DNA of 64,000 nt from Actinomycetota bacterium (GCA_021325455.1 JAJPHD010000001.1:28306-92305); one strand, 5' to 3'; shown: positions 1 through 64,000, counted from the stretch's first letter. A program made the numbers and translations. Notes: a model not told the origin generated them from the letters alone.

Positions 1-1
1 A

Positions 2-667
2 CACCGCCACCACCGGCAGGCGGCGCTGCTTCAGCCGCTCCAGCTCGGCTGTGAGGTCGGCCTTGCGGGCCAGGCTGGCGACCCTCCAGATCCCGAGAGG
101 GTTGTGCACGACGTTGGGGACCAGGTCCTCGAGCACGGCCGGGAGGGCCTTGAGCAGGGGGCGCACGCCCACCAGGTCCAGGGGGAGGCGGGCCCCCCAC
201 TCCCACCAGGGCCGCTCGGCGAGGAGCCGGACCCGGGCCTCCCGAACGGCCCAGACGGGGCCCCCGAGGGAGTTGACCAGCACCAGGCAGCGGACCCGCC
301 CCGGGTAGTCGTGGGCCACCTGGGTGGCCACGCCTCCCCCGAAGGAGTGGCCCACGACGAAGGCCGGCTCCTCCAGGCCGATGGCCCCGAGGAACCGGTC
401 GACCCACCTCGCGTAGCCGCCGAAGGAGAGGTCCGGCCCTGACAGGTCGGCGGATCCGCCGAAGCCGGGCAGGGCCGGCGCCACCACCCGGCAACCCAGG
501 CGCACCAGCCGCTTGAGGGCCCGCTTGTAGCTGTGCTGGCCCAGGCCCCACCCGTGCAGGAAGACCACGGGCAGTCCCTGGCCTGCCTCCCCGTACACGG
601 TGGGGCGCCCGGCCACGATCGTGCGCCGCCACACCAGGTGGTAGGCACAGTCGGCGTCGGTCCCCAT
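2..667 (-). CDS. Alpha/beta fold hydrolase (3' end runs off window edge)
   Basis: Manual translation (not in the ORF track): MGTDADCAYHLVWRRTIVAGRPTVYGEAGQGLPVVFLHGWG...APALPGFGGS...GHSFGG nucleophile elbow. TACAGT -10 box lies 7 nt upstream of the ATG. Confidence 0.85.
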   Translation of the reverse strand, partial: MGTDADCAYHLVWRRTIVAGRPTVYGEAGQGLPVVFLHGWGLGQHSYKRALKRLVRLGCRVVAPALPGFGGSADLSGPDLSFGGYARWVDRFLGAIGLEEPAFVVGHSFGGGVATQVAHDYPGRVRCLVLVNSLGGPVWAVREARVRLLAERPWWEWGARLPLDLVGVRPLLKALPAVLEDLVPNVVHNPLGIWRVASLARKADLTAELERLKQRRLPVVAV

Positions 668-759
668 CGGGGGGACTGTACCCAGCCCGCCCGCGCCAAC
701 CCCGGACCCCCCGATAGCATGGTGCCGGCATCTACAGCCGTACCTGTGAGGACTCTGAC

Positions 760-1797
760 GTGGCGAAATCGCAGCGGGGTGTGCGTGCCCCTTCCGTGTC
801 CACTCCCGCCGGGCGCAGGAGCACCCAACCGGGACGGCCCGGCTCCCCGCCCCGCCGACCGGGAGCAGGCCCCACCCGGGGTGGCCGGGCCCGCCCTTCC
901 CCCGGACAGGGGTGGCGCCCCCACCCGGCCATGGTGGCGGTCGTGGCCGGCGCCCTGGTCGTGGTGATCGTGGGCGCCATCCTCGGCTACAAGTTCGCCG
1001 GCAGCGGGGGGACCACCAAGGTCTCGGCGGCCAACGCCGCCCCTGCCGATGTCGTGGCGGCGGCCACCCACCTCTCCGCCGCCGACCTCACCAAGGCCGG
1101 CCTGGGCTCACCCGGCTCGGTCTTCCCGCCCCGTCCCATCAAGGGGGGCCAGCCCCCCCTCACCAAGGACGGCAAGCCCGAGGTCCTCTACATGGGAGCC
1201 GAGTACTGCCCCTACTGCGCTGCCACCCGTTGGCCCCTGGTCGTGGCCTTGTCCCGGTTCGGCACCTTCTCGGGGCTCAAGGCCACCCATTCCAGCAGCA
1301 CAGACGTCTACCCCAACACGGCCACGTTCAGCTTCTACGGGTCCAGCTACAGGTCGAAGTACCTGAGCTTCGTCCCCGTGGAGATGAACAAGAACAAGGC
1401 CGTCAACGGCAACTACCCAACCCTCCAGGTGCCCACCAAGCAGCAGTCCGCCCTCCTGGCCAAGTACGACAGCCCGCCCTATGTGCCCCAAGCCGACCAG
1501 GACGGCATCCCCTTCATAGACTTCGCCAACCGCTACCTGCTGAGCGGCACCCTCTATGACCCTCAGGTCCTCCAGGGGCTCTCCATGGGGACCATCGCCG
1601 GCAGCCTCTCCCTGCCCACCTCTCCCCAGGGCAGGGCCATCGATGCCTCGGCCAACTACCTGACGGCCACCATCTGCGAGGTCACCCACAACCGCCCGGC
1701 AAGCGTCTGCTCCAGCTCCGTCGTGGCCAAGGCCGAGGCGGCCCTCAACAAGGCGCACGCCGCCGGCAAGTCCTCCAAGGCCAAGTCAGGCAAGTGA
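760..1797 (+). CDS. DUF929-family membrane-anchored thioredoxin-fold protein
   Basis: Basic N-terminus, one TM helix, [15 protein letters not shown] motif, IPFIDF cis-Pro-like loop, C-terminal Cys pair. Confidence 0.8.
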
Positions 1798-2327
1798 CGA
1801 CCCGGCCCGCCGTCGCCCCGACCACCCGTGTCCCCGGGCCGCCGGAGGCTGCGGACCAGGCCCTCCCCGTCGTCTCGAGGTGGCTGCCCTGGGCGGCGGT
1901 GCTGGTGGCAATGGCCGGCGTGGCCGTGGCCTCCTACCTCACCTACGCCCACTTCACCACCGCCGCCGTCCTCTCCTGCCCCGACACCGGCGTGGTCAAC
2001 TGCACCAAGGTGACCACCAGCCCCGAGTCCGTGATCTTCGGTGTCATCCCCGTGGCCGTGCTGGGCCTCGCCTACTTCTTGGCCATGGTCGGTCTCAACC
2101 TCCCCTGGTCGTGGGAGGCCCGGGGGCGAGCCGGGGCCTGGCTGGCCAGGATCCGCCTGGCGGGGGCGGTCGTGGGCATCGGGTTCGTGCTCTACCTCGT
2201 GAGCATGGAGATCCTGGTCATCGGGGCCATCTGCATCTACTGCACGGTGGTCCACGTCCTCACCTTCGGCCTCCTGCTCCTGGTGGCAGCAGGCACCGCC
2301 CAAAGGGGGCTGGAGGCCTGGGAATAG
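1794..2327 (+). CDS. Vitamin K epoxide reductase (VKOR) family protein
   Basis: About four to five TM segments, loop Cys pair CPDTGVVNC...S, active-site CIYC. GTGA overlap with the upstream gene. Confidence 0.9.
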
Positions 2328-2364
2328 GCTCCGGGCGGGGCCCGGGCGCTGCGGAGCTCCCTAC

Positions 2365-2628
2365 TCAGTGCAGCCGCCGGGCCAGGACGGCCTTGCGCTC
2401 CAGCTCGTTGAGCCCTCCCCAGATCCCATGGGGCTCCCTGATCCGCAGGGCGTAGTCCAAGCAGTCCTGGCGCACCGGGCAGCCGGCGCAGATGGCCTTG
2501 GCCCGCGCTTCGCGGTCGCGCTTCTCGTCCTTGCGCTCGAAGTGGGCCGGCGGGAAGAAGATGGACGCATGGGGCCCCCGGCACGCAGCCCTCGCCTGCC
2601 ACAGTTCATCGGCATGCTGAACGGTCAC
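2365..2628 (-). CDS. whiB: WhiB-family Fe-S transcriptional regulator (WhiB3/WhiD-like)
   Basis: WQARAAC...FFP...CxxC...C and GIWGG motif. Confidence 0.93.
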   Translation of the reverse strand: MTVQHADELWQARAACRGPHASIFFPPAHFERKDEKRDREARAKAICAGCPVRQDCLDYALRIREPHGIWGGLNELERKAVLARRLH

Positions 2629-2769
2629 TCCGCCCCCCTGGGGTGCTCCCTGGGCTAGATAAGGTTGGTGGTCACCCTACCCCTGGCAGCCAGGCCCCAA
2701 CAAGAGGTGATTTACGGAAACTGACCCGTGGCGTGGGCCTCCGCCCTCCCTGGGTACGCTCGGCACGGC

Positions 2770-3774
2770 ATGGACATAGCTGCCTGGTGCCGCCAGGCCC
2801 GGATCCTCATCGTCGCCGGCAAGGGCGGGGTCGGCAAGACCACCGTGTCTGCCTCCCTTGCCGTCATGGCAGCCCGGGTGGGCCTCAACGTGCTGGTCGT
2901 CCAGCTGGAGGGGGAGGGGAGCGTGGCCAGCGCCCTCGGCCACCCCGGCCCCATCGGCTACGAGGAGGTGGTCCTGCGCTCCGAGGGGGATGAGGGGCTC
3001 GTCCGGGCCCGGGCCATCACCCCCGACGAGGCCCTGCTCGAGTACCTGGCCGATCACGGGCTCCGGGCGGTGTCCAAGCGGCTGCTCTCCTCGGGGACCA
3101 TCGACGTCATCTCCACCGCCATCCCCGGCATCCGGGACATCCTCGTCCTGGGCAAGGTCAAGCAGCTGGAGAGGACCGACGGAGCGGACCTGATACTGAT
3201 CGACGCCCCTGCCACCGGCCATGCCCTCACGTTCCTCGGCTCGGCCGCCGGCCTGGTGGACGTGGCCAAGGTGGGGCCCATCCGGGTGCAGGCCAGCGAG
3301 GTGGGCGACCTGCTGCGGGACCCGGCCCGCTGCCAGGTCCTGGTGGTCACCCTGCCGGAGGAGACCCCCGTGAACGAGGCGGTCGAGACAGCCGGCCGGC
3401 TGGAGGGATCGGTGGGCATGACCCTGGCCGGCGTCGTCGTGAACGGCCGCTACCAGGAGCTGGAGGGGCTGGGCGCCAACCCCGAGGAGGCGGCGGCCGC
3501 CGTGGGAGGGCGCCTCGACCCGGCCCATGCCCGGGTGCTCAGGGAGGCGGCGCAGTTCCGCCTGCAGCGCCAGCGGCTCCAGGCGGAGCAGGCCGACCGG
3601 CTGGCCCGGTCACTGGCCGTCCCCATGCTGGAGGTCCCCTACCTGTTCACCACCGAGATCGGCCCCGGTGAGATCGACCACCTGGCCACCGCCCTGTCGG
3701 AAGCGGTGGCGGGGCTCCCCGAGCCAGAGCCTGAAGCTCAACTGGAGCCCGAGGCCGCGGCGGCAGAACGGTGA
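2770..3774 (+). CDS. ArsA/Get3-like ATPase, subunit 1 (Rv3679-like)
   Basis: GKGGVGKTT, DAPATGH, PEETPVNE. Start placed at ATG 2770. Confidence 0.88.
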   Translation: MDIAAWCRQARILIVAGKGGVGKTTVSASLAVMAARVGLNVLVVQLEGEGSVASALGHPGPIGYEEVVLRSEGDEGLVRARAITPDEALLEYLADHGLRAVSKRLLSSGTIDVISTAIPGIRDILVLGKVKQLERTDGADLILIDAPATGHALTFLGSAAGLVDVAKVGPIRVQASEVGDLLRDPARCQVLVVTLPEETPVNEAVETAGRLEGSVGMTLAGVVVNGRYQELEGLGANPEEAAAAVGGRLDPAHARVLREAAQFRLQRQRLQAEQADRLARSLAVPMLEVPYLFTTEIGPGEIDHLATALSEAVAGLPEPEPEAQLEPEAAAAER

Positions 3775-4841
3775 GCGGGCTGGCGGAGCTGGTCGGGCAG
3801 CGCTCGGTCATCGTCTGCTGCGGGTCGGGGGGAGTGGGCAAGACCACCACCGCCGCCGCCATCGCCCTGCGGGCCGCCGAGGAGGGCCGGCGGGCCTGCG
3901 TGGTCACCATCGACCCGGCCAAGCGCCTGGCCGACGCCTTGGGCCTGGAGGCATTGACCAACGCCCCCAAGCTGGTGGAGGGCCAGTGGCCGGGGGAGCT
4001 CTGGGCCCTCATGCTCGACACCAAGGGGACCTTCGACGACCTGGTGAGCCGGTACGCGGCGGACCCCGGGCAGGCGGAGAACATCCTCACCAACCGGGTC
4101 TATCGCAACCTGTCGAGCGCCCTTTCGGGGACCCAGGAGTACATGGCCTCGGAGAAGCTCTACGAGCTGCACGAGGAGGAGCGCTTCGACCTGGTCGTGG
4201 TGGACACCCCGCCAACCCGCAACGCCCTCGACTTCATCGATGCCCCCCGACGGCTGCTCCGCTTCCTCGACAACCGGGTCTTCCGCTTCGTGATGACCCC
4301 CACCCGGACCTACCTGAGAGCGGTCTCCGTCGCCACCAGGACCATCCTGCGCACCATCTCCAAGGTGGTCGGGGCCGAGGTGGTGGAGGACGCCGTCACC
4401 TTCTTCCAGGCCTTCGAGGGCATGGAGGAGGGCTTCAGGGCCCGGGCCCAGCGGGTCATGGAGCTGCTGCGCAGCAAGGACTGCGCCTTCGTCCTGGTGG
4501 CCTCCCCCCGTACCGACACCGTGGCCGAGGCCCTCTTCTTCGCCGACAAGCTGGCCGATGCCGGCATCGAGGTCCAGGGCCTGGTAGTCAACCGTCTCCA
4601 CCCCCGCTTCCCCGAGCAGGGACCCTCGACAGGCCCCGCCGAACCGAGGGGGGAGGGGGGGCTGGCCGTGCTGGAGCGCAACCTGGCCGACTTCCGGGCG
4701 GTGGCCGAGCGGGAGGAGTCGAACCTGGCCGTGCTGGCGGAGAGGGTCTCCCCGGCGCCGGTGGCGAGGATCCCCTTCCTCGCCGGTGATGTCCACGACC
4801 TGGACGGGCTGGCCCAGATAGCCGACCATCTCTTCGGCTGA
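3771..4841 (+). CDS. ArsA/Get3-like ATPase, subunit 2 (Rv3680-like)
   Basis: CCGSGGVGKTT, TIDPAKRLA, DTPPTRNALDF. Overlaps the upstream gene by 4 nt. Confidence 0.9.
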   Translation: MSGLAELVGQRSVIVCCGSGGVGKTTTAAAIALRAAEEGRRACVVTIDPAKRLADALGLEALTNAPKLVEGQWPGELWALMLDTKGTFDDLVSRYAADPGQAENILTNRVYRNLSSALSGTQEYMASEKLYELHEEERFDLVVVDTPPTRNALDFIDAPRRLLRFLDNRVFRFVMTPTRTYLRAVSVATRTILRTISKVVGAEVVEDAVTFFQAFEGMEEGFRARAQRVMELLRSKDCAFVLVASPRTDTVAEALFFADKLADAGIEVQGLVVNRLHPRFPEQGPSTGPAEPRGEGGLAVLERNLADFRAVAEREESNLAVLAERVSPAPVARIPFLAGDVHDLDGLAQIADHLFG

Positions 4842-4862
4842 GCGCTGGGCCGGGACCGGGCC

Positions 4863-5225
4863 CTAGGGCCGGGGCTCGCCAGCCTGCTCCTCGCCAGCGA
4901 GGGACGCGGCAGCCTCCGCCACCGTGTCGGCCACGGTGACGATGCGGTCGAAGCCCGTGGTGCGCAGGAGGCGCACCAGCTGGGGCCGGTTGCAGCTCAC
5001 CGCCACGTCACCTCCCAGCTCGCGGGCCCTCCTGATGCCCCCGATCAGGGCCCCGAGCCCGGCCGAGTCGATGAACGGCACGCCCGCCAGGTCGATGACC
5101 AGGCGGGGAGTGGTGGCCAGCTCGGCCAGGACCTGGCGGAACTGGCCCACGGTGAAGGCATCCAGCTCCCCCGCCGGCCTGCATACCGTGTAGCCGTCTG
5201 CCTCTTCGACGCGGATGTCCAGCAC
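4863..5225 (-). CDS. STAS-domain anti-sigma factor antagonist
   Basis: GELD...IDLAGVPFIDSAGLGAL with phospho-acceptor Ser. GGAGG RBS upstream. Confidence 0.9.
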   Translation of the reverse strand: MLDIRVEEADGYTVCRPAGELDAFTVGQFRQVLAELATTPRLVIDLAGVPFIDSAGLGALIGGIRRARELGGDVAVSCNRPQLVRLLRTTGFDRIVTVADTVAEAAASLAGEEQAGEPRP

Positions 5226-5387
5226 GGGCGACCTCCTCCGGGTGTGCGTTGAGACGCCGAGGGTGGCCGGCGCCGAGTTCGCCGGATCGTAACCGACCAG
5301 GTGCCACCGCTAGGCTAGCGGCCCTGGGCGCCCCAGCCCAGAGCCCAGGCTCAGCTGGGCCGTTGACCGAGGTCCGGGAGGAGGGCG

Positions 5388-5837
5388 GTGGCAGGCAACC
5401 ACCATGACAGTGAAGGCGCAGGCGACGTCCTTCTCGTGAGCGACGAGGCCACCGTGCGGGAGGAGGTCCGCTCCGTGGTGGAGGGCCTGGGCCTGGGTGT
5501 GAACGAGGTGACCCGTGGGGCCGAGGTCACCCCCGAGGTGCAGCGCCACCCCTACCGGCTGGTGGTCCTGGACCTCCAGATCGGGAACATGGGGGGGATG
5601 GCGGCGTGCATGGACCTGAGGCTCGAGGAGTCGGGGGGCCGCCTCCCCCACGTCCCTGTCCTCATGCTGCTCGACCGGCGTGCGGACGTTTTCCTGGCCC
5701 GCCGGTCGGGCGCCGAGGGGTGGGTGGTGAAGCCGCTCGACCCGATCCGCCTCCGCAAGGCAGTGAAGGCCGTGCTGGCCGGGGACGTCTACCACGACCG
5801 CTCCTACCAGCCCGTGCCGTCCACTGCCGGCCGCTAA
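5388..5837 (+). CDS. Stand-alone response regulator receiver protein (Rv3143-like)
   Basis: VLLVSDE...VVLDLQIGNMGG...WVVKP, no output domain. Confidence 0.8.
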   Translation: MAGNHHDSEGAGDVLLVSDEATVREEVRSVVEGLGLGVNEVTRGAEVTPEVQRHPYRLVVLDLQIGNMGGMAACMDLRLEESGGRLPHVPVLMLLDRRADVFLARRSGAEGWVVKPLDPIRLRKAVKAVLAGDVYHDRSYQPVPSTAGR

Positions 5838-5866
5838 CATCGGGCCCGGGCCCCAGCGGGGGCCAG

Positions 5867-5944
5867 CGGGAAGTAGCGCAGCTTGGTTAGCGCGCAGCGT
5901 TCGGGACGCTGAGGTCGCGGGTTCAAATCCCGCCTTCCCGACCA
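5867..5944 (+). tRNA. tRNA-Pro (anticodon CGG)
   Basis: Acceptor stem CGGGAAG/CTTCCCG, anticodon arm CAGCG-TTCGGGA-CGCTG, T arm GCGGG-TTCAAAT-CCCGC, encoded CCA. Confidence 0.97.
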
Positions 5945-5962
5945 GGAAGGCCGCAGGTCGGC

Positions 5963-5981
5963 CCCCATCTCGGTGATGGGG
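5963..5981 (+). terminator. GC hairpin downstream of tRNA-Pro (possible terminator or processing stem)
   Basis: CCCCATC-TCGGT-GATGGGG. No U-tract. Confidence 0.35.
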
Positions 5982-6334
5982 CCCCAGCGGGTCTAGCCCC
6001 CCGGGCGCGATCCGTGCGGATCCCCGAAGTAGGTCCGAACCATCGCCTGGGCTGTCGCCCTATTGGCTTTGGGGACAGCCGGGAAGGTGGTGACCGTCGA
6101 CGGTCGCGCTGTCCATGAAGTTCGCCCTTCCGCCATAGCGACAAGCTAGGGCAGACAACGGACCAAGGACTGCGAGGCGACCGGGCTACAAGACTCGAGA
6201 GGAGCCCCAGAACCTCAGCTTGAACGCCGGGGGCGAGGGCACCGCGGTCACCACTGAGCTGAGTGGGGAGCATTCTGCGGAGCTGAGTGAGGACTGTCCG
6301 CCGGTGCGCTCCCTGCGGGACCGGTCCCAGCACG

Positions 6335-6493
6335 TCACAGTGGTTCGATCCGCTCAACGGTGGACACTCGACCCAATGATCGATCGAAGGAGGCGACCTT
6401 TCCGACTCCCGTGGTCTCAGCGCACGCCACGAGGTAAGCCTCAGCGAAGTCAACCCGGTCAGTCTCATAGACCTCGATGGCCCGAAGGAGCAG
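6335..6493 (-). pseudogene. C-terminal fragment of a PIN-domain (VapC-type) toxin
   Basis: Manual translation LLLRAIEVYETDRVDFAEAYLVACAETTGVGKVASFDRSLGRVSTVERIEPL*, with PIN-like DFAEAYLVA and SFD motifs. No start codon or N-terminal half. Confidence 0.75.
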
Positions 6494-6495
6494 GC

Positions 6496-7252
6496 TCCCT
6501 CCGAGCCCTCGTCATGGACCGCCCCGACGAGCTGACTGGGGTGATGATCGCCCGGCGGACCCAGACCAACGAGGCCGCCCGCTGCGCCGTCCTGCTGCCC
6601 GCGCTGGCGGCCCTGCCCCAACCCCTGGCCCTCCTTGAGGTCGGCGCGTCGGCTGGCCTCACCCTCCTTCCCGACCTGTACTCCTACGACTACGCCGGCC
6701 ATCGCGTTGACGGCCTCGACACCCAAGGACCGCTGCTGGCCTGCCGACCCTGTGGCCCAGTGCCACTCCCAGGTGCCGTCCCAGACGTGGCCTGGCGGGC
6801 CGGGATCGACCTGAACCCCCTCGACGCCGGCGACGAAGCCGACATCGCCTGGCTGGCGTGTCTCGTCTGGCCGGGCGAGAAGGGCAGGACCGAACGGCTC
6901 CATGCCGCCGCCGGCGTCGCCCGCCGGCACCCGCCTCGACTGCACCGAGGCGACCTGCTCGACGACCTGCCCGCCGTCGCCGCCCAGGCGCCCCCGGACG
7001 CCACGCTCGTCGTGTACCACACCGCCGTACTCGCCTACGTCGAGCAAGCCAGGCGGCAGGCCTTCGCCGCGGCCGTGGCCGCCCCTCGGCGCCGTGTGGC
7101 TCTCCAACGAGGCGCCGGGCGTCCTCCCCGGCGCCGGCGAGGACCAGCCACCCAACGGGTTCCTGTTGATCCGCGACGGCAGTGACCTCCTCGCTCGCAC
7201 CGATCCCCACGGGACATGGATCGAGTGGATGCCAGGTTCGGGAGGCCGCTAG
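6496..7252 (+). pseudogene. DUF2332-family gene remnant, 5'-truncated and frameshifted
   Basis: RRTQTNEAARC...LLEVGASAGL...GIDLNPLD...WLACLVWP. The family-type C-terminus (VWLSNEAPGV...LARTDPHGTWIEW) is in another frame, with the shift at the C4 run 7082-7085. Confidence 0.8.
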
Positions 7253-7409
7253 CCGATCCGGGACGGACTTGGGCGACCTTGAGCCGTTGCCTCAGCTGGC
7301 GGGGAGCTCCTCGCTCAGCTCCCGTTCCAGCGCGTGATGGGGGGCTTCGCCGGGTTCCACCTGTCCACCGGGAAGGCCCCAGACCTCAGGGGGCTCCTGA
7401 CGCTCGATA

Positions 7410-7422
7410 CGCCTTCCCGACC
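7410..7422 (+). repeat. 13-bp direct repeat of the tRNA-Pro 3' end (putative attR)
   Basis: Exact match CGCCTTCCCGACC to 5931-5943. Confidence 0.65.
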
Positions 7423-7497
7423 GGCCAGGCTCGGGGGTGGGCCGCCCCGGCACGCCCCGGGCTGGCCGTCCGGCCCGCAGCGCCGTTACCCGGGCCT

Positions 7498-8337
7498 CTA
7501 GGCCAGCTCTCTCAGAGCCCCCGCCAGCGGCTCCAGCACCCGAGGGTCGTGGGGGGGCGGCAGGTAGATGACGGCCAGGTCCAAGCCGGCCTCCCCCAGG
7601 GCCGCCACGGCCCCCGCCGTGGCCTTGGGATCGCCTCCCGGCGCCAACCGCACATGGCTCGAGACCAGGATCTCCCCCGGGTCCCGGCCCAGGTCGGCAC
7701 AGTGCCGGTGCAGGACCTCCAGCTTGTGGCGCAGCTCATCGGGGCTGCCTCCCACGAAGTTCCAGTGCTGGGCGAAGCGGGCCGCCGTCCGCAGCGTCCG
7801 CCTCTCCCCGCTCCCGCCTATGCAGATGGGGGGGTGGGGCCGCTGCAGGGGCTTGGGCTCGCAGCGGGCCCCGGTGAGGCGGTAGTAGGTGCCGGAGAAG
7901 TCTGTGGTCTCCTGGGTGAGCAGCCCCATCAGCACCTGGCAGGCCTCCTCGAGGCGGTCGCTGCGCTCACCGGGAGTGCCCAGCTCTATGCCATAGGCCC
8001 CGGACTCCTCCTCGTTCCAGCCCGCTCCGATGCCGAGCTCCAGCCGGCCGCCCGAGATGACGTCCAGGGTGGCGGCCATGTTGGCGAGGACTGCCGGGTG
8101 GCGGTAGTGGATGCCTGTCACCAGCACCCCCAACCGCAGCCGGCGGGTGGCCTGGGCCAGCGCCGTTAGGGTGGTCCACCCTTCCAGGCACGGGCCGGCC
8201 GAGTCTGAGAAGATCGGGTAGAAGTGGTCGAAGGTCCATCCCGACTCGAACAGGTCGATGTCATCCGCTGCCCGCCAGACGGCCAACATGTCTGCCCAGG
8301 TGGTGAGTTGAGGAGCTGTCTTGAACGCGAATCGCAT
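7498..8337 (-). CDS. LLM-class (probably F420-dependent) oxidoreductase
   Basis: WTFDHFYP, YRHPAVLANMAATLD, ELGIGAGW, PPICIGGSGE. Confidence 0.9.
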   Translation of the reverse strand: MRFAFKTAPQLTTWADMLAVWRAADDIDLFESGWTFDHFYPIFSDSAGPCLEGWTTLTALAQATRRLRLGVLVTGIHYRHPAVLANMAATLDVISGGRLELGIGAGWNEEESGAYGIELGTPGERSDRLEEACQVLMGLLTQETTDFSGTYYRLTGARCEPKPLQRPHPPICIGGSGERRTLRTAARFAQHWNFVGGSPDELRHKLEVLHRHCADLGRDPGEILVSSHVRLAPGGDPKATAGAVAALGEAGLDLAVIYLPPPHDPRVLEPLAGALRELA

Positions 8338-8350
8338 GGAAACACCGTAA

Positions 8351-9370
8351 GTGCTGGGCGCCGGCTGGCCTACTGAGCCGCTCCCGCCCCCGGGCGGGGA
8401 GAGCGTCGCCCTCTCGGTCCTCGCCTACCTCCTTGGCTTCCTGGCCGCCCTGTGCAACGGCCTGGCCAACGTGGCCCAGCGGGCCGCCAACCGCGACATC
8501 CCCTCCGAGCACCAGCTCTCGATCCGGCTCCTCCTGGACCTGGTGCGCAGGCCGGTCTGGCTGGCCGGCATCGCCGCCGTGATGCTCTCCTTCATGCTCC
8601 AGGCCACCGGCCTGGGCTTCGGAACCCTGGCCGCCATCGAGCCCCTCCTCGTGCTCGAGCTGCCTCTCACCCTCATCGGGGCCCGCTTTCTCCTGGGCGA
8701 GCGGCTGGGCCCCCGGGCCTGGTGGAGCATCGTGGCCATGACCGGGGGGACGATCGCCTTGATCGTCTTCCTCGGCCCCTCGGGTGGGGAGCCGGTCGGC
8801 ATCCCCTGGTGGGTGTGGACGGCGGCCATCGTGGCCACCGTCGCCGCCGTCCTGGCCCTCTACGTGGGCGCCCGGCGCACGGCCGACCCGGCCCGCCGCT
8901 CGGCCCTGCTGGGGGCGGCAACCGGAACCGCCTTCGGGCTGGCGGCCTCGCTCACCAAGGGGATGACCGAGCAGTTCTCCAATGGCGGGATGGTCGGCAT
9001 CTTCACCTCCTGGCAGCTGTACCTGGCCTTTGCCACCGGCTTCTTCGCCATGTGGATGCTGCAGAACGCCCTCAACGCCGGGCGCCTGGTGGTGGCCCAG
9101 CCCGGCATCACCCTCGCCGACCCCTACGTCTCGATCATCTGGGGCGCCCTGGTGTTCGGCGAGACCATGCGGGGCGGGTACTTCATCCTCCTCGCCATCC
9201 TGGCCGGCGGGATCATGACCGCGGCCACCCTGGTCCTCGCCCGCTCGCCCGCCTGGCAGGCAGGGCAGCCCGGCTCGTCTGACAACGGCGGGGAGGCCAA
9301 GGAGAGGCCGGGCGACCAGGGAGAGGCGGGAGAGGGGACCGGCTGGGTGAGCGCCAGCTCCCAGAGCTGA
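8351..9370 (+). CDS. DMT-superfamily membrane transporter
   Basis: About nine to ten TM helices, VRRPVWLAG and LAAIEPLL motifs. Start uncertain. Confidence 0.75.
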   Translation: MLGAGWPTEPLPPPGGESVALSVLAYLLGFLAALCNGLANVAQRAANRDIPSEHQLSIRLLLDLVRRPVWLAGIAAVMLSFMLQATGLGFGTLAAIEPLLVLELPLTLIGARFLLGERLGPRAWWSIVAMTGGTIALIVFLGPSGGEPVGIPWWVWTAAIVATVAAVLALYVGARRTADPARRSALLGAATGTAFGLAASLTKGMTEQFSNGGMVGIFTSWQLYLAFATGFFAMWMLQNALNAGRLVVAQPGITLADPYVSIIWGALVFGETMRGGYFILLAILAGGIMTAATLVLARSPAWQAGQPGSSDNGGEAKERPGDQGEAGEGTGWVSASSQS

Positions 9371-9379
9371 CCGTTCGGC

Positions 9380-10309
9380 ATGTCCCGGCGAGCCTGGCTC
9401 CTCTTCGGGCTCATGGCCGTGCTGTGGGGCATCCCCTACCTGTTCATCAGGATCGCCGTGACCCAGGTCTCCCCGGTGTGGCTGGTCTTCGTCCGCACCG
9501 GCCTGGCCGCCTTGGTGCTACTCCCCCTCGCCGCCCCCCGGGGGGCCCTCAAGGGGCTGGGGCGGCAGCTCCCCTGGGTGGCCCTGCTGGCGGCAATGGG
9601 CGTGGCAGGACCGTTCCTCGCCATCAGCTACGGCGAAGAGCGCATCCCGTCCTCGCTCTCCGGCCTGCTCGTGGCGGCGGAGCCCCTCCTCATAGCCGGC
9701 CTGGCCCTGCGGGTGGACACCAGCGAGAGGGTGCGGGGCTGGCGCCTGGTGGGCCTGGTCCTGGGCTTCCTGGGCGTGGTCTGCCTCCTGGGCCTGGACC
9801 TTGGACCCCGGCCCCGCCTCCTGGCCGGGGCCGTGATGGTACTGCTGGGCGCCCTCGGCTACGCAGCGGGGGCCCTGCTCGTCAAGCGGCGCTTCGCCGG
9901 CTACCCGCCCCTGGGGGTGGCCACGGCCACGGTGACGGCCTCGGCCCTGGTGCTCCTGCCGGCTGCCGCCCTCAGCCCCCCTGCCCGGGTCCCCTCTCCG
10001 GCGGTGCTGGGGTCTCTGGCCGTCCTGGGCGTGGCCTGCACTGCCCTCGGCTACCTGGCCTTCTACTCGCTGATAGGCCTGGCCGGAGCCAGCCGGGCCA
10101 GCGTCATCACCTACCTCAACCCCGCGGTGGCCGTGGGCCTGGGCGTCGCCGTGCTCGGCGAGCCCCTCACCTGGGGCATGGTGGCTGGCTTCGTGCTGGT
10201 CATCACCGGCTCCTGGCTTTCCACTGGGGGCCGCCTGCCCCGGCGGCCCGCCAGCCCCGCTACAGCTCCAGCAGGCCCCTCGCCACCTCGACCAGGTCCT
10301 CCCCCCTGA
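9380..10309 (+). CDS. EamA/DMT family transporter
   Basis: LWGIPYLFIRIA, ITYLNPAVAV, two EamA repeats. Confidence 0.88.
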   Translation: MSRRAWLLFGLMAVLWGIPYLFIRIAVTQVSPVWLVFVRTGLAALVLLPLAAPRGALKGLGRQLPWVALLAAMGVAGPFLAISYGEERIPSSLSGLLVAAEPLLIAGLALRVDTSERVRGWRLVGLVLGFLGVVCLLGLDLGPRPRLLAGAVMVLLGALGYAAGALLVKRRFAGYPPLGVATATVTASALVLLPAAALSPPARVPSPAVLGSLAVLGVACTALGYLAFYSLIGLAGASRASVITYLNPAVAVGLGVAVLGEPLTWGMVAGFVLVITGSWLSTGGRLPRRPASPATAPAGPSPPRPGPPP

Positions 10310-10922
10310 CGTCGGGCGGGCTGAACACGTCCCCCCAGCCCCCTTCGAGCCGGCTGGCCCATCCGGTCAGGAGGCCGGCCCGCTTGGCCCCGTGGCAGTC
10401 CCAGGCGTGCACGGCCACCAGGGCCGTCACCTCGGCCGAGGTCCCGAGGGCATCGAGGGCCCGCCGGTAGACCGCGGCTGGAGGCTTCCACGACCCGACG
10501 TCCTCCGCCGTCACCACCTGCTCCACGCGTGCCCTGAGCCCGCTCCGCTCCAGGAAGGAGGCCGTCACGGGAGCCGATCCATTGGTCAGGCACGCCAACC
10601 TGACCCCCGCCTCGGCCAGCAGGTCCATGGCCGGAGCGGCATCGGGGTGGGCGGGAAGCTCGGCGAAACCAGCCATGACATGGTCGACGTCATCGTCCTC
10701 GATGGCGAAGCGCGTGGCGGCATGCAGGGCGGCCCGGGCCACGGCAGGGAAGGGGCGGAAGTCCCCGGCCAGGGAAAGGGCCATCCCGTCCCTCAAGGTG
10801 CGGGCGAACCAGGCCTCCAGCAGGTCCGGCGGCTGGCCCACGTCGGCCAGCCGGCGGCGCAGGGGGTCCAGGGACATGAGGGTCTCCACCACGTCGAACA
10901 CCACGGCATCGGGGCGGGCCAT
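10260..10922 (-). CDS. Haloacid dehalogenase type II (HAD superfamily)
   Basis: VVFDVVETL, LTNGS, WKP, AVHAWDCHGA. This is the real 3' part of the long 10260..12770 ORF. Confidence 0.88.
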   Translation of the reverse strand: MARPDAVVFDVVETLMSLDPLRRRLADVGQPPDLLEAWFARTLRDGMALSLAGDFRPFPAVARAALHAATRFAIEDDDVDHVMAGFAELPAHPDAAPAMDLLAEAGVRLACLTNGSAPVTASFLERSGLRARVEQVVTAEDVGSWKPPAAVYRRALDALGTSAEVTALVAVHAWDCHGAKRAGLLTGWASRLEGGWGDVFSPPDVRGEDLVEVARGLLEL

Positions 10923-10951
10923 GGCCGGCCAACCTAGACCCTCCGGCTGGC

Positions 10952-11560
10952 CTACAGCGTGGCCCGCTCCACCACGGCCGGCTCGCCCACCTGGACCTGC
11001 TTCTCCCTGCGGGCGGCCATGAGCCCCATGCCCCCCAGGCCGGCCAGCACCAACCCGGGGCCGAAGTTGTAGCCGACCACGTTCACGAAATTGGCCACCC
11101 TGGTGGTAGCGGGGCCGAACACGTGGTAGGCGGGATAGAAGATGGGCCAGATGGCGGGCTCGAGGACCAGCCAGGCCCCGCACAGCACCAGCAGCATCCC
11201 TGCCATGGCAGAACCTGACCTCCCCTTGGCCAGCCGCCGGGCCCGGGGCCACAAGGAGAGCATCATGATGCCGACCACCATGGCCAGGAACCCGGGTGCC
11301 GAGTAGAGAAGGGCGTGGGCCATGGTGAGCCTGAGGGCTCCAGACCCGTTGGAGCGGTAGCCCCACAGGGGCCCCACGTAGGGCACCACCCCGGCCCAGA
11401 TGCCGAACAGCAGGGCCCACAGCCCGATGAAGCCGAAGCCCACGGGCCGGGTCCGGGTCTCCACCGCCCCCGCCGAGGCCGGGGCTACCGGGCGCAGCTC
11501 CTCGGTGGGAGGGGCATCCGTCCCAGGCTCTCCGCTCTGTCGTGGTGAAGGCATCGCCAT
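10952..11560 (-). CDS. Hypothetical membrane protein (about four TM)
   Basis: Hydrophobic segments, GIWAGVVPYVGP motif, AGGAGG RBS upstream. Confidence 0.7.
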   Translation of the reverse strand: MAMPSPRQSGEPGTDAPPTEELRPVAPASAGAVETRTRPVGFGFIGLWALLFGIWAGVVPYVGPLWGYRSNGSGALRLTMAHALLYSAPGFLAMVVGIMMLSLWPRARRLAKGRSGSAMAGMLLVLCGAWLVLEPAIWPIFYPAYHVFGPATTRVANFVNVVGYNFGPGLVLAGLGGMGLMAARREKQVQVGEPAVVERATL

Positions 11561-11684
11561 GCGTTGCCACCTCCTGGCCGACGGCCGGGCCCCCCTCTGT
11601 GGGCGAGGACCATGGAAGTGCCGGCCACCTACATTGTTCCCGTGCTCCCGTCCGGAGGAAACCGCTCACCGGCCAAATCTGACT

Positions 11685-13100
11685 ATGAGTGACGATTTTG
11701 TCCACCAGGCGGCGCAATGGGTGTCGGAGTACCTGGCCGGCGTGGGGGACCTCCCGGTGCTGGCCCAGGTCGAGCCGGGGGCCGTGCGCAATGCCCTGCC
11801 GCCGGATCCCCCTGCCGGCCCGTCCTCCTGGGCCGAGATCCGGGCCGACCTGGACGGGGTGCTCCTGCCGGCCATGAGCCACTGGAACCACCCCCGCTTC
11901 TTCGGCTACTTCGCCAACTCGAGCCCGCCCCCCGCCATAGCCGGGGAGCTCATCGCCGCTGCCACCAACCAGAACTCCATGCTGTGGCGCACCTCCCCGG
12001 CCGCCACGGAGCTGGAAGAGGTGGTCACGGGCTGGCTGGCCCGGCTCCTCGGCCTGCCACCGTGGTTCGCCATCGTGCACGACACCGCCTCCACCAGCAC
12101 CTTCTCGGCCTTGGCCGCCGCCCGGCACCGGGCCGCCCCCACGGCCTCGGAAGACGGCCTGGCCGGGCACCCTCCCCTCACCGTCTACGCCTCGGAGGAG
12201 GCCCATTCCTCGGTGGCCAAGGCCGTGATGGCCCTGGGTCTGGGCCGCCGGGCCCTGCGCCCGGTGGCCACCGACGGGGGCGCCCGCATGGACCCCTCGG
12301 CCCTGGAGGCCGCCGTGGAGGCCGACCGGGCCGCAGGTGCGGTCCCGATGGCGGTGGTGGCCACCGTGGGCACCACGGCGGCGACGGCGGTGGACCCCGT
12401 CCCCGCCCTGGCCGAGATCTCCCGGGCCCATGGCCTCTGGCTCCACGTCGACGCCGCCTACGGCGGGGCGGCGGCGGCCTCCCCCTCCCGCCGCTGGGTG
12501 CTGGAGGGAGTCGCCGATGCCGATTCGGTGGTGGTCAACCCCCACAAGTGGCTGTTCGTGCCCGTGGACTGCAGCGTGTTGTACCTGCGGGACCCTGCCT
12601 CCACCCGGGCCGCCTTCTCCCTCGTGCCCGAGTACCTCCGGGCCGCCGAGGACGCCACCAACCAGATGGATTACTCCCTCGCCCTCGGCCGGCGGTGGCG
12701 GTCCCTCAAGCTGTGGATGGTCATGCGGGCCATGGGGACCTCGGGGATCGTGGCCGCCATCGAGGAGCACATGCGCCTGGCCCGGTTGCTCGCCCGCTGG
12801 GTCGAGGAGTCACCCGGGTTCGAGGTCCTGGCTCCCGTCGACTTCGCCGTGGTCAACTTCCGCTGGTCCCCTCCCGGCCTGGGCGGCGCCGCCCTGGACG
12901 GGGCCAACCGGGAGCTCGCCGAGGCGGTCAACCGGTCGGGCCGGGCCTTCCTCACCACCGCCCCCATCAGGGGGATGACGGCCCTCCACGCCTCCGTCGG
13001 CAACCTCGGGACGGCGGAGGCGGACGTCAGGGAGCTGTGGGACGCCGTGGGGGCCGAGGCAGGACGGCTCCTCGGGCACCTCACCCCCTCCCTCCCCTAA
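11685..13100 (+). CDS. Group II PLP-dependent decarboxylase (aromatic L-amino acid decarboxylase-like)
   Basis: HWNHPRFFGYF, SPAATELE, HVDAAYGG, NPHKW (PLP Lys). Confidence 0.92.
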   Translation: MSDDFVHQAAQWVSEYLAGVGDLPVLAQVEPGAVRNALPPDPPAGPSSWAEIRADLDGVLLPAMSHWNHPRFFGYFANSSPPPAIAGELIAAATNQNSMLWRTSPAATELEEVVTGWLARLLGLPPWFAIVHDTASTSTFSALAAARHRAAPTASEDGLAGHPPLTVYASEEAHSSVAKAVMALGLGRRALRPVATDGGARMDPSALEAAVEADRAAGAVPMAVVATVGTTAATAVDPVPALAEISRAHGLWLHVDAAYGGAAAASPSRRWVLEGVADADSVVVNPHKWLFVPVDCSVLYLRDPASTRAAFSLVPEYLRAAEDATNQMDYSLALGRRWRSLKLWMVMRAMGTSGIVAAIEEHMRLARLLARWVEESPGFEVLAPVDFAVVNFRWSPPGLGGAALDGANRELAEAVNRSGRAFLTTAPIRGMTALHASVGNLGTAEADVRELWDAVGAEAGRLLGHLTPSLP

Positions 13101-13513
13101 CGCGAGCCGCGGCCTCCCTTGGACCGGGGGCGCGACGCCTTGGGCGCCCCGGGGGGGCGGGGCAGCGGACCGGTGTCCCTGGTCCTTATGGCCCCGGGCC
13201 GGCGGTGGGCACCGCCCTTGCCGCTCTGGCGGCTCTGGCGGGAAGAGGCCCGTCGCAGCTGCCGCCCCATGGCGGGACCGCCGGCCCCCTGGCCCGCCAG
13301 TGCCTCCTCCAGGGCCGCCCGGCGCTGGGCCTCGGGTAGCCGGCTCATGGCTATGTCCAGCTCCCTCAGCTCGTTGGGGAGAGGGCGCTTCTTGCGCTTC
13401 GACTTCTCCATGTAGGAAAGGAGGCGCTTGGCATAGAGGCGGCGGACGAAGCCGAAGCGCATGATGGCCCGCCATACCCCCGCCCGGCTTCCTCCCGACT
13501 TGTCCTTGGGCAC
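13097..13513 (-). CDS. Hypothetical basic protein
   Basis: GTG with AGAAGGAG RBS. Follows the vWA gene in the same direction. Confidence 0.6.
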   Translation of the reverse strand: MPKDKSGGSRAGVWRAIMRFGFVRRLYAKRLLSYMEKSKRKKRPLPNELRELDIAMSRLPEAQRRAALEEALAGQGAGGPAMGRQLRRASSRQSRQSGKGGAHRRPGAIRTRDTGPLPRPPGAPKASRPRSKGGRGSR

Positions 13514-13588
13514 TTGACTCCTTCTATCCGACGGCCCCGGCAACCGGGCCCGGGGCGGGTCCGGGGCCGGGGCCCCTTTCGCTCCCCA

Positions 13589-15607
13589 TCATGCCGGCCT
13601 CGACCTCCCGGTGCGCAAGGAGCGCTTGTGCTCGAGGAAGTCGACCAGCACATAGTCACCCAGGTCCTCCGGGGTGGTGAAGAACGCCCGGCCCCGGTTG
13701 AGCTTGGTCATCTGCTCTACGAAGTCCCGCAGGTAGCGGGTGGCGTCCAGCATGAAGGTGTTGATGCGGATCCCCTCCCGGGTGCAGCGGGCCACCTCGG
13801 CCAGGGTGGCCTGCACGGTCTCGGGGACCGGCGGGTAGTTGAAGTACACGTCCCCCCCCGGCAGGAGGTGGGCGGTGGGCTCGCCGTCGGTGATCATGAT
13901 GATCTGCTTGGTCCCCGCCTGGCGGGCCAGCATCCGCCTGGCCAGGACGAAGGCGTGCTGCATGTTGGTCCCGTACACGAAGTCCCAGGACACCTCGGGC
14001 AGCTGCCGGGGGGTCAGCTCCCGGGCCACCTCGGAGAAGCCGACCAGGCCCAGGTAGTCGCGCGGGTAGCGGGTGGAGATCAGGGCGTGCAGCGCCATGG
14101 CCACCTTCTTGGCGGCGAGGAAGTTGTCCCTCATGGGCATGGACAGCGACAGGTCGATCATGAGCACGGTCGAGGACCGGGTGAGCGACTCGGTGCGCTC
14201 CACCTCGAAATCCTCGGGGAGGAGGCTCACAGGCGTGCCCGGCCCCTGGCGATGGACGGCGTTGCGCACCGTGCGGCCGATGCTGAGGTTGAAGGGGTCC
14301 CCCCACTCGTAGGGCTTGGTGTCGTGCTGGCGCTCGTGCCCGACACCGGGGCGGTCGGTCGGGTGCCTGCCGGTGCGGTCCCTGGCCAGCCGGGCGAACA
14401 GGTCGGCCAGGGCGTTGTGGCCTATGCGGCGCATGCCCCTCGGGGTCAGCTCCAGGCGGCCTTCGCGCTGCTCTATCAGGCCCGCCTCCTGCAGGAGCCG
14501 GGTCAGCCGGGAAAGGCGCTCCAGGGAGCGGGCCGCCTGGTCTCCCAGCAGCTCCCGGGCCCGCTCCAGGTCCACGTCGGCCAGCGCCCCCGGGCTGTGC
14601 GCCGAGCGGAGGAGGTTCTCCAGCTGGTCCATGTCGGACAGGGCCTCCATGACGGCGGCCGCTTGGCCGAGGCCCAGGGGGTCCGAGCCGCTGAAGGGGA
14701 GCTGGCGCCCCCAGCCGGCATCGGGGAAGGCCCCCTGGAGGTTGGCGGCCAGCCGCTCCACCTGCCAGCGCAGGTCCAGGTCCGAGAGCAGGCTGTCGGC
14801 CAGGGCCTGCAGCTGGGCCCGCTGCTCGGGGGACATCGAGGCCAGCATGGCCTGGGCGTTCGCCAGCTGGCGGGCCAGCTGCTCCAGGAGCTCGTCCAGG
14901 CTCGAGGGCCGGCCGGGGAACATGTCGCCGAAGCGCCCCATGAACGACTCGAAGCTCGGGTCGAGGGGGCGCCCGGCCTGGCGCTGCTCGAGCATGCGGT
15001 TCAGGGCGTCGAACATCTGGCGGGTCCGCTCCAGGGACTCGGGCGTGGCCTGCTGCAACGAGCCCGCCATCTGGTTGAACCAGCTCCCCGCCAGCTGCTC
15101 CCGGAGCTGGTTCACCAGCTGCTCGAAGCGCTGGGCGGCCTCGGCGGAGGCGAAGTCGTACTGCTGCAGGGCCTGCACCTGCCCGGCCAGGTCAGGGGGG
15201 ACCAGGTCCAGCTGCAGCCGGCGCTCTGCCGCCATCTCCTCGGCGATATCGGCCCGGCGGCGGTCACCGGACTCCCGGGCCCGGCGGGCCAGGTCGTCCA
15301 GGGCGGCCCGCTCGGTGTCCATCACCTCCCGCAGGGCCTGGGCGATGTCGTCGTACACCCCCCCCAGGTCCCAGCGCTCCAGCTCCGCCTGCCTGCGCCG
15401 GCGCAGCTGCTCCAGCAGCTGGCGCAGGCCCGCCACCTGCTCGCCGGTCCGGTCCCGGAACCCGGACTGCATGAGCCGGCGCAGGGCGGCGTTCAGGTCG
15501 CCGTGGTAGAGGAGGTCGTCGGTGAGCTCGGCCAGCACCTCGTCGGCGTCCAGGCCCTCCCCGGCCTGGGTCCCGTCCCACCTGGAGTAGCGGTAACGCC
15601 AGGGCAT
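13589..15607 (-). CDS. vWA-domain protein (Rv0959-like)
   Basis: YRYSRWDGTQ N-terminus, MIDAS DLSLS...T...TDGEP. Confidence 0.88.
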   Translation of the reverse strand: MPWRYRYSRWDGTQAGEGLDADEVLAELTDDLLYHGDLNAALRRLMQSGFRDRTGEQVAGLRQLLEQLRRRRQAELERWDLGGVYDDIAQALREVMDTERAALDDLARRARESGDRRRADIAEEMAAERRLQLDLVPPDLAGQVQALQQYDFASAEAAQRFEQLVNQLREQLAGSWFNQMAGSLQQATPESLERTRQMFDALNRMLEQRQAGRPLDPSFESFMGRFGDMFPGRPSSLDELLEQLARQLANAQAMLASMSPEQRAQLQALADSLLSDLDLRWQVERLAANLQGAFPDAGWGRQLPFSGSDPLGLGQAAAVMEALSDMDQLENLLRSAHSPGALADVDLERARELLGDQAARSLERLSRLTRLLQEAGLIEQREGRLELTPRGMRRIGHNALADLFARLARDRTGRHPTDRPGVGHERQHDTKPYEWGDPFNLSIGRTVRNAVHRQGPGTPVSLLPEDFEVERTESLTRSSTVLMIDLSLSMPMRDNFLAAKKVAMALHALISTRYPRDYLGLVGFSEVARELTPRQLPEVSWDFVYGTNMQHAFVLARRMLARQAGTKQIIMITDGEPTAHLLPGGDVYFNYPPVPETVQATLAEVARCTREGIRINTFMLDATRYLRDFVEQMTKLNRGRAFFTTPEDLGDYVLVDFLEHKRSLRTGRSRPA

Positions 15608-15615
15608 GGGGACCC

Positions 15616-17034
15616 CTAGCTCCGGCCCCGGTAGGTGGCCCTGGCCCCGGCCGCCTCCTTGTTGAGGCGCTTGGACAGGTGCAGGCCCTCCAGCACGAAC
15701 TCGGTGGCGCTGGCCACGGCCGCAGGTGTCTCGCTGCCGGCCAGCTCCATCACCGGGGCCCGGAGCGCCGGGAGCCGGGAGACGACCTCGAGGTAGGCCC
15801 CGGAGGGCACGTCGTCCCCAGCATGGACCACCATCCCCTCCTCGAAGGCCTCAACCACGGGCCGGAGGGAGTTGAGGACGCAGTGCCGCTTGAACACCCC
15901 CAGGACGGCGGAGCGGAGCAACCTCTCCACCACCTGGGCGTCCTGGCCCTCCTCCAGCGCCTCCACCTCCACCTTGCCGGCGGTGGAGGGGACCAGGGCC
16001 TCCAGGTCGCTCACCCTCGGAACGGCGTCGGGCTCGCCCGTGCGCAAGGCCCGGCGGGCGGCGTTGGCCACCAGCGTCTCGTGGTTGGCGATGGTGAGGC
16101 GCACCGAGACTCCCGACCGCTGGTTTATGGAAGGGCTGGACCGGGCCAGGTGGCTGATCTCGGCCACTATCTCGGACATGAAGCCGGGGACCTGGACCCG
16201 GACCCCGTCCCCCCCGAAGGGGCGGGCCTCCTGGGCCACGATGGCCAGCTCGGTGCCGTGGTCCCTCGGGTAGTGAGTGCGGATCTGGGCGCCGAAGCGG
16301 TCCTTTAGGGGAGTGATGATGCGCCCCCGGTTCGTGTAGTCCTCCGGGTTGGCCGACGCCACCAGGAGAAGGTCCAGGGGCAGGCGGATCTTGTAGCCCC
16401 TCACCTGGACATCGCGCTCCTCCAGTATGTTGAGCAGGCTCACCTGGATGCGCTCGGCCAGGTCGGGCAGCTCGTTCAGGGCGAAGATCCCCCGGTTGGT
16501 GCGGGGGACCAGGCCGTAGTGCAGGGTCAGCTCGTCGGACAGGTACCGCCCCTCGGCCACCTTGATGGGGTCGACCTCCCCGATCAGGTCGGCCACCGAG
16601 GTGTCCGGGGTGGCCAGCTTCTCCCCGAACCGCTCCTCCCGGTGCACCCAGTCGACCGGGGCTGCATCGCCTCTCTCTGCCACCAGGTCTCGGGCGTAGC
16701 GGGACACGGGGCGGTAGGGGTCGTCGTTGATCTCGGAGCCGGCCACGATGGGCATCCACTCGTCGAGCAGGGCCGTGAGGGAGCGGATCATCCGGGACTT
16801 GGCCTGGCCCCGCTCCCCGAGCAGGATCACGTCGTGCCCGGCCAGGAGGGCGTTCTCGAGGGCGGGCAGCACGGTGTCGTCGAAGCCCAGCACGCCCTCT
16901 ACCAGCGGCTGGCCGGCCGCGATGCGGGCCATGGCGTTGCGCCTGATCTCCTCCTTGACCGGCCGGGAGACCCAGCCGGCCTGTCGCAGCTGTCCAATGG
17001 TGGCCGGGCGCTCGGCTTCGGGGCGGGTGCTCAC
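15616..17034 (-). CDS. AAA+ ATPase, magnesium-chelatase/MoxR-like (Rv0958-like)
   Basis: GERGQAKS Walker A, FALNELPDL Walker B, SANPEDYTNRGRIITPLKDRFG. Confidence 0.88.
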   Translation of the reverse strand: MSTRPEAERPATIGQLRQAGWVSRPVKEEIRRNAMARIAAGQPLVEGVLGFDDTVLPALENALLAGHDVILLGERGQAKSRMIRSLTALLDEWMPIVAGSEINDDPYRPVSRYARDLVAERGDAAPVDWVHREERFGEKLATPDTSVADLIGEVDPIKVAEGRYLSDELTLHYGLVPRTNRGIFALNELPDLAERIQVSLLNILEERDVQVRGYKIRLPLDLLLVASANPEDYTNRGRIITPLKDRFGAQIRTHYPRDHGTELAIVAQEARPFGGDGVRVQVPGFMSEIVAEISHLARSSPSINQRSGVSVRLTIANHETLVANAARRALRTGEPDAVPRVSDLEALVPSTAGKVEVEALEEGQDAQVVERLLRSAVLGVFKRHCVLNSLRPVVEAFEEGMVVHAGDDVPSGAYLEVVSRLPALRAPVMELAGSETPAAVASATEFVLEGLHLSKRLNKEAAGARATYRGRS

Positions 17035-17175
17035 CCTGCCAGCCTAAAGGGGCGCCGGGGTGCGCGGCAGCGGCAGGGCCGCACCGGACTACCGCCCCCG
17101 GCTCCTACGGTGAGAACATGCAGGGTGGCCGCCCGTAGGGACGGCCCACGGTGCAGCACGAGGAGGTAGTGGCTC

Positions 17176-17985
17176 TTGAGCATCCTGGAGCGGGGACCTG
17201 GCACCCCGGTAACGATCGGGGGCGTGCGGGGGGGGCCCCAGACCCCCACCTCACGCCGGGACCTGTGGTGGGTCCAGCCCGTGGTGGTCGTGTTGGGGCT
17301 CACCGCCTTCGTGGCCGACGGCCTGTGGGCCGCCCTGCGCCAGCCGGCCAACTACTACGCCAACCCCCTCCTCTCCCCCTACTACTCCCCCTGCATCGTC
17401 TCCAACTGCAAGTACGTCTACGGGCCCATCATCCCGTCGTGGTGGACGTACCCCGCCTTGGCCGTCCTGATCTTCCCCCTGACGTTCCGCCTGACCTGCT
17501 ACTACTACCGCAAGTCCTATTACCGGGCGTTCTGGTGGGCCCCCCCGGCGTGCGCCGTCGCCGACGCCAGGCCCAAGTACACGGGCGAGAGCCGGTTCCC
17601 CTTGATATTCCAGAACATCCACCGCTACGCCTGGTACTTCGCCCTCATCTTCGCCGTCATCCTGTCCTGGGACGCCATCACCGCCTTCCGCTTCCCCCAC
17701 GGCGTGGGCATGAGCATCGGGAGCCTCATCCTTCTCGCCAACGCCGTGTTCATCTGGCTGTACACGATCTCGTGCCATTCCTGCCGCCATCTCTGCGGGG
17801 GCAACCTCAACGTCTTCTCCAAGGCCCCGGTGCGCCGCTGGCTCTGGAAGCGCATCTCCCCCCTGAACGAGCACCACATGCTCTTCGCCTGGATGAGCCT
17901 GGTGTGGATAGCCTGGACTGACTTCTACATCTGGCTCGTGGCTGCGGGGTTCATCCCCGACGTCCACCTCCTCGGAGCCCACTGA
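17176..17985 (+). CDS. Succinate dehydrogenase (Sdh1-type) membrane anchor, Rv0249c-like
   Basis: FRLTCYYYRKSYYRAF, QNIHRY, SCHSCRH. Sits directly before the flavoprotein gene. Confidence 0.88.
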   Translation: MSILERGPGTPVTIGGVRGGPQTPTSRRDLWWVQPVVVVLGLTAFVADGLWAALRQPANYYANPLLSPYYSPCIVSNCKYVYGPIIPSWWTYPALAVLIFPLTFRLTCYYYRKSYYRAFWWAPPACAVADARPKYTGESRFPLIFQNIHRYAWYFALIFAVILSWDAITAFRFPHGVGMSIGSLILLANAVFIWLYTISCHSCRHLCGGNLNVFSKAPVRRWLWKRISPLNEHHMLFAWMSLVWIAWTDFYIWLVAAGFIPDVHLLGAH

Positions 17986-19781
17986 TGGCCGAGATCGAGA
18001 CCCACGACCTGGACGTGCTGGTGATCGGGGCCGGCGGGGCCGGCCTCAGGGCCGCCATCGAGGCCATGGCGCGAGGAGCCCGCACCGGCGTGGTGTGCAA
18101 GTCCCTCCTCGGCAAGGCCCACACCGTCATGGCCGAGGGCGGCATCGCCGCCGCCATGGGCAACGTGTGGCCCGAGGACAACTGGCAGGTCCACTTCCGG
18201 GACACCATGCGGGGGGGCAAGATGCTCGCCAACTGGCGCATGGCCCAGATCCATGCCCAGGAGACGCCCGACCGGGTGCTGGAGCTGGAGAGCTGGGGGG
18301 CGGTCTTCGACCGCACCCCCGAGGGCCTCATCAACCAGCGTGACTTCGGGGGGCACCGCTATGCCCGCCTGGCCCACGTCGGCGACCGGACGGGGCTGGA
18401 GATGATCCGCACCCTCCAGCAGCGGGCCGTGGCCATGGGCATGGAGGTCTTCATGGAGTGCGTGGTGGTGCGCCTCCTCCTCGACCAGGGCCGCATCGCC
18501 GGCGCCGTCGCCTATTGGCGGGAGTCGGGCCGCTTCGTCCTGTTCCGGGCCAAGGCGGTCATCCTGGCCACCGGGGGCATAGGCAAGGCCTTCCGGGTGA
18601 CCTCGGCCAGCTGGGAGTACACGGGCGACGGCCACTCCCTGGCCCTGTGGGCCGGTGCCGAGCTCATGGACATGGAGTTCGTGCAGTTCCATCCCACGGG
18701 CATGGTCTGGCCCCCCTCGGTGCGGGGCATCCTCGTCACCGAGTCCGTGCGAGGCGACGGCGGGGTGCTGCGCAACAGCGAGCAGCGCCGGTTCATGTTC
18801 GACTACATCCCCGCCTACTACGCGGCGGAGACGGCGGACAGCGAGGACGAGGCCGACCACTGGTACGACGACAAGCGCAACTACCGGCGCCCACCGGAGC
18901 TGCTGCCCCGGGACGAGGTGGCCCGGGCCATCAACGCCGAGGTGAAGGCGGGCCGGGGGAGCCCCCATGGCGGGGTCTTCCTGGACATCGCCAGCCGGCG
19001 GGACGCCGAGTACATCCGCCGCCGCCTGCCCTCCATGTACCACCAGTTCAAGGAGCTGGCCGACGTGGACATCACCACCACTCCCATGGAGGTGGGGCCC
19101 ACCTGCCACTACGTGATGGGAGGGGTGCGGGTGGAGGCCGACACCTGCGCCGCCACCGTGCCCGGCCTCTACGCTGCCGGCGAGGTGGCTGCCGGCCTGC
19201 ACGGCTCCAACCGCCTGGGGGGCAACTCGCTCGGGGACCTGCTCACCTTCGGCCGCCGGGCCGGCCTGGCGGCGGCCGAGTACGCCACTGGGCTCGGCAC
19301 CCAGCCGAAGGTCGATGACGCCGAGGTGGATGCCATCATCGCTTCCTCCCTGGCCCCGTTCGAGCGGGAGAAGGGGGAGAACCCCTTCACCCTGCAGTAC
19401 GACATCCAGAGCACCATGCAGGACCTGGTCGGGATCATCCGCACGGAGGAGGAGCTGCGCCAGGCCCTGGAGGAGCTGGCCGTGCTGGAGGAGCGGGCCA
19501 CCCAGGTCGCCGTGGGCGGCAACCGCCAGTACAACCCCGGCTGGCACCTGGCCCTCAGCATCGACTCCTTGCTGGCCGTGTCCCGCTGCATCGCCACCGC
19601 CGCCCTGGAGCGGCGGGAGAGCAGGGGCGGCCACACCCGCGACGACTACCCCAAGCCCGACGAGGAGTTCGCCAAGATCAACCACGTGCTCCGCCTGGAG
19701 GACGGCAAGCTGGTCCTGCGCAGGGAGCCCCTGCCCCAGATGCCGCCCGAGCTGCAGGCCTTGTTCGAGGAGGACCACTGA
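17985..19781 (+). CDS. sdhA: Succinate dehydrogenase/fumarate reductase flavoprotein subunit
   Basis: GAGGAG, AHTVMAEGG covalent-FAD motif, QFHPTG, HGSNRLGGNSL, ESRGGH. Confidence 0.95.
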   Translation: MAEIETHDLDVLVIGAGGAGLRAAIEAMARGARTGVVCKSLLGKAHTVMAEGGIAAAMGNVWPEDNWQVHFRDTMRGGKMLANWRMAQIHAQETPDRVLELESWGAVFDRTPEGLINQRDFGGHRYARLAHVGDRTGLEMIRTLQQRAVAMGMEVFMECVVVRLLLDQGRIAGAVAYWRESGRFVLFRAKAVILATGGIGKAFRVTSASWEYTGDGHSLALWAGAELMDMEFVQFHPTGMVWPPSVRGILVTESVRGDGGVLRNSEQRRFMFDYIPAYYAAETADSEDEADHWYDDKRNYRRPPELLPRDEVARAINAEVKAGRGSPHGGVFLDIASRRDAEYIRRRLPSMYHQFKELADVDITTTPMEVGPTCHYVMGGVRVEADTCAATVPGLYAAGEVAAGLHGSNRLGGNSLGDLLTFGRRAGLAAAEYATGLGTQPKVDDAEVDAIIASSLAPFEREKGENPFTLQYDIQSTMQDLVGIIRTEEELRQALEELAVLEERATQVAVGGNRQYNPGWHLALSIDSLLAVSRCIATAALERRESRGGHTRDDYPKPDEEFAKINHVLRLEDGKLVLRREPLPQMPPELQALFEEDH

Positions 19782-20702
19782 ATGGCCGACGCGACCACCG
19801 AGGAGGTGCGGGCCGCGCCAACCGGGCAGGCTCGCCAGGAAGGCGACGGGGCAGCCCGGGCCGAGGCCCCGGCCCGCCCCTCGCCCCGGGCCCGCCCTGA
19901 GGTCACCTCCGGGCGGGAGGTCACCCTTCTCGTCTGGAGGGGGGATGCCAGCGGCGGGAGCTTCGTCGAGTACCGGGTGCCCTACGAGGAGGGTGAGGTC
20001 ATCCTGGACGTCATCCACCGGCTGGCCGCCACCCAGGCCCCCGACCTGGCCGTGCGCTGGAACTGCAAGGCCGGCAAGTGCGGGTCGTGCAGTGCCGAGG
20101 TGAACGGGCGCCCGGTGCTGCAGTGCATGACCAGGATGAGCCTCTTCGATCCGAGGGAGCCCATCACGGTGGCACCCATGAAGACCTTCCCCATCGTGAA
20201 GGACCTGGTGACGGACGTCTCGTTCAACTACGAGGTCGCCAGCCGCATCCCGCCCTTCAGCCCCGGCCCCCCCGATCCCGACGGCAAGCGGCGCATGGCC
20301 CAGACGGACGTGGACCGGATCCAGGAGTTCCGGGAGTGCATCGAGTGCTTCCTCTGCCAGGACGTCTGCCACGTCATCAGGGACCACGAGGAGAACAAGA
20401 GGCTCTTCGCCGGCCCCCGGTTCATGGTCCGCCTGGCCGAGCTGGAGATGCACCCCCTCGACAACCTTGACCGCCGGCCCCTCATCCGGGGGGAGTTCGG
20501 CGTGGTCATGTGCAACATCACCAAGTGCTGCACCGAGGTCTGCCCCGCCGGCATACACATAACGGACAACGCCATCATCCCCTTGAAGGAGCGGGTCGTG
20601 GACAGCTACTTCGACCCCATCGCCTGGCTGGGCCGCAAGATCACGAGGAGGCCGAGGCGGACCCCGGTCACCAGGCCCTGGAGCGCCGAGGCGGCCTCGT
20701 GA
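19782..20702 (+). CDS. sdhB: Succinate dehydrogenase iron-sulfur subunit
   Basis: CKAGKCGSC, CIECFLC, CNITKCCTEVCP. Confidence 0.95.
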   Translation: MADATTEEVRAAPTGQARQEGDGAARAEAPARPSPRARPEVTSGREVTLLVWRGDASGGSFVEYRVPYEEGEVILDVIHRLAATQAPDLAVRWNCKAGKCGSCSAEVNGRPVLQCMTRMSLFDPREPITVAPMKTFPIVKDLVTDVSFNYEVASRIPPFSPGPPDPDGKRRMAQTDVDRIQEFRECIECFLCQDVCHVIRDHEENKRLFAGPRFMVRLAELEMHPLDNLDRRPLIRGEFGVVMCNITKCCTEVCPAGIHITDNAIIPLKERVVDSYFDPIAWLGRKITRRPRRTPVTRPWSAEAAS

Positions 20703-21880
20703 GCACCGCCGACCTGCCCCGGCCCGATCCCCGGGACTTCCTCGGGGTGGACAGCCTCCTCCAGGAGGAGGAGCTGGCCGTGCGCGACACCGTGCGCCGC
20801 TTCGTGGCCGACCGGGCCATGGCCGACATCCCGGCGTGGTTCGAGGAGGGCCGGTTCCCCACCGAGCTGGTGAAGGACCTGGCGTCCCTGGGGCTGCTCG
20901 GCATGCACCTCCAGGGCTACGGGTGCGCCGGCATGAGCTCGGTCTGCTACGGGCTGGCCTGCATGGAGCTCGAGGCGGCGGACAGCGGGCTGCGCAGCTT
21001 CGTGTCCGTGCAGGGGTCCCTGGCCATGTTCCCCATCCACGCCTACGGCTCCGACGAGCAGAAGGAGCGCTGGCTGCCCGCCATGGCAGCCGGCGACGTG
21101 ATCGGCTGCTTCGGGCTGACCGAGCCCGACCAGGGCTCTGATCCGTCCCACATGCGCACCCACGCCCGCCGGGACGGGGGGGACTGGGTGATCAACGGGA
21201 CCAAGATGTGGATCACCAACGGGGGCATCGCCGACCTGGCCGTGGTCTGGGCCTCCACGGAGGAGGGCGTCAGGGGCTTCCTCGTCCCGACCGACACCCC
21301 GGGGTTCAGCGCCCACAACATCGAGCGCAAGCTCTCCCTGCGGGCCTCGGTCACGAGCGAGCTGGTCCTCGACGAGGTCCGCCTGCCCGGGTCGGCGGTG
21401 CTGCCGGGGGTGGTGGGCATGTGCGGTCCTCTCTCCTGCCTCAGCGAGGCCCGCTTCGGCATCGTGTGGGGGGTCCTGGGGGCGGCCCGCACCTGCTACG
21501 AGGCCGCCCTCGAGTACTCGACCACCCGCCAGCAGTTCGGCAAGCCCATCGGCGCCTTCCAGCTGACCCAGCAGAAGCTGGTGTCGATGCTTCTCGAGCT
21601 CAACAAGGGGCTGCTCCTCGCCCTCCACCTGGGGAGGCGCAAGGACAGCCAGGGCCTGCGGCCCGAGCTGGTGAGCATGGGCAAGCTCAACAACGTGCGC
21701 GCCGCCCTGGACATCGCCCGCACGGCCCGCACCGTGCTGGCAGCAAACGGGGTCACCCTCGAGTACCCGGTCATCCGCCACATGAACAACCTGGAGTCGG
21801 TGCTCACCTACGAGGGCACAGAGGAGATCCACACTCTGATCCTCGGCCAAGCCATCACGGGTCTGGCCGCCTTCTCCTGA
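20699..21880 (+). CDS. Acyl-CoA dehydrogenase (glutaryl-CoA dehydrogenase-like)
   Basis: DSGLRSFVSVQGSL, GCFGLTEPD, KMWITN, TYEGT. Confidence 0.9.
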   Translation: MSTADLPRPDPRDFLGVDSLLQEEELAVRDTVRRFVADRAMADIPAWFEEGRFPTELVKDLASLGLLGMHLQGYGCAGMSSVCYGLACMELEAADSGLRSFVSVQGSLAMFPIHAYGSDEQKERWLPAMAAGDVIGCFGLTEPDQGSDPSHMRTHARRDGGDWVINGTKMWITNGGIADLAVVWASTEEGVRGFLVPTDTPGFSAHNIERKLSLRASVTSELVLDEVRLPGSAVLPGVVGMCGPLSCLSEARFGIVWGVLGAARTCYEAALEYSTTRQQFGKPIGAFQLTQQKLVSMLLELNKGLLLALHLGRRKDSQGLRPELVSMGKLNNVRAALDIARTARTVLAANGVTLEYPVIRHMNNLESVLTYEGTEEIHTLILGQAITGLAAFS

Positions 21881-21914
21881 TCCCCCACGGGTTCCGGGGC
21901 GACCGAGGCGAACC

Positions 21915-23381
21915 GTGGCGACCGACGCACCAGCCAGGGGCCCGAGGGCGCCCAACGATCTCCGCCTCGAGGTGCGGGGTGTCCAGCCGGTGGACCCCGC
22001 CCGGAGGTTCGGCCATCCCTTCCGGCTGTTCACCTTGTGGTTCACGGCCCAGATCTCGCCCTCCACCTTCTTCGTCGGGGTGCTCGGCACGGCCAGCTTC
22101 ATCGGCCTGGGCTGGCGCCTCGGCCTGGTGGCCATCGTGGTGGGCAACCTGGCGGGATCGATAACGGTGGCCCTGTTGGCGGTCCTCGGGTGCCGTACCG
22201 GCGCCCCTCAGCTCCAGCAATCCCGGGAGGCTTTCGGGCGCACCGTGCACTTCCCCGCCACCCTCACCTGGATCACCCAGATCGGCTTCGAGGCCCTGGC
22301 CGCCATCTTCGGAGCCGAGGCCCTCCACGTCCTGGTGGGCCTCGACTACTATCTGGGCCTGGCCGTCACCTTCGCCTGCATGGCCGTTCTCAGCGTGACC
22401 GGCTACGAGGCCATCCACCTCTTCGAGAAGGTCATGTCGGCCGTCCTGCTGGTCCTGTTCGCGGTCATCACCGCCAAGACCTTCCTCGCCCACCCCCACA
22501 TAGTGGGCCACGCCTCGGGCGGGCCCCTGGTGGGGAGCTTCGTGCTCATGCTGGCCATCGTCTTCGGCTATGCCGTCTCCTGGGGGCCCGTGGCCTCCGA
22601 CTACAGCCGCTACCTGCCCGAGCGGACCTCCGGGCGGGCCATCTTCATGGCCGCCTTCACCGGGCTGGTGCTGGGCATGACCTGGATCGAGATCCTCGGC
22701 TTCGGGGCCTCCGCCCTCCTCAAGGGCCTCAGCTCCATGGGCGGGGTGGCCCGCATCATGGGTGGGGGGGCCACCGGAGACCTGGCCATGGTGGCCATGC
22801 TCCTCGGCACCATCGCCATCCTGGCCGTGGAGGACTACTCCGGAGCCCTGGCGGCCCAGGCCGCAGGGGTGCGCCTGGTACGCCCGCTCGTCACCGGGGT
22901 GAGCGCCGCCGTGGCCTTCGCCGTGGCCGCCTGGCTCAAGTCCGGCTCCACGGGGGCCAAGTTCGAGGACGTGCTGCTCCTCATCAGCTACTGGATCACT
23001 CCCTGGACGGCGGTCGTGCTCATCGACTGGGTCCGCCGGGGCCGCCACCGCAGCTGGGCGGACCACGACGCCCTGCTGAGCACCGGCTTCCGGTCCCTCC
23101 CGGCCGGGGCGCCCCAGTGGGGGGCGGTGGCAGCCGTGGTCATCGGCTTCTTCGTGGGGCTCCCCTTCTCCGACACCTCGACCGGGGCGGCCATCGCCAA
23201 GGCCGTGCCCAGCCTCTCGTGGCTGTTCGGCGGCTTCGCCAACCACTTCGTGAACGGCGGGGACCTGGCCTTCTACGTGAGCTTCGTGGCGGGGGGCCTG
23301 GCCTACCTGGCCATCCTGGGCGCGACCCGGCCCCGACGGGGCGGCTCGGGCCGGGATGCCGAGGCCACCTGGTGCTGGTAG
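21915..23381 (+). CDS. NCS1 family purine-cytosine permease
   Basis: About 12 TM, LFTLWF, SWGPVASDYSRYLP, ISYWITPW. Confidence 0.88.
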   Translation: MATDAPARGPRAPNDLRLEVRGVQPVDPARRFGHPFRLFTLWFTAQISPSTFFVGVLGTASFIGLGWRLGLVAIVVGNLAGSITVALLAVLGCRTGAPQLQQSREAFGRTVHFPATLTWITQIGFEALAAIFGAEALHVLVGLDYYLGLAVTFACMAVLSVTGYEAIHLFEKVMSAVLLVLFAVITAKTFLAHPHIVGHASGGPLVGSFVLMLAIVFGYAVSWGPVASDYSRYLPERTSGRAIFMAAFTGLVLGMTWIEILGFGASALLKGLSSMGGVARIMGGGATGDLAMVAMLLGTIAILAVEDYSGALAAQAAGVRLVRPLVTGVSAAVAFAVAAWLKSGSTGAKFEDVLLLISYWITPWTAVVLIDWVRRGRHRSWADHDALLSTGFRSLPAGAPQWGAVAAVVIGFFVGLPFSDTSTGAAIAKAVPSLSWLFGGFANHFVNGGDLAFYVSFVAGGLAYLAILGATRPRRGGSGRDAEATWCW

Positions 23382-23413
23382 AACTGGGGCCAAGAGCCGG
23401 GAGGAGGCTGCAG

Positions 23414-23803
23414 TTGGTCCAGTTCCTGTCCCCCGAGTGGATGGACGAGCTCAACCGGGCCGCGGCCGAGGACCAGGAGCTGGCCGAGGCGGCCAGGGAC
23501 GTCCACCTGACGCTCAAGCAGGTGGTGTCCCGGCCGGGGCAGGACGAGGCCTCCTACACCTTGCGCATCGACGGGGGACGGGTGGAGGTGGCCCCGGGCG
23601 AGGCCGGGACCCCCGACGTGACCCTGACCGAGGACTACGCCACGGCCGCCGCCCTGGCCCGGGGGGAGCTGACCGCCCAGGCCGCCCTGCTCGCCGGGCT
23701 GGTGCGGGTGAAGGGCGACACCGAGGCGCTGGCCCGGGGCCAGCAGGCCATGGCCCGCGCCCAGCTCTGCTTCGACCGGGTCCGGGAGCACACCACCTAC
23801 TGA
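23414..23803 (+). CDS. SCP2 sterol/lipid-binding domain protein
   Basis: FLSPEW...PDVTLTEDY...AALLAGLVRVKGD. TTG start after GAGGAGG. Confidence 0.8.
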   Translation: MVQFLSPEWMDELNRAAAEDQELAEAARDVHLTLKQVVSRPGQDEASYTLRIDGGRVEVAPGEAGTPDVTLTEDYATAAALARGELTAQAALLAGLVRVKGDTEALARGQQAMARAQLCFDRVREHTTY

Positions 23804-23804
23804 G

Positions 23805-24533
23805 ATGCGCACCCCGGCCCCCCACGCCCCCGGGTGGTACCCCGACCACGAGGACTCCTCCCTGGTCCGGTACTGGGACGGGCAGGGCTGGACCGCCAAG
23901 CTGCGGCCCCGTCCCAACTGGGCACCCCTCGAGACCGAGCTCATCCGCCTCGCCCCCCCCGCCCCCGACCCCAGGGGCGTCCGGAGCCGCCTCACGACCC
24001 TGCTGGCCCTCGTCGTGGTGGTGGCCCTCATCCTCGGCAGCATCGTCATCTCCAGGGGCCGGGCCCGCCTGGCACCGGCCCGGCCACGGGCCACCCTCAT
24101 CCTGTCCAACCCCCGCTACGTCGAAGCTGCCAACGCCATCTGCACCAGCCTCTTGCGCTCGGCGGGAGGCTCCTCAGGGGCCGCCGTCACCTCCGCCGGC
24201 TCCTCCCGGGGGGCGTCCCCCGCCCGCGGGGGGGCAGCGGGAGGCCAGGCTCGAGGCGCCGCCGTCGGCCCCACCGCTGCCGCCCGGCTGGCCCGGGACG
24301 CCGCTGCCATCTACACCGGCCTGGAGTCCCTCCAGACCGACCCCGCCGGGGCGGCGGCGGTGAGCACCTGGGTCAGGCAATGGGCCCGGCTGGTCTCGGC
24401 CAGCACCCGCTATTCCCAGGACCTCGCTGCCCACCGGCGTCCCAGCCCCGGCGAGGCCAGGCAGGTGGAAGCGGCGCGCCGGCAGGTGGACGCCACGGCC
24501 CAGGCCAGCGGGATGGACAGCTGCCGGCTGTGA
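23805..24533 (+). CDS. DUF2510-domain membrane protein
   Basis: PGWYPD...RYWDGQGWT, one TM, extracellular domain with two Cys. Confidence 0.78.
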   Translation: MRTPAPHAPGWYPDHEDSSLVRYWDGQGWTAKLRPRPNWAPLETELIRLAPPAPDPRGVRSRLTTLLALVVVVALILGSIVISRGRARLAPARPRATLILSNPRYVEAANAICTSLLRSAGGSSGAAVTSAGSSRGASPARGGAAGGQARGAAVGPTAAARLARDAAAIYTGLESLQTDPAGAAAVSTWVRQWARLVSASTRYSQDLAAHRRPSPGEARQVEAARRQVDATAQASGMDSCRL

Positions 24534-24643
24534 CCCGGCGCCGCCCGCCCCCCACGGGCGGGGCGGCTCGGGCATATGCCCCCCAGCCACCCCTGGGCTA
24601 GATTTGCGGGCACGAACCATCGACCACAGGGGGCAATAGCACC

Positions 24644-24850
24644 GTGACGCTTACCGGGGTGATCGACGACCATGTCCTGGCCCGGTACCGGGCCCTGCTC
24701 GATGCCGAGGACGCCGCCTTCAACGAGTTGGAGCACGCCTACGAGGAAGGCGACCGCGATCACTTCCAAGCCGACCTGGAGGCTTGGCGTTGCGCCATTG
24801 CGGCCAAGCTGGCCTACCTCAACCGCATGGGCATCCACCTGGGCACCTAG
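24644..24850 (+). CDS. Small acidic helical hypothetical protein (68 aa)
   Basis: Protein-like composition and GC3 bias, purine-rich RBS-like sequence upstream. Confidence 0.6.
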   Translation: MTLTGVIDDHVLARYRALLDAEDAAFNELEHAYEEGDRDHFQADLEAWRCAIAAKLAYLNRMGIHLGT

Positions 24851-24904
24851 CCCCCCTGCCCTCCCCTCCGGGGTGCCTCTGGGCGGTGCCCGTGGCGGCC
24901 CGCC

Positions 24905-25897
24905 TCAGGCCAGGAGGTCGCGCACCGCCTGCCGCTCGGCCTCCAGCTCCTCGGTGGTCACCCTCAGCCTCTCCCGGGCGAAGTCGTCGTGCTGGAAGCC
25001 CTCCACCACCTGCCACGAGGACCCGTCGGAGCGGACCGGGTAGCCGAACTGCAGCCCCGCGGGCACGCCGTACTCCCCCCGGCTCGGCACGGCCACCGAC
25101 GAGCAGTCCCCCTTCGGGGTGGCGGTGCGCAGGCTCACCACGGTGTCGATGACGGCGTTGGCGGCCGAGGCGGCCGAGGAGGCGCCCCTGGCCTCGATGA
25201 TGGCCGCCCCCCGCTTCTGCACCGTGGTCAGGAACTCTCCTTCCAGCCAGCCCCGGTCGCCTATGACCTCGGGGGCGGGCCGGCCCCCGATGCGGGCGTT
25301 GGCGAAGTCGGGGTACTGGGTGGCCGAGTGGTTGCCCCACACGGCCACGTTGGTCACCTCGGACACGGGCACCCCGGCCCGGCGGGCCAGCTGGCTGGTG
25401 GCCCGGTTGGCATCGAGACGGGTCATGGCGAACCAGCGCTCCTCGGGCACGTCCTTGCCGTTGGACCTCGCTATCAGGCAGTTGGTGTTGCAGGGGTTGC
25501 CCACCACGAGGATCCTGACGTCGCTGGCGGCATGGGCGGCGATGGCCTGGCCCTGGGGCTTGAAGATGCCTCCGTTGACGTTGAGCAGGTCCCCCCGCTC
25601 CATCCCGGCCTTGCGGGGGACGGACCCCACGAGCAAGGCCCACGAGGTCCCGTCGAAGGCGGTCTTCAGGTCGGAGGTCGTCACCACGTCAGCGAGCAGG
25701 GAGAAGGCGCAGTCGTCGAGCTCCATGACCACCCCCTCCAGGGCCCCCATGGCGGGCTCGATCTCGAGCAGCCTCAGCACGACGGGCTGGTCGGGCCCGA
25801 GCAACTGCCCGGAGGCGATCCGGAAGAGGAGGGCGTAGCCGATCTGGCCGGCGGCACCGGTGACTGTGACGTGCACGGGGGGGCGCTGGTTGGCCAT
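24905..25897 (-). CDS. mdh: Malate dehydrogenase
   Basis: [37 protein letters not shown]. Confidence 0.97.
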
Positions 25898-25978
25898 GCC
25901 CCGAAGCTACCGCCCCCCCGCCGCCGCCCCCAATCGGAGCCCTCCCGGGAGGCTAGCGTTGGCCCAGGAGGTGGTGCC

Positions 25979-26764
25979 ATGACCGGCGACTATCGCTGCA
26001 TCCAGGTGGAGCGGTCCGGGGGGGACACCTGGATCTGGATGAACCTGCCTGACAAGCGCAATGCCCTGTCCCTGGAGCACATGGAGGAGCTGACCCGGGC
26101 CTTCACCGAGGCAGGGGACAGCGACACCACGGGTGTGGTCCTGGCCGGGAGGGGCAAGGTCTTCTCCGCCGGCCACGACTTCGCCGACATGGCCGGGCGG
26201 GACCTGCAGTCCATGCGCCGGCTGCTCATGGCCTGCACCCGGCTCATGGAGACCATGCAGGCCATACCCCAGCCCGTCGTGGCCCGGGTCCATGCCCTGG
26301 CCACCGCAGCCGGCTGCCAGCTAGTCGCCTCTGCCGACCTGGCCGTAGCCGCCGAGGAGGCCGGGTTCTGCACGCCGGGGGGAAAGGGGGGTTGGTTCTG
26401 CACCACCCCCATGGTGGCCGTGGGCCGCAACGTGGGGCGCAAGCGGGCCATGGAGATGGCCCTCACCGGGGACGTCATCGACGCCGCCACCGCCTTGGAC
26501 TGGGGCCTGGTCAACCAGGTGGTGCCGGCTGCCGACCTCGACCGGGCCACCACCGAACTCCTCCGTCGGGCCACGCGGGGCAGCGCCGCCTCCAAGGGCA
26601 TAGGCAAGCAGGCCTTCTACGCCCAGATCGACCTGGACCAGCCCAAGGCCTATGCCTACGCCATCGAGGTCATGGCCGCGTCCAGCCAGCTGCCCGACGC
26701 CAAGGAGGGCATCGCCTCCTTCCTGGAGAAGCGCCCCCCCAAATGGAGCGGCCGGCCCTCGTGA
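25979..26764 (+). CDS. Enoyl-CoA hydratase/isomerase family protein
   Basis: KRNAL, FSAGHD, ATAAGCQLVA, GGWFCTTP. AGGAGG RBS. Confidence 0.9.
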   Translation: MTGDYRCIQVERSGGDTWIWMNLPDKRNALSLEHMEELTRAFTEAGDSDTTGVVLAGRGKVFSAGHDFADMAGRDLQSMRRLLMACTRLMETMQAIPQPVVARVHALATAAGCQLVASADLAVAAEEAGFCTPGGKGGWFCTTPMVAVGRNVGRKRAMEMALTGDVIDAATALDWGLVNQVVPAADLDRATTELLRRATRGSAASKGIGKQAFYAQIDLDQPKAYAYAIEVMAASSQLPDAKEGIASFLEKRPPKWSGRPS

Positions 26765-26779
26765 CCCTCGCCCGGGGGG

Positions 26780-27976
26780 CTATAGGCGGTCCACGATGGC
26801 CGAGGCGAACTCGCTGGTCTTGACCTCGGTGGCACCCTCCATGAGGCGGGCGAAGTCGTAGGTCACGATGCGCTCGGCGATGGTGGCCTCGAGGGCGGAC
26901 ACGATGTCGTCGGCAGCGGCCTGCCAGCCGAGGTGCTCGTACATGAGGACTCCCGACAGGAGCACCGAGCCTGGGTTGACCTTGTCCTGGCCGGCGTACT
27001 TGGGAGCGGTGCCGTGGGTGGCCTCGAAGATCCCATGGCCGGTGACGTAGTTGATGTTGCCTCCCGGGGCGATCCCGATCCCGCCCACCTGGGCCGCCAG
27101 GGCGTCGGAGGCATAGTCACCGTTCAGGTTGGTGGTGGCGATCACGTCGAACTCATCGGGGCGGGTGAGCACCTGCTGGAGAAAGATGTCGGCGATGGTG
27201 TCCTTCACCAGGATCCGATCACCGGGGTCACCCCCGCAGTCCTCCCAGGACACCGCCCGGTCGGGGTACTCCTCCCGCACCACGTCGTAACCCCAGGCCC
27301 GGAAGGCCCCTTCGGTGAACTTCTGGATGTTGCCCTTGTGCACGAGCGTCACGCTGCGCCTCCCCCTGCGCAGGGCGTAGTCGAGGGCCGCCCGCACCAG
27401 CCGCTTGGACCCCGTCGCCGACACCGGCTTGATGCCCACCCCGGAGTCGGGCCTGATGTCCCAGCCCATCTCGTCGTGCAGCCAGGCGATGAGCCGCTTG
27501 GCCTCGGGAGTCCCCTCGGCCACCTCCATCCCGGCGTACACGTCCTCGGTGTTCTCCCGGAAGATCACCATGTCGACCTTCTCCGGGTGACGCACCGGAG
27601 AGGGCACCCCCTTGAACCACCGCACGGGCCGCAGGCACACGTAGAGGTCCAGGACCTGGCGCAGGGCCACGTTGAGGGACCTGATCCCCCCGCCCACGGG
27701 GGTGGTGAGGGGGCCCTTGATCCCGATCAGGTACTCGCGGAACGTCTCCACGGTCTCCTGGGGCAGCCACTCGCCCGTCTCGTCGTAGGCCCGCTGGCCG
27801 GCCAGCACCTCCTTCCATTCCACCCGCCGGCCGTGCTTGGCGGCCGCGGCGTCCAGCACCAGCTTGGCTGCGGGCCAGATGTCCACGCCGGTGCCGTCCC
27901 CCTGGATGAAGGGGATGATGGGCTCGTCGGGCACGGTGAGCTCGCCGTTGGGTGACATGGTGATCTTGTCGGCCAT
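26780..27976 (-). CDS. icd: Isocitrate dehydrogenase (dimeric type)
   Basis: [42 protein letters not shown]. Confidence 0.96.
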
Positions 27977-28048
27977 GCCCCCGAGCCTACCGACCGGGCT
28001 GCCCGGTCACCGTGGCCGCCCGGCCCGGGCCACCTCCCCCGGCGCCGG

Positions 28049-28921
28049 CTAGGAGGCGGCGGCGGCTGCCGGTGGCCCCAGGCCCAGGCTGGCGTATATC
28101 TCCCTCGTCGCCGTGGACCAGTTGAGGGTGTAGAAGTGCAGCCCCGGAGCGCCGGCCTCCAGCAGCTCCCGGCACAGCCGGGTCGTCAGCTCGATGCCGA
28201 CCCGGCGGACCTCGGCGTCAGGCCCCGCCGCCTCCAGCTCGGCCACCATCTCGGGCGGCACGGCGGCTCCCATCTCCGCCATGCGCCCGACCGACCGGAG
28301 GCTGGTGACGGGCATGATGCCGGGGATGACGGGCTTGGGGACACCCCGGGAGCGCAGGTCCTCGACCAAGGAGACGTACTCCTCGGCCCGGAAGAAGAAC
28401 TGGGTCACGGCGAAGTCCGCCCTCTCCAGCTTGGCCGCCAGGTGGTCACGGTCGCTCACCAGGTCGGGGGAGCGGGGATGGCCGGCGGGGTGGGCGGCCA
28501 CCCCTATCGAGAACCCCCCGATGGCCCGGGCCAGCTCCACCAGCTCGATGGCGTGGGCCAGCTCGCCGGCGGGAGCGTCGGGGTCCTCGGGAGGGTCCCC
28601 CCCCAGGGCCATCAGGTTCTCGATGCCGGCCCGGCGGAGGTCCACGAGGATCTCGGCCAGCTCCAGACGGGTATGGGCCACGCACACCAGATGGGCCATG
28701 GGGGTGAGAGCCGTGGTGCGCAGCAGGCCGGCCACCAGGTCGTGGGTGCGCCGGCGGGAGGAGCGCCCCCCCCGGTAGGTGACCGACACGAAGGACGGCT
28801 CCAAGGGCTCGAGGGCCCGCATGGTGCGCACCAGCTGGAGCTTCTCCTCCTCGGTCTTGGGCGGGAAGAACTCGAAGGAGTAGGTGGGTCCGGCCGCCAG
28901 CAGGTCAGCGATCCTGGCCAT
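28049..28921 (-). CDS. metF: Methylenetetrahydrofolate reductase
   Basis: SFEFFPPK, SVTY, ALGGDPP, TQFFF, HFYTLN. Confidence 0.93.
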   Translation of the reverse strand: MARIADLLAAGPTYSFEFFPPKTEEEKLQLVRTMRALEPLEPSFVSVTYRGGRSSRRRTHDLVAGLLRTTALTPMAHLVCVAHTRLELAEILVDLRRAGIENLMALGGDPPEDPDAPAGELAHAIELVELARAIGGFSIGVAAHPAGHPRSPDLVSDRDHLAAKLERADFAVTQFFFRAEEYVSLVEDLRSRGVPKPVIPGIMPVTSLRSVGRMAEMGAAVPPEMVAELEAAGPDAEVRRVGIELTTRLCRELLEAGAPGLHFYTLNWSTATREIYASLGLGPPAAAAAS

Positions 28922-28996
28922 GGCCCCATCATGCTAGTCCACCGGCCTGGCGCCTTCGGGCTGGATCAATGCCGCCACGTTCCTTATTGTGGGGGT

Positions 28997-29764
28997 ATGC
29001 CTCCCGTCCTCACCGGCATAGTCCTTGGCGTCTGCATCTTCCAGGTGGCTGGGCTGGCCACCACCCTCTACCTGCACCGGGCCCTCGCCCACCGGGCCAT
29101 GAAGGTCTCGGCGCCCCTGGCGGCAGTGTTCAGGGTGGTGATCTGGATGTCGAGCGGTATCCGCCCCCGCCAGTGGGTGGCCGTGCACCGCAAGCACCAT
29201 GCCTTCACCGACATCCCCGGAGACCCCCACTCCCCCAAGCTGGTCGGCTTCCTGGCCGTGCAGTTCAACAACGTGGGCCTGTACCGGCGGGCGGCCCGGG
29301 ACGCCGACGTGGTGGCCCGCTACTCGCGCGACATCCGCCACGACATCTGGGACCGGCTCTTCTTGGACCATGCCCTCCTCGGCGTGGGCATCGCCATGGC
29401 CGCCGTGTGGGCCGGCCTGGGGTGGGAGGTGATGCTGGTGGCGGCCGGCGTCCACGTGGTCCTCTACATGTTCCTCAACGCCGCCGTCAACGCCGTCGGC
29501 CATGCCTGGGGCAAGGCTCCCTATCCCAACACCGCCTTCAACAACCAGTGGCTGGCTTGGCTCACGGTGGGCGAGGGGCTGCACAACAACCACCATGCCG
29601 CCCCCAGCTCGGCTCGCTTCGCCCATCACCGCGCCGAGTTCGACCCCGGGTGGTGGGCCATCCTGGCCCTGAGCCGCCTCAAGCTGGTCTCGGTCCGCCA
29701 CCGGGACATACGGCTGCGCCAGGCGAGGCCGCGAGCATCCACCGCCGCCTCGCCGGCGTCCTAG
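28997..29764 (+). CDS. Membrane fatty acid (delta-9-like) desaturase
   Basis: His boxes HRALAH, HRKHH, HNNHH, plus DPHSP. Confidence 0.9.
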   Translation: MPPVLTGIVLGVCIFQVAGLATTLYLHRALAHRAMKVSAPLAAVFRVVIWMSSGIRPRQWVAVHRKHHAFTDIPGDPHSPKLVGFLAVQFNNVGLYRRAARDADVVARYSRDIRHDIWDRLFLDHALLGVGIAMAAVWAGLGWEVMLVAAGVHVVLYMFLNAAVNAVGHAWGKAPYPNTAFNNQWLAWLTVGEGLHNNHHAAPSSARFAHHRAEFDPGWWAILALSRLKLVSVRHRDIRLRQARPRASTAASPAS

Positions 29765-29828
29765 ACCCGCCCGGGGCCACGAGCGGCCTGGCCGCCCCGC
29801 CGCTGGAGCCGCCCTCGGAGGCGCCCCC

Positions 29829-31376
29829 TCAGTGCCTGAAGTGCCGCTCCCCCGTGAGCACCATGGCGATCCCCCGCTCGTCGGCGGCCTCGATCACCTC
29901 CGGGTCCCGGACGGACCCCCCCGGCTGGACCACGGCTGCCACACCGGCGCCCGCCAGCAGCTCCACCCCGTCCCGGAACGGGAAGAAGCCGTCACTCGCC
30001 GCCACGGCCCCTGCGGCGCGCCCGCCCGCCTTCCTGACGGCGATGGCGGCGGCATCGACCCGGCTGGGCTGGCCTCCTCCAAGCCCCACGGCCGCCCCCC
30101 CCGCCACCAGGGCCACGGCGTTGGACCAGGTGGCGGCAGCCAGCAGCCAGGCCAGCTCCAGGTCACGCCACTGGGCCTCGGTGGGCACGGCCCTGGTCAC
30201 CACCTTCCAGCCGTCCCGGGCCAGGCCGACCCGGTCGGGCCCCTGGACCAGGAACCCTCCCGCCACGGGCCGAAGGTCCCAGCTTCCCGGGGCGGGGCCA
30301 CCGCTAGGCCCGCCCGGGGGACCAGCCTCCAGGATCCTGGTGCTGCGCCGGCGCCGGGCCAGCATGGCCACGGACTCGTCCTCGTAGCCCGGGGCCAGCA
30401 CCACGTCGGCCTGGGGCCCTTCCACCATGGCCGAGGCAGCCGCCGCCGTCACCGGCTGGGACAGGGCCACGATCCCCCCGAAGGCCGACACCGGGTCGCC
30501 CGCCACCGCCAGGCAGTAGGCGGTGGCCAGGTCGCCGGCCACGGCCGCGCCGCAGGGGTTGGCGTGCTTCACCACCACGGCGGCGGGGCCTCCGGAGCTG
30601 CCGGCCCGAGAAAGGTCGTGGACCAGCGCCCAGGCCGCCTCGGAGTCCAGCACGTTGAGGTACGAGAGGTCGGTGCCCGAGCGCTGGGTCACCCCGTCCC
30701 ACCAGCTGGCGGCGCCCACCTCCCGGTAGCGGGCGCCTCGCTGGTGGGGGTTCTCCCCGTAGCGGAGGTCCTGGGCCCGCTCCAGGCAGAGGTGCAGGCT
30801 CAAGGGCAGGGCCTCCCCTGGGTCCTGGGCATCGAGCCAGGCCACGATGGCGGCGTCGTAGGCCGCGGTGTGGGCGAAGGCCGCCCGGGCCAGGCGCCGG
30901 CGGCTCTCCTCCCCCAGCCGGCCCGACCGGCGCAGCTCCTCCACCACCCAGCCGTAGTCAGCGGGGTCCACCACCACCCCCACATGGGCATGGTTCTTGG
31001 CCGCTCCGCGCACCAGGGTGGGCCCCCCGATGTCGATGGTCTCGATCCCCGGGCTCTCCCGGAACGGGTACAGGTTGCACACGACGAGGTCGATCGCCTC
31101 GATGGCCTGGGCCGCCAGCTCCCGGCCGTGCGCCGGGTCGGAACGGTCAGCCAGGATGCCGGCGTGGATGCGGGGGTGCAGGGTCTTGACCCGGCCACCC
31201 AGCATCTCGGGGAAGCCGGTGACCTCCTCCACCGGGGTCACGGGCAGGCCCGCCGAAGCCAGGGTGGCGGCCGTCCTCCCGCTCGCCAGCAGCTCCCAGC
31301 CCATCCCCACCAGCTCCCGGCCCAGGTCGGCCACACCGGTCTTGTCCGACACGGACAAAAGGGCGCGCCCGGCCAT
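29829..31376 (-). CDS. purH: AICAR transformylase/IMP cyclohydrolase
   Basis: ALLSVSDK, GRVKTLHP, IDIGGP, RYGENPHQ, KHANPCG, RHFRH. Confidence 0.96.
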   Translation of the reverse strand: MAGRALLSVSDKTGVADLGRELVGMGWELLASGRTAATLASAGLPVTPVEEVTGFPEMLGGRVKTLHPRIHAGILADRSDPAHGRELAAQAIEAIDLVVCNLYPFRESPGIETIDIGGPTLVRGAAKNHAHVGVVVDPADYGWVVEELRRSGRLGEESRRRLARAAFAHTAAYDAAIVAWLDAQDPGEALPLSLHLCLERAQDLRYGENPHQRGARYREVGAASWWDGVTQRSGTDLSYLNVLDSEAAWALVHDLSRAGSSGGPAAVVVKHANPCGAAVAGDLATAYCLAVAGDPVSAFGGIVALSQPVTAAAASAMVEGPQADVVLAPGYEDESVAMLARRRRSTRILEAGPPGGPSGGPAPGSWDLRPVAGGFLVQGPDRVGLARDGWKVVTRAVPTEAQWRDLELAWLLAAATWSNAVALVAGGAAVGLGGGQPSRVDAAAIAVRKAGGRAAGAVAASDGFFPFRDGVELLAGAGVAAVVQPGGSVRDPEVIEAADERGIAMVLTGERHFRH

Positions 31377-31948
31377 CAGGGGACCAGGAGGGAGGCGAGC
31401 AGGCCAGCTATGGCCTGCGGGTAGATGCGGCGCTCGACGGCCTTGATGCGCTCGTGCAGCGACTGGGCGGTGTCCCCGGGCAGCACCGGCACCTTCTCCT
31501 GGGCCAGGATGGGGCCGTCGTCCACGGCGGCCGTGGCCACATGGACCGTGCAGCCCGTCTCCTGCACCCCGGCCGCCAGGGCCTCCTCCACGGCGTGCCA
31601 CCCCTTGAAGGCCGGGAGCAGGGCCGGGTGGGTGTTCAGCACCCGGCCTGGCCAGGCCTCGAACATGAGCCCCGCCAGCACGGTGCCGAACCCCGCCATG
31701 GCCACCAGCTCCACGTCGTGGGCCCGCAGCCGCTGCACCAGCTCACCGGTGTAGGCCTCCCTGTCGAACCCGTCCCCGTACCCGCCGAAGGCCCTCCTGT
31801 CCACCAGCTCGGTCGCCACCCCGGCCCTGGCGGCCACCGAGAGGGCCCGGCAGGGGCGGTCGGCGCCCACAACCCCTACCGGGAGGCCAGCGCCCAGAAG
31901 GGCCTCCAGGATGGTCCCGCTGCCCGAGGCCAGCACCCCTATCCGCAC
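31376..31948 (-). CDS. purN: Phosphoribosylglycinamide formyltransferase
   Basis: VLASGSGT, NTHPALLPAFKG, GCTVH, DDGPI. Confidence 0.94.
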   Translation of the reverse strand: MRIGVLASGSGTILEALLGAGLPVGVVGADRPCRALSVAARAGVATELVDRRAFGGYGDGFDREAYTGELVQRLRAHDVELVAMAGFGTVLAGLMFEAWPGRVLNTHPALLPAFKGWHAVEEALAAGVQETGCTVHVATAAVDDGPILAQEKVPVLPGDTAQSLHERIKAVERRIYPQAIAGLLASLLVP

Positions 31949-32021
31949 CGGGGCCGACCCTAGCAGCAGGCCCTCCGGGCTCGGGGGCCGCCGTGAGGGC
32001 ACGGGAAGGGGCCGGCGGCCC

Positions 32022-32906
32022 CTAGAGCCCCCTCACCACCTCGACCATCATCTCCCCCGCCGCCGTGGGGTTGGGCGCCACCCGGGCGCCGGCGGCCTCC
32101 AAGGCCTCCATCTTGGCCCGGGCCGTGCCCTGGGAGCCGGAGATGATGGCCCCGGCATGCCCCATGCGCCGGCCCGGCGGGGCCGTGACCCCGGCTATGT
32201 AGGCCACCACGGGCTTGGTCATCTCCTTGGCTATGTACTCCGCAGCCCGCTCCTCCTCCGAGCCCCCGATCTCGCCGATCATCATCACCGCCCCCGTCTC
32301 CGGGTCGGCCTGGAAGGCGGCCAGGCAGTCGATGAAGCTGGTGCCGGGCACGGGGTCCCCGCCTATGCCCACGCAGGTGGTCTGGCCCACGCCCTGGAGG
32401 GAGAGCTCGTTCAGGGCCTGGTAGGTGAGCGTCCCGGACCGGCTCACGATGCCCACCGGCCCGCCGGCCAGGGCGATCTCCCCGGCGGTTATGCCTATGT
32501 TGCACTTGCCCGGCGAGATGATGCCCGGGCAGTTGGGCCCGAGGAGGCGGGTAGCGGGGTAGTCCCGGCGCAACAGGTTGTAGAACCTGGCCTCGTCCTG
32601 GGCCGGGATGAACTCGGTGATGCACACGACGAAGGGGATGCCCGCCGCCGCCGCCTCCACCACGGCGTCGCCGGCGAAGCGGGGGGGCACCGACACGAAG
32701 CTGGCATTGGCCCCCGTGGCCGCCACGGCCTCGGCCACCGAGTCGAAGACGGGAATGCCCTCCACGTCCTGGCCACCCTTGCCCGGGGTGACGCCGGCCA
32801 CGACCTTGGTGCCGTAGGCCCGGTTGCGCAGGGCGTGGAAGCGCCCCTGGCCCCCGGTGAGGCCCTGGACCACGACCTTGGTGTTCTCGTCGACGAAGAT
32901 GCTCAC
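32022..32906 (-). CDS. sucD: Succinyl-CoA synthetase alpha subunit
   Basis: VQGLTG, GPNCPG, SRSGTL, MGHAGA. Confidence 0.96.
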
Positions 32907-34108
32907 CGGCTCCTGCCTTCCGTCCCCTCTTCCTGGCTTCCGTCCCTCTCCCGGCTCCGGTCCCCGGCCAGCGAGACGGCCGTGCGAGCCGCCTCCAGCA
33001 TGGTGGGCCGCACGATCAGGCGCTCGGACTCGTGCTCCTTCAGGATGCGCCGCCCCTCCTCGGCGTTGGTGCCGTCCAGCCTGAGGACCAAGGGCGACCC
33101 CAGCTCCACCCGGGAGATGGCCTCCACGATGCCCCTGGCCACCTCGTCCACCCGGGTGATCCCGCCGAACACGTTGACCAGGATGGCCGCCACCTTGGGG
33201 TCGGTGTTGATGACCTCCAGGGCTGCCGCCATCACGGCCGCGTTGGCGCCACCTCCTATGTCCAAGAAGTTGGCCGGGCTGCCTCCCACCTGGTTGACGA
33301 CGTCGCAGGTGCTCATGGCCAGGCCGGCCCCGTTGGCGATTATCCCGACGGTGCCGTCGAGGCCTATGTAGTTGAGCCCCCTTTCCCGGGCCAGCCTCTC
33401 CCTCTCGTCCAGCTCGGCGCTCCCCTTCCACTCCTCCCACTCGGGATGGCGGAAGGCGGCGTTGTCGTCCAGGGTCACCTTGGCGTCCAGGGCGTGGATA
33501 TGGCCGTCGGGGGTGAGGATCAGCGGGTTTATCTCCACCAGGTCGGCGTCTCCCTCGACGAAGCAGCGGTACAGCCTGGTGAGCACCTGGGCTGCCTCCT
33601 CCTGGGCACCCGGCTCGGAGGGGGCCAGGCCGGCCTCTGCGACCAGCCGGCGGGCCTGGTCCGGTGAGAGGCCGTCAACGGGATCTATGTGGAGCCGGGC
33701 GATGGCGGCGGGGTCCTCCTCGGCCACCTGCTCGATCTCCACCCCCCCCTTGGACGAGACCATGGCCAGGTGGAGCTTGGCCGCCCGGTCCAGGGTGAGG
33801 CTGGCGTAGTACTCCTCGGCGATGTCAGAGGCGTGCTCGATCCATAGCCGGCGCACCCGGTGGCCCTTGATGTCCATCCCGAGGATGGCGCCGGCATGGG
33901 ACCTGACCTCGTCGGCACCGGAGGCCAGCTTGATCCCTCCCGCTTTGCCCCTGCCCCCCACCTGGACCTGAGCCTTCACGACCACCGGGTAGCCGGCCTC
34001 CTCGGCCCGGGCCACCGCCTCCTCCACGGTGTCGGCCACCCCTCCCCGGGAGGTGGGGATGCCCCAACGGGCGAAGTACTGCTTGCCCTGGTACTCGAAC
34101 AGGTCCAC
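32903..34108 (-). CDS. sucC: Succinyl-CoA synthetase beta subunit
   Basis: MDLFEYQGK, GGRGKAGG, NGAGLAM, NFLDIGGG. Confidence 0.96.
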   Translation of the reverse strand: MDLFEYQGKQYFARWGIPTSRGGVADTVEEAVARAEEAGYPVVVKAQVQVGGRGKAGGIKLASGADEVRSHAGAILGMDIKGHRVRRLWIEHASDIAEEYYASLTLDRAAKLHLAMVSSKGGVEIEQVAEEDPAAIARLHIDPVDGLSPDQARRLVAEAGLAPSEPGAQEEAAQVLTRLYRCFVEGDADLVEINPLILTPDGHIHALDAKVTLDDNAAFRHPEWEEWKGSAELDERERLARERGLNYIGLDGTVGIIANGAGLAMSTCDVVNQVGGSPANFLDIGGGANAAVMAAALEVINTDPKVAAILVNVFGGITRVDEVARGIVEAISRVELGSPLVLRLDGTNAEEGRRILKEHESERLIVRPTMLEAARTAVSLAGDRSRERDGSQEEGTEGRSR

Positions 34109-34206
34109 CTGCTCTCCTTGCCTTCTCGTCGTCGAAATGGAACTCTTCCCACCCCAGCGGGGCTGGCCGCTCCCGCTCCCCGCAGGGCCCCTTGGGGCCC
34201 GGATGC

Positions 34207-34632
<426 letters not shown>

Positions 34633-34680
34633 CAACCGAATGCTACCGGGGGTCTCCCGCCGGGCCCCAAACCAGGCGGC

Positions 34681-36963
34681 TCAGGCCCTCTTCAGCGGAG
34701 CCAGGGTGAGCAGCAGGTTCTTCTCCCCCAGGCCGGGGAAGCGCACCGTTGCCTCCGCCCTGTCGCCCTCCCCCCGCAGGTCCACCACCACCCCCTCGCC
34801 CCACTTGGCGTGCACTACGTCGTCCCCCACCCGCAGCCCCAGGCGCTCGGCCCCGGAGGTGCGGGTGGGACCGGTGCGCCCGCTGCGCAGCGCCGACTCC
34901 ACGAGCCAGTCCCGGCCCCACCGCCCGGGGGGAGTGAGCGCCCCCCGCCTCCTCCCGCGCCGAGCCTCACCCGCCCTGTCCAGCAGCTTCTCGGGGATCT
35001 CCTGGAGGAACCGGCTGGGCGGGTTGAACTGGGTGGAGCCCCACAGGGAGCGGCAATAGGCGTGGCTCAGGTACAGCCGCTCCCGGGCCCTCGTGATGCC
35101 CACGTAGCAGAGCCGGCGCTCCTCCTCCAGCTGGTCGGGCTCGGTCAGCGACCGCAGGTGGGGGAACACGCCCTCCTCCATGCCCACCAGGAAGACGGCC
35201 CGGTACTCGAGGCCCTTGGCGGTGTGGAGGGTCATGAGCAGGACCCTGGAGTCGTCGTCGTCCACCTCGTCGGCATCCGCCACCAGGGCCACCGACTCCA
35301 GGAACTGGTACGGGTCGGGGTGCTCGTTGGCCGTGCCCACCAGCTCCCCCACGTTCTCCAGGCGGCCGGCCGCCTCCACGCTGTGCTCGGCCTCCAGCTC
35401 CTGGCGATAGCCGGTCCTCTCCAGGACAGCCTCCAGCAGCTCCGCCGTGGTGGCCCGCTCAGGGGGCTCGGGGGCGATGCGCTGGCGCAGCTCGTCGAGG
35501 AGGGAGGCCAGCCTGGCCGCCCCGGCCAGGGCCCGGCCGGAGAGGCCGGCCTCCTCGGCGCGACCCAGAGCCTGGCCCAGATGGGTCCCCCGGTCACGGG
35601 CCCAGCGCTCCAGTCTGGCCACCGAGGTGTCCCCGAGGCCGCGCCGGGGCACGTTGAGTATGCGCCTGAGGCTGACCTCGTCGGCGGGGTTCACCACCAC
35701 CCGGAGGTAGGCGAGCAGGTCCTTCACCTCGCGCCGGTCGTAGAAGCGGGTGCCCCCGACCACCTTGAAGGGGACGGCCCGGCGCACCAGCTCCTCCTCC
35801 AGCACCCTGCTCTGGGCGTTGGTGCGGTAGAAGACGGCCATGTCCCCCCAGCGCCACGGGGCCTCCGACCGGGCCCGGCCATCCGTCGGGGAGCCGGAAT
35901 GGAGCCCGCTCAGCGTCCGGGCCACCCAGGCCGCCTCGTCCCGCTCGTCGGCCGCCTCGAAGTCGACCACGTTGGGGCCCCGGTGGCTGTCGGTCCACAG
36001 GGCCTTGGGCTTGCGGGCCGTGTTGTTGGCTATGACGGCGTTGGCGGCGTCGAGGATGGTCTGGGTGGAGCGGTAGTTCTGCTCCAGCATGATCACGGTG
36101 GTGTCCGGGAAGGCGTGCTCGAAGTCCAAGATGTTGCGCAGGTCGGCCCCCCGGAACCGGTATATGGACTGATCGGCGTCCCCGACCACGCACACGTTGC
36201 GGTGCCGGCGGCCCAGCATGAGGACCAGCTCGTTCTGCACCCGGTTGGTGTCCTGGTACTCGTCCACCAGCACGTGGGAGAAGCGCTCCTGGTACTGCCC
36301 GAGCAGCTGGGGGCTCATCTGGAACAGCCGGGCTGTGTTGTCCAAGAGGTCGTCGAAGTCCATGGCATTGGCGGCGAGCAGGCGGCCCTGGTACTCGCGG
36401 TAGACCTCGGCCACTCGCCTCTCGAACAGGTTCCCCGCCCGCTCCCGGTAGCTCTCGAAGTCGACCATCTCCGCCTTGGCCCCGCTGATCATGGCATGCA
36501 CCAGCCGGGGGGCGAAGCGCTTGGCGTCCAGCCCGAGGTCGCGCACCACGTAGCCGGTCAAGCGGACGGCGTCGGACTGGTCGTAGATCGTGAACGAGGA
36601 CCCGTACCCGAGCTCCCCGGCGTGCCGGCGCAGTATCCGCACGCAGGCGGCGTGGAAGGTGGAGACCCACATGCGTTCGGCCACCGGCCCCACCAGGGCC
36701 CCCACCCTGGCCTTCATCTCGTCGGCGGCCTTGTTGGTGAAGGTGATGGCCAGGATGGCGAAGGGGGACACCTTCCGCTCGGCTATGAGGTAGGCGATGC
36801 GGCGGGTGAGGACCCGGGTCTTGCCCGAGCCAGCCCCAGCCACCACCAGCAACGGGCCTCCCTCGTGCACGACGGCCCGGCGCTGCTCGGGGTTGAGGTC
36901 GTCGAGCAGGTCGGCCGGCGTCGGGCGCCGGGCCCCGGCGGGCTGGGTGTCTGGGAGGGCCAC
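34681..36963 (-). CDS. pcrA: UvrD/PcrA DNA helicase
   Basis: AGAGSGKT, VDEYQDTN, NYRST, AKGLE, EERRLCYVGITRA, C-terminal Tudor-like domain. Start set by the TAGGGT -10 box. Confidence 0.95.
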   Translation of the reverse strand: MALPDTQPAGARRPTPADLLDDLNPEQRRAVVHEGGPLLVVAGAGSGKTRVLTRRIAYLIAERKVSPFAILAITFTNKAADEMKARVGALVGPVAERMWVSTFHAACVRILRRHAGELGYGSSFTIYDQSDAVRLTGYVVRDLGLDAKRFAPRLVHAMISGAKAEMVDFESYRERAGNLFERRVAEVYREYQGRLLAANAMDFDDLLDNTARLFQMSPQLLGQYQERFSHVLVDEYQDTNRVQNELVLMLGRRHRNVCVVGDADQSIYRFRGADLRNILDFEHAFPDTTVIMLEQNYRSTQTILDAANAVIANNTARKPKALWTDSHRGPNVVDFEAADERDEAAWVARTLSGLHSGSPTDGRARSEAPWRWGDMAVFYRTNAQSRVLEEELVRRAVPFKVVGGTRFYDRREVKDLLAYLRVVVNPADEVSLRRILNVPRRGLGDTSVARLERWARDRGTHLGQALGRAEEAGLSGRALAGAARLASLLDELRQRIAPEPPERATTAELLEAVLERTGYRQELEAEHSVEAAGRLENVGELVGTANEHPDPYQFLESVALVADADEVDDDDSRVLLMTLHTAKGLEYRAVFLVGMEEGVFPHLRSLTEPDQLEEERRLCYVGITRARERLYLSHAYCRSLWGSTQFNPPSRFLQEIPEKLLDRAGEARRGRRRGALTPPGRWGRDWLVESALRSGRTGPTRTSGAERLGLRVGDDVVHAKWGEGVVVDLRGEGDRAEATVRFPGLGEKNLLLTLAPLKRA

Positions 36964-37033
36964 TGCCCTCACCCTACCTGCGGCCCAGGAGGCCGGAGGG
37001 TACCCGGGCCCGCCCCGGCAGCCAGGACCGGCC

Positions 37034-37666
37034 TCAGTTGGCCGAGAGGTCCAAGGGGTAGGCAGCCAGTATGGCCAGCTCGCCCCCCTGCCGGCGCAAG
37101 ACCCTCTTCCACAGGTCCCCCGGCTGTCCGGTCATGGCGTCACCCGCTTCGGCCCCCACCACCAGCCAACCCCCCCTTTCGACCTCGGAGTCGAGCTGGC
37201 CGGGCCCCCAACCGGCGTAGCCGGCGAAGACCCGCAAGGCGTTCAGCCCGGGCCCGGCCTGGTCCCGGTCGGCGTTGAGGTCCAGCGTGCCCAGCCGGTC
37301 CCCGAGAACGGGCCGCCACGGCCCCGCCGGGTCCCCCTGCTCCTTCAGGAAGGGCGGCTCCCCGACGGGCCCCGGTCCCTCCCGGTGCCCCCCCTCCTCC
37401 GGAGGCCCCGGCTCCCTCAGGGCCAAGCAGATGGCCGACCCGGGCGAGACCGGGCCCCCCACGAAGACCACCGGGGGCTCGGCCGCCAGGTCCATCCACT
37501 GGGGCAAGGGCTCGGACACCGGCATGCCCGTCGGCCGGTTGAGGACCAGGCCGAGGCCCCCCTCTTCGTCATGGTGGAGCACGAGGACCACGGTGCGGGC
37601 GAAGTTGGGGTCCACGAGGCCGGGGGTGGCCACGAGCAACTGGCCGGCGAGGCTACGAGGGGCCAT
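37034..37666 (-). CDS. YqgE/AlgH family protein
   Basis: DPNFARTVV, GLVLNRP, GGPV, GYAGWGPGQL. Confidence 0.9.
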   Translation of the reverse strand: MAPRSLAGQLLVATPGLVDPNFARTVVLVLHHDEEGGLGLVLNRPTGMPVSEPLPQWMDLAAEPPVVFVGGPVSPGSAICLALREPGPPEEGGHREGPGPVGEPPFLKEQGDPAGPWRPVLGDRLGTLDLNADRDQAGPGLNALRVFAGYAGWGPGQLDSEVERGGWLVVGAEAGDAMTGQPGDLWKRVLRRQGGELAILAAYPLDLSAN

Positions 37667-37679
37667 GTCCGCCGGACCC

Positions 37680-39290
37680 CTATTCCCACTCGATCGTTCC
37701 CGGCGGCTTGGAGGTGACGTCGAGGGCCACCCGGTTCACGCCCGGCACCTCGTTGATGATGCGCCGGGACAAGCGCTCCACCAGGTCGTAGGGGAGCCGG
37801 GCCCAGTCCGCGGTCATGGCGTCGTCGCTGCTCACCGCCCGGATCACGATGGGGTAGGCGTAGGTCCGCTCGTCCCCCATGACCCCGACGGTGCGCACCA
37901 CCGGGAGCACGGCGAAAGCCTGCCACAGCTGGCGGTGCAGGCCGGCGCGCTGGACCTCCTCCACCACGATGGCGTCGGCAGCCCGCAGGATCTCCACCCT
38001 CTCCCTGGTGACCGTGCCGACGATGCGCACGGCCAGGCCCGGCCCCGGGAAGGGCTGGCGCCACACGATCTCCTCGGGCAGGCCCAGCTCCTCACCCACG
38101 GCCCGCACCTCGTCCTTGAACAGCAGCCGCAGGGGCTCGACCAGCTCCAGGCCCATCTCGGCGGGAAGGCCGCCCACGTTGTGGTGGGACTTGATGCGGG
38201 CGGCGTCAGCGGTTCCGGACTCGATGACGTCGGGGTAGAGGGTGCCCTGGACGAGGAACCGGGCCCCGCTCCTGCCCGAGGCCCTGGCCACCTCCTCGAA
38301 GACCCGGATGAAGGTCTCCCCGATGGCCCTCCTCTTGGCCTCGGGGTCCGACACCCCCTCCAGCACCGAGAAGAACCGGTCGGCCGCCTTGGCATGCACC
38401 AGGTCCAGGCCGAACTGGCGGCGGAAGGTCTCCTCGACCTGCTCGCCCTCCCCCTCGCGCATGAGGCCGGTGTCCACGAAGACGCAGGTGAGCTGGGACC
38501 CTACCGCCTTGTGCACCAGAGCGGCCGCCACCGCCGAGTCAACCCCGCCGGAGAGGGCGCAGAGGACCGCCTCGCCGCCCACCTGGGCCCTGATCGCCTC
38601 CACGGCGGACTCGATGATGGAGGTCCTGGTCCATGACGGCCGGCAGCGGCACACGTCCCTCAGCCAGGCCTTGAGCAGGTCCTGGCCCCGGTCGGTATGG
38701 GCCACCTCGGGGTGGAACTGGACGGCGTACAGCCCCCGCCCAGGGTCCTCGAAGGCCGCCACCGGGGAGGAAGGGGTCGAGGCGGTGACGGCAAAGCCGG
38801 CCGGTGGCTCCACCACGGCGTCGAAGTGGCTCATCCACACGTCACCACGCTCCGGCCACCCGGAGAACAGGGGCGACCCGAGCCCGGTCCCGCTCGCCAG
38901 GGACAGCGACGTGCGGCCGTACTCGGCCTGCCCCGTGCGGGCCACCACTCCCCCCAGGTCCCGGGCCAGGAGCTGGGCGCCGTAGCAGATGCCGAGGACC
39001 GGCACCCCGGCGGACCACAGGGCCGGGTCCAGCCCGGGGGCGCCGGGCACGTGCACGGAGGCCGGCCCCCCCGACAGGATGATGCCCCGGGGGCGTCGGG
39101 CCAGCATCTCCTTGGCCGGCGTGTCCCGGGGAACGATCTCGGAGTAGACGTGGGCCTCCCGCACCCGCCTGGCGATCAGCTGGGCGTACTGGGCCCCGAA
39201 GTCGACGACGAGGACGAGGTCCTCGGGGTGAGGAGAGGGGGCGGGCGAGAGGGGGCCAGCTCCTGCCGGAGCGGGAGCGGGGCTAACCAC
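37680..39290 (-). CDS. guaA: GMP synthase (glutamine-hydrolysing)
   Basis: [40 protein letters not shown]. Confidence 0.97.
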
Positions 39291-39338
39291 GGCCGAGCCC
39301 GAAGACCGACTGCCCCGAGCGCGCCAGCCGGCCCCGAC

Positions 39339-40502
39339 CTAGCGGCCCATCCCCACGCCCTGGGACCGCTGGAGGGCCTTCCCCTCGGTCTGCAGGGCAG
39401 GGGCCACCATGACCTCGGCCTTCTGGAACTCCTTCACGGTCTCGTAGCCGCAGGTGGCCATGGAGGTCCGCAAAGCCCCGAACAGGTTGAGGCGCCCGTC
39501 GTTCTCGTGCGCCGGCCCCAGCAGGATCTCCCGCAGCGAGCCCCGCACCGACGTCTTCACCCGGGTGCCCCGGGGGAGGGTGGGGTGGAAGGTGGCCATC
39601 CCCCAGTGGTAGCCACGGCCCGGCGCCTCCCGGGCGGCCGCCAGGGGGGAGCCGATCATGACGGCGTCGGCCCCGCAGGCGATGGCCTTGCACACGTCCC
39701 CGCCCGTGCTCATCCCGCCGTCGGCTATCACGTGGCAGTACACCCCGGTCTCGTCCAGGTGGCGCATGCGGGCCCCGGCGGCATCGGCGATGGCGGTGGC
39801 CTGGGGCACTCCCACCCCGAGCACCCCCCGGGTCGTGCAGGCGTTGCCGGGGCCCACGCCCACCAGCACCCCCACCGCCCCCGTCCGCATGAGGTGGAGG
39901 GCGGCCTGGTAGGAGGCGCAGCCCCCCACGATCACCGGGATGTCCAGCTCCCGTATGAAGCGCTTGAGGTTCAGCGCCTCGCTGGTACGGGACACGTGCT
40001 CGGCCGACACCACCGTCCCCTGGATCACCAGCAGGTCGAGCTCGGCCTCGAGGATGGAAGGGGCCAGGGCCCGGGTCCGCTGTGGGGTGACCGAGGCGCA
40101 GGCGATGACGCCGGAGTCCTTGATCTCCCGGATGCGCTTCACCACCAACTCGGGTTTGACCGGCTCGGCGTAGATCTGCTGCATGCGGGCGGTGACCTTG
40201 TCGCCCTCCAGCGAGGCAATCTCCTCGAAGCACGGCTCGGGATCGGCGTAGCGGGTCCAGAGGCCCTCCAGGTTGAGCACGCCCAGTCCCCCCAGGCGGC
40301 CGATCTCGATCGCCGTGGCCGGGCTCACCACCCCGTCCATGGCCGAAGCCATGAGGGGGAGCTCGAACCGCCAGGCGTCGATCTCCCACGACATGTCTAT
40401 GTCCTCAGGGTCCCGGGTGCGCCGGCTGGGCACGATGGCTATGTCATCCAGCCCGTAAGCCCGCCGTCCCGACTTCCCGATCCCGATCTCCACCTCAGCC
40501 AC
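39339..40502 (-). CDS. guaB3: GuaB3-family IMP dehydrogenase-related protein
   Basis: [47 protein letters not shown]. Confidence 0.92.
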
Positions 40503-40578
40503 CGCGCCAGGATAGTTGTGGTCCCAGGGGAGATGGCCGACCGTCTCCCGGGGGGTGGCGCCCTCCTGCCGGGCCCGG

Positions 40579-41169
40579 TCAGTCGGGCCGGGCAGCGCCG
40601 GCCGGGATGGCGTCCAGCAGCTCGCGCAGCACAGCCGCCGTGGCCCCCCACACGGTCCTTCCCCCCAGCTCGAAGAAGTGGACCGGATGCGCGACCCCCC
40701 CCGGGGCGGACCACATCTCCTGGCGGTGGACGCCCTCGGCAGCCAGGTCGGACAGGGCGACGTCGAAGACCTCCTCCACCTCCTCGGGGCTGGGCGCCAA
40801 GGTGGGTCGGCCCGTCAGGAAGCCCACGACCGGTGTGATGCGGGAGGAGCTGGATGCGGTGTAGAGGGGCGACAGCTCCCCCACCACCTCCACGCTGGCG
40901 GGGTCCAGGCCCACCTCCTCCCGGGCCTCCCGCAGGGCGGCCGCCACCACGTCCTCGCCGGGGTCCAGGCCACCACCGGGGAAAGCCACCTGCCCGGTGT
41001 GGGTCCGGAGCCGGGTGGAGCGCCGGGTAAGCACCACCCTGGCCTCCCGGCCCTCCTGGAACAGGGCTACCAGCACCGCGGACTGGCGACCGCCCCCAGG
41101 CTGCGCCGCCCCGCCGGCGGGGCGGCGCAGCCCGGCCCGCACCCGCTCAAGGGTTATGGGCTCAGCCAC
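40579..41169 (-). CDS. Nudix hydrolase (CoA pyrophosphatase type)
   Basis: LTRRSTRLRTHTGQVAFPGG, AALREAREEVGL, VWGATA. Confidence 0.9.
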   Translation of the reverse strand: MAEPITLERVRAGLRRPAGGAAQPGGGRQSAVLVALFQEGREARVVLTRRSTRLRTHTGQVAFPGGGLDPGEDVVAAALREAREEVGLDPASVEVVGELSPLYTASSSSRITPVVGFLTGRPTLAPSPEEVEEVFDVALSDLAAEGVHRQEMWSAPGGVAHPVHFFELGGRTVWGATAAVLRELLDAIPAGAARPD

Positions 41170-41347
41170 TCGCCTCGGGCGCCGGCGCCTTCCATCCCGT
41201 TCGGACCAGGTCCTCCAGCACCTCCCGCATCCCACCGGTCTTGAGGTCCGCCATGACCCGGCCCGGGGGGGTCTCCCCCCGCTCCCATTCCATCCAGGTG
41301 GCCAACAGCTTGGCCGGGTCGGGCGGCGGGCGGTCAGCGAGGGACAT
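41162..41347 (-). CDS. Small hypothetical protein (61 aa)
   Basis: TAGAGT -10 box 6 nt before ATG. Overlaps the Nudix start by 8 nt. Confidence 0.65.
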   Translation of the reverse strand: MSLADRPPPDPAKLLATWMEWERGETPPGRVMADLKTGGMREVLEDLVRTGWKAPAPEASG

Positions 41348-41494
41348 GTCCCGACTCTATGAGCGGTCCGGCCCCGGGCGCGCCACCGGCCGGGCCCAGA
41401 GGCCCGGCCGGTGGACCAACGCCTCGGCGCCCGGGGGGGAGGTGAGCGCCGTCAGCGTGGCAGCGTCAACTCTAACACCCACCCGGGCCGGGGG

Positions 41495-43135
<1,641 letters not shown>

Positions 43136-43429
43136 CTACTTGACCACCTTGGCCAGCACGTCCCGGCTGGAGAGGATGAGCAGGTCTTCGCCGTCGATGG
43201 TGATCTCGGTGCCGCCGTACTTGGAGTACACGACGGTGTCCCCCACGGCCACGTCCAGGGGGATCAGCTCACCGGTGTTGTCGGCCCGCCGGCCCGGTCC
43301 CACGGCCAGCACCTCGCCCTGCTGGGGCTTCTCCTTGGCCGTGTCGGGGATGACCAGTCCCGAGGCGGTGGTCTCCTCGGACTCGTTGGGACGAACCACG
43401 ATCCGGTCGTCGAGGGGCTTCAGGTTCAT
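43136..43429 (-). CDS. groS: Co-chaperonin GroES
   Basis: [36 protein letters not shown]. Confidence 0.97.
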
Positions 43430-43471
43430 CTGGTGGAACGCCTCCTTGGTCGCCGGCGCCACTCGGCGCCG

Positions 43472-43498
43472 TTAGCACTCTGACCTTGCGAGTGCTAA
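43472..43498. promoter_or_regulatory. CIRCE element (HrcA operator)
   Basis: Perfect TTAGCACTC-N9-GAGTGCTAA upstream of groES. Confidence 0.97.
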
Positions 43499-43575
43499 CG
43501 ATAGCGACCCTGCCCCCGGGAAGCAACCGCGACCGGGCCGAGGAGGGGGGGTACGGAGGGGGGCGGGAGGGGCCG

Positions 43576-44655
43576 TCAGCCGGCCAGGCAGAGGCCCATG
43601 GCCGGGTCGGCCCCGGTGTCGAGGGGGCTCGGGCCCTCCAGCTGGAGGCGCCACCAGCCGGCCGCGGCCACCATGGCGGCGTTGTCGGTGCACATGGCCC
43701 GGCTGGGAACGAAGGGCCTCAGGCCGTCGGCCTGGCAGGCCTCGAGGAACCTCTCCCGGAGCAGGGAGTTGGCTGCCACCCCTCCGGCGAGGCACAGGGC
43801 CTCGGCCCTCTCCTGCTTGGCCGCCCGCCTGGCCTTCTCCACCAGCACGTCCACCACGGCCTGCTGGAAGGAGGCGGCCACGTCGGCGGTGGAGACCTCG
43901 GGATGGGCCCGGACGTAGGTGATGACGGCGGTCTTGAGCCCGCTGAAGGAGAAGTCCCAGCCCCCCTCCATGAGGGCGCGGGGGAAGTCGATGGCTTCGG
44001 GGTCGCCCTCCATGGCGACCCGGTCTATGGCCGGGCCACCGGGGTACCCGAGGCCGAGGAAGCGGGCCACCTTGTCGAAGGCCTCGCCGGCCGCGTCGTC
44101 GAGGGTCTGGCCGAGCAGGCGGTAGCGGCCGTGCCCCTCCATCACCACCAGCATGGTGTGGCCCCCCGAGACGAGGAGGACCACGGTCGGGAACCGGAGG
44201 TCCGGGTCCTCGAGGGAGGCGGCGTAGAGGTGCGCCTCGAGGTGGTTCACGGCCACGAAGGGCACGTCCCACACCAGGGCCAGGGACTTGGCCGTGCTCA
44301 CGCCCACCAGGAGGGAGCCGATCAGGCCCGGGCCCACCGTGGCCGCTACGGCGGCCAGGTTCCGAGAGGGGTCCTCGCCCACCGGGGGGAGCCGGACGGT
44401 GGAGCCCCTCCTGGGCGGAGGCCTCACGTCCATCCCCGCCTCCACCAGGGCCTCGGCCACCACCGGGCTGAGCAGCTCCACATGGGCCCGGCCCGCCAGC
44501 TCGGGCACCACCCCGCCGAAGCGGGCGTGAAGGTCCACCTGGCTGCTCACCACCGAGGACAGGACCTGGCGCCCTCCCACCACCACCGCTGCCGCCGTCT
44601 CGTCACACGACGTCTCGATGCCGAGCACGGCCCGGGGGGCGGCCGCCTCTACCAC
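43576..44655 (-). CDS. tsaD: tRNA N6-adenosine threonylcarbamoyltransferase
   Basis: LGIETSCDET, GGVVPE, HLEAH, SGGHT, DDAAGEAFDK, TDNAAM. Confidence 0.95.
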   Translation of the reverse strand: MVEAAAPRAVLGIETSCDETAAAVVVGGRQVLSSVVSSQVDLHARFGGVVPELAGRAHVELLSPVVAEALVEAGMDVRPPPRRGSTVRLPPVGEDPSRNLAAVAATVGPGLIGSLLVGVSTAKSLALVWDVPFVAVNHLEAHLYAASLEDPDLRFPTVVLLVSGGHTMLVVMEGHGRYRLLGQTLDDAAGEAFDKVARFLGLGYPGGPAIDRVAMEGDPEAIDFPRALMEGGWDFSFSGLKTAVITYVRAHPEVSTADVAASFQQAVVDVLVEKARRAAKQERAEALCLAGGVAANSLLRERFLEACQADGLRPFVPSRAMCTDNAAMVAAAGWWRLQLEGPSPLDTGADPAMGLCLAG

Positions 44656-45233
44656 CGCGACCTCTCCACGATCGTGAGGCCCCCAACGGCCTCCTCTATG
44701 CGTGCCAGGCGCCGCTCGTAGGCGGGCGAGCAGATGTCTTCGGCCGTCATGATGATCGCGTCCTCGTTCGTCTCCGTGTAGTAGTTGCGCCGGATGCCCA
44801 CCGGCACGAACCCGAACTCCCTGTAGAGGGCCTGGGCCCCCAGGTTGCTCACCCGGACCTCGAGGGTGAGGACCCGGCACTGGCGGGCCCGGGCCAGTCG
44901 GGCCATGTTGAGGAGCAGGCGGGTCCCGACCTTGCGCCGGTGCCATGCCGGGTCCACCGCCACCGTGGTCACGTGGGCCTCGTCCCCGCTGAACATGAGG
45001 CCGCTGTAGCCGACCACGGTCCCTCCCACCTTGGCCACCTGGTAGGCCCGGGCCGACCTGAGGGCCAGCTCGCTCATGAACAGGCCGACGGACCACGGCC
45101 GGGGGTACACCTGGGCCTCGATCCGCAGCACGGCCCGCAGATGTCGGCGGCGCATGGGGGCCAGGTGCACGGTGGCGGGGCCGGGGGCCTCCCCGGGCTC
45201 GGGCCTGTCGAGGTTGAGGTCGCGGGCCGCCAC
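44649..45233 (-). CDS. rimI: Ribosomal-protein alanine N-acetyltransferase
   Basis: PRPWS, LEVRVSN, GIRRNYY, EDAIIM. Confidence 0.92.
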   Translation of the reverse strand: MAARDLNLDRPEPGEAPGPATVHLAPMRRRHLRAVLRIEAQVYPRPWSVGLFMSELALRSARAYQVAKVGGTVVGYSGLMFSGDEAHVTTVAVDPAWHRRKVGTRLLLNMARLARARQCRVLTLEVRVSNLGAQALYREFGFVPVGIRRNYYTETNEDAIIMTAEDICSPAYERRLARIEEAVGGLTIVERSRW

Positions 45234-45235
45234 CT

Positions 45236-45988
45236 CTATCTCCGGTCCGATCCGCTCACCCCGACCTCACCGCCTCCGGCGGGTCCCGGGACGACCTGGT
45301 GGCGGCGCTCCCAGTTGATCTCGGCGTCCGCCCGCCGGAGGTAGAGGACCTCTATCTCCGAGGGCTGGACGAACTCCTCCCGGAGGGCCCGGGGCTGGGC
45401 CAGCTCGACCAGGGAGGCTGCCGAGGGATAGGCCGTGCCCGCCGTGCCCAGGGTCACCCGTCTCTCGGAGGACAGGAGGTCCGCGTACCTGAGGGCCCCG
45501 TCCCCCACGGCCAGGCACCACTCGCTCCTGGCCGCCAGCTCTGCGGCCAGCTCGGCCGGCCCGCCCAGCCGGTAGGGGCCGAGGCGCTGAGCTCCCCCCG
45601 GCACCTGGCGGTAGAAGGCCGAGTAGACCTCGCCCTTGCGGGCATCGATGATGGGCACGATGAGCCGATCGGTGTAGCGGACCCGGAAGGCCAGGAGGTC
45701 GAGGCTGGAAAGGGCGATCATCGGTACCCGAAGGGCCTGGGCGGTGGCCTTGGCCGCTGCCACCCCCACCCGCAGCCCGGTGAACAGCCCGGGCCCCACG
45801 TCAACGGCCACCGCGCTCACCTCGGCCAGCTCGACCCGGGCCTGGCGGCAGGCGAAGTCGATGGCGGGGGTCAGCACCTCGGCGTGGCGCCTCCCCCTGG
45901 CGACGTGCACCGAAGCCAGCACGCCCTCCTGGCCGCCGAGGGCCACCCCCACCTGCTGGGTGGCGGTCTCTATGCCGAGGATGATCAA
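45236..45988 (-). CDS. tsaB: t6A biosynthesis protein TsaB
   Basis: ILGIETAT, GPGLFTGLRVG, DARKGEVY. Confidence 0.93.
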   Translation of the reverse strand: MIILGIETATQQVGVALGGQEGVLASVHVARGRRHAEVLTPAIDFACRQARVELAEVSAVAVDVGPGLFTGLRVGVAAAKATAQALRVPMIALSSLDLLAFRVRYTDRLIVPIIDARKGEVYSAFYRQVPGGAQRLGPYRLGGPAELAAELAARSEWCLAVGDGALRYADLLSSERRVTLGTAGTAYPSAASLVELAQPRALREEFVQPSEIEVLYLRRADAEINWERRHQVVPGPAGGGEVGVSGSDRR

Positions 45989-46488
45989 GCCCCTGCCTCC
46001 CCGGGCAGGGGGGAGCGGGACCGCCACCGCTCCAGGGACAGCTCGATGGAGGGCCACCGGGCCGACCAGCGCCGGCCCACGGGCCGGAGGGCGATGCTGC
46101 GCTCGTCGCCGTTGGCGTGCTCCAGCCTCACCTCCAGGAACTCCGGCGCCAGCACGGGGGCGGCCACGTCCCCCCACTCGATCAGGGCCACCCCGCCCTC
46201 GTCCAGGAGCTCGGGCAGCCCCAGGTCCACGATCTCCTGGAGGTGGTCCAGGCGGTACACGTCGGCATGGAGGAGGGCCAGGCGGCCCCGGTACGACCTC
46301 ACCAGGATGAAGGTGGGGCTCGTTATGGGCTCCCGCACCCCCAGGCCCCAGCCGAACCCCTGGGCGAAGGTCGTCTTGCCCGATCCCAGGTCCCCCACCA
46401 GCAGCACCACGTCACCCGGCTCGGCCAGCCCGGCCATGGTCCCCGCCAGCTCCCGGGTGTCCTCCGCCGACTTGGTCAACAGCTGCAT
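45985..46488 (-). CDS. tsaE: t6A biosynthesis ATPase TsaE
   Basis: GDLGSGKTT, SPTF, HADVYRL, IEWG. Confidence 0.93.
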   Translation of the reverse strand: MQLLTKSAEDTRELAGTMAGLAEPGDVVLLVGDLGSGKTTFAQGFGWGLGVREPITSPTFILVRSYRGRLALLHADVYRLDHLQEIVDLGLPELLDEGGVALIEWGDVAAPVLAPEFLEVRLEHANGDERSIALRPVGRRWSARWPSIELSLERWRSRSPLPGEAGA

Positions 46489-47108
46489 CACGCCGGCACA
46501 CCGGGGAACAGGGTGGGGGCCGGGACCGTGGGCGGGGCCGGGCTGGCGGGGCGAGGGGCGTTCAGGGCCCGCTTGGCCCGTACCAGGTCGGCCCTCATCT
46601 TGGCCACCACCTCGTCGCCTCCCCTCAGGGCGGCGGCGGGGTGGAAGGTGGGCACCAGGGTGCCGCCCCGGTAGGGGTAGGTCCGGCCTCTCAGCCTGGT
46701 GATGCCGTCGGTGGTGTCGAGGAGCACCTGGCTGGCGAACTTGCCCAGGGTCACGATCACCCGGGGGGAGATCAGGTCGACCTGGGACTCGAGGTAGGGG
46801 CGGCAGGCGGCGATCTCCTCCGGGCGGGGGTCCCGGTTGCCGGGAGGGCGGCACTTGACGACATTGGCGATGTAGAGCTCCGAGCGGCGCAGCCCCATCT
46901 CCTCGCCCACCAGCCGGTCCAACAGCTTGCCCGAGCGCCCCACGAACGGCTCGCCGGCGAGGTCCTCGTCCCGCCCCGGCCCCTCCCCCACGAGCATCAG
47001 GTCGGCATGGGGGTCCCCCACCCCGAACACGACCTTGGTGCGGCCCGACGCCAGCGGGCAACGGGTGCAGGCCTTGGCCTCCACCTCCAGCTCAGCCAAC
47101 GTTGCCAC
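46488..47108 (-). CDS. Uracil-DNA glycosylase, family 4
   Basis: [26 protein letters not shown]. Confidence 0.93.
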
Positions 47109-47139
47109 CGGGCCAGCCTACTCCGGGCGCCAGGGGCCG

Positions 47140-48507
47140 ATGCACGAGAGGGCACGGCCGGCCGGGCTCCCCCGCCAGGGGCCATTAGCCTCGGCCCCCG
47201 TGAGCTGGCGGGTGGCGGCGCTGGCGGGCGCACTGGCCCTGGCAGGAGCGGGCTGCACCTCGCTGGCCCTGGGCGAGCCGGCGGGACCCTCGGTCCCGCC
47301 CCGGAGGGCGACCCCCTCGGTCCGCACACCGTCGAGGACCAAGGTGGGCCCCACCAAGGTGGGGGCAACGGTGGCGACCCAGCCGGTGGCGAGCGCCCGG
47401 CCCCGCCTCCGTGCCCTCCCCCCGAGGCAGGCCCGGGCGGGAGCGCGCTCGTGCCCCGCCCGCCTGTACGGCGAGATGTCACCGGCCCAGAGGGTGGGGC
47501 AGCTGTTCCTGATCGGGCTGTCCAGCAGCCAACCCGTGTCAGGGGACGACGCTGTCATCCGGGCCGTCCACGTGGGGGGGGTGCTGCTCGACGGCCCCGG
47601 CTGGGACGGCGCTGCCCGCGTCGGGCGGGCGGCCCACCACCTCCAGGAGGTCGGGTCCCCCGCTGCCAGGGGAGTGGGGCTGTGGGTGGCGGGCAACCAG
47701 GAGGGGGGCGCCCAGGGGAGCCTCCAGGCCTTCTACGGACCCGGGTTCTCCCCCATCCCCCCGGGCATCGCCCAGGGTCAGCTAGCCCCCGCCGTGCTGG
47801 CCCGCGACGCCCGGGCCTGGGGCCAGCAGCTCAAGGAGGCCGGGGTGAACCTGAACCTGGCCCCCGTGGCCGATGTGGTGCCTGCGGCCAGCGCCCAGAG
47901 CAATGGCGCCATCGGCCGCTACGGCCGGGAGCTCGGCCACGACCCTGCGGAGGTGGCGAGCCATGTCCGGGCCCTGGTCCGGGGCCTGCTGGCCTCGGGG
48001 GTGCAGCCCACCCTCAAGCACTTCCCGGGCCTCGGGCGGGTGCCGGCCAACACCGACACCAGTGCCCAGGGCATATCCGACCCGGCCATGACCGCCCATG
48101 ACCCCGATCTCGAACCCTTCAGGGCCGGCATCGGGGCCGGCGCCCCGGCGGTCATGGTGTCGCTGGCCCGCTACCCCCGCCTCGATCCCCGCCGCCAGGC
48201 CGTCTTCTCGCCCGCCATCATCACCGGCCTCCTCCGCCGCCGCCTGGGCTTCCAGGGGATGATCGTCTCCGACGACCTCGGCTCGGCCCTGGCGGTGGCG
48301 GGCCTCTCCCCTGCCCGCCGGGCGGTGGAGTTCGTCGCCGCCGGGGGCGATGTCGTCCTCACCTCCTCACCGGCCGACGCCTCGGTGATGGAGAGCGCCC
48401 TGCTCCGCTTCGCCTCCCACCACCCCGGGTTCGCCCGCGTGATGGAGGACGCCGTGCGCCACGTCCTGGCGGCCAAGGAGCGGGCTCACCTCCTGCCCTG
48501 CCGCTGA
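47140..48507 (+). CDS. Glycoside hydrolase family 3 N-terminal domain protein, probable lipoprotein
   Basis: Lipobox-like [30 protein letters not shown]. Start uncertain (47140 or 47200). Confidence 0.85.
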
Positions 48508-49685
48508 CGGGGCGGGGCCTCGCCCGCCCCTGGCTCCCGGCCCTCCCGGCGCCCGTCCGGCACGGGCACCCTCGGCACCCGGGGCCCTATCCCGCACAGG
48601 ATCTCGTAGCTGATGGTGCCAGTGGCCCGGGCCCAATCGTCGGCCGTGATGGTCTCGGCCCCCTGCCGGCCGAGCAGCACCACCTCGTCGCCAACGGCCA
48701 CGTCTCCTTCCGGCCCACAGTCCAACAGGAGCTGGTCCATGGTCACGGTGCCCGCCAGGGTCCTCCTCCGCCCCCTGATGAGGGCCCCGGGCCCCCCCAC
48801 CGGCAACAGCCGGGGGACCCCGTCGGCGTAGCCGAGGGGAACGGTGGCCACCCACGAGCGCCGGGGCAGGGGCCACCTGCGCCCGTAGGAGACCCGCTCG
48901 CCGGCGGGCAGCTCCCTCACCATGGACACCCGGGCCCGCAGCGACAGGACCGGGCTCAGCGGCACCGTCCCCGCCAGCTCGGGAGCCGGGTGGTAGCCGT
49001 AGAGGGAGATCCCGCAGCGCACCATCTCATACCGGGAAGCGGGATGTCCCATGGCGCCCGCCGAGTTGGCGGCATGGACCAGGGGCGGCTCCACCCCCGC
49101 CGCCCGGAGCCTGGCCCTCACCTCCTCGAAGCGGCGCAGCTGCTCGGCGGTGAAGGGGTCCTCCACCTGGTCAGCCACGGCCAGGTGGGTCCACAGTCCC
49201 TCCAGGCGGAGGCTCGACTCCACCTGCACGGCCATGGCCACGTCCATGACCCGTTCCGGGTCGGCACCCACGCGGTGCATCCCGGTGTCCACCTTGAGGT
49301 GCACGGGGAGCGGGGACCGCCCTCTCGCCCGGGCTGCGGCGGCTACTGCTGCCACCGTCTCCACCCGGTACACGGTGGGGGTGAGGCCCCACTCCACCAC
49401 CGCAGCCATGGCCCTTGGCACCGGCTCGGAGAGGACGAGGATGGGAGCCTCCAGCCCGCCCTCCCGCAGCTCGATCCCCTCCTCGGGGAGGGCCACGGCC
49501 AGGAAGGAGGCCCCGGCCCCGAGGGCCGCCCGGGCCACCTCGAGCGCTCCGTGGCCGTAGGCGTCGGCCTTCACCACGGCGCAGAGGCGCGCCGGGGCCA
49601 CCAGCCGGCACATGCTGGCAACGTTGGACCGCAGCAGGTCCAGGTCCACCTCGGCCCAGGCCGGTCGCAGGTATCCCTCAGCCAC
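48486..49685 (-). CDS. alr: Alanine racemase
   Basis: [40 protein letters not shown]. Confidence 0.95.
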
Positions 49686-51075
49686 CGCCGGCGACCGATG
49701 ACAGGTAGGCAGACGCCAGGTCGATGAGGTCCCCCGCCACCAGGCCCCGGGGCGGGCCCCACGAGGCTGCCCGCCCGTGGGCATGGGCCGCCCAGCCGGC
49801 AGCCTCCAGGGGGCCAAGCCCCATGGCCAGGAAGGCTCCGATCATCCCCGAGAGCACATCCCCGGTGCCCGCCGTGGCCAGGCGGGAGGAGCCGGCTGCG
49901 GCCACCAGCGCCCTCCCGCCGGGATCGGCCACCACGGTGGTGGACCCCTTGAGGAGCACGGTCGCCCCTGAGGTCCTCGACAGGCCCCGGGCCGCCGCCA
50001 GCCGGTCCGCTCCCGGGGGTGAGCCGGCCAGGCGGGCGAACTCGCCGGCATGGGGGGTGAGCACCACGCCGGGACGACCCGCCGCCCGGCGGGCGCGGAC
50101 CACCTCGGCCACCGCGGCTGCCGGCCCGAGGACGTTGAGGCCGTCGGCGTCCACCACCACGGGCACCGGAGCCTCTGCCACCAACCGGCGGACGGCCCCT
50201 GCCACCTCGTCAGAGCGGCCCAGCCCGGGTCCCACCACCAGGGCGTGGCACCTCTCGGCCCCGGCCAGCACCTCGCCGGCCCACCCCGATCGGGGGAGGG
50301 CCTGGGCCACCACCTCGTTGGCGGGCAGGTCCCCCGGTGAGGCGCCGGGGACACCGAGGCGGACCATGCCCGCCCCCGCCCGCATGGCCGCCCGCGAGCA
50401 GAGGGAGGCAGACCCCATCATCCCCGGTGAGCCAGCCGCCACGTAGAGGGCCGTCTGCCACTTGTGGGCCTCCCGGGCACGGGCGGGAAGGCAGGCCAGG
50501 TCGAGGTCCTCGACCAGATGGGCCTGGGCCCCGCTCACGTCCAGGCCGATGTCGGCCACCTCCACCCGGCCCGAGAGCTCGGGCCCCCGCCCCAGGAGCA
50601 GGCCCGGCTTCCAGGCGGCGAAGGTGACGGTCGCCGTGGCCCTCACCGCCCCTTCGCCCGCCTCGCCCGTGTCGCCCAGCACCCCCGAGGGGATGTCGAC
50701 GGCCAGCACCGGGACCCCCGGGGGCGGCTCGGGCGCCACGTAATCGCCCTTGAAGCCGGTCCCGTAGGCAGCGTCCACCACCAGGTCGCACCCGGGCAGG
50801 CGGCGTGGCTCGGTGGCGCCCCGGCCCGGGGCGGGCACCACCTCCACCCTGGCCCCCCTCCTCCGGAGCCGTTGGGCCGCCACCCGGCCGTCGTCCCCGT
50901 TGTGCCCGGGACCGGCCACCACCACCACCCGGCGCCCGTAGGACCCGCCCAGGAGCTGCAGGGCGGCGCGGGCCACGGCGGCACCCGCCCTCTGCACGAG
51001 GGTCTCCAGGCCCACCCGCCTTTGGGCCTCGGCGTCGAGCGCCTTCATCTCCTCCACCGTCGTTACGGCCCGCAC
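49678..51075 (-). CDS. nnr: Bifunctional NAD(P)HX epimerase/dehydratase
   Basis: GPGHNGDDG, DIPSG, VDADGL, TPHAGEF, ATAGTGDVL. Confidence 0.93.
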   Translation of the reverse strand: MRAVTTVEEMKALDAEAQRRVGLETLVQRAGAAVARAALQLLGGSYGRRVVVVAGPGHNGDDGRVAAQRLRRRGARVEVVPAPGRGATEPRRLPGCDLVVDAAYGTGFKGDYVAPEPPPGVPVLAVDIPSGVLGDTGEAGEGAVRATATVTFAAWKPGLLLGRGPELSGRVEVADIGLDVSGAQAHLVEDLDLACLPARAREAHKWQTALYVAAGSPGMMGSASLCSRAAMRAGAGMVRLGVPGASPGDLPANEVVAQALPRSGWAGEVLAGAERCHALVVGPGLGRSDEVAGAVRRLVAEAPVPVVVDADGLNVLGPAAAVAEVVRARRAAGRPGVVLTPHAGEFARLAGSPPGADRLAAARGLSRTSGATVLLKGSTTVVADPGGRALVAAAGSSRLATAGTGDVLSGMIGAFLAMGLGPLEAAGWAAHAHGRAASWGPPRGLVAGDLIDLASAYLSSVAGGG

Positions 51076-51485
51076 CGGTCCTCCCCGCTCTTGGCCGCCA
51101 CCACCGCCACGGCCAGGTGCTCGGTGTGGGTGAGCGACAGGGCCCAGGCCCTGAGGCCCCTGTCGCCCGCCAGCCTGGCAGCCCTGCCCGCCAGCACCAG
51201 GCCGGGTTCGCCGCTCGGCCGGCGAACCACCTCCAGGTCGGCGAAGGCCACCGCACCCAGTCCCACGCCCAACGCCTTCATGGCGGCCTCCTTGGCCGCA
51301 AGACGAGCCGCCAGGTGGGGGACCGGATCGGCGAAGCGCCCGGCGTAGCCCCGCTCGCCGGCGGTGAACACCCGCTCGGTCACGCCCGGCCGGCGAGCCA
51401 GTACCCGGCGGAGACGGGGGATCTCGACAGCGTCGATCCCCACAGCCAGCCCCGAGGACTCGCCCTGCCCGGCCACGGCCTCCAC
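51063..51485 (-). CDS. acpS: Holo-ACP synthase
   Basis: VGIDAV, AARLAAKEAAMKALG, LSLTH. GTG lies 7 nt after TAGCCT. Confidence 0.9.
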   Translation of the reverse strand: MEAVAGQGESSGLAVGIDAVEIPRLRRVLARRPGVTERVFTAGERGYAGRFADPVPHLAARLAAKEAAMKALGVGLGAVAFADLEVVRRPSGEPGLVLAGRAARLAGDRGLRAWALSLTHTEHLAVAVVAAKSGEDRCGP

Positions 51486-51659
51486 GCCGGCCAGGCTAGA
51501 CAACCGGCCGCCCCCCACGGTCGTGACCGGGCCGGCGGGAGAGGGCCGGCGTGGCCGCCGGGCCGGTGCCGGTGGGGTGCCCGGGCCAGCAGGCGCACCC
51601 TGCCGGGTGCCGCTGGGGCCGGCCGGCCCGCCTGCTCGGAGCAGGCCAGGAGCCCTTGT

Positions 51660-51730
51660 TGCAAACGTTCTCTAAAGCAGACGCAGGCGTGGCTCGCATG
51701 CCTTGCCGATCCGTATGCAATCGCTAGCAT
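51660..51730 (+). promoter_or_regulatory. Promoter with two putative LacI-family operators
   Basis: TGCAAACGTTCTCT (51660-51673) and ATGCAATCGCTAGCAT (51715-51730) are CG-centred imperfect palindromes. -35 TTGCCG (51703-51708), -10 TAGCAT (51725-51730). Confidence 0.6.
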
Positions 51731-51736
51731 TGGCGC

Positions 51737-52987
51737 ATGCTCTCGGCCTCGAACCAACTCTTGCCGGCCCCGGGGCGGATGGCGGTCGACTTCGAGGAGC
51801 GGGTCGACTTCACCCGGCTGCACCGCTACCGCCTGGAACGGGCCCGAGCGGCGCTGGAGGCCTCCGGGCTCGGTGCCCTCCTGTGCTTCGACATGAACAA
51901 CATCCGCTACCTCACCTCCACCCACATAGGGGAATGGGCCCGGGACAAGGTCTGCCGCTACGCCCTCCTGACCAGGGGCGGGGAGCCGACGCTGTGGGAC
52001 TTCGGGTCGGCAGCCAAGCACCACCGCCTGCACGCCCCCTGGCTGGCCCCGGAGCGCTGCCTGGCCGGGATGGTGGGCCTGCGCGGCTCGGTGGCCCCCG
52101 AGGCGGGCCTGCTGGACCGGGCCGCCGCCGAGCTGGCCGGGCTGCTCGCCGACGCCGGCGTGGCCGGTATGCCGCTGGGCGTGGACATCGCCGAGCCGAC
52201 CATGATCTTCGCCCTCCAGGAGGCCGGCGTGGAGGTCCGCGACGGCCAGCAGGTCATGCTGGACGCCCGCCAGATCAAGTCCGGAGACGAGATCACCCTG
52301 CTCTCCATGTCGGCCGCCATGGTCGACGGCGCCTACCAGCGCATCGCCGAGGTGCTGAAGCCCGGCATCCGGGAGAACGAGATCGTGGCCGAAGTCAACA
52401 AGGTCCTCTACGACATGGGCTCCGACGACGTGGAGGCCGTCAACGCCGTTTCCGGGGAGCGCTGCAGCCCCCATCCCCACGTCTTCTCCGACCGCCTGAT
52501 CCGCCCGGGAGACCAGGCCTTCTTCGACATCATCCAGGCCTACAACGGCTACCGCACCTGCTACTACCGCACCTTCAACGTGGGGCGGGCCACGCCGGCC
52601 CAGCGCGACGCCTACACGCGGGCCCGGGAGTGGATCGACGCCGCCATCGACCTGGTGAAGCCGGGGGTGACCACCGACACCATCGCCCGGGTGTGGCCCC
52701 GAGCCGAGGAGTTCGGCTTCGAGTCCGAGATGGAGGCCTTCGGCCTCCAGTTCGGCCACGGCCTGGGCCTGGCCCTCCACGAGCGACCCATCATCAGCAG
52801 GCTCAACTCCTTGGACCACCCCGTGGAGCTCCACGAGGGAATGGTCTTCGCCCTGGAGACCTACTGCCCCGCTGCTGACGGCTACTCGGCGGCCCGCATC
52901 GAGGAGGAGGTGGTGGTCACCGCCAGCGGGGCCCAGGTGATCACCCTGTTCCCGGCCGACGAGCTGTTCGTCGCCAACCCCTACTAG
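51737..52987 (+). CDS. M24-family (Xaa-Pro peptidase/creatinase/DddP-like) enzyme
   Basis: FDMNNIRYLT creatinase N-domain, GHGLGLALHE, FALETY, RIEEEV. Confidence 0.88.
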   Translation: MLSASNQLLPAPGRMAVDFEERVDFTRLHRYRLERARAALEASGLGALLCFDMNNIRYLTSTHIGEWARDKVCRYALLTRGGEPTLWDFGSAAKHHRLHAPWLAPERCLAGMVGLRGSVAPEAGLLDRAAAELAGLLADAGVAGMPLGVDIAEPTMIFALQEAGVEVRDGQQVMLDARQIKSGDEITLLSMSAAMVDGAYQRIAEVLKPGIRENEIVAEVNKVLYDMGSDDVEAVNAVSGERCSPHPHVFSDRLIRPGDQAFFDIIQAYNGYRTCYYRTFNVGRATPAQRDAYTRAREWIDAAIDLVKPGVTTDTIARVWPRAEEFGFESEMEAFGLQFGHGLGLALHERPIISRLNSLDHPVELHEGMVFALETYCPAADGYSAARIEEEVVVTASGAQVITLFPADELFVANPY

Positions 52988-52989
52988 CC

Positions 52990-54012
52990 GTGGCGACCTC
53001 CCCGCTCACGACCGGTACCGAGCCCGCCGCGAGGTCAGGCCCGGAGACCGGCCTGGCCCTGTACCGCTGGATGGTGGTGATCCGCCAGTTCGAGAAGCGG
53101 GCCTACGACCTCTTCCTCCAGAACCTGGTCAAGGGCACGAGCCACCTGTCCCTCGGCCAGGAGGCCGTGGCTGCCGGGTTCGGGGTGGCCATGAGGCCGG
53201 ACGACTGGACCTTCGCCACCTACCGGGGCCATGCCCACACCATCGTGCGCGGCGTCCCCCTGACCCCGATCATGGCCGAGCTCCTGGGCAGGGACAACGG
53301 CCTCCTGCGGGGCAAGGGCGGCTCCATGCACCTGACCAGCGTGGCCCACGGGATGATGGGCTCCTACGCCATCGTGGGCGCCCACCTGCCGGTGGCCGTG
53401 GGGGCGGCCTGGAGCGCCGCCTACAGGAAGAGCGGCCAGGTGGCGGTGTGCTTCTTCGGGGACGGGGCCACCAACATCGGGGCCTTCCACGAGGCCCTCA
53501 ACCTGGCCGTGGTGTGGAACCTGCCCGTCGTCTTCGTGTGCGAGAACAACCTCTACATGGAGTACACCCCCATCGGGGCGGTCACGGCCGTGCCGAGGCC
53601 GGCCGCCGACCGCGCCCCCGCCTACGGCCTACCGCCCGTCGCCATAGACGGCAACGACCCCGAGGTCGTCCACCAGACGGCCCTGGCCGCACTGGAGCGG
53701 GCCCGGTCGGGCGGGGGGCCCAGCCTCATCGAGGCCGTCACCTACCGCCACGGTGGCCACTCCCGGGCCGATCCCGCCACCTACCGCCCCAAGGAGGAGG
53801 TGGCGGACTGGCTCGCCCGCGACCCCGTCCCCGCCTATCGGGCCCGGCTCGTCGGGGCGGGGGTGCCCGAGGACGAGCTGCAGAGGGTGGAGGCTGAGGC
53901 CAAGGAGGCGGTGGACCGGGCCACCGAGGAGGCCAAGGCCGGCCCTCCCCCGGACCCCGGCCTGGTGACGGCCGACCTGTGGGCCGACGGGGGTTCGTCG
54001 TGGCGGAGCTGA
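52990..54012 (+). CDS. TPP-dependent dehydrogenase E1 alpha subunit
   Basis: HLSLGQEA, GKGGSMH, FGDGA...NN, YRHGGHS. Confidence 0.93.
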   Translation: MATSPLTTGTEPAARSGPETGLALYRWMVVIRQFEKRAYDLFLQNLVKGTSHLSLGQEAVAAGFGVAMRPDDWTFATYRGHAHTIVRGVPLTPIMAELLGRDNGLLRGKGGSMHLTSVAHGMMGSYAIVGAHLPVAVGAAWSAAYRKSGQVAVCFFGDGATNIGAFHEALNLAVVWNLPVVFVCENNLYMEYTPIGAVTAVPRPAADRAPAYGLPPVAIDGNDPEVVHQTALAALERARSGGGPSLIEAVTYRHGGHSRADPATYRPKEEVADWLARDPVPAYRARLVGAGVPEDELQRVEAEAKEAVDRATEEAKAGPPPDPGLVTADLWADGGSSWRS

Positions 54013-54974
54013 CGTACCGGGAGGCGGTGGCAAGGGCCATCGCCCAGGAGATGGAGCGGGATCCCTCGGTGGTCCTCCTGGGGGAGGACGTGGCCGGGGC
54101 CGGCGGGGCCTTCAAGGCCACCGGGGGGCTTCTCGAGCGGTTCGGCCCCGAGCGGGTGAGGGACACCCCCATCTCCGAGCAGGCCATCCTCGGGGCCGCC
54201 ATGGGGGCGGCCATGACCGGCCTGCGGCCGATCGCCGAGGTCATGTTCTCGGACTTCTTCGCCGTGTGCTGGGACATGGTGGCCAACCAGATCGCCAAGT
54301 CCCGCTACATGACCGCCGGCCAGGTCCAGCTTCCCCTGGTGGTGCGCTCGGGCAACGGCGGGGGGAGCCGGTTCGGGGCCCAGCACTCCCAGAGCGTCGA
54401 GAACTGGGCCATGGCCGTCCCCGGGCTGAAGGTCGTCGCCCCCAGCTGCCCCAGCGATGTCATCGGCCTGCTGGCCGCGGCCGTGCGGGACCCCGACCCG
54501 GTCCTCGTCTTCGAGCACAAGTCCCTCTACCCCACCAAGGGGGAGGTGCCCGACGGGGAGCTGGTGGGCCACCTGGGCCAGGCCGCCCTGCGCCGCCAGG
54601 GAGGTGACCTCACGTTGGTGGCCCTGGCGGCCATGGTCCCCGTGGCCCTCGAGGCGGCCGAGCGCCTGGCCGCCGAGGGGGTGCAGGCGACCGTCATAGA
54701 CCTGCGCTCGCTGGTGCCCCTGGACGTGTCGACCGTCCTGTCCTCGGTCAGCGCCACCGGCCATCTGGTGACGGTGGAGGAGAACCCCCGCCTCTGCGGC
54801 TGGGGAGCCGAGCTGGCCTCCATCGTGGCCGAGGAGTGCTTCTACGACCTGGACGGGCCCATCGTCAGGGTCACCACCCCCCACGTGCCCCTGCCGGCCG
54901 CCGACTCGCTCGAGGACCTGGCCCGGCCCTCCGTGGCTCGGGTGCTCGAGGCCGTGCCCCGGGCGTTGGGGTGA
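54000..54974 (+). CDS. TPP-dependent dehydrogenase E1 beta subunit
   Basis: LGEDV, DTPISE, GAQHSQ, IDLRSL. Confidence 0.93.
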   Translation: MAELTYREAVARAIAQEMERDPSVVLLGEDVAGAGGAFKATGGLLERFGPERVRDTPISEQAILGAAMGAAMTGLRPIAEVMFSDFFAVCWDMVANQIAKSRYMTAGQVQLPLVVRSGNGGGSRFGAQHSQSVENWAMAVPGLKVVAPSCPSDVIGLLAAAVRDPDPVLVFEHKSLYPTKGEVPDGELVGHLGQAALRRQGGDLTLVALAAMVPVALEAAERLAAEGVQATVIDLRSLVPLDVSTVLSSVSATGHLVTVEENPRLCGWGAELASIVAEECFYDLDGPIVRVTTPHVPLPAADSLEDLARPSVARVLEAVPRALG

Positions 54975-57394
54975 GCCGGCCCAGCCCGGCTGCACCCCGG
55001 CCGGCGGGCGGCGCCCCGGACGACGAGCCACCCTGGGTGGGCCGCCCGCTCCGGCGCACCGAGGACGACCGGCTCCTCAGGGGCCAGGGCAGGTATGTCG
55101 GCAACCTGGCCCCTCCCGGGCTCGCCCACATGGTGGTGGCCCGCAGCCCCTTGGCCCACGCCGCCATCCGGTCCATCGAGACCTCGAGGGCCAGGACGGC
55201 CCCCGGCGTGCTGGCCGTGCTCACGGCGGCGGACCTCGAGGGCGGGCTGAAGGGCAGCATGCCCATCACCGTCCCCGAGGGCGCCCAGGTGCCCGCCGTG
55301 CCCGTTCCGGTCCTGGCCGATGGGGTGGCTCGCTTCGCCGGGGAGCCGGTGGCCTGCGTGGTGGCCGAGAGCCAGGCTGCGGCGGAGGACGCCCGAGACC
55401 TGCTGGAGGTCGACTACGAGGCCCTGCCCGTGGTCACGGGGACGGACCAGGCCGCCGCTGGCACTCCCTGCCTCCACCCCGGCGCCCCCGGCAACGTCCT
55501 GCTTCGCTGGCACCTTGCCGAAGGGGACGTGGCAGGGACCTTCGCCAGCGCCGCCCATGTGGTGCGGGCCCGGCTGGAGGTGCCCCGCCTCGCCGCCGCC
55601 CCCATCGAGGCGCGGGGCTGCCTGGCCGAGTACCTACCCGGGCCCGGCACCATGACCCTGTGGTGCTCGGCCCAGGACCCCCACCGCCCCCGCTCCCACC
55701 TGGCCGCCGTGCTGGGCCTCGATCCCTCGTCGGTGCGGGTGGTGGTCCCTGACGTGGGCGGGGCCTTCGGGAGCAAGGGCACCCTGGCCCCGGAGCACGC
55801 CCTGGCCGCCGTATGCGCCCGGGCGCTCGGACGTCCGGTGCGGTGGGTGGAGGACCGCAGCGAGAGCTTCCTCGCCTCGTACCAGGGACGCGGCCTGGTG
55901 GCGGAGGCGGCGCTGGCCACCGACGGCTCGGGCCGGTTCCTTGCCATCCAGGCCCGCCTGGCGTGGGACCTGGGGGCCTACCTCTACCCGACCACCCCGG
56001 TGGTCCCCATCACCTCGGCCCGCCTGCTGGTGGGCGGTTACGACATAGCCGTGGCCGAGGTGGAGGTCCTCGGCCTGGCCACCAACAAGGTGCCCACCGG
56101 CCCTTACCGGGGGGCGGGCCGGCCCGAGGCCGCCTATGTGGTGGAGCGCCTGGCGGACCTGGCTGCTGCCCGCCTGGGGCTGGACCCTGTCGAGATCAGG
56201 AGGCGGAACCTCATCGGTGCGGACCGGTTCCCCTACCGGACCGCCCTCGGGTTCACCTACGACTCGGGCAACTACGAGGCCGCCCTCGACCGGGCCTGCG
56301 AGCTGGCCGACTACCGCCGCTGGAGGCAGCCCCCCCGGGAACAGGGTGCCGAGGGGCAGCCCCCGGGCGGGGCCGGAGCCCGGCGAGGCCGGACCCGGAC
56401 CGGGATCGGGGTGGCCCTCTTCGTCGAACGGGCGGGAGCCGGGCTGTGGGAGGGCGCCACCGTCGAGATGACGAACGACGGCCACGCCCTGGTCCGCCCC
56501 GGGTCGAGCAGCCATGGCCAGGGACACGAGACGGTCTTCGCCCAGATCGCCGCCGACAGGCTGGGGCTCCGCCCCGAGCAGGTCCGCGTCCTCCAGGGGG
56601 ACTCTGCCGCCGGCCCCCCCGGCGTGGGGACCTATGGCAGCCGCTCCATCACGGTGGGAGGCTCCGCCGTGGCCCTGGCGGCCGACTCGGTCCTGGCCAA
56701 GGCCAAGGCGGTGGCTGCTCACCACCTCGAGGTGGCCCCCGAGGACCTGCGCTACGAGGCGGGGCACTTCTGGGTGGCGGGCACTCCCACGCGTCGGCTC
56801 ACCCTGGCCGAGGTGGCCCGGGTGGCGGCAGACCCCGGAGCCCTGCCGGCGGGCATGGCCGCCGGCCTGGAGGCCACCGAGCGGTTCTCCCTGCCCGGCC
56901 CCGTCTTCCCCTTCGGGGCCCATGTCGCTGTGGTCGAGGTGGACCTGGACACCGGCTCGGTGCGACTGGTCCTGCTGGTGGCGGTGGACGACGCCGGGAC
57001 AGTGGTGAACCCCCTCCTGGCCGAAGGCCAGGTGCTGGGGTCCTCCATCCAGGGCATGGCTGCAGCCATGCTGGAGGAGGTGGTCCACGACGACCAGGGC
57101 CAGCTCCTCACGGCCAGCTTCGCCGACTACGGCGTACCGGGGCCCCCCGAGGCCGGGTTCCCTGTCCGGACCGAGCTGCTGCACACCCCCTCACCCTTCA
57201 ACCCCCTCGGGGCCAAGGGGCTGGGGGAGAGCGGGACCATCGGGGTGCCCGCGGCCGTGGCCAACGCCGTGGCGGATGCCCTTGGCCCTCTGGGGGTGGG
57301 GCACCTGGACCCCCCCTACACCCCGGCCAGGGTGTGGGCGGCGCTGGCCGGGGCGAGAGCGGCTGCAGGTGAGGGTGGTGGGGGGATTGGCTGA
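54971..57394 (+). CDS. Xanthine dehydrogenase-family molybdopterin-binding large subunit (CoxL form II-like)
   Basis: [35 protein letters not shown]. Confidence 0.92.
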
Positions 57395-58490
57395 GGGCCA
57401 CGTGACGCTGCGGGACGTGGCCGAGCGGGCCGGCGTCCACCCCGCCACCGCCTCCCGGGCCCTCAACCCCGAGACGCGCGCCCTGGTGAAGGGCGCAACC
57501 GCCCAGAGGGTGCTCCGAGCCGCCCGGAGCCTGGACTACCAGCCCAACCCCATGGCCCGCAGCCTCAAGACCCGGCGCTCCCATACCGTGGGCATGCTCA
57601 TCCCCGACCTCACCAACCCCTTGTTCCCCCCCATCGTGCGCGGGGTGGAGGACCGCCTGGCCGCGGCCGGCTACGTGGCCCTGGTCGGGAACACCGACAA
57701 CGACGAGGACCGGGCCCGCCTCGTGCTGGACAGGATGCGGGCTCGCCATGTCGACGGCTTCATCATGGCCATCGCCCACCGCAGCGACACCCTGCTCGAC
57801 CGGGCCGCACGGGCCAGGATCCCCATCGTCCTCGTCAACCGGGTGGTGGAGAGCAATGTCTTCCCCTCTGTCTCGGTGGACAACCGGGCCGGCACCGCCA
57901 TGGTCGTGGCCCACCTGGCCGGCCTCGGCCACCGCCGCATCGCCTGCGTGGCCGGCCCCCAGGACCTGTCCACCGGCTTCGGCCGCTACCGGGGCTTCCT
58001 GGAGGGTATGGCGGCCGCCGGCCTGGAGGTGGACCCCAGCCAGGTCGTCTTCGCCGAGTCCTTCTCCCAGGCCGAGGGCCTGCGCTGCACCCGGGAGCTC
58101 CTGGCTGCCGGCCTGGGGGCAACCGCCGTGGTGGCCGCCAACGACATGCTGGCCCTGGGCGTGTACGCCGCCCTGGAGGAGGCCGGACTGCGCTGCCCGG
58201 CCGACGTCTCGGTGGTGGGCTTCAACGACATGCCTTTCATCGACCGGCTGCGGCCCCCCCTCACCTCGGTGCGCTTCCCCCACTACGAGGTGGGCACGGA
58301 GGCCGCCCAGCTCATGCTGGAGAGGCTGAGCCACCGCACCTCCCCGGTGAAGGTGCTCTACCTGGCCCCCGAGCTGGTCGTGAGGGGGTCCACGGAGCCC
58401 CCCCCGGCGCCGGCCGCCGGACGGCAGGCCAGGGGCAGGCAAGGGACGAGGGCCAGACGGCTAAGGGCCGTCACCTCTCCCGCCAGCTGA
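57387..58490 (+). CDS. LacI-family transcriptional regulator
   Basis: TLRDVAERAGVHPATASRAL, YQPNPMARSL, VVGFND. Confidence 0.94.
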   Translation: MAEGHVTLRDVAERAGVHPATASRALNPETRALVKGATAQRVLRAARSLDYQPNPMARSLKTRRSHTVGMLIPDLTNPLFPPIVRGVEDRLAAAGYVALVGNTDNDEDRARLVLDRMRARHVDGFIMAIAHRSDTLLDRAARARIPIVLVNRVVESNVFPSVSVDNRAGTAMVVAHLAGLGHRRIACVAGPQDLSTGFGRYRGFLEGMAAAGLEVDPSQVVFAESFSQAEGLRCTRELLAAGLGATAVVAANDMLALGVYAALEEAGLRCPADVSVVGFNDMPFIDRLRPPLTSVRFPHYEVGTEAAQLMLERLSHRTSPVKVLYLAPELVVRGSTEPPPAPAAGRQARGRQGTRARRLRAVTSPAS

Positions 58491-59063
58491 GCCGGCCACC
58501 CCCGGCGCCAGGCCGGCGCTGGTCCCGGCCAGGACCTCCCCGTGCCCGATGCCGAGGGTCTTGATCCAGCGCTGCTGGCCGAGGGTCAGGGCCACGAAGA
58601 ACCCCAGCTCCACCAGCTCGGGCTCGCTGAAGAACCGGTGCAGACGGGCCCACAGCTCGTCGTCGGCGATGGCGGCATCCCAGATGATGGCGCTGGTATA
58701 GGTGAGGGCCACCTTCTCCCGCTCGCTGAACTTGTCAGAGGTGGAGAAGCGCAGCAGCTCCGAGTACTTGTCCTCGCTCAATCCCGCCTGCCCAGCCTGG
58801 ACAGATCGCTGGGCGCCTCAGTACGAGCAGGCGATGGACTGGGACACGTAGTTGCGGCACAGCTCCTTTAGGCCGTGGTCGAGGACCCCGTGGCGGAAGG
58901 TGAGGTCCCAGGCCTGCGAGAACGCCCTTATCACCGCCGGGTTGTGCGCCCGGATGGCCTGGCTCTCGGGGCGGGGCGTCCCCTCCAGGCGGGCGCGCTC
59001 CAGGTATCCCGCTATCTCCGGGTCCGAGACGGTGCTGGGGTCGACGTAGCTGATGTGGGGCAT
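58461..59063 (-). CDS. AhpD/carboxymuconolactone decarboxylase-family protein, probable selenoprotein (CSYU, Sec at codon 82; 200 aa)
   Basis: ORFs 58818..59063 and 58461..58781 are in the same frame and separated only by TGA 58820-58818. Read-through gives LKELCRNYVSQSIACSYUGAQRS...SEREKVAL...FSEPELVEL. Confidence 0.75.
58783..58817 (-). other. Candidate bacterial SECIS hairpin
   Basis: After UGA: GGCGCCCAGCGAU-CUGUCCA-GGC-UGGGCAG-GCGGG. The 7-bp apical stem has a G-first loop 20 nt from the UGA, plus a bulged lower stem. Folded by eye. Confidence 0.55.
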
Positions 59064-59081
59064 GTGGGGACCTCCCTCGTG

Positions 59082-60749
59082 TCAGTTGGTGGTTGGATCC
59101 TCGGGACCAGGGCGCTGCGTTCCCGGGTGCGCCGGCGGCGGGCCGCCTCCCCGGCCGGGCGAGCCCCGGGCCCCCCTGCCCACGACCTCCTCCAGGCTGG
59201 TCCCGAGGTCGGCCAGGATGACCATGGCGGCGTTGCGGCCAGGGGCCCCGGACACCGACCCGCCGGGATGGGTGGTGGCGCCGGTCTGGTAGAGGCCGGG
59301 GATGGGAAGCCGGTGCCCAGCCCACCCCGGTGCGGGGCGCAGCCGCCCCGACTGCGCCGGCCCCATGTCTCCGCCGTGGCAGGAGCCGTGCCAGTTGTGG
59401 GGGTTCTGGCGCTCCAGGTCCAGGGGGCTAACCACGTCCTGGTGCAGGATCACTCCCTCGGTGAGGTTGGGGGCGAACCGCCTGAGCTGGGCCAGATGGG
59501 CCGCCGCCACCGCTTCCTTGATGGCGTCCCAGCGCTCAGGGCCCCCGGCCAGCTCGTAGGGCTGGAAGCCGATCACCTTGAGCGTATGGCAGCCGGCGGG
59601 CGCCCGGGTGGGATCGGCCACGGTGGGACAGAGGACCAGCAGCGAGGGGTCCTCCAGGGCCACCGCCCCCTGGCGGAACTGGGCCGCCAGGCCGAGAATG
59701 GACTCGGCGGAAGGCACGATCCCGCAGGCCACTGCCTCACGCCGGTCCCTGCCCACGGAGAAGCGCGGGGGCTCGGTGGTGGCGTAATGGGCCACGAACA
59801 TGGACAGCCCCGGCTGCCAGGTATCGACCGCCTCCACGAAGGTCTCGCCCCACAGGTCGGGTCCAGCCATGGCGACGAGGTCCTTCACGTGGATGCTGGA
59901 CACCACCGCCCTGCCCGCCCGCCACAGGCTCCCGTCCGCCGTCTCCACCCCGGTGCAGCGGCCGGCCTCGATGAGCAGGCCCACCACCTGGTGGTCCGTG
60001 CGCACCTCCCCCCCGTGGTCCTCGATGAGCCGCCTGAGGGCGGAGCAGAGGGCCCCCGATCCGCCCCGGGGCAGGGTCCAGCTGTGGCGCTGGCGGCCGT
60101 ACACGAGCGAATAGGCAAGCAGGCCTCCCCCGGCCCGGTCCACCGGCTGGAGGGTCATGAAGGCCATCCAGGCCATGAAGGCCCTCACGTGCTCCTCCTC
60201 GAAGCGGGCGGCGATCACCTCCCAGGCGCTCATGGCCGCCCGCTTGGCCCACTTGCCCCCGCCGGGGCCGTCCTGCAGCAGGTCGTCGAGGGACGGGCCC
60301 CAGCCCACCGGCGTGTAGCGCCACTGGCCGTAGAGAGGGGCGATCTCCTCGTAGTCGTCCAGCAGGCTCAGGTAGGCACTAGCATCGTGCTTCGAGAAGC
60401 GGGCCAGCTCCTCCGCCGTGCGCCGGGGGTCCCGCCACTGGGTGATCCAGCTCCCGTCGGCAAAGGGCACGTGGACGACGGGGTCGGGGTGGATGTACTC
60501 GAGCCCGTAGGCACCGAGGCCGAGCTCGTCCCGACGGACCATGGGACTGGCCTGAAGGAGGTTGTGGGCCGTGGAGCACGAGTCGTGGACGAAGCCGGGG
60601 AGGGTTCTCTCCTCCGAGCTGGTGTCGCCCCCGAGGACGTGCCTGCCCTCGAGCACCAGGCAGCGGAAGCCGGCCTTGGCCAGGTAGGCCGCCGTGACCA
60701 GGGAGTTGTGCCCTCCCCCGGCCACGACCACGTCGAAGGCGTCACTCAC
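59082..60749 (-). CDS. Phytoene dehydrogenase-like (COG1233) FAD-dependent oxidoreductase
   Basis: VVAGGGHNSL, TLPGFVHD, PRGGSG, SPLDLE, THPGGSVSGAPGRNAA. Confidence 0.88.
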   Translation of the reverse strand: MSDAFDVVVAGGGHNSLVTAAYLAKAGFRCLVLEGRHVLGGDTSSEERTLPGFVHDSCSTAHNLLQASPMVRRDELGLGAYGLEYIHPDPVVHVPFADGSWITQWRDPRRTAEELARFSKHDASAYLSLLDDYEEIAPLYGQWRYTPVGWGPSLDDLLQDGPGGGKWAKRAAMSAWEVIAARFEEEHVRAFMAWMAFMTLQPVDRAGGGLLAYSLVYGRQRHSWTLPRGGSGALCSALRRLIEDHGGEVRTDHQVVGLLIEAGRCTGVETADGSLWRAGRAVVSSIHVKDLVAMAGPDLWGETFVEAVDTWQPGLSMFVAHYATTEPPRFSVGRDRREAVACGIVPSAESILGLAAQFRQGAVALEDPSLLVLCPTVADPTRAPAGCHTLKVIGFQPYELAGGPERWDAIKEAVAAAHLAQLRRFAPNLTEGVILHQDVVSPLDLERQNPHNWHGSCHGGDMGPAQSGRLRPAPGWAGHRLPIPGLYQTGATTHPGGSVSGAPGRNAAMVILADLGTSLEEVVGRGARGSPGRGGGPPPAHPGTQRPGPEDPTTN

Positions 60750-61863
60750 CGCTCGATGCCCCGCCGGCCCCCGGCCCCGGGCCCGTCACGGCCCCGCCCC
60801 CCAGGCCCGGTGGCGGGGGCCGACCCCCTCCGGCGGCCTCCCCCCTCCTCTCCCCCAGGCGGAGCAGCCGGGCGGCATTGCCCCCGAGGACCTGGGCCTC
60901 GGCCTCTCCCGGCAGTCCCAGGGCGAGGACGTCCTCCACGGGATGGGGCGAGCCCATGTCGAAGGGCCGGTCCGAGCCCAGCATGACCTGGCTGGAGCCC
61001 ACCTCCTGGACCAGGCTCGACAGGAGGGCCCGGTCATGGGTCAAGGTGTCGAAGAAGAACCGGCGGAGCGACCGCCTGGGAGGCTCGCCCAGCCTGGCCC
61101 TGGCCTCGGGCCGCACCTGGTGGGCCCGGTCCAGCCGCCCCCACACCGCGGGCAGCACACCCCCGCCGTGGGCCAGGAGCACCCGGAGACGGGGATGGCG
61201 CTCGATGGTCCCCGAGAGCACCAGATGGGCCGCCGCCAGGGCCGTCTCCACCGGGTTGGCCAGCCCGTTCCACAGGTAGTACTGGCCCGAGACCGGCAGG
61301 CTGAGGCCCCTGGTGGCCGGATGGACGAAGACCAGGGCCTGGAGCTCCTCGGCGGCCTCGAAGAAGGGGAGGAACCGGTCGTCGCCGAGGTAGGCGCCGC
61401 CCACGCTGGCGGTCACCTCCACCCCCGCCAGGCCCGCGGACATCGCCTCCTCGAGCTGGACCGCCGCCTCCTCGGGCCGGCTCAGGGTCACCGCTCCCAG
61501 GGCGCTGACCGAACCGCGGCCGGCCACCACCGCCTTGGCCAGGGACTCGTTCTGCAGCCGGCAGACCTCGGCGGCCAGCCCGGGATCCAAGCCATTGGGG
61601 AGCAGGGCCACCCAGGGCGAGAGGAGGACGTGGCCGATCCCTGCCCGTGACGACTCGTCCAGGATGCCGTCGATGTCGACCAGCTCGCCCACCAGGGAGT
61701 CCACCGGCCTCCCCCCCAGCTCGACCACGCGCCGCCCGCCCCTCCCGGCCAGGACCGGACGCCACGGCTCCTCCCTGCCCGGGGCCCGCACCAGGTCCCG
61801 GCCCAGCACATGGGCATGGACGTCGACCACGGCGGCCCGCCCGGGCTCCTCCCGCCCCCTCAC
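60742..61863 (-). CDS. Amidohydrolase-2 family protein (ACMSD-like)
   Basis: DVHAH, VFVHP, AHGGG, FFFDT, LGSDRPFDMG. Confidence 0.87.
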   Translation of the reverse strand: MRGREEPGRAAVVDVHAHVLGRDLVRAPGREEPWRPVLAGRGGRRVVELGGRPVDSLVGELVDIDGILDESSRAGIGHVLLSPWVALLPNGLDPGLAAEVCRLQNESLAKAVVAGRGSVSALGAVTLSRPEEAAVQLEEAMSAGLAGVEVTASVGGAYLGDDRFLPFFEAAEELQALVFVHPATRGLSLPVSGQYYLWNGLANPVETALAAAHLVLSGTIERHPRLRVLLAHGGGVLPAVWGRLDRAHQVRPEARARLGEPPRRSLRRFFFDTLTHDRALLSSLVQEVGSSQVMLGSDRPFDMGSPHPVEDVLALGLPGEAEAQVLGGNAARLLRLGERRGEAAGGGRPPPPGLGGGAVTGPGPGAGGASSGE

Positions 61864-62693
61864 GGGCTTCCTCCCTCGTGACCGGAGCGGGGCCCCGCCG
61901 GGTGCTGCCCGGTGGGGCCGGCGCTGATGCCCCCGCCCAGGTACAAGGCGCCGATCTCCGGGTTGTCGAGGACCTCCCGGCCCGACCCGCTCAGGCGCAC
62001 CACCCCGTTCTCCAGCACCACCCCGTGGGTGCTGAGCCGGAGCCCAGCCCTGGCGTTCTGCTCCACGAGCAGGATCGTCCGTCCCTGGTCGTGCATCATG
62101 CGGATGGTCGCGAACACGGTCCGCAGGGTCCTCGGGTCCAGGCCCATGGACGGCTCGTCCAGGATCACCAGGAGGGGGTCGAGCATGAGGCAGCGGGCGA
62201 ACTCGATCAGGCGCTGCTGGCCTCCGGACAGGGCCCCCGCCTTGTCCCTGGCCCTCTCCCTGGCCACGGGGAACATCTCCATCACCTGCTCCAGCCGCCT
62301 CCGGGCCAGGGCCCGGTCCCCCAAGGTGAAGGCCCCCATCTCGATGTTCTCCCGGACCGTCATCTCCCTGAACAGGCTGTGGTTCTGGGGCACCTGCACC
62401 ACCCCCCGGCCGAGGATCTCCCTCGGCGTCCTGCCGACCAGGCTCCGGCCGTCGAAGCGGATGTCGCCCCGGCGGGGACGCAGGATCCCGCTGATGGCCG
62501 CCAGCACGGTCGACTTGCCGGCCCCGTTGGGCCCCACGACGCAGGTGATGCTGCCCTGCGGGACGGAGAAGGACACCCCACGCAGGACGTCACCACCGCC
62601 ATAGCCGGCAACCACGCCCTCCAGGACCAGCAGGCCCGGAGGCCGCGGGACCGGCCCCGCCCCCGCCAGCTCCTCAGAGGGAGCCCGCGCCAT
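61860..62693 (-). CDS. Branched-chain amino acid-type ABC ATP-binding protein (LivF-like)
   Basis: GPNGAGKST, LSGGQQ, LDEPSMGL, VEQN. Confidence 0.92.
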   Translation of the reverse strand: MARAPSEELAGAGPVPRPPGLLVLEGVVAGYGGGDVLRGVSFSVPQGSITCVVGPNGAGKSTVLAAISGILRPRRGDIRFDGRSLVGRTPREILGRGVVQVPQNHSLFREMTVRENIEMGAFTLGDRALARRRLEQVMEMFPVARERARDKAGALSGGQQRLIEFARCLMLDPLLVILDEPSMGLDPRTLRTVFATIRMMHDQGRTILLVEQNARAGLRLSTHGVVLENGVVRLSGSGREVLDNPEIGALYLGGGISAGPTGQHPAGPRSGHEGGSP

Positions 62694-63477
62694 CCTGGCC
62701 CTCCGGTCCGTCCCCGGGGTCCTCTTCGAGAGCCCCGCCCAGGTAGGCGTCCAGCACCCGCGGGTCGCTGCGCACGGTGGAGGGGGGACCGGTGAGAATG
62801 GCCGTCCCCTGGTGCATCACCGTCACCTGGTGGCAGAGGCTCATCACGAACTCCATGTTGTGCTCGACCACGAAGAAGGTCTTGCCCTGGCGGTTGAGCT
62901 CCCGGATGCGGTCGGCTATGTGGTTGATGAGGGAGGGGTTCACGCCCCCTGCCGGCTCGTCCAGCAGTATGACGGCGGGATCGGCGACCAGCACGTAGGC
63001 CAGCTCCAGCAGCTTGCGCTGGCCGTAGGAGAGGCTGCCGGCGGGCTTCGAGGCCAGCCGGGCGATGCCGACGAACTCCAGCAGCTCGAGGGCCCGCCTG
63101 CGCTCTCCGGGCGAGCCGGCCCTCGTGCAAAGGCTGCGCAGGCCCCTGCGGCCCGCCTGGGAGGCCACCAGCATGTTCTCCATGACGCTCAAGCGGGAGA
63201 AGATCCGGGTCAGCTGGAAGGTACGCCCCAGACCCAGGGCGAACACCCTGTCAGGCGAGGCCCGGGTGATCCGCCTCCCGCTGAAGTAGATCTCCCCACG
63301 GTCCACCCTCTCGTACCCGGTGGCCACGTTGAACAGGGTGGTCTTCCCCGAGCCGTTGGGCCCTATGAGGCCGGCGATCGTGCCCTCCTCGACCCCCACC
63401 GAGCACTCCGACAGGGCCTGCACGCCGCCGAAGGCCTTGCAGGCCGAGTCCACCAGGAGAAGGGGGGCGGAGCTCAC
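62674..63477 (-). CDS. Branched-chain amino acid-type ABC ATP-binding protein (LivG-like)
   Basis: GPNGSGKTT, LSYGQRK, LDEPAGG, VEHNM, DAYLG. Confidence 0.92.
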   Translation of the reverse strand: MSSAPLLLVDSACKAFGGVQALSECSVGVEEGTIAGLIGPNGSGKTTLFNVATGYERVDRGEIYFSGRRITRASPDRVFALGLGRTFQLTRIFSRLSVMENMLVASQAGRRGLRSLCTRAGSPGERRRALELLEFVGIARLASKPAGSLSYGQRKLLELAYVLVADPAVILLDEPAGGVNPSLINHIADRIRELNRQGKTFFVVEHNMEFVMSLCHQVTVMHQGTAILTGPPSTVRSDPRVLDAYLGGALEEDPGDGPEGQDGAGSL

Positions 63478-64000
63478 CCGCGCCTCACCGCCGGTCCCGA
63501 GGGCCCCGGGGGGCTCACGGCCCCCCCGCCCGCAGCGCCCGCCACGCCCCCCCCTGCCATCTCGGAGGACAGGACCCCGCCCGCCGCATCGGGCCCGGAC
63601 GCCAGGGCGGTGCTCCCCGACCGGCGCTCCCGCCAGCTCGCCACCCGGTCGCGGACGGTGGGGATGATCCCCCGAGGCAGGAGCAGGATCACCACCAGGA
63701 ACAGGGCTCCGTAGACCACGAGGTAGAGGGCGTTGGACGAGAACTGCAGGGTGAAGTACTGCTGGAGAGGCTCGAGTATCAAGGCACCGAGGAGGGGCCC
63801 CGACACCGTCCCCAGGCCGCCCAGGAAGGCCATAAGGGCCACCGATATGTCGAAGAGGGGGTCGAAGGCGAACTGGGGGTACACCTGGCCGATGAAGTAG
63901 GCCCACACCGCTCCAACCATGCCCACCGGCAAGGCGGACAGGGCGAAGGCCGTCAGCTTCACCCTCGAGACCCTCACGCCCAGGCTGAGAGCCCGGTCCT
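63474..64000 (-). CDS. Branched-chain amino acid-type ABC permease (LivM-like), 5' part outside window
   Basis: KLTAFALSA, FLGGLGTVSGPLLGA, LLPRGI. Confidence 0.88.
   Translation of the reverse strand, partial: DRALSLGVRVSRVKLTAFALSALPVGMVGAVWAYFIGQVYPQFAFDPLFDISVALMAFLGGLGTVSGPLLGALILEPLQQYFTLQFSSNALYLVVYGALFLVVILLLPRGIIPTVRDRVASWRERRSGSTALASGPDAAGGVLSSEMAGGGVAGAAGGGAVSPPGPSGPAVRRG

Follow-up and report, generated by a model that had tools for sequence, protein, structure and literature searches.

CxxU selenoproteins of the AhpD/CMD superfamily have been listed since 2005, when 27 AhpD-like sequences and 4 with a CMD domain were reported from the Sargasso Sea (PMC1088965), and the GOS set of 2008 contains the families AhpD-like 1 and 2 (PMC2398784). 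The AhpD/CMD selenoprotein family also appears in PMC9312934 and in BSepDB (PMC13326102), and table 1 of a 2026 review holds five AhpD/CMD-related entries, all of them "predicted with high confidence" (PMC13188914); the main text of the deep-Sep paper makes no mention of AhpD or CMD. Since such proteins have been listed for this long, what we describe is a correct re-annotation and not a discovery. The published AhpD-like (COG2128/TIGR01926) and CMD-like (PF02627) sets, compared here by family and description, resemble our protein in the CxxU motif, the PF02627 domain, the UGA followed by a bSECIS and the existence of widespread Cys homologues, although its score on TIGR01926 is 24.5 bits against a cut-off of 81.8.

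The gene lies on the minus strand of a 64,000-nucleotide stretch of DNA from an Actinomycetota bacterium (hereafter the window), where standard gene calling splits its 200-codon frame into products of 81 and 106 residues (59063-58818 and 58781-58461). The preliminary description of this DNA had placed both ORFs in one frame, with only the TGA at 58820-58818 between them, and had read them as an AhpD-type CxxU selenoprotein. Translation with TGA as U does give 200 residues with a single recoded step, U82, in the context VSQSIACSYUGAQRSVQAGQAG, and the selenoprotein reading is supported. Our best explanation, which we hold to be highly probable, is that this is one gene whose UGA is read as selenocysteine by way of a hairpin, yielding an AhpD-fold CxxU oxidoreductase that is likely accessory to nearby catabolic genes. 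The features of the locus are collected in Table 1.

Table 1. The predicted selenoprotein gene, its sequence elements and its neighbours; positions are counted from the first base of the window.
Feature	Position	Strand	Basis
Full gene, 200 codons + TAG stop; AhpD/CMD-fold protein, predicted Sec at codon 82	58461..59063	-	Single recoded TGA; PF02627; homologues; model
In-frame TGA, predicted selenocysteine U82	58818..58820	-	TGA in 132/158 related loci, Cys in 109/120 database proteins
C79-S-Y-U82 redox motif (CxxU)	58818..58829	-	Aligns with C48-A-Y-C51 of PA0269; C79 in 158/158 loci
Predicted bacterial SECIS hairpin: 6-bp stem 58804-58799 with 58793-58788, loop AGGCU, G at 58797	58788..58804	-	Conservation, covariation
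Q85-R86-S87, in place of AhpD proton-relay His	58803..58811	-	QRS in 157/158 loci, QKS in 1
E67-L-C69: E67 matches relay Glu36 of PA0269; C69 is a third invariant Cys	58857..58865	-	100-sequence alignment A3; PA0269 alignment
Clade signature GTPRPESQ, residues 28-35	58959..58982	-	Invariant in 100-sequence alignment A3
GGAGG Shine-Dalgarno-like site, 7 nt before ATG	59071..59075	-	Sequence
FAD-dependent oxidoreductase (phytoene-desaturase-like), upstream, ends 18 nt before the gene	59082..60749	-	Below all NCBIfam cut-offs
Amidohydrolase-2 family gene, same predicted operon	60742..61863	-	PF04909, E 1e-30
Branched-chain amino-acid-type ABC transporter: two ATPases and a permease cut by the window end	61860..63998	-
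Convergent M24 peptidase-like, TPP-dependent E1 alpha and beta, molybdenum hydroxylase large subunit, LacI regulator	51737..58490	+

Reading of the in-frame UGA

Full-length homologues of the 200-residue protein reach 80% identity, and a TGA-bearing match of 82% identity in one further genome (G003) stands outside all of the locus counts given here. If the UGA encodes selenocysteine, as had been proposed, the TGA should be kept in relatives and Cys should stand opposite it in homologues, and both are found: at 158 related loci the Sec position holds TGA in 132 and TGC in 26 with no other codon, and the 120 best database proteins have Cys there in 109 cases, with Trp in 10 and a gap in the remaining one. 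The genome loci, 79 from the top 80 among 158 confirmed stretches, were retrieved with the protein of the window itself, a query that biases towards close kin; they carry TGA in 77 and TGC in 2, and among the taxa named in their record titles are Rokubacteria, Binatia, Syntrophobacteraceae, Burkholderiales, Ktedonobacterales and Actinomycetota. The metagenome loci, 79 from the best 80 of at least 559 matches to an alignment of Cys-labelled proteins, carry TGA in 55 and TGC in 24. A sample of 401 genomes from the window's own phylum held a strong match in 14 other genomes, with TGA at 5 loci and Cys codons at 10, some of these overlapping the genome and metagenome loci. Among the 50 genome loci of the selA test described below, five (L037, L051, L098, L101, L103) lie in genomes flagged as unpublished and are counted in the codon, hairpin and selA tallies, L101 also serves as one neighbourhood example, and 12 flagged genomes enter the selA background tally; our conclusions do not hinge on them. 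The homologue motif CEYCGNQRS given in the preliminary description exists but is a minor form (2 of 120 proteins), the commonest being CEYCGGQRS (62 of 120).

A tree of 101 rows, built with the motif segment removed, needs 12 changes between Sec and Cys, at least 7 of them forced by well-supported branches; it uses 62 of 133 TGA rows, leaves out L033 and is arbitrarily rooted. Since 13 of the Cys rows in this tree are database proteins known at the protein level only, the root is arbitrary and the window gene has no well-supported placement, we claim no direction for these changes. Ten JGI proteins (P0002, P0003, P0007, P0008, P0012, P0018, P0023-P0025, P0028) have Trp at the Sec position, probably a database artefact of gene calling under code 4. 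Four distant homologues (L010, L016, L019 and L021, at 28-31% identity) also have TGA at the Sec position, followed by LNTRA, LSFRA, NTVRS and LDTRV, respectively, and are predicted to be further Sec-bearing AhpD-like clades.

Bacterial SECIS elements are modelled with a loop of 3-9 nt, a stem of 4-16 bp, a G in the first two loop positions, a distance of 16-37 nt from the UGA and a folding energy of at most -7.5 kcal/mol (PMC13188914). The hairpin pointed out earlier in the window, CUGUCCA-GGC-UGGGCAG, is present at 58804-58788, its G-first GGC loop beginning 20 nt after the UGA, and has a folding energy of -7.7 kcal/mol alone, -9.2 with 1 nt more per side and -7.3 as the bare 6-bp form. It falls within the published limits, with a loop of 3-5 nt, 6-7 bp, a G in first or second position, a distance of 19-20 nt and an energy of -7.7 to -9.3 kcal/mol. 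The complete six-pair hairpin occurs at 130 of 132 TGA loci, the other two folding a hairpin shifted by one base, and at none of the 26 TGC loci; the loop G is found at 131 of 132 against 7 of 26, and a local fold at or below -7.5 kcal/mol at 130 of 132 against 4 of 26. In an alignment of 78 sequences, 74 of them distinct, stem columns 17-22 pair with columns 28-33 in all 444 cells, with both-sided changes in three of the six pairs, as in pair 18/32, which is C-G (47), G-C (14) or U-A (13); the other three pairs are invariant. Covariation scores 0.270, compared with 0.113 for shuffled controls (0/500), a control that kin sequences can beat, and at most 0.038 with slid partners, and RNAalifold recovers the 6-bp stem unprompted. 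The stem is thus kept and covarying in the TGA forms and lost in the Cys forms, and it makes a clean, compact example of a bSECIS.

Folded by itself, however, this segment of the window is no more stable than its shuffles (z -0.7 to +0.15) and prefers a rival helix, so the evidence for a SECIS comes from conservation and the window alone is no proof. With the window mRNA folded free, the SECIS pair probability is 0.09 in 45-60 nt, 0.6 in 80 nt and 0.0 over its full length. Numbered from the U of UGA, the rival helix pairs nt 7-13 with 25-31; it was rejected as a conserved element, having 77.6% of its cells paired against 76.9% when shuffled. It requires nt 7-13, and when the first 14 nt (the UGA and the next 11) are held unpaired the probability of the SECIS stem becomes 0.89-0.97. 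A ribosome at the UGA, with an assumed footprint covering these 14 nt, would block the 5' nucleotides of the rival helix, and the SECIS stem could then form; SelB-GTP-Sec-tRNA would bind its G-containing loop and deliver Sec, as established Sec biology suggests. At one position of the stem the window has a U-G wobble in place of the U-A pair of most relatives, a difference that could weaken read-through in this gene.

The codons after the UGA had also been called unusual and taken as a sign of constraint at the RNA level. All five are indeed rare: across 1577 long ORFs of the genome the share among synonymous codons is 4.7% for CGA (Arg), 2.6% for TCT (Ser), 6.8% for GCT (Ala), 8.8% for GGA (Gly) and 4.2% for TTG (Leu). 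TTG, however, is the 13th codon and falls outside the first 12, and of the five the conserved hairpin contains just TCT and GCT. Codons ending in A or T make up 4 of the 12 that follow the UGA, against 13 among the gene's other 187, and of 175 twelve-codon windows the three that rank lowest begin at codons 84-86. A genome-wide scan for UGA plus hairpin returned 64 candidates and missed selD; because most of these are ordinary stops between adjacent genes, the hairpin alone is unspecific at 72% GC.

The selenocysteine reading also calls for selA, selB, selC and selD, and all are present over curated cut-offs in this 96%-complete genome. selA (C14:25141-26208) and selB (from C14:26310 through C14:28031) stand side by side on the plus strand of the window's own contig, directly preceding its first base (C14:28306); the tRNA-Sec is on the same contig (ARAGORN: SeC, anticodon tca), and selD, on another contig, has its own in-frame TGA in GAGUACK. 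The co-occurrence test covered 50 of the 79 genome loci (48 TGA, 2 TGC) and found selA over its cut-off in 46 of 48 TGA-bearing genomes, a fragment in one more, and a positive result in both Cys genomes; in the phylum sample all 5 TGA genomes have selA, as do 7 of the 9 with Cys forms, the background rate being 262 of 401. This is consistent with Sec use, but since selA is this common anyway and kin are non-independent, the test discriminates weakly.

We regard insertion of Sec at codon 82 as close to certain, as a prediction from sequence. If the TGA were instead a nonsense mutation or a sequencing error, leaving a pseudogene or two fragments, the separate 81-aa and 106-aa ORFs seen by gene callers would be as expected, as would a single-sequence hairpin no better than shuffles, but this explanation deserves practically no credence when the TGA recurs at 132 of 158 loci of many phyla, always at the Cys position and with a hairpin missing from the Cys forms. 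That UGA might be read as Trp or Cys, through code 4 or plain read-through, could be argued from the W at the Sec position in 10 of 120 database proteins; it is very improbable, given that the neighbouring gene stops at TGA 59084-59082, that the genome has tRNA-SeC(tca) and that related DNA has only TGA or TGC there, never TGG.

Predicted fold and active site

The protein scores 27.7 bits on PF02627 (gathering cut-off 23), and no NCBIfam model passes its cut-off for it. The best of these is NF053654, the YciW-related (seleno)protein, which matches it over nearly the full length (E 2e-16) and matches all 22 members of alignment A2; at 60 bits against a cut-off of 310 the window protein is a relative and not a member. 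The AhpD core model TIGR00778 has no match to it at E 0.01, NF041047 and NF041238 have none to P0001 at E 0.01, and another clade member, P0009, scores 21 bits on NF041047 against a cut-off of 110. A structure model folded with Cys at 82 (pLDDT 89, pTM 0.85) predicts an AhpD-like, all-helical fold, with Foldseek TM scores of 0.68-0.70 to Bmp8, 0.56-0.59 by query to PA0269 and 0.72 to a Ralstonia AhpD-core protein. Bmp8, an AhpD-fold protein titled a debrominase in the PDB (6OHI, 6OHJ), is of similar length, has a CxYC motif and is the top match both by profile (E 1e-10) and by Foldseek E-value; it differs in having only 20-22% identity and in the His after its CxxC, which aligns with Q85 of the window protein. 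Among the 40 most frequent neighbour clusters annotated near related loci there is no halogenase-type gene, and a literature search on Bmp8, debrominase and AhpD found no paper.

The comparison with PA0269, the AhpD of Pseudomonas aeruginosa (PDB 2O4D, 2IJC, 7XW1), is closest in the helical hairpin and in the Glu, Cys, Tyr and Cys/Sec that stand in register: a profile alignment places E67, C79, Y81 and U82 on Glu36, Cys48, Tyr50 and Cys51, and two PA0269-type features, the Glu 12 residues before CxxC and the Tyr in the spacer, are present. The relay His, four residues after the second Cys, is absent; R86 falls on His55, and at 157 of 158 loci QRS occupies this place, whether the form is Sec or Cys. 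This His is described as essential and as invariant among six structures (PMC3141380). As this defining feature of PA0269-type peroxidases is missing, we file the gene only under the CMD/AhpD superfamily. The window protein further differs from PA0269 in having Sec for the second Cys, a longer N-terminal part with an invariant motif and an extra invariant Cys69. Our literature search found no paper on the clade motif TPRPESQ, which is weak evidence. Of the features of this protein, the active site without a His most deserves further attention.

That the product is a redox enzyme is a prediction we consider very probable. By analogy with AhpD, the U82 selenolate would be the nucleophile that attacks an oxidised substrate, be it a peroxide, a disulfide or a small electrophile, and C79 would resolve the product to a selenenyl-sulfide, the roles being assigned as in the AhpD family. 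Re-reduction of the U82/C79 pair could, as in that family, come from a dithiol, for example thioredoxin or a dihydrolipoyl arm, and the task of the His relay in stabilising the anion would fall to Gln85/Arg86.

Catabolic surroundings and possible function

The selenoprotein gene is the last of a minus-strand run comprising the ABC transporter, the amidohydrolase-2 gene and the FAD oxidoreductase gene, with which it is likely co-transcribed. Past the window end this run extends through genes for a solute-binding protein and a 3-hydroxyisobutyrate-dehydrogenase-like protein, and an FrsA-like hydrolase lies on the other strand. The catabolic operon of the preliminary description fits this layout, since the gene follows a same-strand FAD oxidoreductase by 18 nt behind amidohydrolase and ABC-transporter genes, but the link to this operon is kept in only a minority of relatives. 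Neighbours were counted across the 158 loci (median flank 6.5 kb, rough ORF picking, non-independent loci), with annotation of 40 of the 72 clusters found in three or more loci; they vary, and the most frequent are catabolic genes, among them amidohydrolase-2 (28), 2-hydroxyacid dehydrogenase (20), glyoxalase-type (19) and luciferase-like monooxygenase (13). Ten loci have homologues of E1 alpha or beta, three have a lipoyl domain and one has a peroxiredoxin-like neighbour; at least two close homologues of the window's cluster genes share a locus in 8 of 158, the Mo-hydroxylase family is found in 5 related loci besides the window, and homologues of the convergent genes (51737..58490) recur beside some relatives of the selenoprotein gene. 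The catabolic surroundings are a tendency and no fixed partnership.

The gene set that includes these neighbours (window 51737-64000 and G000:C14:93887-97384) recurs shuffled in L033, L083, L084, L097, L146 and L176. It is made up of the M24 peptidase-like gene, E1 alpha/beta, the Mo-hydroxylase large subunit, LacI, the FAD oxidoreductase, amidohydrolase-2, the ABC transporter, the 3-hydroxyisobutyrate-dehydrogenase-like gene and the FrsA-like hydrolase; among its annotated genes there is no E2 adjoining E1 alpha/beta and no small subunit adjoining the Mo-hydroxylase. A gene in which a 2Fe-2S domain is fused to an adenylate/guanylate cyclase domain is found at L046:5694-7385 and at 17 more loci, all of the TGA form, and in 16 of these 18 it is convergent and directly downstream.

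We lean slightly towards a role accessory to catabolism over one as an AhpC adaptor, a preference that rests on a loose pattern because no single neighbour is conserved. If the selenoprotein were a classical AhpD, serving as the electron adaptor between a lipoyl arm and AhpC or as a weak peroxidase of general oxidative defence, it would take its place in a chain like NADH-Lpd-DlaT-AhpD-AhpC, known in M. tuberculosis (PMC12028322), and the matches at four of the five PA0269 relay positions (E67, C79, Y81, U82), the lipoyl-bearing E2 genes beside three Cys-form loci and the AhpC/TSA-family genes elsewhere in the genome would all be in keeping with this. The whole clade, however, has Arg/Gln for the relay His described as invariant and essential (PMC3141380), the TIGR00778 core goes unmatched at E 0.01, a peroxiredoxin-like neighbour occurs at 1 of 158 loci, and the genome's second CxxU gene does pass TIGR00778 and keeps its His, all of which makes a classical AhpD doubtful.

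Two variants of a more direct involvement, which together we judge rather unlikely, would have the protein catalyse a committed catabolic step on a small molecule, as Bmp8 does, or stand in for a lipoyl arm by accepting reducing equivalents from the adjacent E1 alpha/beta. The rank of Bmp8 as top match by profile and by Foldseek E-value speaks for the former; against it stand the low identity, the loss of the His of Bmp8 as well and the equal TM scores of other AhpD-like folds. For the latter there are the E1 homologues at 10 of 158 loci, directly adjacent and on the same strand in L083, L105, L146 and L157, with no E2 gene found in the DNA examined at the window or L083, but E1 is missing from 148 of 158 loci (with short flanks, median 6.5 kb) and three of the E1 loci do carry E2. 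A bolder proposal, improbable as it stands, is that the GTPRPESQ...CxYU-x-x-QRS clade is an unnamed selenoenzyme subfamily without a His relay, spread over many soil and groundwater phyla and with a catabolic chemistry of its own. That chemistry would be the reduction of a small heterocyclic or halogenated intermediate, or else the work of a lipoamide-free acceptor, whose selenenyl-sulfide would take acyl groups and electrons from TPP-dependent E1 alpha/beta without E2. If the His-less site does have its own substrate, a catabolic role would be added to a selenoprotein class with only predicted functions.

Annotation and other putative selenoprotein genes

The clade is found in many uncultured lineages, where gene callers break its genes in two or its proteins are recorded with Trp at the active site; no NCBIfam model covers it, and a new model would repair many records.

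Further in-frame TGA codons were observed elsewhere in the window's genome (G000), and with the TGA translated the first three genes described here resemble known types of selenoprotein. The second AhpD-type gene, at G000:C24:116650-116895 on the plus strand (locus L202:1073-1576), has the motif CGYULDMH, keeps its His, scores over the TIGR00778 cut-off and has a hairpin after the UGA. A UGSC-family selenoprotein candidate (UGSCTSCS) at G000:C20:44830 on the minus strand (L203) is over the NF041046 cut-off and has a hairpin with a GUG loop. The formate dehydrogenase alpha subunit at G000:C18:107364 on the plus strand (L204) has an in-frame TGA in SCNRTUHAP and scores 531.5 bits on a partial sequence against a cut-off of 666. 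An AhpC/TSA-family (TlpA-like) gene at G000:C12:14608-14970 on the minus strand has an in-frame TGA in FASW-x-GPC and, from this motif, is likely a UxxC selenoprotein.
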